From positions 8,990,001 to 9,054,000 of the forward strand of contig OZ249438.1 in assembly GCA_965235115.1 (NCBI GenBank): a stretch of DNA of 64,000 nucleotides, read 5' to 3'. The notes beneath the pieces were generated by a model. The model worked only from the letters and a program-made list of their open reading frames with translations. It was not told the DNA's origin and searched no databases. This DNA comes from Laetmonice hystrix (Eukaryota). Positions 1-64,000 of the stretch are shown one piece after another; position 1 is the stretch's first letter; each line of letters starts with the position of its first letter. The position numbers and the translations under genes were made by a program.

Positions 1-164
<164 letters not shown>

Positions 165-437
165 TAACGGTCAACTTCTTTCAAACAGGTTGACGGTCAC
201 TTTCAGAACACTCCCCATAAAGTTTTATGTTGGTAATTGATTTGGCTACCCACACCAAGAGTTTGGTAACTACAAGAAAAATAGAAAGGGAAGTCATTGA
301 ATTTTGTGTGCAGGCAGTTCAGGCCAATAAAAAAAGTATGTGAACTCATTGTTGGATAGTACTGATACTACTGAAGTACACAAGAAACATAGTCAGCTCT
401 GATCTGTGAGAAATCAGTGATTGTTCAGCCAGACTAA

Positions 438-728
<291 letters not shown>

Positions 729-907
729 TAACACCCCCTTCCCCACCAAGAAAGTTTGGGAGGGGAATAAAATCCAAAATGACAGTATTGTAATCTCTGA
801 CACTAGATCCTTAATATTGCGTACCTCAAGGAAAAGTTTATAGTTGGAAAAGACTACCCCAAGTAGGGCTCAAACAGTTAACTGAAAATGTTTTGTCTTT
901 ACTAAAG

Positions 908-992
908 GGTTTGAAGTAACAGAGAGGATCTTCCTGGGTAAAGAGGATTGGGATGCACTTTTCAAACCCTCCGACTTCTTCCAGCGATATAG
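908..992 (+). CDS. PAPOLA: Poly(A) polymerase exon
   Basis: (G)FEVTERIFLGKEDWDALFKPSDFFQRY(R); AG/GTAAG boundaries, phase 1 to 2. Confidence 0.92.
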
Positions 993-1236
993 GTAAGTTA
1001 CAGTAATATTACATAAAGATTCATTTATCTCTTAACTTAGCAACAAAATAAACTTGGTACAGCTGTAATATTGACTTTCTATAGCCCAGCAAGTAAGATT
1101 CCGAATTCTCCAGTTTATTTATCAACTTTGCAAGTGTCTACAGTATCTTGCATCTACAGTAGTTAAATAATCAGTTTGGCCTAGTCGCTGCCAAATAATG
1201 TCTTGATCATACTCTTACGATGTTACATCCTTGCAG

Positions 1237-1290
1237 GCATTACATAGTGTTATCAGCCAAGGCAGATTCAGAGGAGCATCAACTACAGTG
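1237..1290 (+). CDS. PAPOLA: Poly(A) polymerase exon (start of RNA-binding domain)
   Basis: HYIVLSAKADSEEHQLQ(W); TTGCAG/GTAAG; matches PAP HYIVLLASA. Confidence 0.93.
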
Positions 1291-1441
1291 GTAAGTTACC
1301 TCGTCAGGACATTACTCCTTTCAAAGGTCTTGTGATCTCATTGTTTTTATATGAAAGTTTACGTAAACTCTTTAAATAGATCTTTACGGTTATTATTTTT
1401 ACCTTACAGTGACTTACCTATGTTAGTGTAACCTCGAGTGA

Positions 1442-1579
<138 letters not shown>

Positions 1580-1893
1580 TAAGGGTCGATTTCATTTTCT
1601 TTCCCTTAAGTCAGTCAGGCGTGTGTAGTATGACTGAAAACTCTGGCATGTTCAGCCTGACTTGATAAAAATTAGGTTTGAAGACTTGGTAACCCTATGA
1701 GATTTGTAGTTGTTTAACATTAAATGTGACGTTTCCTTGATGCAAAACTTGGTTGAGCCCAGCTTTAGTTCAAGTTTAAAGTGTAAGTTTATACACTGGA
1801 ATTTAAAGCACTGTGATAATTTTCTAAACAAGTAAAATGCTGTACCATAAGTGAGGGTATCCTAATGTTGTGTTGATGGTGATGATTTTGCAG

Positions 1894-1997
1894 AGAGCCG
1901 AAGTACCTGACCAAGTGGTTTATAGGACTCGACTTTGTAAAGGCAGAGAACGTGAACGTAGACCTCACAAGCGACATTCAAACTTTCACTGACATGG
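1894..1997 (+). CDS. PAPOLA: Poly(A) polymerase exon
   Basis: EPKYLTKWFIGLDFVKAENVNVDLTSDIQTFTDM; matches PAP W.IGL.F...VDLT.DIQ.FTD; TTGCAG/GTGAG. Confidence 0.94.
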
Positions 1998-2338
1998 GTG
2001 AGAAACTGAGAATATCACCATCATGTCTCAATGCCATCTAAGGCTGTTTTGGTTTGGGTTGCAAAGATTTAAACAATTTATTTCATATGAACGTTGAATG
2101 TTTGGCTGACCTTGTTTTTACAAACCCTAACATTTGTGTTAAACATAGTAAAATACCAGCTTCTCTATAACTTATATTTAATTCCTACCAACCCTATTTT
2201 TTTGGCTTGTATAATAAGAAATCGGTTCTTTCTATATTTATATATTTCTTTTTTTCATGCTTTCTTTCTAGCCTAATTCAGATACTTGTATAAACGAGAA
2301 CTGAGTGATTTATATTGCCGACATTTGTTTACCTTCAG

Positions 2339-2408
2339 TACACCGACAGGCATTGAGCATCAGTATCCTGAAGGAAGGCATGAAAATTGACATCAAGCAT
2401 GTCAAAAG
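2339..2408 (+). CDS. PAPOLA: Poly(A) polymerase exon
   Basis: (V)HRQALSISILKEGMKIDIKHVK(R); matches PAP VYRQA...MKI...HVKR; TTCAG/GTATG. Confidence 0.93.
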
Positions 2409-3822
2409 GTATGGTGTTGCACAAACCGTCTACAGTGTCCAAGTACAAGGGTCAGCGGCATTGGATAAAACCGATGAGGTTTTACAACAATTGTTAACCT
2501 GCTGTGCATTAAACCAATATAATGACATCCAATGTTGACTATTTTCCTATATTTCCCCCAAACCCTTTCAAGATCAAGCAGAAACGATATCAGAGGTAAT
2601 ACCTGCCTTTAAGCTGAGAAAAGAACGACAATCTGGATGTTATAAAGGATGCTCGGGGGTATTTCCCAGCCGCCAACTTCGGGCTCTGTAGCAGCAATGT
2701 TTTACGACATGCTGCCTATCCATATTTTATAGTTTTTTGGGTAAAATTCTTATACAGTACAGTTTCTCAGTAACTGTAAGAAAAGTATTTCTGATGGTTA
2801 CACTAATAAGATTTGGTTTTCTGTATGAGTTGTCCTATTACGACACTTTACATGCTGTGGAATGGGGCCGACAGAGGTGCCATGGTCGGCAGTGTGGACG
2901 TCTTGGCGGGAGGGAAGCTGGCACTGTTGCTGCTGACAAACACTCATTTTGAACTTGAAATTTTTCATAAACTGCGATACGAATCATTATCAGTTGGTCA
3001 TATACAAAGGTTCATTATTACGTTCTGAAGCTAGTGCAAAGTTCGGATAAGTGGAACCCCTCCTTACATGCGTGTTAACGGGTACAGGGTCCAGGGAGGG
3101 CCCGCAGTGGCCCGGACAAGTCAACATGGCGCAGAGAGTACCGCGTACATCACGTGTGGCTCTCACTTCAGTGGCGTCTAGCTCAAAAATTAATTCGGGA
3201 CCCCCTATTTTATTTTTACAGAGGATACCCATTGAATTATAATATACTGCAGTTTGAGCCATCTATCTTTACAACATATCAATAAAAATGGAGAAAATGC
3301 TTTTAAAAACCTTGATTTACCATTGGAGGCTAGTAAACATTTCTCCATCTTCAAACCAAGATAGACAAAAAATAACTTGGGGACCCCTAAAAAAAGTTTA
3401 GATTTTAAATCTGCATCTTAAGGACTACAAAGTGGGAAAAATCAGGCTGATGTCATTACTTTTGAGAATGACCTCCATCCTCCTTAACATGAATTCGTCA
3501 GTCGTGCACCATAAACCCGTTCTTGTCATTCAGACTGGAAAGGGTTAAATAAGTTCAAATGGTATTGTTCGGGTCGGTCAGAACCAGCATGTGAAAGTGC
3601 GTGCCATTATACACCTTTAAAGACTTATGACAATTTGTGACGAGTCGGACCTCTAAAGCGTATATGAAGGCAAGTTATCTGATTTTATATCACTGCCGTC
3701 ACAGTTTTAGTGTGAAGGATTGAGTACATATTCTTTTATAAATTATTTGGTGCTTTGTTTGTTGTAACCTTCTGTTATTGAGAATATGACTTCTATGCTA
3801 ACATAGAGATCTTTTCTTACAG

Positions 3823-3895
3823 AAAACAGTTGGACCAATATTTACCTCAAAGCATCATCCAGCGATGTAAAGTTGCCAAGGACAAGAGAAAGTCT
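3823..3895 (+). CDS. PAPOLA: Poly(A) polymerase exon (end of RBD, basic NLS-like region)
   Basis: KQLDQYLPQSIIQRCKVAKDKRKS; matches PAP RKQLHQLLP; TTACAG/GTAAG, phase-consistent. Confidence 0.9.
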
Positions 3896-4006
3896 GTAAG
3901 TCAAATATGCAAATAGATTTGTACTATTTCAGAGAAGAAAAAAAAGGGAGGGAGAGAGCAAGATTCTGATTTGTGGTTGATCTGATGCTTTATCATGCTT
4001 TTCTAG

Positions 4007-4399
4007 GACAAGGTAACGACAGGAAAGGCTGGAGACAACAGGCGGTCGAGTGTAGAGGGATCCAACTCGAGCGCAACACTCTCTAGGTCTGATTCATTCA
4101 CATTACGACAGAGCAAGAGCACAGCAAGCCTTGATGGCGTAAACTCAGAGTCTCAGGACAGTGGAGGTGGGGCGGGCGGGTCACCCTCGGAGGAGGAGGG
4201 GTCACAGGGTGCACGGGAACAGCCCAGTGAGGAGAGCCTAGTCTCCAACACCACTCATAACCTTACCGTGACCGACGACAATGCCGTCATGAGTCCTGGT
4301 AGTGCAACAGAGCCCTCTAGTGACAAACCCGCTGAAGGTCAACCCTCAGCGCCTGCGACCAATGGAAAGGAATCGGAGGTGGACGACAAGGTTGAGTCG
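4007..4399 (+). CDS. PAPOLA: Poly(A) polymerase exon, Ser/Thr-rich disordered C-terminal region
   Basis: TTCTAG acceptor, 131 open codons (DKVTTGKAGDNRRSSVEGSNSSATLSRSDS...DDKVES), GTAAG donor at 4400, phase 0/0. Confidence 0.82.
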
Positions 4400-4536
4400 G
4401 TAAGGCACAAGCTGGGAATTATTGGCCAAGTAGTCAGATTTTTTTTGGTGCCATGAAATGCTCCAGATTTGGATAATTTTGTAAAATCTAAAAGATTACA
4501 GTGGATGGGTGGTAACAGAGTGGTTTGTTATTACAG

Positions 4537-4635
4537 AGTGACTGTGTCATGTTGGACAAATTGCCCACGCCCAAACGTCCTCACTCTCCCTGCAACCAAG
4601 GTACACCACCCAAACGGATCAAAGACGGAGATGAG
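4537..4635 (+). CDS. PAPOLA: Poly(A) polymerase exon (second NLS / CDK-site-like motif)
   Basis: SDCVMLDKLPTPKRPHSPCNQGTPPKRIKDGDE resembles vertebrate KRTSSPHKEESPKKTKTEEDE; TTACAG/GTTAG, phase 0. Confidence 0.8.
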
Positions 4636-5303
4636 GTTAGTCCGTTTGTTTTTACCACAAAGTTATAGTTGCACTGGTAGTAGTAATGATTTCCATTTTG
4701 CTGGTTTCTTCACTAAATATCTCAAGATCTACTGAATGTTTATATGTGTACAAGAGTGTTAAAGGGTTTTTTTTTATTACCAATAAATTCTATTTCTTTA
4801 CAAAAATATGCAAGAAAGCTCCCATTCAAGAATGTTCAATTTATCATTAGGTTGTAGACTTTGAGGTATGTAATAAAGTTTGGTGGGACGAGCTGGTGTT
4901 GTATGATTTTCAGTGCTATAATTGTGTTGATATATACAGTGGAAACCCGCTTAACGACCAACCCGGGGAAGCGGGCAACCCGTCATTACGGGCAGTTTGA
5001 TCCAGTCCCGAATTTTTCCTTCTATATTCATGTTTGTGAAACACCCGCCAATACGGGCACTCGCATTGCGGGCAACCCGCCTTGCGGGCGCCTGTTTTCA
5101 GTCCCAACCGGCCTCTTTCAACTCGGTCTCGCGACCACTCTGGCCGCTCACACCTCATACTGCTGGTACCGGCGCCACCCTGGCCCGTTCACACCTAGTG
5201 CTGACTAGGTGCGACCTGTCAATCAAAGTGAGACCACTTCCATAAACACATATCGTCAGTTTTCCTAGGTGAGAGAAACAATGCAACCCACAATGCGGCC
5301 TAC

Positions 5304-5459
5304 ATGATCAAACAAACAGCTTTAGCCACATACAGCCAGACCCTTGCACACCTCATGACCGCCCAGGACAACTTCCTGACCGAGACCCTCACCAGGTGTA
5401 CAGTGCAACCCACTCTAGCCAGCTTCTTTAAAGTCCAACTGACATCAAAATTTACATAA
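5304..5459 (+). pseudogene. Possible remnant of a pogo-type transposase C-terminus with PIP-box-like motif
   Basis: MIKQTALATYSQTLAHLMTAQDNFLTETLTRCTVQPTLASFFKVQLTSKFT*; QxxLxxFF near the end, as in pogo/Tigger transposases; lies inside the TIR-bounded element. Confidence 0.4.
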
Positions 5460-5966
5460 AATTTAGTGCCAGATCCTGATAATACATGTAATTTGTTGTT
5501 GTTTAACTTAAAGGAGCGGTTATTGTACAAGAATATGAACTGTGTGTAAGCCGTTTTAAAGACCAATTCCCCTGCTGACGTCATCAGGGGCAATGGTAAA
5601 GAATAGGCAGAAGTCAGACTGTGATGAGGCGCGAGATTCGAATTTTCAATATTTTTCTAAATTGAGAGGACTTCTCAGAAAACCTATCAGGGATACGGGT
5701 ACAACTCAAAGTGATCTATCTAGATCAGTAAAGTTACCTATGTGATGTCAGTTGCACTTTAAACGTTCTTAAATTGACGAACTTTATACACATATGCATA
5801 CGAACTATGATAGAGCATTTTGAGTCAGAAAAATCTGTGATTATCCGGGAATGTAGAAGATTTATTTAAAGATGTATAGTCCTATAGTCCTATTACATTT
5901 TAAACATGTTTTACTACATGTGCATGCACTGTTCAGTTGTGCTGCAATGTTCCATTCAGTAATAAT

Positions 5967-7470
5967 CAGGGATGAAAGTTTTCAGGAAATTTCCTGAAAT
6001 CAGGAAATTTGAAAAAATCCCCCCCCCCCCCCCAAGAAATAACACCCAAAAAAGGAAATAGGCCTAGGCCTAGATCTATAGGCAAAAGAGGTAGGCCTAA
6101 GCCAAGGCTAAGTAGGCCTATTGCCCTGGACTGTGTAGTGGGCAATTTTATTTGTTAAATATCAAATGAAACAATATCCCCTTCCAGGACGTTTTTTAAT
6201 GCAGCTCAATATATCTCTACCTGCCCAAAGTTCGTTTATAGATGGGGATATTAGAGTGTCTCAAACCCGTCCAGTGTCACGTACGGGTACCGCCGTGCAT
6301 AGGCCGGTCTGCCGGGGGTGCTGGTGTACCGCCCGCGGTCCCTGTAGCTGTGGTGACATCGCTCACATAGACCGGCCCGCGTGGGCTGACTTCTACCGGC
6401 ACGCGGTGGCGTCTGTCCCGTCTGGCAGGCACGGCCCCGTGTCGCTGTGGTGAGAGCGACTCACCTCAGGTAATGGCTTCAGGCAAAACTGATGGTCAGG
6501 CAGCTGGGAAGCCCGTTGATTCAGGCTTGCCATATGCCATATCCATGCGCGAGTTTTGCCTGAGAGCTCACTTAGTGATAGCATAGAACGAGACTATAGA
6601 CAGACCGGTCTGTCTAGTCCCGGTGATAGTGATTAGGCTGACGAACTACGCACCATCACAATGTCACTCCTCACAAGAAACTGGGTCAATTTAGTTCTAT
6701 GAATCTGCCTAGTATATATGTCAGTAAGTTCTCATAATGTTTTCTTGCATATAAATTTGAGGATAATGGCATTACGTAAGTGGTTTTTACTGAAGTTTTG
6801 GGGTTGTCAGGACTTTTCATTACATTTGTTGATCAGTGCAGGTGTCCTGATAAGACCGGAAGTGACAATATTTACAACAACATGAGTGGCACATGGACAC
6901 ACGGGCTGAACCACTCGACTCAGCGACTGTGTTGCTTGGCTGAGAGCCGCTGAGGGTCGTGACTGCTGAGGGTCAAGACTGATATATACAGCCTGTGTGG
7001 TCAGTCTAACACATGGAAGCTGTTTGACAACGTAATCGGGTGCATTTTGGATGCTAAAAGCCGACTGGATTCCAATGTTGGAGAGAGACGGCAGAGCCAG
7101 GCAGAGGTTGACACTGAGTCTGACAGGCAAGCAACAGCCTTGAACAGGGGCATGGACTGATGTAGTGATGAGTGATGGAGTCTATCCAGCAAATTTGCAG
7201 GGGGGGGGGGGGGGTTGGGGGGTGGGGGTGGGTGGGGTGGGGTGGGGGGTGGCGACTAAATACTGAGGGCTAGGCCCTATAATATATAATAGCTAGGAGG
7301 CCTTATCGGATCATGATTGTCTGCTGTTCCTAGCCTGACTTTTTTTAAGGGGGGGGGGGGTAAGCCCCTCGGATGTGCGCACGAACAAATATTAATTATG
7401 GACATTGGCCCCCGCCGCTGCCCCCGGTCAGGATTTCAGGAAATTTTACCGCTGGCCACTTTCATCCCTG
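5967..7470. mobile_element. hAT-like non-autonomous element nested inside the pogo-like element
   Basis: 13-bp TIRs CAGGGATGAAAGT / ACTTTCATCCCTG, repeated CAGGAAAT subterminal motifs at both ends, 6-bp direct repeat AATAAT on both flanks (5961-5966, 7471-7476). Confidence 0.82.
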
Positions 7471-8044
7471 AATAATAAATCCATGCTTTTCCAAAAATAT
7501 ATTTTGCTACTTTCATGAATTTCTCACTCGAAGTACATGTATACATGTATTTAATAACAGTCAGGGCCGATTAGCATGTAGTGGCTGATGCTTTCAAAAC
7601 ACAGACATAATGACCTAGTTCCCGGTAAGACGACCACCCCGCTATGCGGGCACCAAAGGCCCAGACCCACGGCTGCCCGCCTAAGCGGGTTTCCACTGTA
7701 GTTGTTTTTGTCTGGTGAATAATGTTCCCTTTCATGTTGTGTATTACCAGTAAATAGTTGTTTATAATTTCCATTGTTGCTTGTTGTGTATACTGGAAGT
7801 TAGCTATGTGTTGTGATGATGTATTGTCAATCATTTTGAGGTGTACTTTATCAGAAAAGTCAGTAAGGTATTTATTTGATTTTCATTTTATATTCTAATG
7901 TTTGTTAAATTATGCCTTCCTACTCAATATAATCAAAATTGGAAAAAAGAACCGTACCCTTATATATCCATATTACAGACAAAGCATAAAACCACCAAAT
8001 CGCTCTGCAGCTGAGCTGTATAAAGTTGAGCTCTTTATTAACAG

Positions 8045-8134
8045 GCTTCCAACTCTCCCAAACCGATGCAGGTAGACGACTCAGCCATCACAGACAAAGT
8101 AACAGATAACCCGCAGCAACCATTTCACAAAATC
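8045..8134 (+). CDS. PAPOLA: Poly(A) polymerase penultimate coding exon
   Basis: TTAACAG acceptor, 30 open codons ASNSPKPMQVDDSAITDKVTDNPQQPFHKI, GTAAG donor; phase 0 links the flanking exons. Confidence 0.7.
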
Positions 8135-8451
8135 GTAAGTTTGTTTTAACCAGTCACTGGGGGTCCAAGCAGAGGAACCGAGAATAAATGGGCAGGCCCA
8201 AGTCACCTATCAGTCTGGACAATTAATGATAGATAGACTTTGATAGCACCATATGTGCTATTGATACGAACATTTATACATTCTACAGTAGGCCTAAGTT
8301 TCTAGATGAAGGCCTAATAGATTTTGTTGAGATGTAATTTTATATTTTTTATTTATTAATTAACAGTTATTTATTAATGTTCGGGAATTGTGGTAATTTG
8401 GCTTGATATTGACTTACAAGTATTGTTGAAATTTGTTGTCCATTGTTGCAG

Positions 8452-8556
8452 CATTTGAACCGTTTGCCATCCGGAGAACTGCCTGACATGTCCAGTCCCC
8501 AGCCAGCGTACACGATGACACAACGTAATGCCATCAAACTCAAATTGAACAGATAG
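8452..8556 (+). CDS. PAPOLA: Poly(A) polymerase last coding exon
   Basis: TTGCAG acceptor; HLNRLPSGELPDMSSPQPAYTMTQRNAIKLKLNR* matches the vertebrate PAPOLA terminus SIKLRLNR*. Confidence 0.92.
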   Translation, partial: HLNRLPSGELPDMSSPQPAYTMTQRNAIKLKLNR

Positions 8557-11500
8557 TAGAGCCGCACTGACTGACCCCACCCCAACCCTGCGACACATCC
8601 GCCTCCAATTTCCAAATCATCGGATGGTTTGCTCAGATGGTGGATCGAAGGGAGTTTTTGGCCAGGGTTCACTGGAAAAATACTCCAGGATTTATTCCCA
8701 CGGTCAGATTCAGGTGTGTCACGATCTACCCGAAAATCGATTGATGGGAGGTAAAGAGATGCTTGCTCACCGCAGCCATGTCGAAATATCTGACATTTAA
8801 CACTATATGAGACTGGAGTAGTGTTATGAAAAAAAACCCAAAACACAGACACAGGTAAAACCAGGAATCAGGCATGAGAATTTCAGGCTGATTTATAATT
8901 GGATTTTCTTGCAAGTGTCATTTATAAGTTTAGATTTGTTGCTGTGTGTAAGGGGGTGGGGTCGGCTGACGGTCAAAACGTTTCCAGAACAATCATCAGT
9001 CCTCACCAAAAAGCATCCATTACCATAACTGATTTTTTGTGGTCTTTTTTTCATTTGTTTGGGCTTACGTACACAACTGGAATATTATGACATGTCCAAT
9101 CAGATTCTTTTTTTTTTCATAGCCCGTACCCCACGTTGCCTTCCCCATTTATTATATTATAACTTCTCATGCCCATTTAAAACGGGTCAGAACAAGGAGC
9201 AAAATGTTGTTCTAAAGTTGGTTTGATAAAGGGCAGAGGTTTGGTTCAGTTCTGTCTTGCCTCTTGGATACAAGAAACCTGTTTGGGACTTTTTGTGTGA
9301 AGGTTCGCCTTTGATTGAAGACGACGGGCGTACGAGCAGTACTAGGGTGTGCTAGGTCATTATCTCTCATCAACCATCAGAGCACAGTATATGGTATGTG
9401 GTCGTATGTCTTATCCAAGATTTTGATGGAGGTTTGAAGACTAGCAATAACTATGCTAGCAATCATCAGCAAGTTGTAATAATAGCATTAACAACATCAT
9501 TCACATATATGTAAGTTTGAAATAAATATTTGTAATTGTAAAGGTAGGAGGGTTGAGAAAGATCATCTATTTCAAGGAGGGGGGGGGGGGGTCATATATA
9601 TTGTAAGTACATTTGTATACAAGATACCCGTGTCAACCCCCCCCCCCCCCCAAGTTGCAGAAGGTTTGTAGCAACACGTAGTACGTTATTAAGTAATACT
9701 TCACTGCGTGTAATGCCACACATTGAGAAAGTGATAAGATCCAGCACTGAATGTCCAAAGAGTTGTTTTTCCACAAATTGTGATGCCAGTTTCGACGAGA
9801 CATTATTTAGGGACCGTTGAACCCATTATGTTGTGTCTCAGTGGTCAGCGGCGCCAAGCCTCAAGCTGAGCCTAAGTAATACTCATTAAATCACGTTCCT
9901 TTTTATGTAGGTGGTACTGGTTTGGGAAGTTATTCAGTGAGGACGGACCCCACCTTCCATGCATGCCCCATTTTTTTTGACCATCTACCCTTCTTTCCCT
10001 GTTTTTTTTCATGTACCTCCGCCTGGCTTTCTGTTGGTGACTTGGTGCACAGATCAGTGTACGTGTTAAAGGAGAAAAACATTATTTTGGGCCAGCATTT
10101 AGGACGAAAGATATCGGGGCAGAGGCCTTTGGGCAGGATTAATTCAAAAATTTGTTAAGCTGGATTGTATAGAGGTTTAATCATGCAGAAATTTGGTTGC
10201 TTCTGCTGTTATACATCCAGCCGTGCACTGCTTTGTGGTGCTGTTTTCGTTTTTTATAATGTAAAAATGTTGAAAAAGTCCCAGTGTATTTGGTGAAGTA
10301 TTTGGTGTGGAAAACAGGCTTGGTAATATGAAAGGAATTCATACTAAGAGATGGTAGAGTAGGGCCAGAAAAAAAGTTTTGCTGACAGGAAATCTCAACA
10401 GCCATATTATGTACTTTAATAGCTCTTTTTTCTTCTTCTTTTTTCCTCTTCTTTTTTCCCCCCTTTTTATCCCCCCTCTGTTGACAATGGTGGATATAGC
10501 GGTCTCGTCCGTTAGACCGTGCTCGCAGCCACCTCGTGGCATATTTGATAACTATGACCATCCCATACTGTAGCATCAGAACTGACGTTTTTAAATAGCA
10601 CGGCGACCGTCAGGATGGCCCCGCTATCATACAATACTGAAGGACGAGACTGTTGCTCTTAAAGAGCATGAGTGACCTTAGAGAAACTTGTTTTCTCAGA
10701 GCCGCTCAAAAATGGAGAACAATAAGAAAAAGGAGGGGTTATACCAGTAAGATGGAGCTGCTATCGTATGGGAGATGTATCAGGTATTAAAAACAGTGGC
10801 ATCATTGTATTCTTGAAACTTGTAGGACAATAATGTTACCACCTTAGACTGGAATCGGAAAAAGATTCCTGCAAAAAATGTAAAACTTGCTCTTTTTTTT
10901 TATAGGTAGTAATACTTGGAGTAGCATTTCGTAACCGTAGTTTGACAGTTGATGTCCAACCAGGATTGTTTTGCTGGGTGTGTGCTTATTTTTTTAAAGT
11001 AATACCTAGGAGTGTTGGAGTAGTGTAGAGTGAACACTACAGTTGTAGTCAAATCTGTTATAAATATAAATTGTCTATTGCGGGGTTTCCATTGGATATG
11101 TGCAAGCGATATTATTTTTTGGGGTGCAGTTTGTTTTTAACTTTCTAAATTTGCTAAATTTCAACTTTTTGTTATCACTCACACAATGTTACATCATTAT
11201 GAACAAAGTTGAATCAGCCTTAGCCCTGAGAAAAAGTTTTATTTGAATGCCATGAGGGCAGTTTGCCCTCACCTCAGATAGAAAGGGTCAAAGATGATGC
11301 CGATCAGGTGCCAACGCATGAAAGATAAAACTGTTCTCCCACATATAATGGAAACGCCGCAGGACTACCGCAGCGAAAACATACAATAAACCATGTTGAC
11401 CTTGGTTTCTGTACCAGTGCAGAACATAGTTTTAGAGCAGCACGATGCTTTAAAACAGTAGGAAAGCGGTTAGCAGCTTCGATATTTGTCTCCATCACTT

Positions 11501-12307
11501 GTAGTGTAGTATTTCGAGCAACTTTCGGGTTAAGTTTGTCAGCAAACACCAAAGATGCAGCCACTGCGCCCTTCGGACGTAGTCAACGAGTCGGTGCTTA
11601 ATTAATGAAAACACAAAACAACGCTTTCAAATAAAGGGACTTTTTTAAACATTTAAATTGATTATTAAATAATAACGTCACAGAAAAGGCGATGAAACAG
11701 CTGCAGTGTTAGACAAACAGCTTTTCACAGATATCGGCAGTGTATATCCCCCCCCTCCCTGGTTTGTATTTTGTACAGTACACGACGACTTTCATAGTCA
11801 GGAAATGATCAACTGTAGTTGACACACATAACGTTTTCCCAAACCAAGGGGGTTGACTTAGCATTCCAGGGGCTATATTTCATATGCATTTACCAAGTAG
11901 AGTTGGTAGGAGATTTTTTGTAGTAGATTCAGTCGTAACATTTTGATAACACATGTAAAGGCCCAGTGTTGCCCAGTAAAGCACCCAGTGTACAGTTTGA
12001 TACTGGGGTGGCTGATTTTTGCTGCTTGTGGCGAGTGTTTACAACATTAGTCGGATGGTTGCCACTATAGGTTTCTTCTACACCAGTCTTAATTCTCATG
12101 GTGTGTGGGAAAAACCAACAACCATCCTGTTTCTACAAAATAGGCCGAGTGCTTGGTTAGATTAATCATTTAATCAAGAATGAAGTTAAAAAACAACGTA
12201 TGAACCGAGTCGAATGGATTGCCATGGTTGCCATTAACCTAGTACGATTAGACCCTACAGGTGTGACAAGAGTGATTGTTGGTAGTACATGGATGTTTTG
12301 TACTTAA

Positions 12308-12494
12308 AGGCCCGAACCCACTATGCGATTTATGCCTTGCAACACCAGTCGCAAGGTTTGCGACACCAGTCGCAAGGTTTGCGACACCAGTCGCAAGGTT
12401 TGTGATAATGTTTGATATTTCCCCGTCTTGTCACAAGCCTTGCGACGAGCCTTGTCTTGTTGCAAGGCATAAATCGCATAGTGGGTTCAGGGCT
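12308..12494. mobile_element. PIF/Harbinger-like MITE (~187 bp)
   Basis: ~35-bp TIRs (...GAACCCACTATGCGATTTATGCCTTGCAAC), TAA on both flanks, three internal 19-bp tandem units (ACACCAGTCGCAAGGTTTG). Confidence 0.85.
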
Positions 12495-14329
12495 TAAATC
12501 CATAACTATGATGACCTGTAGCAGGCTTCTCAGTGACGGTTGTCCCTCCTTGCTGTATGTCGTGGTGGCATGGGTTAAGTCGAATATAGCGAGCAGCATT
12601 CCCATGTGTAGGCCTCTCTTGGTTTCTAGCTATGTAGAGCTAGTATTTGTACAGTTATTCAGGGCTGACCAGTGAGACACAGTTAAAGACAAACAAATCA
12701 ATGACTGCACGAATATAAGAGCAATTCAGCCTCTACAATTATACTGTATCTAGTGTCTGATTGAAGTAAGTGCTGAAAGACTTCAGGAAGAGAGCCACCC
12801 ATGACGTTATTAAGTTAACACTGGTGTGCGTGGGAGTTACAGAAACACTGAAGAAGTTTTTTGTCAATCTTTTCTAGCAGCGTTCGGAGGTTTGTAACGT
12901 TTGAAGTGGTAGACTTGTATGTTATATATATATATCTGTCTGAATATGTACCTGGAGAACGTTTTGATTTCATGGGGTTTAATGAAAGATTTGAATGGTG
13001 AGTGTTTTCTTTTTTTTGCCCAGAGTTAAGTGGCGAGTCCTGGGGAGGTTTTTTTTTCAATGTGTTTAACGTGTTAGCATACATTCCCTTGGATCACGGC
13101 ACAAACTGGAAGGAATGTACACCTAACGTTTGTAAATACTTCAGGAGGAGAAAAGGAATTGTAATGAGAGAGAGTGAGCACTTCTTATTCTGTTATGTTC
13201 TCACGCACTAAAACTGTTTAAGTTAACACTTGCATCAGCCTCGCGTAAGTTCGAGAGGGGGAAATGCGCAAGCTTTTCTAACATTTGCACCAAAGTTGGA
13301 ACAGTCAAGTTAGGGTGTGAACCAAAAAAAACCAACATGAACGGGCATGTTTGAGTATGTTTGCATCTTTATTATGGTGTCAAGTTTTTGTTAAGGCGCC
13401 AAGTATGTCATGCCTGCCAAGTAACCTTTCTTGATTTTGGGGGAGAACCTGTCGCAAAATCTGCAGGTTCATGTAATGATTCTTGTTGTATATAGCTGTT
13501 ATAACAGAGACCATCAGATTCCTTGTTTACTGGTAGCATTCGGAGCCTCACAGACATCCTTTAGGCGGATTGAGATCTAGGATCATTGCGTCATCTGATA
13601 AGGGAAGCGTTTTCGTATTAACGGCATAAATCCAAACATACATTTAAAAAAAATCCCCCCCCCCATCGCAAAATCTGATGGTGGATAGAATGGCTGAATG
13701 TGCTGTTCAGAGAGCACTGACTGGTTGTAGTAAAATACGTAGAATCGCCAACCCGCATAGGGCCTTCACGATGAGGGGTCATTCTGATTTCATCTTCTAT
13801 CAGAAGATTTCTTCTCTCTTTTTTTTTAGATGGGGGGGGGGGGGTCGGAATAGTTATATTTTGAAATGTGGGATACCCCACTCAGGTCGAGGTTCCTAGG
13901 CCCCCTTAGTGTCCCATCCCCAGCCCCGTCCTTAGAGCCGTTTATACTACTATACCCCCAACCCCCCGTCCTGGTTTAGTGTTGTATAGAGGATGATCTG
14001 TTTTGGTGGTGGGGTGCATCAAATCGTCAGGGACCTTCATCACCTTGTTGTTGTTGTAGTTGGCTGGCTTGTCTCTGACACTGTATTGCGGGTCGGCCAA
14101 CTGAAGCCAGTAACTATCACGCATACTTAACGAGATAACGAGATATTGAAGTATTTTCCCCCAAAACGTGGCCGGGTCATATTTTAGGGCGCCGTCCTTG
14201 GTTTGACTTAGTACGTTGATAAAACACAAGGGGTCGCTGGGGCTGGAGAGTCTGCCCGAGGCCGATGTATTGTGGTTCATTGTAGGTATCCTATACTGTC
14301 ATACTGTGTCACTGTACATTAATGTATGA

Positions 14330-14335
14330 AATAAA
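14330..14335 (+). terminator. Candidate distal poly(A) signal of the PAP gene (others at 9521 and 4782)
   Basis: AATAAA preceded by TGTA-rich sequence and followed by T/GT-rich sequence, just upstream of the next promoter-like region; use not demonstrable from sequence. Confidence 0.4.
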
Positions 14336-15140
14336 GGAATATATTTTACACAAGGTGTCTGATTGACTACAAGAACGGCTCCATGGCAGACATAAAGCTA
14401 CATTTAGTGGATCTTTCTAAGGCCATGGAAATCAAAGGTTTTTGACATCTGTGAAGGTCTTAACTGACAACTCATTTAAACTGACAACAGTTGTCAATAT
14501 AGTGCTGATAATCGCTAATATGAACTGATTCTCCATGACAGGAATGTAGCCTGCATTGCTTCTCACAACCAAAGATATTGGCAGTGCATATTTTGTTGTT
14601 TTGTGTGTTGCATCAATATACTTGGAATACCTGTAAGAACAATATTATTAGGGAAAATCATGACGTGGAACCTTTATTTCTATAGTGCCTTTCAAGGAAA
14701 GCAATTATCGTTAGGTGCTACCATCTCCTGAATCAGTTCAAATTAGTGATTACTATTCCAGCGGCTAGTAGTCATTATTTGTCAGTTTAGACCTTAAAAA
14801 GAAGTAGGCCGACCGGTACGCCAACTTGTGTCGAATTGTAGGAATGCTTGCGAACTCAAATCTTCGTATTGATAAATGACATGGTGAACCTGTCTTACTG
14901 GCCAGGCTAAATATTGGAAATTGTAGGAATAAGTAGGCTACATTAAGGTCCTATACTTTAGAAAACCGCTCGTTTTGATGGGGGAGGGGGGGGGGGGGGT
15001 CTATATGGCCCCATGGCGCTGAACGCTGGGATAGAAGACGTCCTACCTCGGCTCCTGCCCTTGTCATCTTTATCTTTCTGTATACCTTACATTTGCCCCT
15101 CCCCTCCCCTTCCAATAACATCCTTAGACGCCCTTAAATA

Positions 15141-15950
15141 GGGCGGAGGGGAGAAATTGTGGCCAGCTCAGTCTTGACGCCCTTGGGCACCACTTAATGG
15201 CGGGAACTGTACGGGTAGAAAATATTGGTTCACGTTTCTGCCACTAGCTGTCGCCTTGTTTGCATTTACCAATCAGGTGCACTATATTATCGACATCTTA
15301 TTGGCCAACTTCGGCCTTATCCTTATTCAACATGGAGGCTGTGGCAGAGGTATCTTCGCTGCATTCATTATCAATATCACAAATTATCTATTGTTAAAAA
15401 TCAAGGAATCTCGTCTTTTCGCCGCGATTCGGACAAACGGTGGTGTTTGTCTGGTCGAGAGAGAGGAAAGCGGACGTGGCGGTGGACAGAGCGGCGAGAG
15501 GAGGGCACGATACCGGGGGAGGGCTGGCGAGGTTCGGTCAGTGGAGAGCGCCAACGGAGGCCTGCCTCCTGCCGACCGCCAGGCAGTGCTGCTGCTGCTG
15601 GTGCTGCTGCTGCTGCCAGATGCAAACACAGCCCGTCATGCAGCCAGCACGTCTTGCAGCTATACTATACCATCAAAATGGAGCCGAACCCTTGTGAATA
15701 CGAGTCGACGGTGTGGCCGTGTGTTGGAGAGGAGGAGGAGGCGGCGGTAGGTCGTGGAGGGCTCCGGGTATAGGAGGGAGGACACGGCCGGCCGGGGGGC
15801 ACCTGGACCGGACGGCCGGACAGCCAGTCCGGAGCGGTTATAGCAGGGCCGGCCACGGCGTCGGCGGAGGTCTGCCCGCCCACCGCCCGACCGACCTCAC
15901 GGTCTCAGTCAGTCAGTCACTCGGTGTGTACTGAACGTCAGTCTGTGAGT
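15141..15950 (+). promoter_or_regulatory. Probable promoter / CpG-rich 5' region of the RGS gene
   Basis: GGGCGG (15141), GGCGGGAA E2F-like (15199), ATTGG (15224), CCAAT (15269), then a CpG-rich tract; strong CAG|GTAAG donor at 16204/16205 suggests a non-coding first exon. Confidence 0.5.
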
Positions 15951-17276
15951 GTGTCTGCATGCTGGTGGAGTCAGTCAGCCAGCCGTCCATCCCCCACCAA
16001 ACAAGATGGAGCAGCGGATGGTCGCCGTTCTACTACTAGCTTTTCCTACCAGCCAAAGCGTTCGTCGATCTAGAAGCGTGGCGGTGAACTGCAGTCATCA
16101 GGCCCTGCTGCTGGGCCCATAATAAAGGAACTAGACGCAGTCTAAAATATCACCCACAGAGCCCCCAAGATTTGCTCCTCGAAACGGGTCGGCAATGGTG
16201 GCAGGTAAGGAGACGAGATGCTGCTCAGAGGAGGAACGAAAGAGCGTTTAGGTTATAATCTCTGTATGATGATTAATATGAAGTGTCCCCTAGGACCCAT
16301 TATTTGAATCGTCCTCTACCACGACAGTCACAGCTGCTGGCTGGGTGGGCGTTACGCCTGCTATAGGACAACAGTTCTACTGCTCCCAGCTCAAGCAATC
16401 AGCACTGCTCCTCCCGGCAGCAGCTGCAGCTTTGAGTGCTCAGCCAGCATGGCCAAGTGGGCCAGGCACAGATGATGAACAAACGTTTAAAATTTAGCTG
16501 ATACCTAGAGAAAGAAAGGGAGAGAGAATGAGAAAGATGTACTAAGGCTACTACATACATGTATGTATTACATACGGCGGCGCCACTGCCGCATTGACTA
16601 GACCAACAACATCAGCATCATCGCCATCATCATTAACATCATCACCATCCTTGGGTATTTATTTAGCACGGCGCCAGGTTTCAGTGATAAGTTCCACCGT
16701 CGGATTCACAGCCCCTTGGAAGCCTTATATTATCGGATTGTGAACAACAGCAGCAGCAGCTAGCCCAGACGTTAGCTGTGCACTGGAAAGCTACCCGATG
16801 TCCAAGCCAATCCTGGCTTTACCAGTCTGCCTATGGCTTGTCTGCCGTCTCCAGCCCAAACTGCCTGCTGCTGCCCAATGGCTCCATCTAGCCAGCTAGC
16901 ATGGGATTTACTTGAATGGCCGTCTGGGTAGCTCCTCCCCTTCCTTCCTTTCTTCCTTCCTACCTTTAAAACCACACTGCAGTCCCATTTCCTGACCTTT
17001 GCATACGTAAGCCAGCCGAACACAGAAATTGCCCTGCCTCCACCATTGGATGTGACATACTGCCGACCTTCAAGTCAAAGACAGTCTAGCTCCTGCCAGT
17101 GCCTTGGGTTTCCTGTAAAATATTTCTGTGCAACCCCACAACCCCCACAAGAAAGAAAAAAAACTTGCCCCCCAGCCACCCACCCGCATTGACTACAGGA
17201 GGGTGGGTGAAGATCTACACATTGAGTGGAGTCGGGGACTACCTATTTCACAACCACACAACCCTGTCGAACCAAC

Positions 17277-17387
17277 ATGGCACATAGGTACAGCAAAAGG
17301 AATGAGTCAACCAGTAGTAAGACCTCAAACGGAGAACCGCAGCCAAGGGAAACCGAAGATAACCCTAACATGATCGTCTATCGCAAG
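17277..17387 (+). CDS. RGS7: R7-family regulator of G-protein signalling, first coding exon
   Basis: CCAACATGG start with upstream in-frame TGA; MAHRYSKRNESTSSKTSNGEPQPRETEDNPNMIVYRK matches RGS7 ...DESPNMLVYRK; GTAAG donor, phase 0. Confidence 0.9.
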
Positions 17388-20300
17388 GTAAGCCACAATA
17401 TCACGCCTTTCTTTCATCCATTCACTTCCAGCCAACCTGTCTTTCATCCATTCTCACCTGGCTGTCTTTGAATCTGAAAGCAGGTGCTTCAGATGTTTTT
17501 CTTTGCCAACATCCCCCCTCCCGTCTCCCCACCCCCACCCCCCACCCCACATACACACAGACAGCATTCGTAGGGTGGTACTGTCATCCTCTTTTGTGCT
17601 GGCAAATCGACAGGAGATTTTCCCCCCAGAGAGATCTTGGGTCAAAGGGAGACAGTCTCTGTCAAGCTGAGAAGCTTGCCTTACCTGTATGCCCTTGTGC
17701 TTGGCCTTTCCCTGGTTTAGTCGTCTCTTGTGGATGACAGAAATTCAGAATGACTTGCCAGTCACCTACCTGGTAGACCGCCAAGGTCTCCTGTAGACTG
17801 CAGGATGTTACCTTATGAGGAGAGTAACAATGCTAGAAGGTGGGTGAGGGGTGGGGTAGAATAGCATACCATAGCACAGTCCCCTAGAACAGGGTATCGA
17901 CTAATTAACTGGTAGGATTGGAGTTCTATGTGTACTTTGAATTTATGAGATACAGTCCAAGTGAGTACATTCTCAGCTTGACCTTGATTAACCTTACAAG
18001 GTCATTCAATGTAACTTTAGGGAAATGGTGACAAATAAAACGATAACTTGCTACCCATCGTTTAGTACAGGTTATCTTGAACACTTCAATGCAGATACAG
18101 CCAATTGAACCATCTGACTTCCTTCTCTTCCTATCCAGGATCAATTGCTCCAAATGTGTTTACATCCAAGATGGCCACCGCGTGGTCATTTTGAATAATA
18201 TCACAAATCTGTTCCTGATCATTGTGGGAAGCAAAATTAGAAGCCCCTGCCCCGGGTTGGGGGCTTAAATTTTTTTTTTTAAATGTTCCCTGTAATTGAT
18301 TTTCTTTTCTTTTTTTTGGGGGGGGGGGGGGGGGCTCCACCCCAAAACAGGTCTGCAAGAAGCCCTGACAGGCATAAATTTCTCCGTATCATTCATGATT
18401 GTGGATTTTGAAGTGCAATTTATTACAGCTTTATAGAGCATTTGCAAAAGAGTAACTTAGTGTAATTAACTTGAAGCGTATTTGTTATTGATGCATATGT
18501 TCTTTTGGTGCCAGAAACAGTTTTGTACAGAAAGATTGTACAGAAAGAAAGGTCTTGCCTTCGTTAACTTGACAACCTTCATTTCAGGCAACATGAGCCA
18601 CAGGCTCTTATTGATAAAAGACCGACCAGACAACCAGGCTGCATAATCTTAACATTTCTCTTACAAACAGGGATCTTTTAGTGCTGTATTTTATTGGTAT
18701 GATATAAATGTTTAATATAATATACCGGTATATATGTACAGCAACCATAAATCATTTCGTACATGTAGTTAAATAGGCATTACATCCGATATAACATTAA
18801 CAATTTACATGGTTTATAGTTACAACCAATTGTTGATCTTAGAGATCTCTGGGTGAAGAGTTTACGGGCGTAGTACTGCCTTTCTAATCGGAGCATCACG
18901 ACTGAAGAAACGTTGTCCTTTCATGAATTCCATGAAGCTAAATTCTCCTGTCTTGGGATCCTAAACTTGTACAGATGAGTAATGTATGTACCAAGCAAAT
19001 GTTGAAATTGACATGGAATAAAAAGATAGTATACAAAGTCGTAATAAATAACATGTATTGTAATGATATCAGAATTTTGTACAGGATCCTTTACTCCATG
19101 CAGCTAAGGAATTGGGATTTCATATTGAAAATTCATATCGATGTGCAATATGGATTTCTGATGGGATTCGGCCTGAGTAGAAGGAGTACCTTGTTATTTG
19201 TGATCATGTGATGGGATCTAAAGACGTTGTGAAACCTCCACAGAGAGGGTTACCAACACTCTCCAAGTCGATCTTATCACTGATGCGGAACCCTCTGGAG
19301 GAGAGATTGCAATCCCAGCTGTGAAATCTTGGCAGGAAGGTTGGACGGGAACGATGATACATCCACGCTGTGCCTGACCGACCTTTTGGTATAAATATAA
19401 TAGCATATGCACTGGATCTTGATACTTTGATACATAAATGCACTACTTTTCATGCTTCAGAGATACTCAAATATGTGATTAAAAATATAAAAGTACAACG
19501 TAGTCAGTCACGATTATGAGGTTGTATATTCGTACATATAGAGGTGGTAGGTTGACCTTGGCATGACAACCCAATTATGATGAAACTCGATTTTGACCAA
19601 CATGAGGCAAATATATGCAGAGTGAGAGTCATAACATAGAGAAAAGGAGAAAGACAGACAGATAAGGACGGGGGGGGGGAGATAGAGCGTACTAGTAACT
19701 AGTAATAAATCTTCCTTAGATATATAAGATGGAAGATTTCCCCAAGGTACTGTTGTAGCTGATCATCAACGACTTGCACGAAAGGTAGGCTACAAAACAT
19801 CTTTACAGTACAGGTAGTAAGGGAAGGTTGACAGGTTTTCTCTCAGGCAGCAGGTAGGCCTGAGTAACGAGGCCTGATTAAGTGATGTCTTAAAACGTAA
19901 TTAGGAGACACCAAATGCTTGCCAGCTGTTTAAGGTTTAAGGTGCGACTGTTGCAGAGAAATATTGAATTAATTTACGCTCTCCGCAAAAGGCACCTTGA
20001 CAGACGCGGAACTGGTGCGCCAACGTTTTTTTTCTCCCTTCATTCCCTGTGAAAGCCCAGGCAGGCATGTACTAAGTACCATGCTTAGACTTAACAGCCA
20101 AATCCTATTTTATGAGTAAAGATGAAGAAGTTGGAGTCACCACACCATAATGGTGTTTCCTGAGCCATTAGGTAAGGGCTGAAATCAAAACACGACTTGG
20201 TCTTGCTTTCCTTCCCATTTTTCTAAACTTTAGAAGACTACGGTTGAGAAATCGCGTTTTGAGTTTTAAGGTTTTGAGCGAGATTATAACGTGCCTCCAA

Positions 20301-21246
20301 GATTGCGGCATTTTCTTTCGTGTTAAATATAAATTTTCATGCATGTATAGCTAGCTACAAGACATATGTATAAACGGGCATTCGGCTGATCCCCCCAGTG
20401 GTGGCATTCCTATAAGATTTTGTGCAAAAAATAAATAATAAACCAAACCCTAGCTCCTGACCGTGGTTCTCCGAGCACCTCAAGCCCAGATATTGTGGAA
20501 TCGGGGACGATCCGGGCAGTTAGATGGAGACAAGAGCTTAATACCTTCTGATATAGGTCGGTGTGGTGGGTCAGATGTGGGTTTTGTCTAACATTGGTGG
20601 AAAGGAGGATGTTATGTTGATACCTTGAATTCTGATTAAAAAAGTATAGACAAAAGCTCAAGAGGGCATAATTTCGGTTAGTATATCATGTACAGTACAT
20701 ACATGTAATGCATATTATACTGAAAATAAAACAGTGCGGCGTGGAACAAGGAAGCTTGCACCATCACATCTTGGCACGCCTAGAGTACTGGTGGAGAGGA
20801 AATAGAGACAGGAAGCGCAATAGGAGATTGAAATGAGGACATCTGTCAGTCAAGACGATCCTCCAGTTCTTACCCATCCCTCCTCCGTTTTACACTGACC
20901 CTGCTGGCATGAATCAACATGGCAATGTGTAAACACCAACAGCTTTGCTATCATTATGATTTGTAGCAGACAGTGATCGATGGGCCAGGTTTTCCCATGA
21001 GTCACATTTGTTAGACAAAGTTATGAGTTTGGATCTTTGTCTCCGGGTTATGTTGTTCCTGGTGTAGACATGTTTGGAGAGGTTGGCGAAGATAACTCAA
21101 AGTGTGATGGTGATCAACATCCGGGTGAGTGGGAAGATGTACGTTAGTTAGCTTGGCATCCTGGTGGCGACTTAGAAACGATCTTCTAAGGCGGTCGGCG
21201 TTTGGAAAGTGGGTCTGCTTGGTGACCACGGAAATGTGTGGGTTCA

Positions 21247-21410
21247 GGGCCCGGTTTTTAGTTTGCAAACCGAGTCTTAAGATTCTTAAGACTGAATTCC
21301 TGTTTCAGAGCTTCTAATTGGTCTTTCAAATGAAGTCAGCCAATGAGAGACTATAACACAAGTCAGTCTTAAAATTCCAGTCTTAAGATGACGAACTAAA
21401 AACCGGGCCC
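21247..21410. mobile_element. MITE with GGGCCCGGTTT termini (Harbinger-like)
   Basis: 17-bp TIR GGGCCCGGTTTTTAGTT / AACTAAAAACCGGGCCC, internal inverted GTCTTAAGAC motifs; TSD not clean. Confidence 0.7.
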
Positions 21411-21463
21411 GTGGGTGTCTGTCTCTTGGTCTCTCCATATCTGTCTTCCCTGTCTGCGGGTGT

Positions 21464-21571
21464 CTGTCTGTGGTCCAAGGGCGTAGACCTGTCTCCCTGT
21501 CTGTGGTCCAGGGGCGTAGACCTGTCTCCCTGTCTGTGGTCCAGGGGCGTAGACCTGTCTCCCTGTCTGTC
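21464..21571. repeat. 33-bp tandem repeat, 3 copies plus partial
   Basis: CTGTCTGTGGTCCAGGGGCGTAGACCTGTCTCC repeated. Confidence 0.9.
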
Positions 21572-22714
21572 TCCGTAGGAAACTTATAATCGTTCAGCGG
21601 ATTGCAAAGGACTAAACTTATCATTTAAGGTCAGTCAGTCGAAGTTTTAGTCATGTTTGCACTTGAATGAAGAGGAGGGGCCTTTCCTGTGTCTAGGTAA
21701 TTAAAGGCCTTAACCCCTTAACCCCCCCCCCCACACACACACACACACACTCCAGTTTCAAATCTCGTTTTTCTTCCTGTCTTAACATTTTGCGACATTC
21801 TCTGAAACAAAGAATTTCTTAAGGCCGGCCTCCTTTATTTTGCGTTTCCTGCTGAGCGACTTGAATTGACAGGTTTATTACAACAGGCTGAAGTGACAAC
21901 ATGAAACCCCCATTTAGTCGATTCTCACCTCCTGTTACAGAGAGCATACGTTTACTGCCGTTTTTTGTGATGTCATAAACGCCATGGCCGATTGTGCCCT
22001 GCCGTTCACGGTGATTAATTGTTGAAGCATGTATTTTGTACGTCGACATGATTTCTTAATGACTCCAGCCTTTGTGGAAGGCGTCCAAGTTAAGCTGTAG
22101 GTTTAGCGAGCAAACTGCCGGAATACATATTTGATGACATCTTTTTGTGCCGGTGTAGTGGCCGGGGCTAGTTACGGCAGCCTATCACTCACCCACCTTG
22201 GGGTGGTACTCGCACATGATCCCATAATTCTGTACGTGTAGGGAGGGGGGGGGGAGAACGTTGAGCTCTTCACGCTGACATGCATGCCTGCACACATGGT
22301 GACACACACGTGTTTGGTGTGCACATACAGGTGAAAGTTTCATCATAACCACAATCTTGGAAATTGCAGACTGCAATTTATACTTTTTTGACGTTTTTGT
22401 GAACAGCGGCCTTACAATGGATTGTAAATGTAATAGCCCCCCCCCCTCACCAAAAAAACCCACCCAACATATAGATACTGCTTTCAACCAGTCCCATACA
22501 TGCATGTGATTTATCTTTTTAAGATCTTCCTGCCGTGTACCCGCTCGGAAGTAATTTGTGAACAGCCACTAAAAACAAACTGTTGTAGGTCAGGTTCATG
22601 TAATCCGCCTTGAAGGAGAGGTTTTTGGTAGGACGACCCTTGTGGTATAATTTGCAAATTTTGGATCACCTGTCGTTGGAAGTTCAGATCTCTTCCTAGG
22701 TAACATACCAGTGG

Positions 22715-23195
22715 ATGTTGTGATCCATAATTAGGTCACATCATAGGATGCTTGGATCTATAATTAGGTCATCCGTCATAGGATCTTTGGATCCATAACT
22801 ATGTAACCTCGCCTGTCATTGGAAGCTTAAGGCCGTAGAATTAGGTCAACCATCTATGAATGCTTTGATCCATACCAAGGTGTTCTGTCATGGAATGTTT
22901 GGATCTATAACAGGTTACGTATGACATGCGTCTGTCCATAACTAGGTCACATGTGATTGAATACTTGGATCCACAACTAGATCACCCATCAGTGCACTTG
23001 TCATTGGCTGCTTGGACCAATAAATAGGTCACCCATCATTGGATGCTTGGACCTGTAAGTATGTCCCCTGCCATTGGATGCTTGGACCATAACTAGGTCA
23101 CCCATCAATTAATCTCTGATTGGATGCTTGGGCCCATAAGTAGGTCACCCTCATTGGATGCTTGGACCATAACTAGGTCACCCACTATTGAATGC
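22715..23195. repeat. Degenerate ~35-45-bp minisatellite
   Basis: Recurrent TTGGATGCTTGGACCATAACTAGGTCACCCATCA-like unit, about 11-12 decayed copies. Confidence 0.8.
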
Positions 23196-25038
23196 AGTGA
23201 ATCTAACCACATATGTCACGTTGCTGCACACGTCAGATAGGGATTATCTCCATGAGATTGATGATTTGATCTCCTGATCGTCTAGTGTCGGAGAATTAGC
23301 CGATCCGTAGACTAATCCTTCAGCGCTCATCCCCGCCATCATGCCTGCCCAGTTCTTGCCATTGCTTTTCGTCAGACATTACCCTAGTACCAAAATGAAA
23401 AAAAAAACATGTACTGATGGAACTAAGAGAGGTAAACTAAAAGTTGTTGAGACTCTTATGTAAATTAGAAGTGATGAAAGATCTTCTCCTCTCTTACTCT
23501 GTGAGATTTCCTCAAGATCTTTAATAGTCATGAATTTCGAAATAACAAACACAACAACCAAAAAAAAAACTGGTCAAAAAGAAGCGTTCTCCGTCTATTG
23601 CTATATGTATTCACCTTTGAAGTCACTGTCTCCCTGTAGCCTGGTGCACCAAGTCACCTCTGAGCCTGTACCAGTGTACCTTGTGTGGCGTCAAGCTCTA
23701 ACATTAGCCAGGCACGTTCAGGTCACACACGGTAGTGTTAGGTAGCGCTGAGGGAGAAATATCCCTGGGCCTTAAATATTGCACGCTGGTACCACCTGAC
23801 GTGCATAATCACTGCCAGGGGGCAGCACTAACGATAGCAGTTTATCCCATTAAGCTATACAGGTGCTAATAAGCCGAAAAAATATTATCTAGCTATATTC
23901 TATAGCCATTAAGTAGATGTTTCTTGGTTTTAATAAAAATACAGACCAGTTGTATAACTACACTTTTAGACAACAATATCTCTATCATTGTAGTGCCCCG
24001 CCCCGCCCATCAAGAACGTAGAAATTCCAGAGACGTTTTGGCATTCTCCATCATCAAACCTTCGTGTTAGGGACCATAATGACAACCCTACTTGAGGCAA
24101 CTCCATTAGTTTTCTGTCTTCTGACCTTTATTAAATGATATCAAAATAAAAATGTCAAATTATCTTAGTTTATATATTTTCTTAAATATTGTTTGTCACC
24201 CTGTTAATAATTTGGTAAAGAGTCCATGTAATCTATCTACAGTCCAAACACCCATTGAATGGCATTCATGAAAATTCGCCATGTTGCAAACAGCCAGAAA
24301 GTGGAGAAGAATACTGTTAACTCGAACTAAGTTGTCTGTATGAGTGTGTGACTCCAGTTTAGATAGGGTCACGCGGTGACTGGTAATATGCGGGTGATAC
24401 TGGGTGGGTGCAGTCAGAGTAAAACGGTGCCCATTATATAGCCGGCAAACGGAAAGGATCTTCTCGTAAATTCTGTCGCAAATAGATAATTCTAGTCGCA
24501 CGTGGCGACTTGGCAAGTGGCAAATGCCAGGCACGCAGAGAGAAAGATAGGGAAAGAGACAGAAAGATAGATAGAGCCAGCATTATACACAAGCTGTCAA
24601 TCAATATATTTGCACCTGTACCGAATAAAACGACGCATGATTAGTAAGTGAAGAGCTACGATACCTACGTATGGACACCAATCTCAAACTCAGGCCGTTA
24701 AGATTTCTCATTATAAGACACGGTTGTAAGGGTAAAATTCAGTTTGTGCACTTTTAGGGTTACGGATGTAGAATCGAACTCCTAGATAGAGTTACATCAT
24801 AGGTTCCTGTCATGATTAACTTATGTCACCAGTATTCAATAGAGGAGAGATACCGTGCCAAATCGTAATATCACGAAGTAAGTATCAGGTTTATAGCTGA
24901 GAACGTTTATTCTGGTGGTTTGATGCACTGTGGCCAATGCGTTCTAAAATAATTCCCCGACAAGCAAAAACACTAGGATTCCTAACTTGATGGTTACGAT
25001 TTGATAATTAATCGTTTTGCGAGTTTATGCTATCACTC

Positions 25039-25218
25039 CAGGGTTTCCTGCAGACCTTTTTTTTTTGGGGGGGGATTCTCCCCCATTATTCAGCTACTCC
25101 CCCCCCCCAAAAAAAAAATTCCAAGGGGAAATATTTTGCATTACTCTCCCCCCCCCCCAAACTCGCAGCATCCCCCCCCCCCCCAAAAAAAAAAGTCGAA
25201 AATCTCCAGGAAAGCCTG
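25039..25218 (+). mobile_element. hAT-like MITE with 5-bp TSD, copy 1
   Basis: Termini CAGGGTTTCCTGCAG / CTCCAGGAAAGCCTG; flanks CACTC|...|CACTC; homologous to 33512-33694. Confidence 0.8.
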
Positions 25219-28200
25219 CACTCCCTTCTAAGCTGATCCTGACAAACTTCCAAAAAATTCAAAATCCGAATGGAATCGAGGTCTACTCTTGGAATTTTGG
25301 AAGAAGATATGCAGATTTACTTAAATGTCTGTTGATACGTTTTTGTATTGATTTCTTCACACCATCATTTCTCAGCTCTTGATTCTGTTTAGAAGTAATT
25401 TTTACATCATTATCTTATTGACCGGTGTATGGTGTAAGACATCTGCTATAAGTTCCGTGCAAACAATGATGACCACTGCTCGTCCTTCAGTGAAAACCGA
25501 TGTTCTGACTGCCTGCCAAGTGTCGGCGGTTGTCCATGGTGACGACGGTTCGCGCCAGTATTGTGTGTGATGTGTGTGAAAGGCTGAACTGGATACCACC
25601 GCTCTCACCTCCTCCTGTGAGTGGACAAGGCAGGCCCTGGAGGCCCAGACTGGACCACCAGACGGAGCCCCCGGGAGGCGGGGAGGGGGAGGCCATTGTT
25701 GGAGGCCGCATCGTCCCTGTTGAGGTGCTGGCCTTGGGTGTCGGCGATGTCCCTTTGATCGGCGGTCATTGCAGCGCACCCCACTTCAAAGGTCTGGCTG
25801 CCATGACAACGACACACGGTGCCATGACGACGACGCAAGCAGACGACAAACGCGTGTTGGCAGTGGTCATGCATCTTCATGAATTTATTCCTCAGGGTGT
25901 CAGGTGGGTGAGATCTTGTGAAATGTGTTTGAAGTGTGAAGCTCTAGGGTTCGACTTCTTGGCTGACAGGAGAGCACCTTTCAGTTTCACAGCCATGCTG
26001 AGCCTTGCCAATGGATAACGTTGTTTCAGCGAATCTGCCTCAAATTACCGTATTCGACCCAATAAGCATACATGCCCCAATAACCCTAAAGCCTTTTTTG
26101 TTTTGTTTTGAGTAGAAGAAGTTAAAGATATGTAATTCATCTTCGTCCGCATGAACTAAAAGGCAGCAACAACAGAACTAAACACGGTATGGATGATTAA
26201 ACAAACTGCCAAATTCAAGAGATAGATTAGTCGAATTGTTCAAAAGGTATTAAAGTAAAATAAAGAAATGGGATAAGAGCAAACAGGCAAGTTGCTATAG
26301 CAAGTGACAAGTACTTGGTTTTAGATTTTGTTGCATCTGAAAATTGTCCGGTTAATTTATCCGACACAATATGGAGACAAGGTGGGACTCTGGTGCGACT
26401 CTCGGCCACGAGAGGGCCTGGGTACCAGGTGGACTGTCGCCAACGTTCAGCTCTCCAACCGTGTACCGTAGTGAATCAATAGTACTGGGGGCAGGATCAG
26501 GCGGCAGGCAGTGCACGGAGCTAGGGCCCTGGGTCTGCCAGCAGGTTCAGCCAGTCAGTCCGTCAACGCCTTGGTGGGTGCGGTGGGGGTGGGGGTCGTG
26601 TTGGAGTCAAGAGTTATTGAGTGTGGTCAGTGGCCGTTGTGAAGAAATGAGTGAGGGAATGGTAATTTTAATCCCCTCTTTAGTTTTTCAACAATTTTTG
26701 AATTAAAAGCGAGAATGCAACTTGCACAATGTTCAATCTAGGTGTATACTCCTGAGTCTCAGGAGGCGATCATAAAGATGCAGTAAGACAGAAACCTACC
26801 AGTCAACATCTCATACTCTTTGTTTATCTTATATGCCCATTGGAATTGAGCCTCACTCGCAACATTATTATAATTCACTTGAGGTTATTTGTGAACCGGA
26901 CCCGTAGTTGCAGGTCTTGGAGTCAAGAATGTGATTGATCCAGCCGCTCTGGTCTCGTCCAATGACGAGGCAGTAGTTTGGTGCCACCGATACTAGTACT
27001 AGTATTTATCGTGTGTATTTTGAGTCGATTAAAGTAATGTTCTGGGGTGTTTTTTAGTTTTCCGATATTTTGCTTTTACCCCCCCCCCCCCTGCTTTGCC
27101 ACTGGCAACTTCGGCCGACTGTAAACCCAGATTGCCAGGTCGGGGAAACTCAACTGTAGATTCAAAGCTCCCTTCTACCCAAATGATGAAAATTGATCCT
27201 TAGTCAAGATATTTACATGTTGACTTTCACTTTAAGTATTCCATGAGAATGAAAGAACTAGTGCGTTGTCGATCCTTGAAAGAATTATGCAATGGTGTCT
27301 TCGACTCCAAAAACTAAGAGTTGATAGTGTTGTCTCATTCCTTAAAGTAAGATTACTTTGATTTATATAAAATTGATTGTAAATGGCTTTCTAAAGTTAA
27401 TTCAAGATATTATGGAAGGAGAAAACCAAGTTATGTGATATTAGCTTGACATTAACAGCTTCCCGCCAGACCAACAGACGACGAAAATAGCACAGTGATG
27501 TTAAAAATAGCCGTCTGTTTATAGTCACGGAATGCTATAGGAGAATTACATTCGACCAGAGGACATAGTGCCGGGAATCTTGAGTTGGAATTAGAGGGGC
27601 GACGGGAAAAGGTGCACTCTAGTGACGTCAGTCACGCTAGAGAGGCCTGTCCAAAAGTCTCTGTCTGACATGAAAGCGTCCGCGGCATGTGCTGTCTGAT
27701 CAATTCGATCACAAACACAACCAAAAAAACGAAAAGAAAAAACCCACCCTTCAGTTTCTTGGTGAGCTTGTTTGTTTGACGTAAGAATGGTACTTTAACT
27801 TTAAGAAGTCAGTATCTATTGGGAACTCTGTGACGACTGAAAATATCTAAAAAGATTTTTTTTAAAGATAAAGCATGTAGAAAGACGATGTCTTTTCTCT
27901 GTGAAAAACGTTACTTTTAACATAAATGTGAGACAGCGGGAGGCCCAGCTTTGTAACTATGGAAACCACACGAATAAGCGGTTTGCTTTCTTTGAAATGT
28001 CCGAGTGAATTTTTCACATATGAATCTTTGTTTTTGAAGAAGTGAGTTAATCTTTTAGGGTACTTAAAAATACCTCGTTTGCCAGCCAGCACATCGCTGT
28101 CAGTCCCGGGAGTTTGGACCTGGGTATATCATGCCAGTGTTAGTGGCAGCTGAAAGGAACTTTTTCTCAAGACTTAGAAAAGATTATTCACAGGAAAGAG

Positions 28201-30728
28201 GAGCATACATTGCTCTGATGGATACCTTTCACGACATATTTCACGGTTTTGCCAAAAGTTAACTTTGTATTTGGGAGTTGGAATAAAGTGTGTCAGAATA
28301 AAAAATCGGGCCTGCAGAAGATTTTATGTACGTTACTTCCTTTTGTTACTTGCTGCAGACGACTTTTGGCATCACTCGCTGCAGCGTGTCTTGATTCTCG
28401 ACGTTGCACTCACGGCACATAGAGCGAACGGGGTGATCAAGTACAATCGACCTCAGTGTACTTACGACTGAGGCCGACTGTGTCAGGATGATACCGGTAG
28501 ATCATGAGCCTTCTGAAGACCGCTCCCGACGATCACAAGTCGTCAGCTTCAGGCCGCCTTTAAAACCAAATGGCTTGAGATTGAGAAATGCCCCATCTCC
28601 AGCCTCAATTCATTAAAAGAAGAAACAAAAATGTCATCTTGTTTGAAATGGTTGTGTATATGGTTTAAATGAAGTAGGCCCTATGGCGATTACTAATGTA
28701 TCCAATACGTGGATCAAGTCAAGGGCCCTTCTGCATTGGTAAAAACCAGTAGCGACAGGTTAGCCATTGTGTACAGTGTTAGTAAGTAGATAAGAGCTTT
28801 GCTTACTGAAGGTGGGGTTTCTTACGAAGCTGACAAGGGCCAGCACCTGCATGAAAACACTCAAACTCAATCAGCAGGATGGCTGTATCATGGTCTAAAT
28901 GGGCATGTACTAACGACCAAGGAACGGTTGTTATTAAAAGGTTTGGCCATTTAAAGATATGGCACTCTAACCTTGCAGCAGGCTAGTAGATAATGCGCCG
29001 GAGGCCAATGGGGGGGGGGGGGGGGGGGGGGGCTAATGAAGTGTGTTGCTTTATTATTTTTATTTTATATAAAAGAAAATTGACGATCATCCTTATTAAT
29101 ATTTTTGCGGTCTATCATCTCTGATGTTAAATTTTTGGACGGCCCCACCTTCACAACATCAACTCCAAGGGGAACCAGCCTCTCATATCCAAACTTAGTA
29201 TGGGATCTTTTTACGGCATCATTTGTTCAAATATGTATTGGATTGCTGTGGCCGGGCCGGGGTGTAGGTTAGCGGCAGTGGACAGTGAACCGACGACAGG
29301 GCAGAGACATGACTTGAGCATTTGGGCCGAGCCACCGAGAAGCATGCAGGTGAAGGTATTGACTGTGGAAAACCATTACGTCCCCGGCACTGTCAGTGGA
29401 CGGGCGGGCGGGGGTTGACGATGGTGGTGGTGGTGGGGGGGGGGGCAGTTGACACCGGGGAGCCGGTTACCATAGGGGAGGGCGTGGGGTTGGGGGGAGG
29501 GGGGAGGGGGTGTAGAGGGTGTTGTGTGTGCCGCCTGATGCTGGTGATGGTGATGATGATAGCTGCCCTGGTGGTTGTTGGATGGGGGGGGGGGGGGTAT
29601 TGTCTCGGTAGCCTGTGTTGGATTTCTTTACATGCCACCAGTAAAGACACCAACGCTTCCATCCCCAAATGGCAGTCTGCCGTAAATCAACATGTTCTTA
29701 CGTGGTGAGTTATATACAGGAAGTTTACGTCATATATAACTGGTCTGTTTCTAACTCTTGGACAGCTTATGGACAGTGGTGTTATGGTATGACCTTAGAC
29801 ACTTTATATGGTGTTACTGGTGTTCAAAGGTACGTTAGTGAGGAATTTTTCATTCCCTTTAACTCCTTAGCGACATCGATGCGAAGAGCGTTTAGATAGT
29901 CCGTATTGATTTGTAAACTTCTGTTGATTGTTGGCTGGGATTTGCCAACTGCCATCAGACCAGGTATTGACAGTGATATGGAAGCTGTGTTTTGATTGCA
30001 CGGAGAACGCGGCCACATTACGTGCCAGCACTGTAACGGAGTGTCAGACAGGATCCACCTCTTTCTCTGAACGTCTATCGGATTTAGATCCTCCGGGATA
30101 AGTTTCGTGTAGCTAGGACGTCACCAGTTCCTTTGAAGCCAGTCCCGTCACCCCCCTCCCACCCTCACACGCTCTGTATGAATGCCGTGTTGCCTAAAGC
30201 TAAGAATTGAGACCGAACCCTCGCGCGGTACGAACTGTACCTAGTGTACATCCTTTCTCATCCTCTTAAAACTTCTCGACACGCAAAAGAAGTGAAATTA
30301 ACAAAAAAAAAGTGGACGGTTCTTTTTCATTACCCGCTACCTTTCTGTATTAAAGTCTTTTGAAACCGTATTGATAATTTTGGAAAGGTTGGTGTCTTAG
30401 TGTTAATAAATATAATGTAGGGGTTTGTTGGTGTCTTTCGCACCAACCTTTATGATGATTATAACTGGATTGCCTGTTTGAAGATGTATTGCCTGGCTGG
30501 GGAGAAACAAATTGACATTCTCTCTGTGGTGTTGGCCATTGGGAATAAGTGGAATAGTTTAATTTGTGCTGTTCATGAATCATGTGTATGTTGTTAATTA
30601 AGTTTGGCCTAGATGCCGGCGTCGGAGATCTATCTTGAAGATAAACTGCAAAAGAATCCAGAGCTCGATTTTTCGAAACTTGAGGTCGTGCTCAAGCTTA
30701 AACTTAAGGATTCTAGTTAGCCGGTTGT

Positions 30729-30875
30729 GGCCCGGTTTCTCGAAAATACTTAAGTCTGGGTTTCACTCAAATCTACTCAACTCAGGAAATGGAGGATTCA
30801 CATTGGCTAAAAACGTTCTTTTGAGTAGATTTGAGTGAAACTCGTCAGACTTAAGTATTTGCGAGAAACTGGGTC
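30729..30875. mobile_element. Palindromic MITE, apparently nested in an older related MITE (~30661-30944)
   Basis: ~50-bp imperfect TIRs (GGCCCGGTTTCTCGAAAATACTTAAGTCTG...TTTCACTCAAATCTACTCAA); TGT on both flanks; outer element ends GGAAAACCGGGCCCC. Confidence 0.75.
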
Positions 30876-31320
30876 TGTAGCTCACTAATCATAACCCCTG
30901 AGACTTAAGCTAAGGTAGATGTTGAGTTTTGGAAAACCGGGCCCCGATCATTCCTTGATATGAAAAGAGGTGGCATCAGAGCAGGGTGGTCCTGTGAGTA
31001 AGAGACCGAGTTCTCTGCCTTCAGTCAATGGTAAAGGTTAGAGGCTCTGGCTGTCTAGAGAGATCTGCTATTTTTGTAAGGTCGTAAGTCTGCAGACTGC
31101 ATACTGTTACCAGGTAAAGTTGAGTGAGGGTCAGCGAGAAATGCCACCATGCGGCTCTTGTATATCAGTCATAGACTTGTCTATCTATTCTGGGTTTATA
31201 TATAAGTTTCATGAGTAACTAAAGAAAAGTGTACTGGGTATAAAATCGCCGTATCATGTGCGTGGTGGGACATCGAGTGGTAGAGAGAGCAGTGGAGTTT
31301 TAATGATGACGCGGAAAGAG

Positions 31321-31330
31321 ATGCTGCTGC

Positions 31331-31375
<45 letters not shown>

Positions 31376-31410
31376 TGCTGCTGTTGTAGCAGCAGCAGCA
31401 GCAGCGGTTG
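31321..31410. repeat. (CTG)n followed by (CAG)n trinucleotide tracts
   Basis: About 20 GCT/TCT triplets, GTTGT, then 6 GCA triplets. Confidence 0.9.
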
Positions 31411-33511
31411 TGTTGGTGTTGGTGGTGGTGTTGAAGGAGGTGGTAGCCGACGCTACGGCGCTCTCACCTGAGCCAGGTGTGCCCCAAGGAGCCCCTTTAG
31501 TCTGTAGAAGTCGGTATCCATCCATGTTATCGCTGGAGCCCATCCCTGTACCGTTACAGTCAGGTAACTACTCCTCCGGTGGCTACTGGCCCCTCCCCTC
31601 CCTCTCTCGCCAGGAGAAGAATCCATCCATTCGTACTGGTTGGTTTGGACGGGTGTTTGTGTACACATGGGTGTTAGTTTTTCCGTTTTGATGCTGTATT
31701 TGGGTTTTCATGCCGTGGAATTCCAGGAATTTGCGTCAGCGAGATTAGAAAGTATAGAAGGCACAAAAAGAGAGTTGTGATTGGACCCGTAATTAGAGAT
31801 AAATGAAGAAAAAGTTCCGTTTCAAAATAAACATACAGTTTTTATGTTTGGTTGTAATATACACGATATAAAAGTCGGTATGTAATTGTTGGTTGCCAGA
31901 TTCAGTGGAGGAAGCGTTTCCGACTAGCCAGTTTCCCAACAGGCCAGGTGCACTATATTAGAATGATTGACGTTGGGTATGTAGGTAAGAGGTAGGTAAG
32001 AAGGAGATTAGTGGTACATACTATCCGTGGCCGGTGGTTCGGAGCCCTTGCTGCGAATTGCCAGGTATCTTGGTTCATGGCTAGCGACGAGGAGGTCTTA
32101 AAAATGTAAGTTTTTTTTACAAGAGCTTTAAAACAAATTAACGCCTCGCTCAATAGAGGGGAGGGCGGTCTCGTTCTTGATAGGGTGGGTTCATGTGAAA
32201 CAAATCTCATTTCTGGGGTGGATATTTTTGCAGGGGGACACCCCTCTCTCCATGTGGATACGGACCTGTTTGGTAACCTGCTTAGTTCACAATCGCTCAT
32301 CAGTGTGCTCATCAAAACTGCACAAATAAACGAGACAGTGGTTAGAGCTCCTCAGGGAAGTCATGGGTTATGACATCGACCCCCCCCCCCCCTCAAGAAG
32401 TTACCCATGGGTTATGATACCCCCCCGTGCCACTCTCGTATTTAACCGGAATTCTTTTCACGGGTCATCTTCTTCATGGTTCATGTTCTGTTGTGCTCAC
32501 ATTTCCTCCTTTTTCCCCGTCGCTGGCGATATCTATCACGGCCACGTGCAAGTTTCAGTTGAATAGCAAGGCATTCCTGCCCACTGTTCTTCCCCTATCC
32601 TGTTCAACAGGATATTGAAAGGGGGAAGGGGACGGTGGGGTCGAGGACATTCATAAACGTCGAGATGAGTAGGTCAGAATCTTTACACAGAAATCAAGTC
32701 AAGGGAGAACTCGATAAAATCCACAAAAAGCGTTGACCTCTGCAGCAGAACTCTGGCACTGCCTGCCTATTGGAACTTACCCAGTGGGTCTCTGTAACAG
32801 GGACGAGAGGTTCACATCGACAAAACAAGGGGGAACCATGGCTCAAACATTAACCTAGAGCAGGTCGACAAGGACCAGGACCAAATATGCACGGGTCCAT
32901 CCAGCAGAATTCTATTTCTAGAGGATGGCCAGTCACTGTACAGAACTTCTTGTGTTTTGCGTGACACAACGTTCCAACGCTGTCCGCAGCCTCCTTATGT
33001 TGTGCTTAACACAATGCGCCTAGTTTTCTGTGCGATATAAGGCTCCAGCCAAGGTGCCTTGTGTTTTCGTAACAAAAGGCTCCAACCCTGGCACCCTGTG
33101 TTGTCCGTGACACAGTTAAGGCTCCATCCATGGCGCCTTGTGTTCTGGCCCATACAAGGCTGCAGCCAAAGAGACCTGGTGTGTTTTATCGGAAGGCGCC
33201 AACCCACAATTCCACCGTTGTATTCAGGTCGTCGAAACCTCACCAGATGTTTAGCTTCAGCCCGGCAGCAAAGAAATCAATCCGTGTGTGGAGAATAGAA
33301 TGAGCTTTTTATGCAAACACAGAGTTCGATTGAATTGGTATGTAAATAGTGTGGCCCGCGAGCTCTTTAGGCCCCGCCAATCAGCGTTTGTGTTTTACAC
33401 CACTTTTTGGCAGGAGTCCATTATGCTCTGTAACAAAAGAAAAATCGGCAAAATTTGATTCTGCTAATGGTTACACCGTTTGTAGGAACTGGGAAAATCT
33501 TGGAAAGTCGT

Positions 33512-33694
33512 CAGGCTTTCCTGGAGATTTTGGACTTTTTTTTGGGGGGGGGGGGGGGGGGGATGCGGCGAGTTTGGGGGGGGGGGTAATGCAAAATATT
33601 TCCCTCTGGAATTTTTTTTTTTTGGGGGGGGGAGTAGCTGAATAATGGGGGGGGGGCCTCCCCCCCCCCCCCAAAGGGCCTGCAGGAAACCCTG
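33512..33694 (-). mobile_element. hAT-like MITE with 5-bp TSD, copy 2 (inverted relative to copy 1)
   Basis: Reverse complement of the 25039-25218 element, differing mainly in homopolymer lengths; flanks GTCGT|...|GTCGT. Confidence 0.8.
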
Positions 33695-36600
33695 GTCGTG
33701 GAATTTCGGATTGATAAAATCCAGGCCTAGGAATCCGAAAGAATGAGCAAAGGGCCCAGGGAAGTGATGGAAATTCACACCCCGTTGAACCGTTGGTTAT
33801 TTCAAAGCGCTGCTTATTTTGTCCTTGAAAACAGAACTTTGAGTGCCATGAGCCACTCATTATAAGGTCATGGGATTTTATCATGGTTCAGGAGTACGGG
33901 CCCCTTAAGTTTTCTTTTAGCTTCCGATTGATAAGAAAAGGTGGTAGTCGTAGTCGTAAAAAGTCGCTAATACAAGGTTTTCCAAAGAAAATGGTATTTA
34001 GTGATCAGGAAAGTGAAGAGAATGTTTCAGGCGACCAGCATGAATTGGGTCTGTTGTGTTTGGGAAACTAAGGATGAAAGAAGTCTAGCCTTAGGCTATA
34101 GACTCCCTCGACATTCCCAATACCCGCATGTGTATATATATGTGCATATAGGCCTAGATCTACAAACACGTCATATACCCCCCCCCCCCTTTTATCCAGA
34201 ATATGTAGGCCTATTATAAGTGTAATGGACGGTACATATTGACAAGTTTGCCTAGACCGTTTGACAACTAGGCCTACCACTGGTACCATTGTTATTGCTA
34301 CACATGTACAATATTAGCTGTCGGCGGATTGGGCAGTAGCTTCAGTCCGATCTGGACGATTTGCCTGTCTCAGTTGCTTGGTAACTTGAGAAGGGGTGTG
34401 AACGTTAAGGTTGGATGGGGGATCGGTCCGTCACTGCGCCCGTTCACGATGGCGGTCGTTGGGTGTGTACTTCATGAACGGTAGCAGGAGGGCATCACCA
34501 GAAGGCAGCCGGCTGCGTCCGAAAGGCTTCGAGTCCGAATCGATCAATGGACTGGCAGGGCGCAGCGGAGACTGGCAGGCAGGGCACACACGGAACTGGC
34601 AGGGCACTGCCACCCAGGACCAGGAATCAGGGACCCCCCCCCCCACCCCACCCCAAAAAAAAGAAACCTTGGGACCATTTTTGTGGTAGGACCCCCTACC
34701 CCCCCCCCCCACACACACACACACCACCACCACCACCACCACAAATTGTGGGTCCGCCCCTGCTAACAGACAGGGCGCATGGGGACTCCAGCCAGGACCA
34801 AGTGATGAAGTCACTCAGGCCGACCGGGACGCCCCCTTTTGGTGACCCAAGGTAAGAACATGTAACGTCACATTAGTTTAATGTGACGTGAATGTGACGA
34901 ATTAACTGGTCCAACCATGGAGGACATCGGGGCCGGGATGCACGTCTTCCACGTCACCGGGGGGGGGATGTTTCAGCGAGAAAACATTTCCCACTTGAAT
35001 TCAAGATGTAGAATGAAAAGTAGGGAAGGTCTTTTGTAATCCACTTGATGATAATGGTCAGTCCATACAAATTGGGTGGGGTGGGAGTGAATATAAAGTA
35101 GACGCTTCTAACTCACATTATATCACCAATACCCATTTCCTTATCAAGAAGTGTTGAGGTTAGTTAAAACCACACCCTCCTCCCATACCGTTTTATCGGC
35201 CTTGAAAAAAAGGCATTTGTTGATATATAACTTGATATGGGTCGATTGATATTGGGTACAGGCCAACATATTATCATGTCGTCAATATTATTGACAAGGC
35301 AAGTCACAAAATTACAACTTGATGCATTTGATAATCGGTATACTGTGTGACGGTGGGGAAACCCGCACTGGCCACGCTCTGGTCATGATCACTCATAATA
35401 TTACAACTATGGCTGAGTCAAACCTTCACCTATTCACGTGAACATGATTGAAACACCAATGGATGCAGTGTGTTGTACCCAGGGAGGGTGGTGGTGGTGG
35501 TGGTGGGTTGGGAATAGGCCTACCCTCGACCCTAACGGACAGAGGTCCATCCTTTTGCACAGAAAACAATTGCAAAGAATTGGCCTCTGAATTTTCATTT
35601 TAGTTTCATGTGACCAAGCAGTTCAAGACCCCCTCCCTCCCTACAAACGGAGAGACGTGCAGTACACTCGACCGCCCTCCCCCCCATCTTTTCTTTATTC
35701 GTTGTGACATGTTTGCAGTGGTCCATTTTTCCCGACCCACCCCGTGGTAAAGACTGGCGTCGGGAATGTACATAAAAAAAATGTCAATAAGTTGTTCATG
35801 ACTTCGGAGAGAAAATTGTAGGGGATAGAGGCAAGGGAAAGGCTTTTGTAATTTTTTTTGCCGGGGGGGGGGGGGTTCTTGGAGCAAGGGGAAAAGGATT
35901 AGGGTTAGGGTTAGACATGTTGCCTTCTACCTACCAAATCCCATGTGGGTGTCGCCAGGGGGAACTTCCCTGTCATGATATTAGATGTAAACGTATATGA
36001 CGTGTTGGTAAGCCTGCTAGGTTTATGAGGATCAGGCGTCGCTGCTGGGTGTCATGTCAGTCAATTTGACGCCCTACTTTGGGTCTTTTCTGAGTCCATG
36101 TCGTATAGCTGTGTTACTCGCTGAGACATACATGCTGGGTGGCATAGCTGTGCCCACGTTCGCCAGCTCAGTTGGATCTTGAAGCCATTAGCAGCTGCCC
36201 CTACAACTTGTCTGGTTTTCTTCTTCATCATCTTCTTCATCTTCATCGTCTTCTTCTTGTTCTCTTCGTCTTCTTTGCTTATGAAATAAAGTGTAGTTTA
36301 GTCTGGCTATAGGTCACTAACTGCCCGCGCCTCTGTTACAGTCTGTACAAGGTTACATGAATAGCTTCCTAGATCACGAAGTCCATCAAGATGGCCTTGG
36401 AGGATACAGTGTCTGTACAGCACAGGGCAGGGAGGGATGGGGGGGGGATTCGGAAGCAGGTGGTATCCTACCAATGATGACCATGTTGTGTTGTTGTGTT
36501 CGGAGTCGATGACTGTACGAACCGTCGTGGCTGCCACATGACAGCCCCGCCGCCGCCGCCAGCCAGCCAGATGAGCAGTATTTTATGTTGTGAACTTTAT

Positions 36601-39600
36601 CTTCTTTCATCCAGCACCGCTCTGCCAGGGCTCGCCACCATATCCACATTCAGCAGCACACAGGAACAATCGTTTTTTTGTGTGTGTGAAGCAGAGGTCG
36701 CCTTGCCGGTTACTCTTACCTTGTATACTTAACAAGAAATTGGATTCAACTGTGAACGCGTCACACGGGGGGGGGGGGGGGTTACTGATTTTTCCGGGGG
36801 GGGGGGGGGCGAAAAATACATTTTCAGAAGCATGGGACCACTCTCTGTATTATTGCTTTATCAGCCAGAATTCTGAATTTACATTTGAAAACTTTGGAAA
36901 TAGTAAAGCTTGAAGGCAAATTCGAAGAAGTAATTTTTTGTGATCGTCAGTCTGCAAAGTGCCCTATTGATTCAAAAGTTACAAACAACATGTAAAAGTG
37001 GTTCTTTTTTTACCTGAAAGTCTCACTCCGCCCCCCCCCCCACCACCCATTTCTTTTGAAGTCCTAAGTATAGGGGCTTGATACCTGATCACCTGTTCCC
37101 CAAATGTGATTGACTGTTTTGATTAGGCCCTGCAAGCAGTTAAATTAGACTGAGAAAATGAAAAACGCTGACATTGTTGATTACTGCTAGGGAGCGTGGA
37201 GAACATGGTGGGGGGGGGGGGGCACTGTGGGGGCAAAGGAAGCATGAGGATTCTACCCCGGCATGGACAGGGGCTGATACGATGGAGTGCACTGACGATC
37301 TTTAGGCGTCAAGACGAAGTGCAGGCACCTTCCAGCACTTTGTCAGTACGGTGGTCAAGTGGTAGAGTGTAAAAGACAATGTTTAAAAACTTTGCTGGGT
37401 GATTGCTATCTTGTTTGGCGTGCAGGGCAGGTTGTCCATTATCAAAGCGAGGGTGTTCGATCTGATGTGTTGATCAGAGACGTAGGAAGATGTCCCTCCT
37501 CAACTACCTTCGACCAGATCACAGATAGGCATGCAGTCCTATATTCTCACCCTGCACCAAGGAGTACTTTTTTCACCCGCATGTAACCAACAGAATTACG
37601 ATGACTTTATTATCCTTTTATTCGTACAGGTAGTTGTTTTTGTTTGTTTGTTCTTGACAAGCATAATCATACACACACAATAACGTCATTGTCATTAATG
37701 ACGTTCCCTTGTGGTCGCCATGACAATTCCCACTCCTCTTATCAAGCTATTTATAGATCTGGTTTCTTGTCTGATATTCGGACAGTTTGCGTCATTGTGT
37801 TTGTGAAGCAACATTACTATCTACGTCAAATCGGTCTTATCTGGGAGAGAAAAAGTGCCCGTTTTACTGAAGGGATTGTATGTTAATTTCCTGAGATGAA
37901 GATCTGAGGAACGCCGCCTTTGATTCCTAACAGTGGAGGCAGATGAGTTAGGGTCACTTGATTCCTTCTTGGTGTTCCCTGTGGAAACATACAAGCGGTC
38001 CGAGAAAAAAAATACACAACCACATTTGAGCTTATATATATGTTATTTTGGTCGTTATAGTGGTCTTTGTTTTATCCCAGTTGATTAGACCGTTAATCCG
38101 TACATGGGTTGGTTTATTTTAGCAACCTCATGCTTGTAAGTCTATATGTGTACTTAGAGACAGACCTAGTCCATCAGATGACTTCATTGTGAACCTATCC
38201 TATCCTTGCTTATGGTTATGGTTTTTCATTTCTTAGAACTGCATTTCGATTTGGGAGTTGATTTCTGAAACATTCAGTGGTAACTTGAACAGCCATCTTG
38301 ATTTTTGTCGTTATAGTTGTGTTTGTTTCATCCCAGAGCAGGTTGGAGCTATGGATTCGATATGGGACTACCGGGTCATAAAGCATTGGCCCATCGAAAA
38401 GTTATAAAAAATAGTTGACTCCAATTATTATCTTTTCATTTAGGGTTATGACATTGCCAAACAAAAAAAAGATAAACTTTTACTTTAGGCTATTAAAATT
38501 AGAGGGATTCTGGCTTGGGGCTATTTGGGGCAAATAGGAGCTTACCACCCCTGTATGTCCGAATTGTGTTATGGGCAGGTCAACCGGGTGGCATTGAAGT
38601 GATTCAGTGTGTATTGCCTACCATTTCCGGTCATAATACCTTCCCCTCAAGGTTGTCACACTGACATTCCTCCCAGTGGTCGTCTGAATGTCTAGCAGTT
38701 CTCTGCCGTCTTTGTTTCCGTTCATGTTCTTCCGGATGTGGTATCGCCTACTTCCGGAAAGTAGGCGAGTATCCATGAAGAGGGCCTTTGTCAGTTGGGT
38801 GGAGGGGGTTGATGCTAGTAATATCAGAGTGCTGTTAATTCTGTACTAGAAATGACGGTATACAATAACTCGGGCCTAGACTCTTCAGGCAACAAGCAAC
38901 AGTTTCTCGGCAGGACAAGGAGGGTTCCCTGATACAAGTGATAGAGTCGTATAGTATATGACTACATAGATATACAGTATATGATAAATTAATGATCCTC
39001 AAGATCGTGGCCACCAGTAAATAAATGCCTTCAGCCAATATTACTGTGACTTCAGTGAACTAGCAAGTAGTAAAACATTGTGGGTGTGTGGGTGTTGGGG
39101 GGGGGGGGGGGTCGACAGGAGATAAAAGTGGCCCTGGCAGGCGAGGGAGGCGAGCTAAAGGTAACAAACTGGCACAGCAGATGTGGGGCTGGAAACAAGC
39201 ACACCTCGACATAGTAATCGGGTTTTCTCAGTGCGGGAAGGTCAAAACGTCGGATTAGTAGACTACTACTGTGCGGCCTCGCTTTCTTGGCGTTTTATTA
39301 AGACCCCAACCATAATCTAACGAAATCAAGCATCATGGGTAGGCTTGTCTAACAATGAAACAGCGTGGGTTTCGGTTTAGATGTTGTGAAACCATATATC
39401 GCTGGCTGAGAGCAAGAATATCGTGATTGCAAAATTGAGGTTTTGAGATTGGCATTTTAATTTTCAAATTGCTCAAATTGCTCCCCCAAAAACAATACTC
39501 TGCAACATATTTCACCACCTTAACTGTTTTGTACGTGTACATGTATGTAGATACAATATCGCTGCACAGATGCGTATTTATGACACCTATTTAATGTTCC

Positions 39601-39897
39601 ATTAAACCAATTTTTAAATTTTTGCAGATACAATATTCTTGCTCTCAGACAGCAATATACGGTATACTACATGTGCATAATTATATACATACTGTCTATG
39701 TGTGTCATGCTCTGAAAGTACATTTGCATTGGGTTTAAAATGAAACAAAAGAGGCCGGTGCCTTACGAATACCGTGTGTCCTTAAAACCGCACACAATTC
39801 TATTTCGTGTTGGACTGATTGGGGAGAGAGGCGGCAAAGTTAAGGACGACGTTTATAATTGAATGTTTCACATTACAACATTATATCGACCCGACTG

Positions 39898-40360
39898 TTA
39901 TTAGCCCTCAACCCGAAGGGACGGGGGTTTCTGATTGGACCTCTGTCCATACATCCATCCGTACGTACGGATTTCTCAGGAGTGTATGGGCCAATTTGCA
40001 TGAAACTCAATGATCAGGGACGGTCAGAGGATGATGCACGTCAAATAGATTTCTGATATCATTCAAAATGGCTGCTTGGCAGCCATCTTGGATTAAACAC
40101 ATTTCGCGCAATAACTGTCCCGATTTCTTTCAAATTTAGTGCAAGGTAAAATCATATGAGGGACAATGTTTATGACGATAAACGTAGTTCAGACCAAATC
40201 TTGCGACGTGGCGACCATTATTTGTTTTTTAACGCCCAAAATAACACCTTTTTGGCTCATATCTCGAAAATGGTGCAAGATAACGCAAAATTATTGACAG
40301 ATATGAAGTCATATAAACTTTCATTTGGCGTCCGTCCCCTTTAACTTCTGTGACCTTGAA
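39898..40360 (+). mobile_element. Probable Helentron/DINE-like non-autonomous element remnant
   Basis: TTATTAG start, CCC...GAAGGG subterminal hairpin, CCAT/CCGT microsatellite core and AAAATGGCTGC...GCCATCTTGGAT motifs typical of such repeats; recognised by pattern only. Confidence 0.45.
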
Positions 40361-42403
40361 TTATGAAAGGTTAATCAATCAAGTTCATCAAGTTCGTCTT
40401 GAAGCCCATGATGTTGTATTATTTAAATAATTCTTCATAATCCTATCCCTAATCCGAACCTTAACCCTCATCCATTTGTGTTTTCTTAAATTGTCTTATA
40501 CCACGACGTTGATGACCTAGGACCTGCATAACCAGGGAATCCAGGTTCGGCGAACCTCCATTCCAGCAGACCTCCATTATAGCCACGTTGCAATCATGCA
40601 TTCCTCCATACAATACAAAATGAGTCCCCGTAATACTATGACGTTAGGGTATTTGTCAATCCATCTGTTAGAGACTGTATAAATAAACCTGCATTGAATG
40701 TTATTGACGGTATGGCTGATTGGAAGATTCAAACTAGAGGTGAAATCAAGCTTAATTGTAGGATATCATGTCGATCGTGTTACGTGCGTTTATTGCACAC
40801 GCTGGAGGGCGTGTAATATGATACCACAGGTGTGGTCATTTTGTAGCGGGGACGGAGACAACTAGCACGGGAATCATGTTCATCGCTTCAACGTCATCGG
40901 ATGAAATTTAAAGACAGGAACTCAAATTCCGTATGTAATTAAGGACATGGATTTGAGAGCCTCGGTCTGTGGCTTCCTGAATAGTGATGTTTTAGATTGG
41001 GAGTAAAAGCATTGGAATTCCACACATAGATGGCAACAAGGGGTGGGGTGGGGCTGGGGGAGTCTGAATGTAAAGAATATTATGGATGGGCATGCTGGTG
41101 CATTGCAATGGAAATGCGGGAAGAGTGTGAGTTTGTGGAAGCCAGCCAACTAGCCGGTGGCCAAGCAAACATTGCAAGGCAAACAGGAGGAACCACCGGC
41201 AGGGCGGCGACAGCGGGGGGAAAACATGGCCACGGCTGGCTCGGGACGCGGGACCGTGAAAGGAGCATCCGTAACGGCCAGATACAGGGTGGGGGTGTGG
41301 GCACAGGTCTCGAGTGAGATTCGCAGGCACGGAAAACAAACGCCGCCTCACTTACCTCAAATAACGGGCGAGCGTGGTTGTAATGATATGACGCTTAAAC
41401 TGGTGGCTTCCGTAGTGAAAATGTCTGGAATTGAAATTGACTTTTTTTGTTGGCCCACTTAAGAATGTAGGTGTTTTTTTTTTAAAAATAGATGTATTGT
41501 TCTTCTTTAGGGATAAACAATATGTACTTGTTTAGATAAGTTGTCTTGGATTTTGTAATACTCCAGACGATTACAGGTAATGTCAAATGGTCCTTTATTG
41601 CGAGTACCGGAAACTTATTTTTATATTTCGGGATGAAAAGTGCAATTGTCATGTAGGCCTAATAAGTCGCCACTATAAAACCCCGTAATTTTACGGTGAT
41701 GTCTTGGATAAAGCCATCACGGTAAGAGACAATAGTGATATTCTGGTCCTTTATGTCCACCCACTTCAGGACCAGAGGTAAGAGCGGTCCTCAGTGCTCG
41801 CGTTTGTCCGTAAAAGGCGATGAATGGGGCGAGGGCTGGTATAGGACAGTGGCCATCTGTATGACTTCGTAAATGGCTCATGAACGCCTCTAACACATCA
41901 TAAGTCTGTTGTTAAAACCTATTGACTTCATGACGATAAGCTTTCCAGGGTAATATAATTGTTGTATGTGAGAGTGCAGTTGAGCTCTGTCCCGGTAGGA
42001 TGACTATATTTTCTGGAAAGAATGTACCAGCATTCGCTCCTAAACCTTCCTTGCATATTGCAGTGTTCATACCAAAAAAAAAACCAACTAACAATCAAAA
42101 GCAGCCAAATTGGCATACATTATGGGTGTTCACCAGCAGGCCGACAATAGTTCCAGCCCTGTATGTGCGACTGGACGTTTAGAAATATCAAACAACCAAT
42201 GTTATTTTTTTCTAGGAAGAGAAGGAAATTGGCTCCCGACGGCCGGTTTCTTTCTGCACATGTCCTCCTCATAAGTCGCACCTAGACTGAACAAGTTAAC
42301 ACTGACTCATTCACTGTTTTGTTACCACAATCATGAAGTACGTATAGAATGTTTGGATACCCTGTAGCAGTGATTAAAGTATTGTATCCGACCTATGTTG
42401 TAG

Positions 42404-42500
42404 ATGGAGCTGATATTAGAACGGATGCAGGACGATTGTACGGGTGTACCAGTCCGCACCGTCAAGAGCTTCATGTCCAAGATACCCAGTGTTTTCACAG
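42404..42500 (+). CDS. RGS7: RGS7-like coding exon 2 (DEP domain start)
   Basis: [32 protein letters not shown](G) vs RGS7 [37 protein letters not shown]/GTAAG; 97 nt. Confidence 0.96.
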
Positions 42501-43051
42501 GTAAGTTGACGCCATCCAAGGCCATCCTTGGGCATTACTTGTTTAACTGTGCTGGAAACATGCAATGAAAAACGTGAAACCCGAACTTTCTCGTTAATTA
42601 CAGCTCTAGGCTTATCATGGTATACGATTCTTCCCTAAAGTGAGGCTTTGATTATTTGCGTTGTGTGTGTGTGTGTGTGTTCAGGGCTTGCTATCTCCCA
42701 ACACGAGTTGGGGAGATGAGATGGGCAACTTTCCCGGAGGTTATGGAACGTTGTTCGTATTGTTACGTGTGCTCATGAAGCATTTCGTGTCCAGAAGAAA
42801 ACAAGCATAAAAGGCAAAGGTTGAAATCGTGCCATGCCTTGTGGTTGTTCCTTTAGATTGAAGCTAATGCTTGATGTTGGGTATTCAACGTTTACACATG
42901 AAAGCGAATTGTTTCACCAGTGTGTGTCAACACGTAAATGGGGGTTTTAAAACGGAGGTAATCGTGCATCGATGACAAACTGACCCAGATCAAGGAATTA
43001 TCATTAAGAAAGAATTCCTGTTCTATAGAAATCAGACATCGCAACTGGGTC

Positions 43052-43222
43052 AAGAAGGTAGGGCTAGCTTGAGGGAAAACCAGTGACAGCGATGTTTCTT
43101 GCAGCTTTAAATATACAGGATCCCCCCCCCCCCCACCAAAAAAGAAGGTAGGGCTAGCTTGAGGGAAAACCAGTGACAGCGATATTTCTTGCAGCCTTAA
43201 ATATACAGGATCCCCCCCCCCT
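43052..43222. repeat. Local tandem duplication, 90-bp period, 2 copies
   Basis: AAGAAGGTAGGGCTAGCTTGAGGGAAAACCAGTGACAGCGAT...ATACAGGATCCCCC at 43052 and 43142. Confidence 0.92.
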
Positions 43223-43537
43223 ACCACCACCAAAAAAAAAAACAACTTGTGAAATTGTGTATATTTGCAGGGTTCATTCTTATCGAATATGATAAGATTT
43301 TGTATCTTTGTATAAATCGTATTTGTCTCAGTCGTCGGAATGAATGCATTAAAGTCTTTTCGATCCGGCGAATTAAATGTATTGTGCCATATTTTGGTAA
43401 GTTGCACATGGATCTGTAGTATTAGAGTGACATTTGGTCATAAATACAAGTCATTATTGAGCACCTTCCAACTCTTCAAAGAAAACAGTCGTATTTGGGC
43501 ACTACACCGTTGCAGTGATTAAATATTGCTGCGCGGG

Positions 43538-43749
43538 TGACGTCACGGCCACGTAGTGACGTCAGCCACATTGTCGGTGCAGTGCCAGATAGGATCTGGA
43601 ACTAGAGCTGGACATGGGATGGGTGGGAGGGGCGTTCCTCCTACGCTCACCTCGAGACAATGAATGTCCCTTTACAAACTCTTCAGGGACCAGGCCCCGA
43701 TCTGACCCCCAGCCCCCACTCTTACGTCATCAGACGTCATGTTACGTCA
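43538..43749. promoter_or_regulatory. Cluster of CRE/ATF sites
   Basis: TGACGTCA at 43538 and 43557; TTACGTCA at 43722 and 43742; AGACGTCA at 43732. Confidence 0.5.
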
Positions 43750-45701
43750 CCTACGTGCCGGAAAGATTGACCGATGAATCATACCAGGTTAGTGTCAGTC
43801 AGCCTGACGAACAGACTGGTCAAGTTCCGTGTCCGGCTTTTTTCTCCCTCTTGATCAAATGATTGATAGGCGATTTGGATGGTACGTTCTTATACAGAAA
43901 GACCTTATCTTACGGATAGGAATCGTGTATGAATGCATGTATATGACATTTTATTATGATATTGATGCGATAAATAATTTAATTAAGTTTTGTCCGAGTG
44001 GGACAGGGATGTATATAGAGTCTATGTCACGCATACATGTGTACACCCCGCCTCACGTGTGTACACACACATTCACGTTTGTAATATTGGTATAGGGTGG
44101 CCATGATTCATGCATGGCTCCATATATGGCTCCATAAATTCCAAGCCAATTTCCATCCAAACCATCCATCCAGCCATCCATCTAAGCAGCCAGCCAGCCA
44201 AGCAGCCAGCCAGCAACTGGTAGATCGTTGCATCAAAGGAGCAGACTACCGTCGCAATCAATGCCGTTCATAGAGACTTGCCAACCTCCTAGTAGTATAT
44301 ACAATTGGCCCATTGCGTCAGGCCAGTTGGGGCTATAATACCCAAGGGGGCAGACTAACCATGGTTGGCATCACAGCAACATTCGGTTTGTTCCACCGTG
44401 TACCGCTTCCACTTGATGGCAATTCAAAGAACACAGGATAGGCACCGAGCCTTAGCGATCGGACAAGGACATTATATCCGTTTAGGCTTAGGTTACACGG
44501 AACATCATGACTGGAGTATTGTTAGAAGTGTATCGGCGCCCATTCATATGGGACGTTGTTGTCTTCGCAGATGTCTCAATAGTGATAGGCTTTTCATGAA
44601 GGGAGTGGGTGGGGTGGGGGGGGGGTCTTTCCTTCCCCCTACAATTCATTTCTCCTTTCTGTCAAGGTGCATTTCATCGGATGGTAGGAATGTCGCTTCC
44701 CTTTTCGTCCATCCATTCAACCAGGAGTTTGTACCTGCCCACGTAGGTGTCACCTGGTGAATATATTGGTGTTTGATTAGCCACATTGTCTGGACATAAT
44801 GAGAAAGACACAATAAAAGAAAAAAAAACGAACAATACGCAAATGTAATAATTTTATGATGCATTTGCCGCTTCAAATAGATGTTGGGATGCAGACCGGG
44901 CAGCTGTTCATGACACAGTAAGACAGATGCAGCTCTGACAGAGACAGAGATAGACTGGAGGGTACAGGTGATATTGACTGCACAGTGCAGACCAGGGACA
45001 CACAACTATATCCTTGACCGTACAATAGCCGTATGAAATCCCTGCCATTGGTAATATAGCCTAACCTGGCCTCAGTCAGTGTCGCGCCTGGCGGCCAGTT
45101 CCCGTACACCAGTATCAGCGCGCTGACTGCATCCCCTGTAAGCCCCCTTAGTTAACCTGAAACCTCGTTTCCATCGGCCCCTGGCGGGGAGTGTAGCGGA
45201 TGGGTCAGAGTTGCCATGGGACATGGCAGTGGGTCTCGGGGGAGCCGTTGTTGACATTACAACCTGAGGCGCACCTAATGTCACGTCATGTCATCCGTTC
45301 TACCCCGTCCCACCACCCTTCCCTTTCGTATTGGCGTTGCAGTGGGTAGGGAGGAGGGGTGGGGGTTGGATGGTTGGTTGGTTGGTTGGTTGGGGAGGCA
45401 GGCAGCAGGAGGGTGCGCCGAGCGTCGGGACACAATCGACGTATTCTCTATGCGTGTCGCACGGAACGGGACGCGTGCGGTGCATGCCGGGAAGGTTCGA
45501 ATGCACTCAGAACGCCAGGGTCTGGGCATACTATGGCAACGCGCGTGCGTGCGTGTGTGTATTTGTGTATGATTTGAGGGTGTGTTTGTGTATGATGTGT
45601 GGGTGTGAGTGGATGTCAGCGTCTGCCGCCATGATCGGGTATCTGGCAGATACAACCCAAGGAGGAGCACGAGTTAGAACACAACAGTCAGTTAAGTCAA
45701 G

Positions 45702-47410
45702 GATTCTACACAAGGATTGTACTGTTGTGTAGAATCTTTGGTTCAGTAAGATCCGTGGACATGTAGTGTATTAGTTCCTCCATATTCCGACAAACAGATT
45801 CTACACAAGGATTGTACAGTTGTGTAGAATCTTTGGTTCAGTAAGATCCGTGGCCATGTAGTGTATTAGTTCCTCTATATTCCGACAAACAGATTCTACA
45901 CAAGGATTGTACAGTTGTGTAGAATCTTTCGTTCAGTAAGATCCGTGGACATGTAGTGTATTAGTTCCTCTATATTCCGACAAACAGATTCTACACAAGG
46001 ATTGTACAGTTGTGTAGAATCTTTGGTTCAGTAAGATCCGTGGACATGTAGTGTATTAGTTCCTCCATATTCCGACAAACAGATTCTACACAAGGATTGT
46101 ACAGTTGTGTAGAATCTTTGGTTCAGTAAGATCCGTGGACATGTAGTGTATTAGTTCCTCTATATTCCGACAAATGGATTCTACACAACGATTGTACAGT
46201 TGTGTAGAATCTTTGGTTCAGTAAGATCCGTGGACATGTAGTGTATTAGTTCCTCTATATTCCGACAAATGGATTCTACACAACGATTGTACAGTTGTGT
46301 AGAATCTTTGGTTCAGTAAGATCCGTGGACATGTAGTGTATTAGTTCCTCCATATTCCGACAAATGGATTCTACACAAGGATTGTACAGTTGTGTAGAAT
46401 CTTTAGTTCAATAAGATCCGTGGACATGTAGTGTATTAGTTCCTCCATATTCCGACAAATGGATTCTACACAAGGATTGTACAGTTGTGTAAAATCTGTG
46501 GTTCAGTAAGATCCGTGGACATGTAGTGTATTAGTTCCTCTATATTCCGACAAATGGATTCTACACAACGATTGTACAGTTGTGTAGAATCTTTGGTTCA
46601 GTAAGATCCGTGGACATGTAGTGTATTAGTTCCTCCATATTCCGACAAATGGATTCTACACAAGGATTGTACAGTTGTGTAAAATCTGTGGTTCAGTAAG
46701 ATCCGTGGACATGTAGTGTAGTAGTTCTTCTATATTCCGACAAATGGATTCTACACAACGATTGTACAGTTGTGTAGAATCTTTGGTTCAGTAAGATCCG
46801 TGGACATGTAGTGTATTAGTTCCTCCATATTCCGACAAATGGATTCTACACAAGGATTGTACAGTTGTGTAGAATCTTTGGTTCAGTAAGATCCGTGGAC
46901 ATGTAGTGTATTAGTTCCTCTATATTCCGACAAATGGATTCTACACAACGATTGTACAGTTGTGTAGAATCTTTGGTTCAGTAAGATCCGTGGACATGTA
47001 GTGTATTAGTTCCTCCATATTCCGACAAACAGATTCTACACAACGATTGTACAGTTGTGTAGAATCTTTGGTTCAGTAAGATCCGTGGACATGTAGTGTA
47101 TTAGTTCCTCTATATTCCGACAAACAGATTCTACACAACGATTGTACAGTTGTGTAGAATCTTTAGTTCAATAAGATCCGTGGACATGTAGTGTATTAGT
47201 TCCTCCATATTCCGACAAATGGATTCTACACAAGGATTGTACAGTTGTGTAGAATCTTTGGTTCAGTAAGATCCGTGGACATGTAGTGTATTAGTTCCTC
47301 TATATTCCGACAAACAGATTCTACACAACGATTGTACAGTTGTGTAAAATATGTGGTTACGTAAGATCCGTGGACATGTAGTGTATTAGTTCCTCTATAT
47401 TCCGACAAAC
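45702..47410. repeat. Tandem array, 18 x 95-bp unit, each with a 12-13-bp inverted repeat
   Basis: Unit GATTCTACACAA-GGATTGTACAG-TTGTGTAGAATC-TTTGGTTCAGTAAGATCCGTGGACATGTAGTGTATTAGTTCCTCTATATTCCGACAAACA; starts at 45702, 45797 ... 47317. Confidence 0.97.
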
Positions 47411-49456
47411 GATAGCTGTGTATTATAGGCCTAGTACAGCTGTCTACGATTGGTGGTGAAGGGATAGCTTCCCTCTGTGCGCTCAACCATAGAATGTCCC
47501 TAGAGGAGGTTGCACCGAAAATGTCACAATATTATAGAGAAAATGTGTAATTATTCAATATTAAAATGGTATTTTGGAAAGATTATTTTGCTCAGGAGTT
47601 CTCAAATTAATTCGACGGCCACCCGACCTTTTTTTATTGCATTTTAGCGAAATGTAAGTAAAAATTAGTGGATATATATTTTTGAATGCTTCATTTTACG
47701 TGGCAACCATTTTCTGACAGAGTTTTATTACATTGGGGAGGAGGGGGCAGATAACTCACCGAGCTATACTGTTTTGTGCGCTGTCTCGTCTATTAACATA
47801 AATGAATATCAGACTCTCAGATGATGGCCTGTGATATTATAGAAACATGACGGCCGGGAAGGCGGACGGACCAACATTTTTTTTCTAGATGGGGGGGGGG
47901 GGGACTCTTATAGAATGGAATTCTCACGATATCATACATTTCGACAAAGAGATTCCTCGTTATCTTTATGGAAAATGATAGGTGGACGAACGTAGCAACA
48001 TTTGTTTTATCATGATCTTGTTTTATCAGATCGGAGAGAATGCATACATGCAAGGAGCATATCTGGTATCGATTAATATGGAGCGAAACTTTTTGGTGTG
48101 AATGTCCTGTTTATTAGTGGTACTTGAAGAAGTTAGTTGGTCGGTGTGATGATAAAGGAAGGGCCATTTAGACCGCTGTAAGATTTGGAATGCAGTAGAT
48201 TCGGAGGAGTAATTCTAGATCTGGGTTAAGAGAGTTGATTTTCTGATTTATGTTTTCCGTCTCCAAGTGTGAATGTTATTTAGAAGGATTGAGTGCTCCA
48301 TTAGAAGCTGGCCTATGAATGGTCAGTATACTGGGTGTCACTCGCGGATGGCGCCAAATTTAAACTCAATATTTACTGAGTAACTATCACTGAGTCCAGT
48401 CTACTCATATGGTGGAAGTTCATGAATATCCCTGGGACACGCTTACAATAAACGGACTATAGTGGTTTCTTGTGCAATCTTGGGTTACTCCTAATCTACC
48501 CACAGAACTAACCAACCACCTGGTAAAGAGAAAAGTCTCAATAATAAGCTATTTAGGAAAAAGGCCATGAATGGTGGCTAAAACAACCTTGATTAACCCC
48601 CAGATTGCAAGAAATACATCCTTTAATTTGAAATTTGAAGCCCCCGAACCCCCCAACAGATATTTCTGTGCCTCATCCTCTCAAGACCAGCCTACAGGCC
48701 TGGACAATAAAGTGTGTCTCTTCAAATCAGTGATTCATTGGTCGATGTCAGTATATTATCTTGGGCAAAAACCTATAAGTTGTTGGTATCATCAGTCATT
48801 CCAATCTATTACAGGTCAACCACATAGCGAGAGAGCGAATTCTCTTTATTCAACATTACGTGATTGGAAGGTGTGCTACACTTTTCAGGGTATGAAGTTA
48901 GCAAGTTGGAGTAAGATGTCGGTAGATTTCGGCCTGCCAAAAGCGTAGAACATTGGTTCTTAACAGTTATATATCAAATCGAAACGTCTCCATGCATGCG
49001 CTGAGAAGTTATTTGCAGGGCTCATCGGGGAGTTTTTGCATTGGCAGGGCCTGCAGATCGGTATCACCTCACCAGGTCCTGGTTGACTATTGACAGAGAG
49101 GTCAATTCAGAGGCTAAAACCAGGATTAAGTCCAACTCTGGATTCTGGACGGGTCTTTTGATGTCCCACTCTGCCTTTGGTGGTAGGCAACAGCAGTCGA
49201 CTGGCTGGTTTGCCCCTACGATCAATTCACACACACACCTGGTTGCCATAGCGACGACCCCGTCACCTTGGAGACCAGCCAGGAGGACGCAGCATCTAAG
49301 AATCGGTGGCCTTGAGTCATGCATCACTCCTGCAGTGGTTGACGCTGACGATCAAATTGACGAGAAGGGAAACCTTTAAATTGGTCTTCAACTCAACCTG
49401 GAACGAAAATCCTCAGCCGTACGACGTTAGCAGACAATATTATGTCAAACTCGATG

Positions 49457-49523
49457 ATTGGAGGGCGCTGCCTGTTAGGGGCGTAAGGATTGGGTAAAGT
49501 TGGTCACGTGATAGCTATAAATA
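49457..49523 (+). promoter_or_regulatory. Intronic core-promoter-like module
   Basis: ATTGG at 49457 and 49489, GGGGCG, GGTCACGTGA E-box at 49502, TATAAATA at 49516, then CpG-rich sequence. Confidence 0.45.
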
Positions 49524-49771
49524 TCGTCGAGGTGCGAGCGCTGGCAGCCGGCCTTGTGATTGTGGCCTCGTGCGTGGTTATGCTCAGAGCCGTGCCTATC
49601 TAACCACCAGGCTGTCATTTTACTGGAACTAGATCTGCGCCAAATCTTCAGTAGCCTTTACGCGCAAATTAAGCAGACAAAATAGCTGTTGGATTGCATG
49701 GCCTGAATGCACGCTTCCGGTCTGCCCCTTCTGCAATAATGGTTCATTTGAAAATGCTTTGGGACAGAATT

Positions 49772-49925
49772 CAGGGGCGGATCATTGATTTTTGAAAGGG
49801 TTTGGAGGTCCAAGGGGGAAATGGGGTAAAAAGGAAGAAGGAACCAGCATCTATAAGAAAAAAGGAAAATTGACGCCAAAGGGGGCCCGGCTCCCATGGA
49901 TGTGGCTCCCTTGGATCCGCTTCTG
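49772..49925. mobile_element. MITE with CAGGGGCGGATC...GGATCCGCTTCTG termini
   Basis: Imperfect TIRs; flanks GAATT / CAATT (4 of 5 match); related single ends near 54020-54040 and 62885-62906. Confidence 0.6.
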
Positions 49926-50817
49926 CAATTTACATGGACGTCAAAACATTGATAGCTGACCCCACTGAGAATTTTCAAAAGTTGAGGTATTCAGCGGTGA
50001 GGTCAAACAAAAGTGTGTAGGCATATAAAAGCTCAATTTTTTCCCATTCTCCAATGAAAAGAAATTCGGATAAAGAGATAATAAAAACAAACAAACAAAA
50101 ATAGCCAGACATCGCTGCACCCGTGATTTACAGAAAATATTACAAGGCAGACAAAACGTGCATTGGGGGGTGACGTGATTATGTGTACGTCTGGTACCAA
50201 ATTGTAAGATGTCTTGACAAAGGCGCTCATGTTGGTACCCAGCTGGGTGATAAGGCAGCCTGCCCACCCAACCTGGCCCACCTTCAGAGACACACACACA
50301 CAATCTGGGGTCGATTGGTGCAGTCCTTCCATCTCGGCAGTTATTAGAAGCGCTCCCCTTGTACCGGCGATCTCTCCACACATCAGGGTGGCCCAGCCAT
50401 CATGGGTGCACTCACCGAGTGACCAGTCCCCAGTAAGATTAGGGAGGCTAGATTTAAAGGCGGCCAGTGTCTGGCAGGAATAAGGTCTGTACCTTGTAGG
50501 ATGTCATTAGGCGCCAGTATGTATGATGTCCGGCAGAATAATTGGCAAATGCATGTTACGGTTAGTTGTCAGGGCCCGGTGACTGACAGGATTAGGGAGG
50601 CCAGTCGGCGGTGTCTTGAAGGATTTGGGAAGGTGAGTACGTGTGAGGTTTAGGGACCAGTGTCTGGTAGGATAATAGGTCAATATCTGGCCGGATTAAG
50701 AGCCAGTGTGTGGCATGACTAGGCATCAGTGCCTGGCAGGATTAGGCATACGTTTCTGGTAGACTAGGTACCAGTTCCTTCCAGAAAGAGGCATCAGGTT
50801 CTGAGAGGTTCATAGAA

Positions 50818-51548
50818 ACCAGTCCCTACAGGATTAGTGGCCAGTCTCCTACAGGATTAGTGGCCAGTCTCCTACAGGATTAGAGACCATTCACGGTCAG
50901 GATTAAGGACCAGTTCCTACAGGATTAGGGACCAGTCTCGGGACAGGATTAGGGACCAGTCGCCTACAGGATTAGGGACCACAGTGCCTGACAGGATTAG
51001 GGACCAGTCGCCTACAGGATTAGGGACCACAGTGCCTGACGGGATTAGGGACTAGTCGCCTACAGGATTAGGGGCCAGTCTTCTACTAGAGGATTAGGGG
51101 CCAGTCCTCTACAGGATTAGGGACCAGTCTTCTACTAGAGGATTAGGGGCCAGTCCTCTACAGGATTATGGGCCAGTCTCGGGACAAGATTAGGGACCAG
51201 TCCCCTACTGGAGGATTAAGGGCCAGTCCTCTACAGGATTAGGTACCAGTCTCGGGACAAGATTAGGGACCAGTCCTCTACAGGAGTAGGGACCAGTCTT
51301 CTACTAGAGGATTAGGGGCCAGTCTTCTACAGGATTAGAGACCAGTCTCGGGACAAGATTAGGGACCAGTCCTCTACATGTTGGAGTAGGGACCAGTCTC
51401 GGGACAAGATTAGGGACCAGTCTCGGGACAAGATTAGGGACCAGTCCCCTACTGGAGGATTAGGGGCCAGTCCTCTACAGGATTAGGGACCAGTCTCGGG
51501 ACAAGATTAGGGACCAGTCCCCTACAGGTTTAATTTAGGGACCAGTTT
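50818..51548. repeat. 22-27-bp minisatellite (CAGGATTAGGGACCAGTC core), with degenerate copies back to ~50430
   Basis: About 30 variant units, nearly all containing GGATTA or AGATTA. Confidence 0.93.
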
Positions 51549-52371
51549 CTGACAGTGTAAGCACTCGGTGCCCGACAAGACAAGCGATCGGAGCCTGGCA
51601 GCGTGAGAGACCGCTACTCGACAACAGTAGAGACCAGTGCCTGACGAAATGAAGGACCACTGGCCGCAGATTGCGTGCTGGCATTTGTGAAGTACCGCCA
51701 CCTACGTTTTAAACGGCACATGCATGATTAAGCAGACAACGAAAATTGTAGTCGAATAGTTTTCAGCCAGTGCAGTCGTGTGTTTTTTATTACAGACCAT
51801 TCGGGCAAAGTAGGTACTTTTCCTGTGAGGGCTGAATTGGTAAAGTATTATAGTAAGCGGAGCATGTAGCGACGTGAATAGATTGGTAATAGGCCAAGTG
51901 TGAACATCTAAGCAGATATATCATAAAACGCCAGCCGCCCACCCCCACCTTCTCCAATTTTAGCGCCAGATTTGTGCAAGGTTGGATATCCGCTGCGGAG
52001 TCAAATTTCTGACTTGTCATATCAACTTAAATCTCATTGTCAGAGTTGAACTTTAAGAGTATTTAGAGGCCCTCACAGCGGGCAATGAGATATCTATTCC
52101 CTCCCCCCCCACCCCCATTTCTTAGTACCCCACCACCCCCCACCCCCCTTCCCAGCCCACCCCACCCCCGTGGTATTTATGTTTTATCGTCGCAAATTTG
52201 CAGCCACAGTATTTCATTTTAGGTGAAAATATCTGTATATATCTATGAATAGAAACCCGGCCTAGGCATTCGGTACATCAAAGTGACAATACCAAGGATA
52301 ATTTCTCTTCATGTTTGGCGTTTTGCCTTGTGCCCAGTGATCAACGCGAGCGGCACACACACCTTCAGGTT

Positions 52372-52858
52372 GGAGGTAGAGGTAACTGGGGAGGTGGTGG
52401 TAACTGGGGAGGTGGAGGTAACTGGGAAGGTGGAGGTAACTAAGGAGGTGGTGGTAACTGGGGAGGTGGTGGTATACTGGGGAGGTGGTGGTAACTGGGG
52501 AGGTGGTGGTAACTGGGGAGGTGGAGGTAACTGGGGAGGTGGTGGTAACTGGGGAGGTGGTGGTAACTGGGGAGGTGGAGGTAACTGGGGAGGTGGTGGT
52601 ATACTGGGGAGGTGGTGGTAACTGGGGAGGTGGAGGTAACTGGGGAGGTGGTGGTAACTGGGGAGGTGGAGGTAACTGGGGAGGTGGTGTTATACTGGGG
52701 AGGTGGAGGTAACTGGGGAGGTGGAGGTAACTGGGGAGGTGGAGGTAACTGGGGAGGTGGTGTTATACTGGGGAGGTGGAGGTAACTGGGGAGGTGGAGG
52801 TAACTGGGGAGGTGGAGGTAACTGGGGAGGTGGTGGTAACTGGGGAGGTGGTGGCAAC
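52372..52858. repeat. G-rich 18-bp minisatellite, ~27 copies
   Basis: ACTGGGGAGGTGG(T/A)GGTA unit with occasional TAT variants. Confidence 0.95.
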
Positions 52859-53533
52859 CAGGCAGGTCCGGGAAGGTGACGGCCGAGTCGTACCTGTTCT
52901 TACTGCTCAGGTCTAATTAGGCCATGTAGAGGATGCTCACCTCCTAATGAACTTATCAACCACCAGCTACGGCTGGGGGGAAAGACAAAGGTAGCGTGCT
53001 GTGGAGACATGACGGTATAAAGGGGAGAGGACATGGGCACACAGGGGTGCTTGTACGAGCTTCTAATGGCTTGCCCCCGATACACAAGTACAAACCTTTA
53101 TGAAGTCCAGGCTCGTGCGTTCAGACAGCTTTTGCACTCGCGCAGTCATCCTTTATAGCAACTATAGCTATGATTTGTGAAGCCTTTGTAATTAACCACC
53201 TTGTATTGTGGTCACGTAATAGGCCTTTGAAGCACTGTAGCCGCATACTAATGGCCTTTTTATTTTGTAATAACCAATTACATGTACCCTATTGTTACAT
53301 CAAAGCTGATGGCAAATAGATTTTGCGGATTCCTTCAGTGTGAATTTCCGCGACTCGTACAAATGCCGACAACGTATCTTGTCCTTCGTGCGGAAGTTTT
53401 CGAGTGAACAAACATTTAGGGTGCCGTTTCATATGTCCTATAGTATTTTCACTTTTCAGTGAACCTTAACATCTGTTTCTCCAAACATTCTTGATTGTAC
53501 AACAGTCTGAAAACGTTTGCGTTTCTGTTTCAG

Positions 53534-53584
53534 GAACAGATCTCATAAGTTGGATGATGCGGAACCTTGATGTCGAGGACCAAA
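53534..53584 (+). CDS. RGS7: RGS7-like coding exon 3 (DEP domain)
   Basis: (G)TDLISWMMRNLDVEDQ vs GSDIVQWLIKNLTIEDP; TTTCAG/GTGAG; 51 nt. Confidence 0.93.
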
Positions 53585-54926
53585 GTGAGTATATCCACAA
53601 TTTTAGATTCAGTATTCAGTGAGGCTTCGTTTATCCGAACACCTTCGTTTCCCTTTAAATGGGTTCGGATTGTGAAACACTGGATTACTGAATCATCTTA
53701 AATAGAGAATGGTAAAAGAGAGGTTATCTGAAAGTGTTCTGATGTCAGGTATACGGATTAAAGAAGCACGGATTACCGAGGCCTCAATGTCCCAACATGT
53801 AGAAGTCGCCACCAATCCTTTAACAAAAATGTGGTTAATAGTAAAAGGTGTCTTCGAAAAAATGTACGGACAATACGTGTATATATTTGTAATTTCTTTT
53901 TTGTTGTTGAATACGGTAAGAATGCACCAGAGGCGACAATTTTAATTATTTCACCAAAAGCAGTGAGATCATTTAGAAGTTAGAGCAGCATTTGTCGCAT
54001 GTCGTGTTTTCAGAACCCCCTACCCCTGGATCCGCTTGTCTAGTGTAATGTTACATTTACAGAACATTTAGTCTGTAAAGGAGGGAGCCCACGGGACCAT
54101 AATAATGAGGCTGAGGTACTGATCATCCACAGTAATGTCTCAGACAGTCCCCCGCCACCACCCCCCCCCCCCCCCCCACAACACAGAGAAAGTCGTGGGA
54201 AAGTCAAGTTGACCTTTGAGACAAATGTCAAACCCAACCTCCTTGTCCAGATGCTCAATTAAGACAGCCTCAAACCTATGGAGTTAGGAGATTACACTTG
54301 ACGGTGAGCGAGACAATTAATGCCATATTAACCAGCCTTTCGTCTAGGTGAATCTTAAATCATCACGTAATCAATTAGCAAATCTCCCTGATGGAGTGTC
54401 AGAAAATAAAACCAGTCTCGCCGGCCAGTCTGGGCAGCCCTTTGCCCAGTTTGACAGCGGACCCCTGGCTAAATCGCGAAACATTTATCATCCGAGCTTT
54501 GACAAATTTTAAGTTAGAGAAATTGCAAAAGCTATAATATGAAAAGGTAGAATGTGTAGAGCAGTCGCAGTACAAAGAAGGAGCCTTTTGAATGACAGTG
54601 TTGCATCTTGAAATGTTCATTCTCATTGTGTACCTAGGGTTTCTGGCAGGCCTATTTTGTGGCGACCCACTACCTCCCCAGTTGCTCAGTTGCTCATCCC
54701 AAAGGTTTTCTGGGGGGTTTTTCAGGTCCCCCTACCCACCCCAACTCCCCCAACAGGTGAAATTCTCATGGAACCAATTCCATACTGACTGTAAATGCTC
54801 TATAAACCATTTACAAGCTACCAATATAATCTAGAATGTGATAATTACAACTACTTCAGCTCATTAATGTGTGAACTACCTGCATAAATCATGGAAGAGT
54901 GCTGAGGTGTATTTTTTGTCTGACAG

Positions 54927-55033
54927 CGGAGGCCCTCCACCTGGCCCACCTGATGGCGGCCCACGGTTACCTGTTCCCCATCGACGACCACATACTCACT
55001 GTCAAGAACGACAACACGTATTACAGGTTCCAG
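54927..55033 (+). CDS. RGS7: RGS7-like coding exon 4 (DEP domain)
   Basis: [35 protein letters not shown] vs [40 protein letters not shown]/GTAAG; 107 nt. Confidence 0.96.
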
Positions 55034-56940
55034 GTAAGTCTGGTCACGGCACCAAAAGTGGCTCCACCTACATGTGATAACAGTGTACACATCCAGTGTG
55101 GAGTCACCTGCAAAAGGTGATCAAAGTAGGCATATCTGGTGGGGCTCCAACAGGAAGAACTTGAAGACTGTATTCTTTAGCTTAACATTGATCATTCCCA
55201 GTGAGGCACTTTCCAACACATGGTTTTATATGATGAGTCTGAAGGTCATTTTTGGTATTTCCATGTTCTTGATTTGCTCCCAGTGAAGCTGAACTCCATA
55301 TTGCGTACCTGAATCGAACCATTCACTTTTCTAGGTACTGCTTTCGATACTAAGAGAGTACCATGTTCCATGTACTAAAGAGATCCTCAATTGCCTCTCA
55401 AATAGGTTTAATATAGAATATTCTTGAGATAACCAAAGTTTGGCCATTCTGGTCCTTTAAAATTTATTAGGTTTTAGGTAATGTAAGTGATATATTTTGA
55501 CTGTTGTGTACCACTCGGTGATCTCATCAACAGTAAGCATTTTGCTGACATGCGATAGGTACCCGTACAGGGTTTGAGAAAGTCAGGGGCACAGGGGGCA
55601 TGACAGCCGCCTCCTACTGCCTCCTAGATGAGAGTACCCAACGCGTTATGCGGGTTGAAATGGTGCGCTGCGGAGTCGGCAGTATACAGAACTACAGAAG
55701 TAGGCACCATCAAAAATCTGTGTTTTCAAAGGTATAAAATAGGTAAAAGCTCCTAATAGCTCATATAATAGTCAGTTGGGACCCCAGTCTCAATGGCACA
55801 ACTGTTCATAGTCAGAACAAGGTAAAAATAAGGGCTAGGTAGTGGCAGCATGGCTGCTGATAACATGTATATAGCGGCCTATTACGGTCAATTATGGTAA
55901 AGGTCCTAACAACGATGGGGGCCCATAATTTGTTATGAATAGCTGGGTTCTGCCATTAGATGCTGAAAATGATTTGACTCTCAGGTTATGCAATGGTGAA
56001 GGGTGCTCTTTGAGAGTACAGGTACGTGCCGGTGTGCGCACCTAACTGTGTGCACCTACCCTGGTCCCATGTGCACTGTATGTGTACATTATAGGTGCGT
56101 GCCTGTTGTCTCATACCTGGTTCTCCAGCCTGTAAATGTATGTCTCCACACATGTTGCAAGAGACACCTGTACATAAAGAACATGGGTATAAGATCTCAG
56201 CATTCAGTAAGTGGAAGAAAGCATGAACAATAAATGGCAGAAAGAATCAAAGAGATGGAATGTGATCAAGGGACAGGAAGGCACAGGAGACAGACAGGAC
56301 AAGTGGAAGAAAACAAATGTTCCGGTATTCTTATAACAATTTTTTTTCTCATTGTCCCTCAGATCAGGTAAAATCGGAGACATGACAAACATGTTTTCTT
56401 TAATGATTCATGAAGCCATGCAGGCTGATTAGTACTGGCTGTGGACAAGGGGTGGCGGCGGTAGAGTGGGGGGTAATTAATTTTAATGAACCCTAGAATT
56501 CATTGATTAATTATTAACTATTTGTATAGAGGCGGCAACATGAGGGGCTCAGGCGGCCGTACACACCCTGTTAGTGTCTCAAACATGACAGTCCTCATAC
56601 AGATTTTTTTAGAAAGCATCAATGTTCTCCGCTCCGATTTCCTATCCCCCAACCCCTCACCGCAATCGCAGCCGCCAGTGTTTTGTACTCGACAAATAAA
56701 CCAATGTTTCTTGACGAGGTGTTACAGACCGTATCAGACTTCACAGCACCCCCAGACAGACCCTGCTCGGATCGTCTACTATTACTCTTGCCAGATGTAA
56801 ACGTCGTTCTTTGGTTATAGACTCTACAGTTACACAGGGAGTAACGGACAATATAGAGGCAGACTGCACTCCCAATACCAACGTGATTAGTGAGAAGTAA
56901 CTAGAGACTCGAAGATTCTGAACAAGGCTTCTGATTCAGG

Positions 56941-57845
56941 ATACACCCATATAACGGGCCGCAACTAACGGTGACTTGATACCCTGGATAACGGGCCGCA
57001 ACTAACGGTGACTTGATACCCTGGATAACGGGCCGCAACTAACGGTGACTTGATACCCTGGATAACGGGCCGCAACTAACGGTGACTTGATACCCTGGAT
57101 AACGGGCCGCAACTAACGGTGACTTGATACCCTGGATAACGGGCCGCAACTAACGGTGACTTGATAGCCTGGATACACCCATATAACGGGCCGCAACTAA
57201 CGGTGACTTGATACCCTGGATACACCCATATAACGGGCCGCAACTAACGGGGACTTGATACCCTGGATACACCCATATAACGGGCCGCAACTAACGGTGA
57301 CTTGATACCCTGGATACACCCATATAACGGGCCGCAACTAACGGTGACTTGATACCCTGGATAACGGGCCGCAACTAACGGTGACTTGATACCCTGGATA
57401 ACGGGCCGCAACTAACGGTGACTTGATACCCTGGATAACGGGCCGCAACTAACGGTGACTTGATAGCCTGGATACACCCATATAACGGGCCGCAACTAAC
57501 GGTGACTTGATACCCTGGATACACCCATATAACGGGCCGCAACTAACGGGGACTTGATACCCTGGATACACCCATATAACGGGCCGCAACTAACGGTGAC
57601 TTGATACCCTGGATACACCCATATAACGGGCCGCAACTAACGGGGACTTGATACCCTGGATAACGGGCCGCAACTAACGGTGACTTGATACCCTGGATAA
57701 CGGGCCGCAACTAACGGGGACTTGATACCCTGGATACACCCATATAACGGGCCGCAACTAACGGTGACTTGATACCCTGGATACGCCCATATAACGGGCC
57801 GCAACTAACGGGGACTTGATACCCTGGATACACCCATATAACAGG
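56941..57845. repeat. 37/47-bp minisatellite, ~21 copies plus partial
   Basis: ATAACGGGCCGCAACTAACGGTGACTTGATACCCTGG with optional ATACACCCAT insert. Confidence 0.96.
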
Positions 57846-58890
57846 GCTCCACTAATAGGCAACGGACTTGATACCCCTCAGATACCCTGCTGATAAGCAG
57901 AGGAATTCTTATATTTTTTAAGTTTTTGAAATTAATAGCGGATTGTTGAATGGCGGAAACTATCGTCAGCCTAAGATTCCAGCAAATGCAGATAAGTCAA
58001 GGGAGCGCTGTCCTGGAACGCCATCAAAATGTGTCAAATTTTACCCTTTTAAGCTACATATCACATGCGTTCACTATAGTTATGTCCAGTATCGTGGATA
58101 AAACAGGGGAAAAGTAGCAGCGTCGGTTACAATCGCGGCTCGATCCGCCATTTCGCAATGTGGAAAGTTAAAATGGACACTTTGATGGTCTCATTAGCCC
58201 TGTTGAAAGTAGTGCGTGTTGCGCAAAAATTAATTTGACACTTTACATAAATTTTATATTTTGAATTGTTCTGGAAAACCTAATGTATTCACACATTTTA
58301 CCCCCTTTAAGACGAAACTGCAGAACTATTCTATAACCGAAAGATATTGTACAGGTAAAAGGCCGTTGGATAGAGAGAGAAATTGCACCTGTACCTGTTA
58401 CCTGTTAATGAGTAATTAACAACTCATTACGGTCGGTATGTAACGCACTCGGGACATTGACATAACGGAATAGCAGCCAATAACCACCGCAAAGTGTCCA
58501 GTAATGACTGTAAAATGTTGTCTGAATGACATTATATTGTTGTTTTTTTGTGTGTTTTTTTTTGTTTGGGGGGGGGGGGGTAGAATCATTCTATACTAAA
58601 TGCTGTACCCTAGCTGCGTGCAGTGTTCCCAGTGGGGGAAGGGGGGGGGATTCGTTTAAAATTATGAGTGAAGGGCACGTACCCCCACCCCTTGTACAAA
58701 GGGGGCCACGGGGGCCCTCAAAAGTTATATCGAATTGAAAAACTTTAATCAATCAATGAATCAAATGTATGAAGTCTTAAAATAGCCTTTGGGAATCTTA
58801 AAGTCTCTTCCAGCTCTGCCGACAGACATCGTTTTATGGTTAGTTATAGGATTACCAATATAAGTCCAGTCAAATCTTTTTGCTCCCCAG

Positions 58891-58942
58891 ACGCCATTTT
58901 TCTGGCCCTCAAACTATTGGGAGCCGGAGAATTCGGACTATG
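58891..58942 (+). CDS. RGS7: RGS7-like coding exon 5a (DEP-DHEX junction, canonical form)
   Basis: TPFFWPSNYWEPENSDY vs RGS7 TPYFWPSNCWEPENTDY; CCCCAG/GTAAG; 52 nt. Confidence 0.95.
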
Positions 58943-59026
58943 GTAAGTTTCAAAAAGAAGGTCAGTGCATGCTTCCCTCCTCTGCAGGCCAAGTTAAATT
59001 TGTGTGCATTTTTTTGTTTGTTGTAG

Positions 59027-59078
59027 ACTCCGTGCTTTTGGCCTTCCAAGTCTGGCGACCCCGAAAATACTGACTATG
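59027..59078 (+). CDS. RGS7: RGS7-like coding exon 5b (tandem duplicate, mutually exclusive alternative)
   Basis: TPCFWPSKSGDPENTDY; T-rich tract + TAG acceptor, GTGAGT donor; same 52-nt length and phase (0 to 1) as 5a. Confidence 0.88.
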
Positions 59079-59680
59079 GTGAGTGGCCATGCTTTGTCTC
59101 CCTACATAGTTCCTGCGTTCAAGTATAGGAGGCGCTGGTGCGTTCAGATGACGGCGTGTCACTCGGTGCTTCAGTTTTGTTTACCTCCCAAAACCAGATC
59201 CCAGCACACTCCTGACACCTGGTGGTCCCATCCCACACCACTCTGCCTTCCCAGCATTCTACCTTCGGGTTGCTTTAAAAAAACCCATCAACGACATTAT
59301 ATAACTCGCAGCTGAAGAACAAATAGGGAACAAACCAACTTTTTATGTGTTTTACGTTTAGGTGTTTATTATTTATTTGAAACGTTGGTCGGAGCCCATG
59401 GCGTCTTCAGAATCTGTCTCCAAACGTGTGATTTCACATAACATACACGTGTTTTCACGTTCTCAACACATAGAACCGCCTATATACAGTTTGGAACGAA
59501 GCAATATGTTAACAACGGATATCTTTTCAAAATTACATTCATGTAAAGTTAAGACTACCGTCCAGGCAATGACGATTCACCCCAAGAGATTAGTAGCAAG
59601 TGCATTTGAGCCAGACCAGTAGACGCGCAGATGAGAACGAGGCAGAGCATGGTCACTTCACCCGCTGTGAGCACCATGTC

Positions 59681-59695
59681 GTGCCATCTAGTGGC
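59681..59695 (-). promoter_or_regulatory. CTCF consensus-like site
   Basis: Reverse strand reads GCCACTAGATGGCAC, matching the CTCF core CCACYAGRTGGCR. Confidence 0.45.
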
Positions 59696-60535
59696 AGACA
59701 GCGGTACCATTCTTCCCCCACCTTTCCTTCCTATGTTCGTGCATGTGAATATATTGTGTTTGTATAGATCCGGCATGGCTATGAAAAGGTTCCCCTTTTG
59801 ATGTTAGCAGGAACTGGACAGGAGGTCCGAAGCCCTAGTGGTAGATCAAGAAATTATTTGTTTGAAATCAGTTCATTTTGAGCACTTTGAAAACGAATCT
59901 GTGTTGTGAAACCGCAGCAAAAATTGAGGTATTTTACTTTGTAAGGTATCGTACTAACTGTATAAATTGGTCGTTTACAAGATATATGTTGATTCTATGT
60001 CCAAATTAAGCTATTTTTGTTTAAATTTGTCTCCAAATAGTTTCCGCTAGGTTCTGTCTGTATAGAAGGTAATAGTGTACTCTGCATGCTGCACTAGAAG
60101 ACTATCATCTACGGCTCACTTATCCTAGAGACAAATGAATGTGAACACCTTCAGGCCTTTCCTTTTGACGTTTCTTTCCTATGGGAAATGCTCAATTTGA
60201 AGAACTTTATTATAGGAAAGATAGTGCAGCACTGTTCCATCTTGATACCTCTGGCTGAGGTCAGGATTGACTATGGGGTCTAACTCGAACCTACTCTCGC
60301 TGAGTACTCTAAGTACGTACTTCCGAGCAGAATTCTACTCATGCCTCCTATGGTTGAATACTATAAGGACTATAATAAACGTTTCCTCGACTTTTATTCC
60401 AATCTGTAGCAGACCAGTCTCCCTTGACGTGTGGTGTCCAGTAGTTTGCTCTGTTGGTTTGTTGATCTGGTTTGGTTTGCGGAGTAAAATCGTCACTAAT
60501 TCATGTTGTGTAGGACTGTTGTGCTCTCTTCACAG

Positions 60536-60677
60536 CTGTGTATTTATGCAAACGGACGATGCAAAATAAGCAGAGGTTGGAGTTGGCCGACTATGAAGCC
60601 GAGAACCTGGCGCGCCTTCAAAAGATGTTCTCACGCAAGTGGGAATTCATCTTCATGCAGGCCGAGGCCCAAGCCAA
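60536..60677 (+). CDS. RGS7: RGS7-like coding exon 6 (DHEX); gene continues beyond the window
   Basis: (A)[46 protein letters not shown](K) matches RGS7/EGL-10; CACAG/GTGAG; 142 nt. Confidence 0.96.
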
Positions 60678-61291
60678 GTGAGTATTTCTGCTTCTCATCA
60701 ACAAAGGCAGTCAAACTTTGTCTTTTCTCTATAGTAGGATTGTTAATTTCTATTCATTTCTTATATATCTATGCATGTTACAAGAACGTCTTAAGTTTGC
60801 ATGATACTCAAGCTGTAAAACGCGAAGAAAACTCGGCAGTTTTATATCCAAAGATCTATGAATCATGTCTGTTATACTATTTATTTTATTTCTATTTTAC
60901 CATAATGGAGGTTTTCCTAATGCATAGGCCTACATGTAGAAAGAGGTATTGCTCAGTTCACATTAGCGCTGGATTGGGAACCTTCATTTTGTGTGTGTTA
61001 TTTTCGCGATCAATCATAAGTCTTATATGTACATGACTTGTTTACATAATAGGACAAAAGGTTATACATTACCGTGGGAATTCAGTCTCACGGCAGACCG
61101 TTGTCCGGTGTCGTGCTGACACCTAGCGGCAAAAGCATGTACTAGACCTTCAGACAAATCCCGGCTTGTATTATATGTCTTGCTGCACGCTTTAGCTTTT
61201 TCTACACTGCATGTGGTTTGGTATTTCTGTTTTTATATAAGATCTTCTTGTTTTGCCCCGAGTATGCAATGATGGGGCTTGTTTTGTTTCT

Positions 61292-61450
61292 TACGGAAGC
61301 CCGTTAGTGCCATAATGTTGATATATTTTATCTGGCGGCCGCAACATAATTATCTGGCGGCCGCCATATAATAACTGGCGGCCGCGATTTATTATGTGGT
61401 GGCCAAATAATAATCATATTTTCACATTGTGCCATCAACGGGCTTCCGTA
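61292..61450. mobile_element. Small MITE with TA-flanked TIRs and internal NotI-site repeats
   Basis: TACGGAAGCCCGTT / AACGGGCTTCCGTA with further imperfect inverted similarity; internal TGGCGGCCGC x3. Confidence 0.75.
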
Positions 61451-64000
61451 GTTTCTGTACGTAGTGTTATTTATTTATTTATTTTCAAAACTTCGACTGA
61501 CAGGTAGCGCCACTAAGTGAAGCCAAAGGTCATTTATCCAAATAAAGAATAAAAGATTTTACAGTAAGAACTTTCTGATAACATCAAGTTCACCTATATT
61601 AGAATGTTAAACAAGGCTGATAGGGGTTTGTGGGAGGACCACTGTCAGAGTTAGCTCAGATCAGGGCATAAGGAGTCTAGTACAGTTTAGTTTTTATTTT
61701 CTTTGAAAGGACTGTGGTGATTACCGGGGTATTGAGATATAAAACGCCCAGAATAGTGAGACCGATGCGTGGCGGCATCATTTACCAAACTAGTTTTGAG
61801 AGTTTTTGTGCTTTTCTTTTTAGCTGTAAAGGCCTAAAAAAACTGTTCCGCCCTTACTAGTAGAGGGACCTCGCAGGAAAGATAAGTTTTTTTTCCCTCA
61901 AGAACCCCCCCCCCCCCCAACACTCCCAATTATATGTCTTAGAATTAAGATAAATCTAGTAGGGGGGCAAAATAAAGGAAAATCGCAGCAATGTCTCGTG
62001 TCGAAGGAATAGTAGTAAAAGGAGTTTATTTAGATTTTAGTGTTCATTTTAAACTGTTAAAGGTGTCATACAAGTATAACATTGTCAGTGAATAGTGAAG
62101 CTGCATTGTCGGTGAATAGTGAAGTGTATGTTCAGTGAGTCACTGAAGAGGCCTTTGGGAGCTAAGTAATTATGGAATATAATTAATGTTGAGGCACTGA
62201 AGAAATTAAAGTTGGGTGAAGTAGTTGGGAAGTACCCGTTATAGCGTTTTGTTGCCTTTCATGATGGAGAGTCTACCCTCAGTTTAATATATTGTTTGAG
62301 ATTATCAGTCCGTAAATACTCCATGGATTTATTTGAAGCCTTCCGTTTGTGCACACACTCACTTATAATTCTATTGGTCTCGATAGTGATTGACGGGTTC
62401 ATACCATCAGCTGTGTCACAAACATACTACATATCTGTTTTAGTACAGGTGGAATCTATTGATAAAAATAATGGTAAATTCTGTTAAAAGGGAGAATTTT
62501 AGGCCAGTAAGTATGGCCACCAGAGAATTCGAAGGGCGAACAGGTTGGGGAAACTTTTAATTATCATATTTCAGTGTTATACATTTCTTAAGGATAACCA
62601 TTAAATCAACGCGGATATCCAGCGATGGTTTTTTAAAGGTAGCCCTGGATAGCCGATTCCTGTCATCCAGCACCCGGGTTGAGTTGATTAAATTTTTGGG
62701 CAGGTCGAGTATTCCACAGACGAAGAAACGAAAAAGAAACGAAAAAGGCCCAAGGTCTCCCTTTTGGAAAAAAAATACATAAAAAGACAAAGAAAGTGTG
62801 GTTAGAGAAACCATTTGCATTGGATTTATTGCTACTGTTCATATTATTCGATGGCTGGATGTAGCCCCCCCCCCCCCCCAGTTGCAAAATTCTGGATCGG
62901 CCCCTGTATGGTGACACTGGTCATGGTAGCACTCTAACCAGGCGTCTGTTTCTAGAATGACCGGACCAGGACACACAGACATTACGCATCGACAAAGCTG
63001 GTGGAAATGGTTAAAAAATAGATCAAGGTTAGATCCAAGTTTCTGTTATTCTTGTACTGCAACATGAACAATTCGTATATTTCTGGAATTAGGCTGCTTT
63101 GTATGTGAAAGTTGTGGTAAAAATAGAATCGGCGACAAGCCGGGTTAGGTGAGCTAGATGTAGATATGTAGGGATATAGAGAAAAAAAGCAGTTTAATCG
63201 GTGTACATAGGTATAGAATAAAATAGCAAAAGACAAGGTGCAAGACGGACATTGACAGGTCATGTGATGTATTGATTGATATACATCATGATATATATCC
63301 ATGTACCTTGAGGTGAGATCATCTTCAGCCGTGAAATCTCATGACGTAGTTGGTCTGACGTAGGATAAGTAACACATACCAGTCAGTAGCGTATATAGTA
63401 AGTACAGCAGAGGTAAATCACCAGCTAATGTTGAATTTTGAGCATTACACAAACATAGAACGTATGAAGATAGTCAGGTGTCAGTACGATAGTATAGGTC
63501 ATGCTTTGTAAGCCAGTCAGTTTTTGGGTTTTCTTCATTCTTGTGAAGGTAATTGGATGAGCTTGATCGAGTACTTTTAGAACTTTGATTTCTGCTAGAT
63601 TCTTGCACTGTAAGGACATAGAAGCTGAATGAAATGGTGTTAAAGGTTTTCTGATTGTAGTTTGTGGATTTATGCATTTCCTTTTTCTTTGTGTTTTTGT
63701 TGTTCATCGTTATTAGTCACCTTCTTTTCCCTCCTTGCCATGTTTGTAAACCTCTTGCTGACGTCTTAAAACTAATAATCTACACAACTTCACACAATTA
63801 AAAAAAAATACGACTTGAATTAAACAGTGGCACTATTTCACAAAATTATTATGTACATGCAACCCAGACAGCACAATGAATTTTTCAGTTATGGTCGAAT
63901 TTCTGTTGTCCTACTGGTGGCTCTGTGATTGAAGACCAAACGTCTGAAAACGTTCTACGGAAAGTTGAGCCAGTGAGGGTGTGCTATGTGGGAACATGCT

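Follow-up and report, generated by a model that had tools for sequence, protein, structure and literature searches.

Known pairs of mutually exclusive exons include 5N/5A of SCN8A, 8/8a of CACNA1C, IIIb/IIIc of FGFR2, and 5A/5B of Caenorhabditis elegans egl-15. RGS7 acts as a brake on G-protein signalling in neurons, and the splice diversity of RGS6, RGS7, and RGS9 is known at the N-terminus, in the GGL region, and at the C-terminus; to our knowledge, the loop that joins the DEP and DHEX domains is not among these sites. Human mutually exclusive exon pairs that arose by tandem exon duplication have been catalogued, and no RGS gene is mentioned in these catalogues of duplicated either/or exons (PMC9741552, PMC8373072). 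Full-text literature searches on mutually exclusive exons or splice variants of RGS7 and other R7 RGS genes, and on mutually exclusive exons in annelids, returned nothing on the pair described below, which agrees with the preliminary description of this DNA, where no earlier account was known. The kind of feature is well known, and the RGS7 instance is apparently undescribed.

R7 RGS proteins form obligate dimers with Gβ5 and act as GAPs on Gαi/o. The protein region concerned has been characterized structurally in mammals. In the crystal structure of RGS7 with Gβ5, the DEP-DHEX loop is much longer than that of RGS9 and differently shaped, and the orientation of DHEX relative to DEP also differs (PMC6310461). 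The DEP-DHEX module is considered a flexible regulatory hub, which binds R7BP and caps Gβ5 (PMC6310461), and docking on GPR158 occurs through DHEX (PMC8611064). Mammalian RGS7 and C. elegans EGL-10 (6N9G, 7SHF, 7EWP) share with the gene studied here the order of the DEP, DHEX, GGL, and RGS domains and the exon boundaries around the DEP-DHEX junction. The difference is that the vertebrate and arthropod proteins of the collection searched have a single version of the connecting segment, TPYFWPSNCWEPENTDY, whereas the gene in the window (the whole 64,000-nucleotide stretch of DNA that was analysed) has two, encoded by the neighboring exons 5a and 5b (Table 1).

We assign a probability of roughly 0.65 to the reading that an annelid-like lophotrochozoan has a tandem exon duplication in its RGS7/EGL-10 orthologue and that the two copies are a probable mutually exclusive pair, for which the use of 5a in mRNA is inferred from its evolution. 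According to this reading, exactly one of the two exons must be spliced in, and the two protein products of the gene would be identical outside the 17-residue loop connecting DEP to DHEX (RGS7 residues 112 to 128). The downstream 5b would be the ancestral lophotrochozoan version under strong constraint, and the upstream 5a would be an old copy that evolves faster yet remains under purifying selection. The likeness to the known tandem-duplicated pairs is extensive, including neighboring homologous exons that agree in length and phase and of which only one fits the frame, selection on both copies, retention of the pair across species, and the swapping of a short element of a signalling protein. 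In contrast to pairs that are ancient and widespread, however, RGS7 5a/5b is limited to a subset of annelid-like lineages, one of its copies (5a) evolves much faster, and it was identified here in genomic sequence.

Table 1. Positions of the RGS7 exons and associated elements in the window, and of the equivalent exon pair at two further loci
Locus	Feature	Position	Strand	Details
Window	RGS7 exon, N-terminal part of DEP	42404..42502	+	tblastn with RGS7 homologues; boundaries approximate
Window	RGS7 DEP exon (SGTDLISWMMRNLDVEDQSE)	53530..53590	+	tblastn; boundaries approximate
Window	Exon 4, last DEP exon	54927..55033	+	Ends ...NDNTYYRFQ, phase 0, donor GTAAGT; sequence; PDB and Pfam matches
Window	Exon 5a, extra upstream copy (TPFFWPSNYWEPENSDY)	58891..58942	+	52 nt, phase 0 to 1
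Window	Intron separating 5a and 5b	58943..59026	+	84 nt
Window	UGCAUG hexamer	58966..58971	+	24 nt downstream of 5a donor, 56 nt upstream of 5b
Window	Exon 5b, canonical lophotrochozoan copy (TPCFWPSKSGDPENTDY)	59027..59078	+	52 nt, phase 0 to 1
Window	Exon 6, DHEX helix exon	60536..60677	+	Starts in phase 1; Pfam RGS_DHEX 18-61
L091 (ERZ25069296)	Exon 5a (TPFLWPSNSTDPENYEY)	4674-4725		
L091 (ERZ25069296)	Intron between 5a and 5b			71 nt
L091 (ERZ25069296)	Exon 5b (TPCFWSSKCGEPENTEY)	4797-4848		
L090 (ERZ21781341)	Exon 5a (TPFLVPSTTWNPENYEY)	4318-4369		
L090 (ERZ21781341)	Intron between 5a and 5b			331 nt
L090 (ERZ21781341)	Exon 5b (TPCFWPSKCGEPENTDY)	4701-4752		

The host gene and the place of the duplicated exon in the protein are given by the flanking exons. 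Exon 4 aligns to RGS7 residues 77 to 111 (PDB 6n9g, 7shf, 7ewp), where it is about 80% identical to the bovine and human proteins, and the duplicated exon therefore corresponds to RGS7 residues 112 to 128. In terms of the Pfam profiles, exon 4 covers DEP positions 38 to 72 of 72 and exon 6 covers positions 18 to 61 of the 100 in RGS_DHEX; since exon 4 runs to the last DEP position and the DHEX coverage of exon 6 begins at position 18, the duplicated exon accounts for DHEX profile positions 1 to 17. In two RGS7 homologues, one of which is that of Owenia fusiformis, DEP ends 2 residues before DHEX starts. The GGL (PF00631) and RGS (PF00615) exons lie just past the end of the window (G000:C3:9054538-9063439), and these downstream exons align with RGS7 homologues up to the C-terminus. 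Judged by these matches to DEP, DHEX, GGL, and RGS exons, the gene is an RGS7/EGL-10 orthologue and thus an R7-type RGS gene. At the protein level, exon 6 does not differ from mollusc and annelid sequences, and the gene as a whole is about 70% identical to the RGS7 of molluscs, nemerteans, and annelids; no RGS7 found in the protein collection exceeded about 72% identity to it. A vertebrate origin of the DNA was rejected on account of the exon 6 sequence and of 5b, which is of the lophotrochozoan type. In an AlphaFold2 model of Owenia RGS7 without Gβ5, the segment is a loop from whose last three residues the DHEX helix begins, with pLDDT below 50 over most of the segment.

Exons 5a and 5b lie next to each other, are homologous, agree in length and phase, and have intact splice sites. 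The acceptor of 5a ends in ctccccAG and that of 5b in gttgtAG, a pyrimidine tract precedes the AG in both, and the donors are G/GTAAGT for 5a and G/GTGAGT for 5b (the slash marks the exon end). The two copies are identical at 36 of 52 nucleotides and 11 of 17 amino acids, and different codons are used at 7 of the 11 identical residues. Either exon alone between exons 4 and 6 gives an open, RGS7-like frame. Inclusion of both produces a TGA inside 5b and skipping of both produces a frameshift, so that neither co-inclusion nor co-skipping is compatible with the reading frame and the exons are therefore mutually exclusive at the protein level. The preliminary description had placed two homologous 52-nt exons with good splice sites, 84 nt apart and both in phase 0 to 1, at the DEP-DHEX junction of an R7 RGS protein, and it had stated that including both or neither shifts the frame. 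The sequence is exactly as claimed, the location at the junction is exact by the Pfam positions, and the R7 RGS identity and the frame logic are confirmed as well. About 1 kb upstream of exon 5a, intron 4 of the gene carries a minisatellite array (56939-57847) with units of 37 and 47 nt, higher-order periods of 94 and 299 nt, and matches of 86 to 99%, at which short-read contigs pile up or break.

A pattern search showed that the 627-Mb genome holds only three exons of the 5a/5b type: apart from 5a and 5b themselves, there is a single one, in a paralogue located on a different contig. A further look-alike of exon 5 on contig C4 was rejected as a chance match with stops around it. The paralogue is a second R7-type RGS gene (G000:C1:16929261-17001279, minus strand), which has a single exon-5 type exon of the Trp type, SPYFWPSQNWEPDNVDY, at L006:6961-6911, and no duplicate of this exon was found in the interval of about 9 kb between its exon 4 and exon 6. 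The possibility that 5a is a recent copy of the paralogue's exon was ruled out by a nucleotide identity of 37/51 and a pS of 0.62.

Comparison of the segment across animals identifies which copy is the standard one. Every lophotrochozoan protein in the collection carries TPCFWPS[RK][CS]GEPENTDY (the Cys3/Gly10 type); this set comprises about 75 annotated mollusc isoforms, from bivalves, gastropods, cephalopods, and a chiton, together with Lingula, two nemerteans including Lineus, and Owenia. Exon 5b is identical to the segment of the annelid Owenia fusiformis at 16 of 17 residues, and gutless-oligochaete contigs encode TPCFWPSRV[SAC]EPENTDY. In arthropods, a priapulid, a tardigrade, and vertebrate-type proteins, the segment reads TPYFWPSNCWEPENTDY or differs little from it. 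Trp5 is invariant across 36 aligned R7 RGS proteins. On this comparison, 5b is the ordinary exon of lophotrochozoans and 5a is the addition. The preliminary description, which took the vertebrate sequence as its reference, had proposed a switch from NYWE to KSGD with the loss of a conserved Trp. For this lineage, that polarity is upside down: the Trp-less 5b type is the normal and only annotated lophotrochozoan exon, and 5b thus does not "lose" a conserved Trp. A third class of segment, TPCLWPS[NK][NS]..., occurs in transcript-derived proteins, in an intron-less metagenome locus (L082), and in the flatworm Macrostomum, which indicates that Cys3 and a non-Trp position 10 are not confined to molluscs and annelids. 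The springtail Folsomia candida has a single RGS7 segment version, TPYFWPSNYWEPENSDY, that is one residue off exon 5a and is presumably convergent.

The distribution of the pair was followed through the exact 40-residue open frame of exon 6, which led to seven more genomic loci, of which two, L091 and L090, carry the ordered pair (Table 1). All four of their exons are 52 nt long, with AG acceptors and GTAAGT or GTGAGT donors. Phe3 is common to the upstream copies of the window, L091, and L090, and Cys3, Lys8, and Gly10 are common to the downstream copies. In nucleotides, 5a of the window is closest to 5a of L091 (38/51), and 5b of the window is closest to the other 5b exons and to single exons (42/51). 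The same ordered pair with copy-wise matches indicates that the duplication predates the split of the three lineages, whose exon sequences are 77 to 86% identical. The upstream copies have also diverged, with Trp10 of the window 5a replaced by Thr in L091 and Trp5 replaced by Val in L090, and the latter loss could mean decay in that species. Beside the RGS7 locus, L090 contains a retrotransposon pol region with RVT_1, RNase H, and integrase (L090:10583-12123).

Most of the sampled lophotrochozoans are without the pair, and this was counted against the two-isoform explanation. No such pair lies between exon 4 and exon 6 in the Lingula locus (L004), in at least 11 contigs of gutless-oligochaete hosts and several other metagenome contigs, or in an annelid-like contig with tiny introns (L092), and in Mytilus edulis (L003) no second copy was found within 14 kb upstream of the single exon. 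On the question of whether related genomes have a degenerate copy or none, which the preliminary description had raised, the pair is intact in L091 and L090, though absent in these other lophotrochozoans. In M. edulis (GCA_905397895.1), a weak 5a look-alike, KTPF-WPQNIAVLENCE, lies 1.5 kb upstream of the single exon 5 (L003:12593-12640); it matches at 9 of 17 residues with one gap, has the wrong length, and is without a proper donor, and it is explained either by chance or by the decay of a copy from an older duplication. A hAT-type transposase gene lies beside this Mytilus RGS7 locus (L003:3467-9077).

Selection on both copies, which the preliminary description had proposed, was examined with the Nei-Gojobori method. 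Between 5a and 5b of the window, pS is 0.97, pN is 0.16, and pN/pS is 0.16; the differences occupy 9.5 of 9.8 synonymous sites, which are thus saturated, and 6.5 of 41.2 non-synonymous sites, and the synonymous excess has a binomial P of about 1e-3. Between species, pN/pS is 0.28 to 0.33 for the 5a orthologues, with a synonymous excess at a P of 0.01 to 0.03 per pair, and 0.07 to 0.20 for the 5b orthologues, where each test covers 17 codons and the three pairwise comparisons depend on one another. Among the single-copy exons of other species, there are 0 to 2 non-synonymous changes. At the protein level, 5a evolves 3 to 4 times faster than 5b. The proposal thus held for the orthologous pairs in the two further assemblies, with pN/pS below 1 for both 5a and 5b. 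Together, these 17-codon tests and the retention of length, frame, and splice sites in three species argue that 5a has long been a coding exon under purifying selection, with weaker constraint than 5b.

The rival reading that survives best, although we consider it rather unlikely, takes 5a to be an old duplicate that is unspliced, or spliced at noise level, with all functional protein using 5b. It gains from the fact that the exon of all annotated lophotrochozoan RGS7 genes agrees with 5b and not with 5a, and from the greater divergence of 5a, including the missing Trp5 of L090. Sequencing-run searches with a 5.8-kb genomic stretch and with the last coding exon plus the presumed 3' UTR matched only three DNA-type runs of one sample, in which no splice joints were seen. 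However, a relic of this age would hardly be expected to look as 5a does: its 52-nt length, its open frame, and its AG and GTAAGT sites have all been kept in three species despite saturated synonymous sites, 8 of its 17 residues are unchanged in the three species, seven of them at family-conserved positions (TP...PS....PEN..Y), and its pN/pS of about 0.3 is well below 1.

The TGA that double inclusion creates inside 5b allows a different role for 5a, in which its joining to 5b would introduce a premature stop and lower RGS7 output via nonsense-mediated decay, with no alternative protein segment being made. The 84-nt intron between the copies looks spliceable, with A-rich sequence located some 30 nt away from its acceptor; it has no YTNAY branch-point consensus. 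We nevertheless regard this role as improbable, since the coding sequence of a poison exon is free to vary, whereas 5a retains the family-conserved residues, shows a synonymous excess between species, and has the exact length to substitute for 5b. That two alleles of one exon were placed in tandem by assembly or haplotype collapse is a general possibility with nothing further in its favor and can be counted as already refuted, because independent Logan contigs from three DNA runs of one sample span 58601-59283 or further unbroken, with zero variants in 5a/5b, and so establish that the tandem arrangement of both exons and their intron is real, because 16 of 52 bases differ between the copies, and because the same arrangement is present in two further assemblies.

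With the mutually exclusive pair as the preferred reading, the sequence around the exons offers some candidates for how the choice might be made. RBFOX would favor the upstream exon and disfavor the downstream exon from a UGCAUG located between them, and egl-15 of C. elegans is an example of RBFOX-controlled exon choice. The window resembles this arrangement in having a single UGCAUG between 5a and 5b in the expected position, where the preliminary description, which had pointed to RBFOX, had placed it. The hexamer is the sole copy within 300 nt on either side, with a window average of 0.33 per kb, and has a chance of about 3% of occurring in 84 nt. The difference from RBFOX-controlled exons is that it is missing from the equivalent introns of the other species: in L091 and L090, the mid intron and the 300 nt flanking it on each side contain neither TGCATG nor GCATG. 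RBFOX control is therefore without comparative support. A steric block by an intron too short to splice was rejected as a conserved mechanism, as the mid-intron lengths of 84, 71, and 331 nt in the window, L091, and L090 do not fit it. A search for RNA pairing returned only one 19-nt inverted repeat with 84% complementarity (59082-59100 with 59639-59657), which touches the 5b donor region. Inside the 84-nt intron, a pyrimidine tract followed by CAG forms a strong-looking acceptor-like element, cttccctcctctgcag (58971-58986). This element may act as a decoy 3' splice site or bind a pyrimidine-tract protein, and no similar element of L091 aligned with it.

A more far-reaching scenario, which we regard as a long shot, is that 5a/5b may be the remnant of an either/or switch of spiralian or greater age, with 5a derived from the Trp-type loop of ecdysozoans and vertebrates and 5b from the Cys/Gly-type loop of lophotrochozoans, and with most lineages having kept one of the two. 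Where both were kept, the loops would send RGS7-Gβ5 to distinct membrane partners (R7BP-like or GPR158-like) depending on the neuron.

It may reasonably be supposed that an alternative loop at this position retunes the anchoring, stability, or GAP control of RGS7. The practical weight of the finding is limited, as it concerns non-model animals and a lineage-restricted event in which the expression of 5a is predicted from its evolution. Two loops that can replace each other and have been preserved by selection in several worm species would nevertheless amount to a ready-made natural experiment on the role of the loop, and the pair would bring a regulator of GPCR signalling into the small set of genes that are tuned by duplicated either/or exons.
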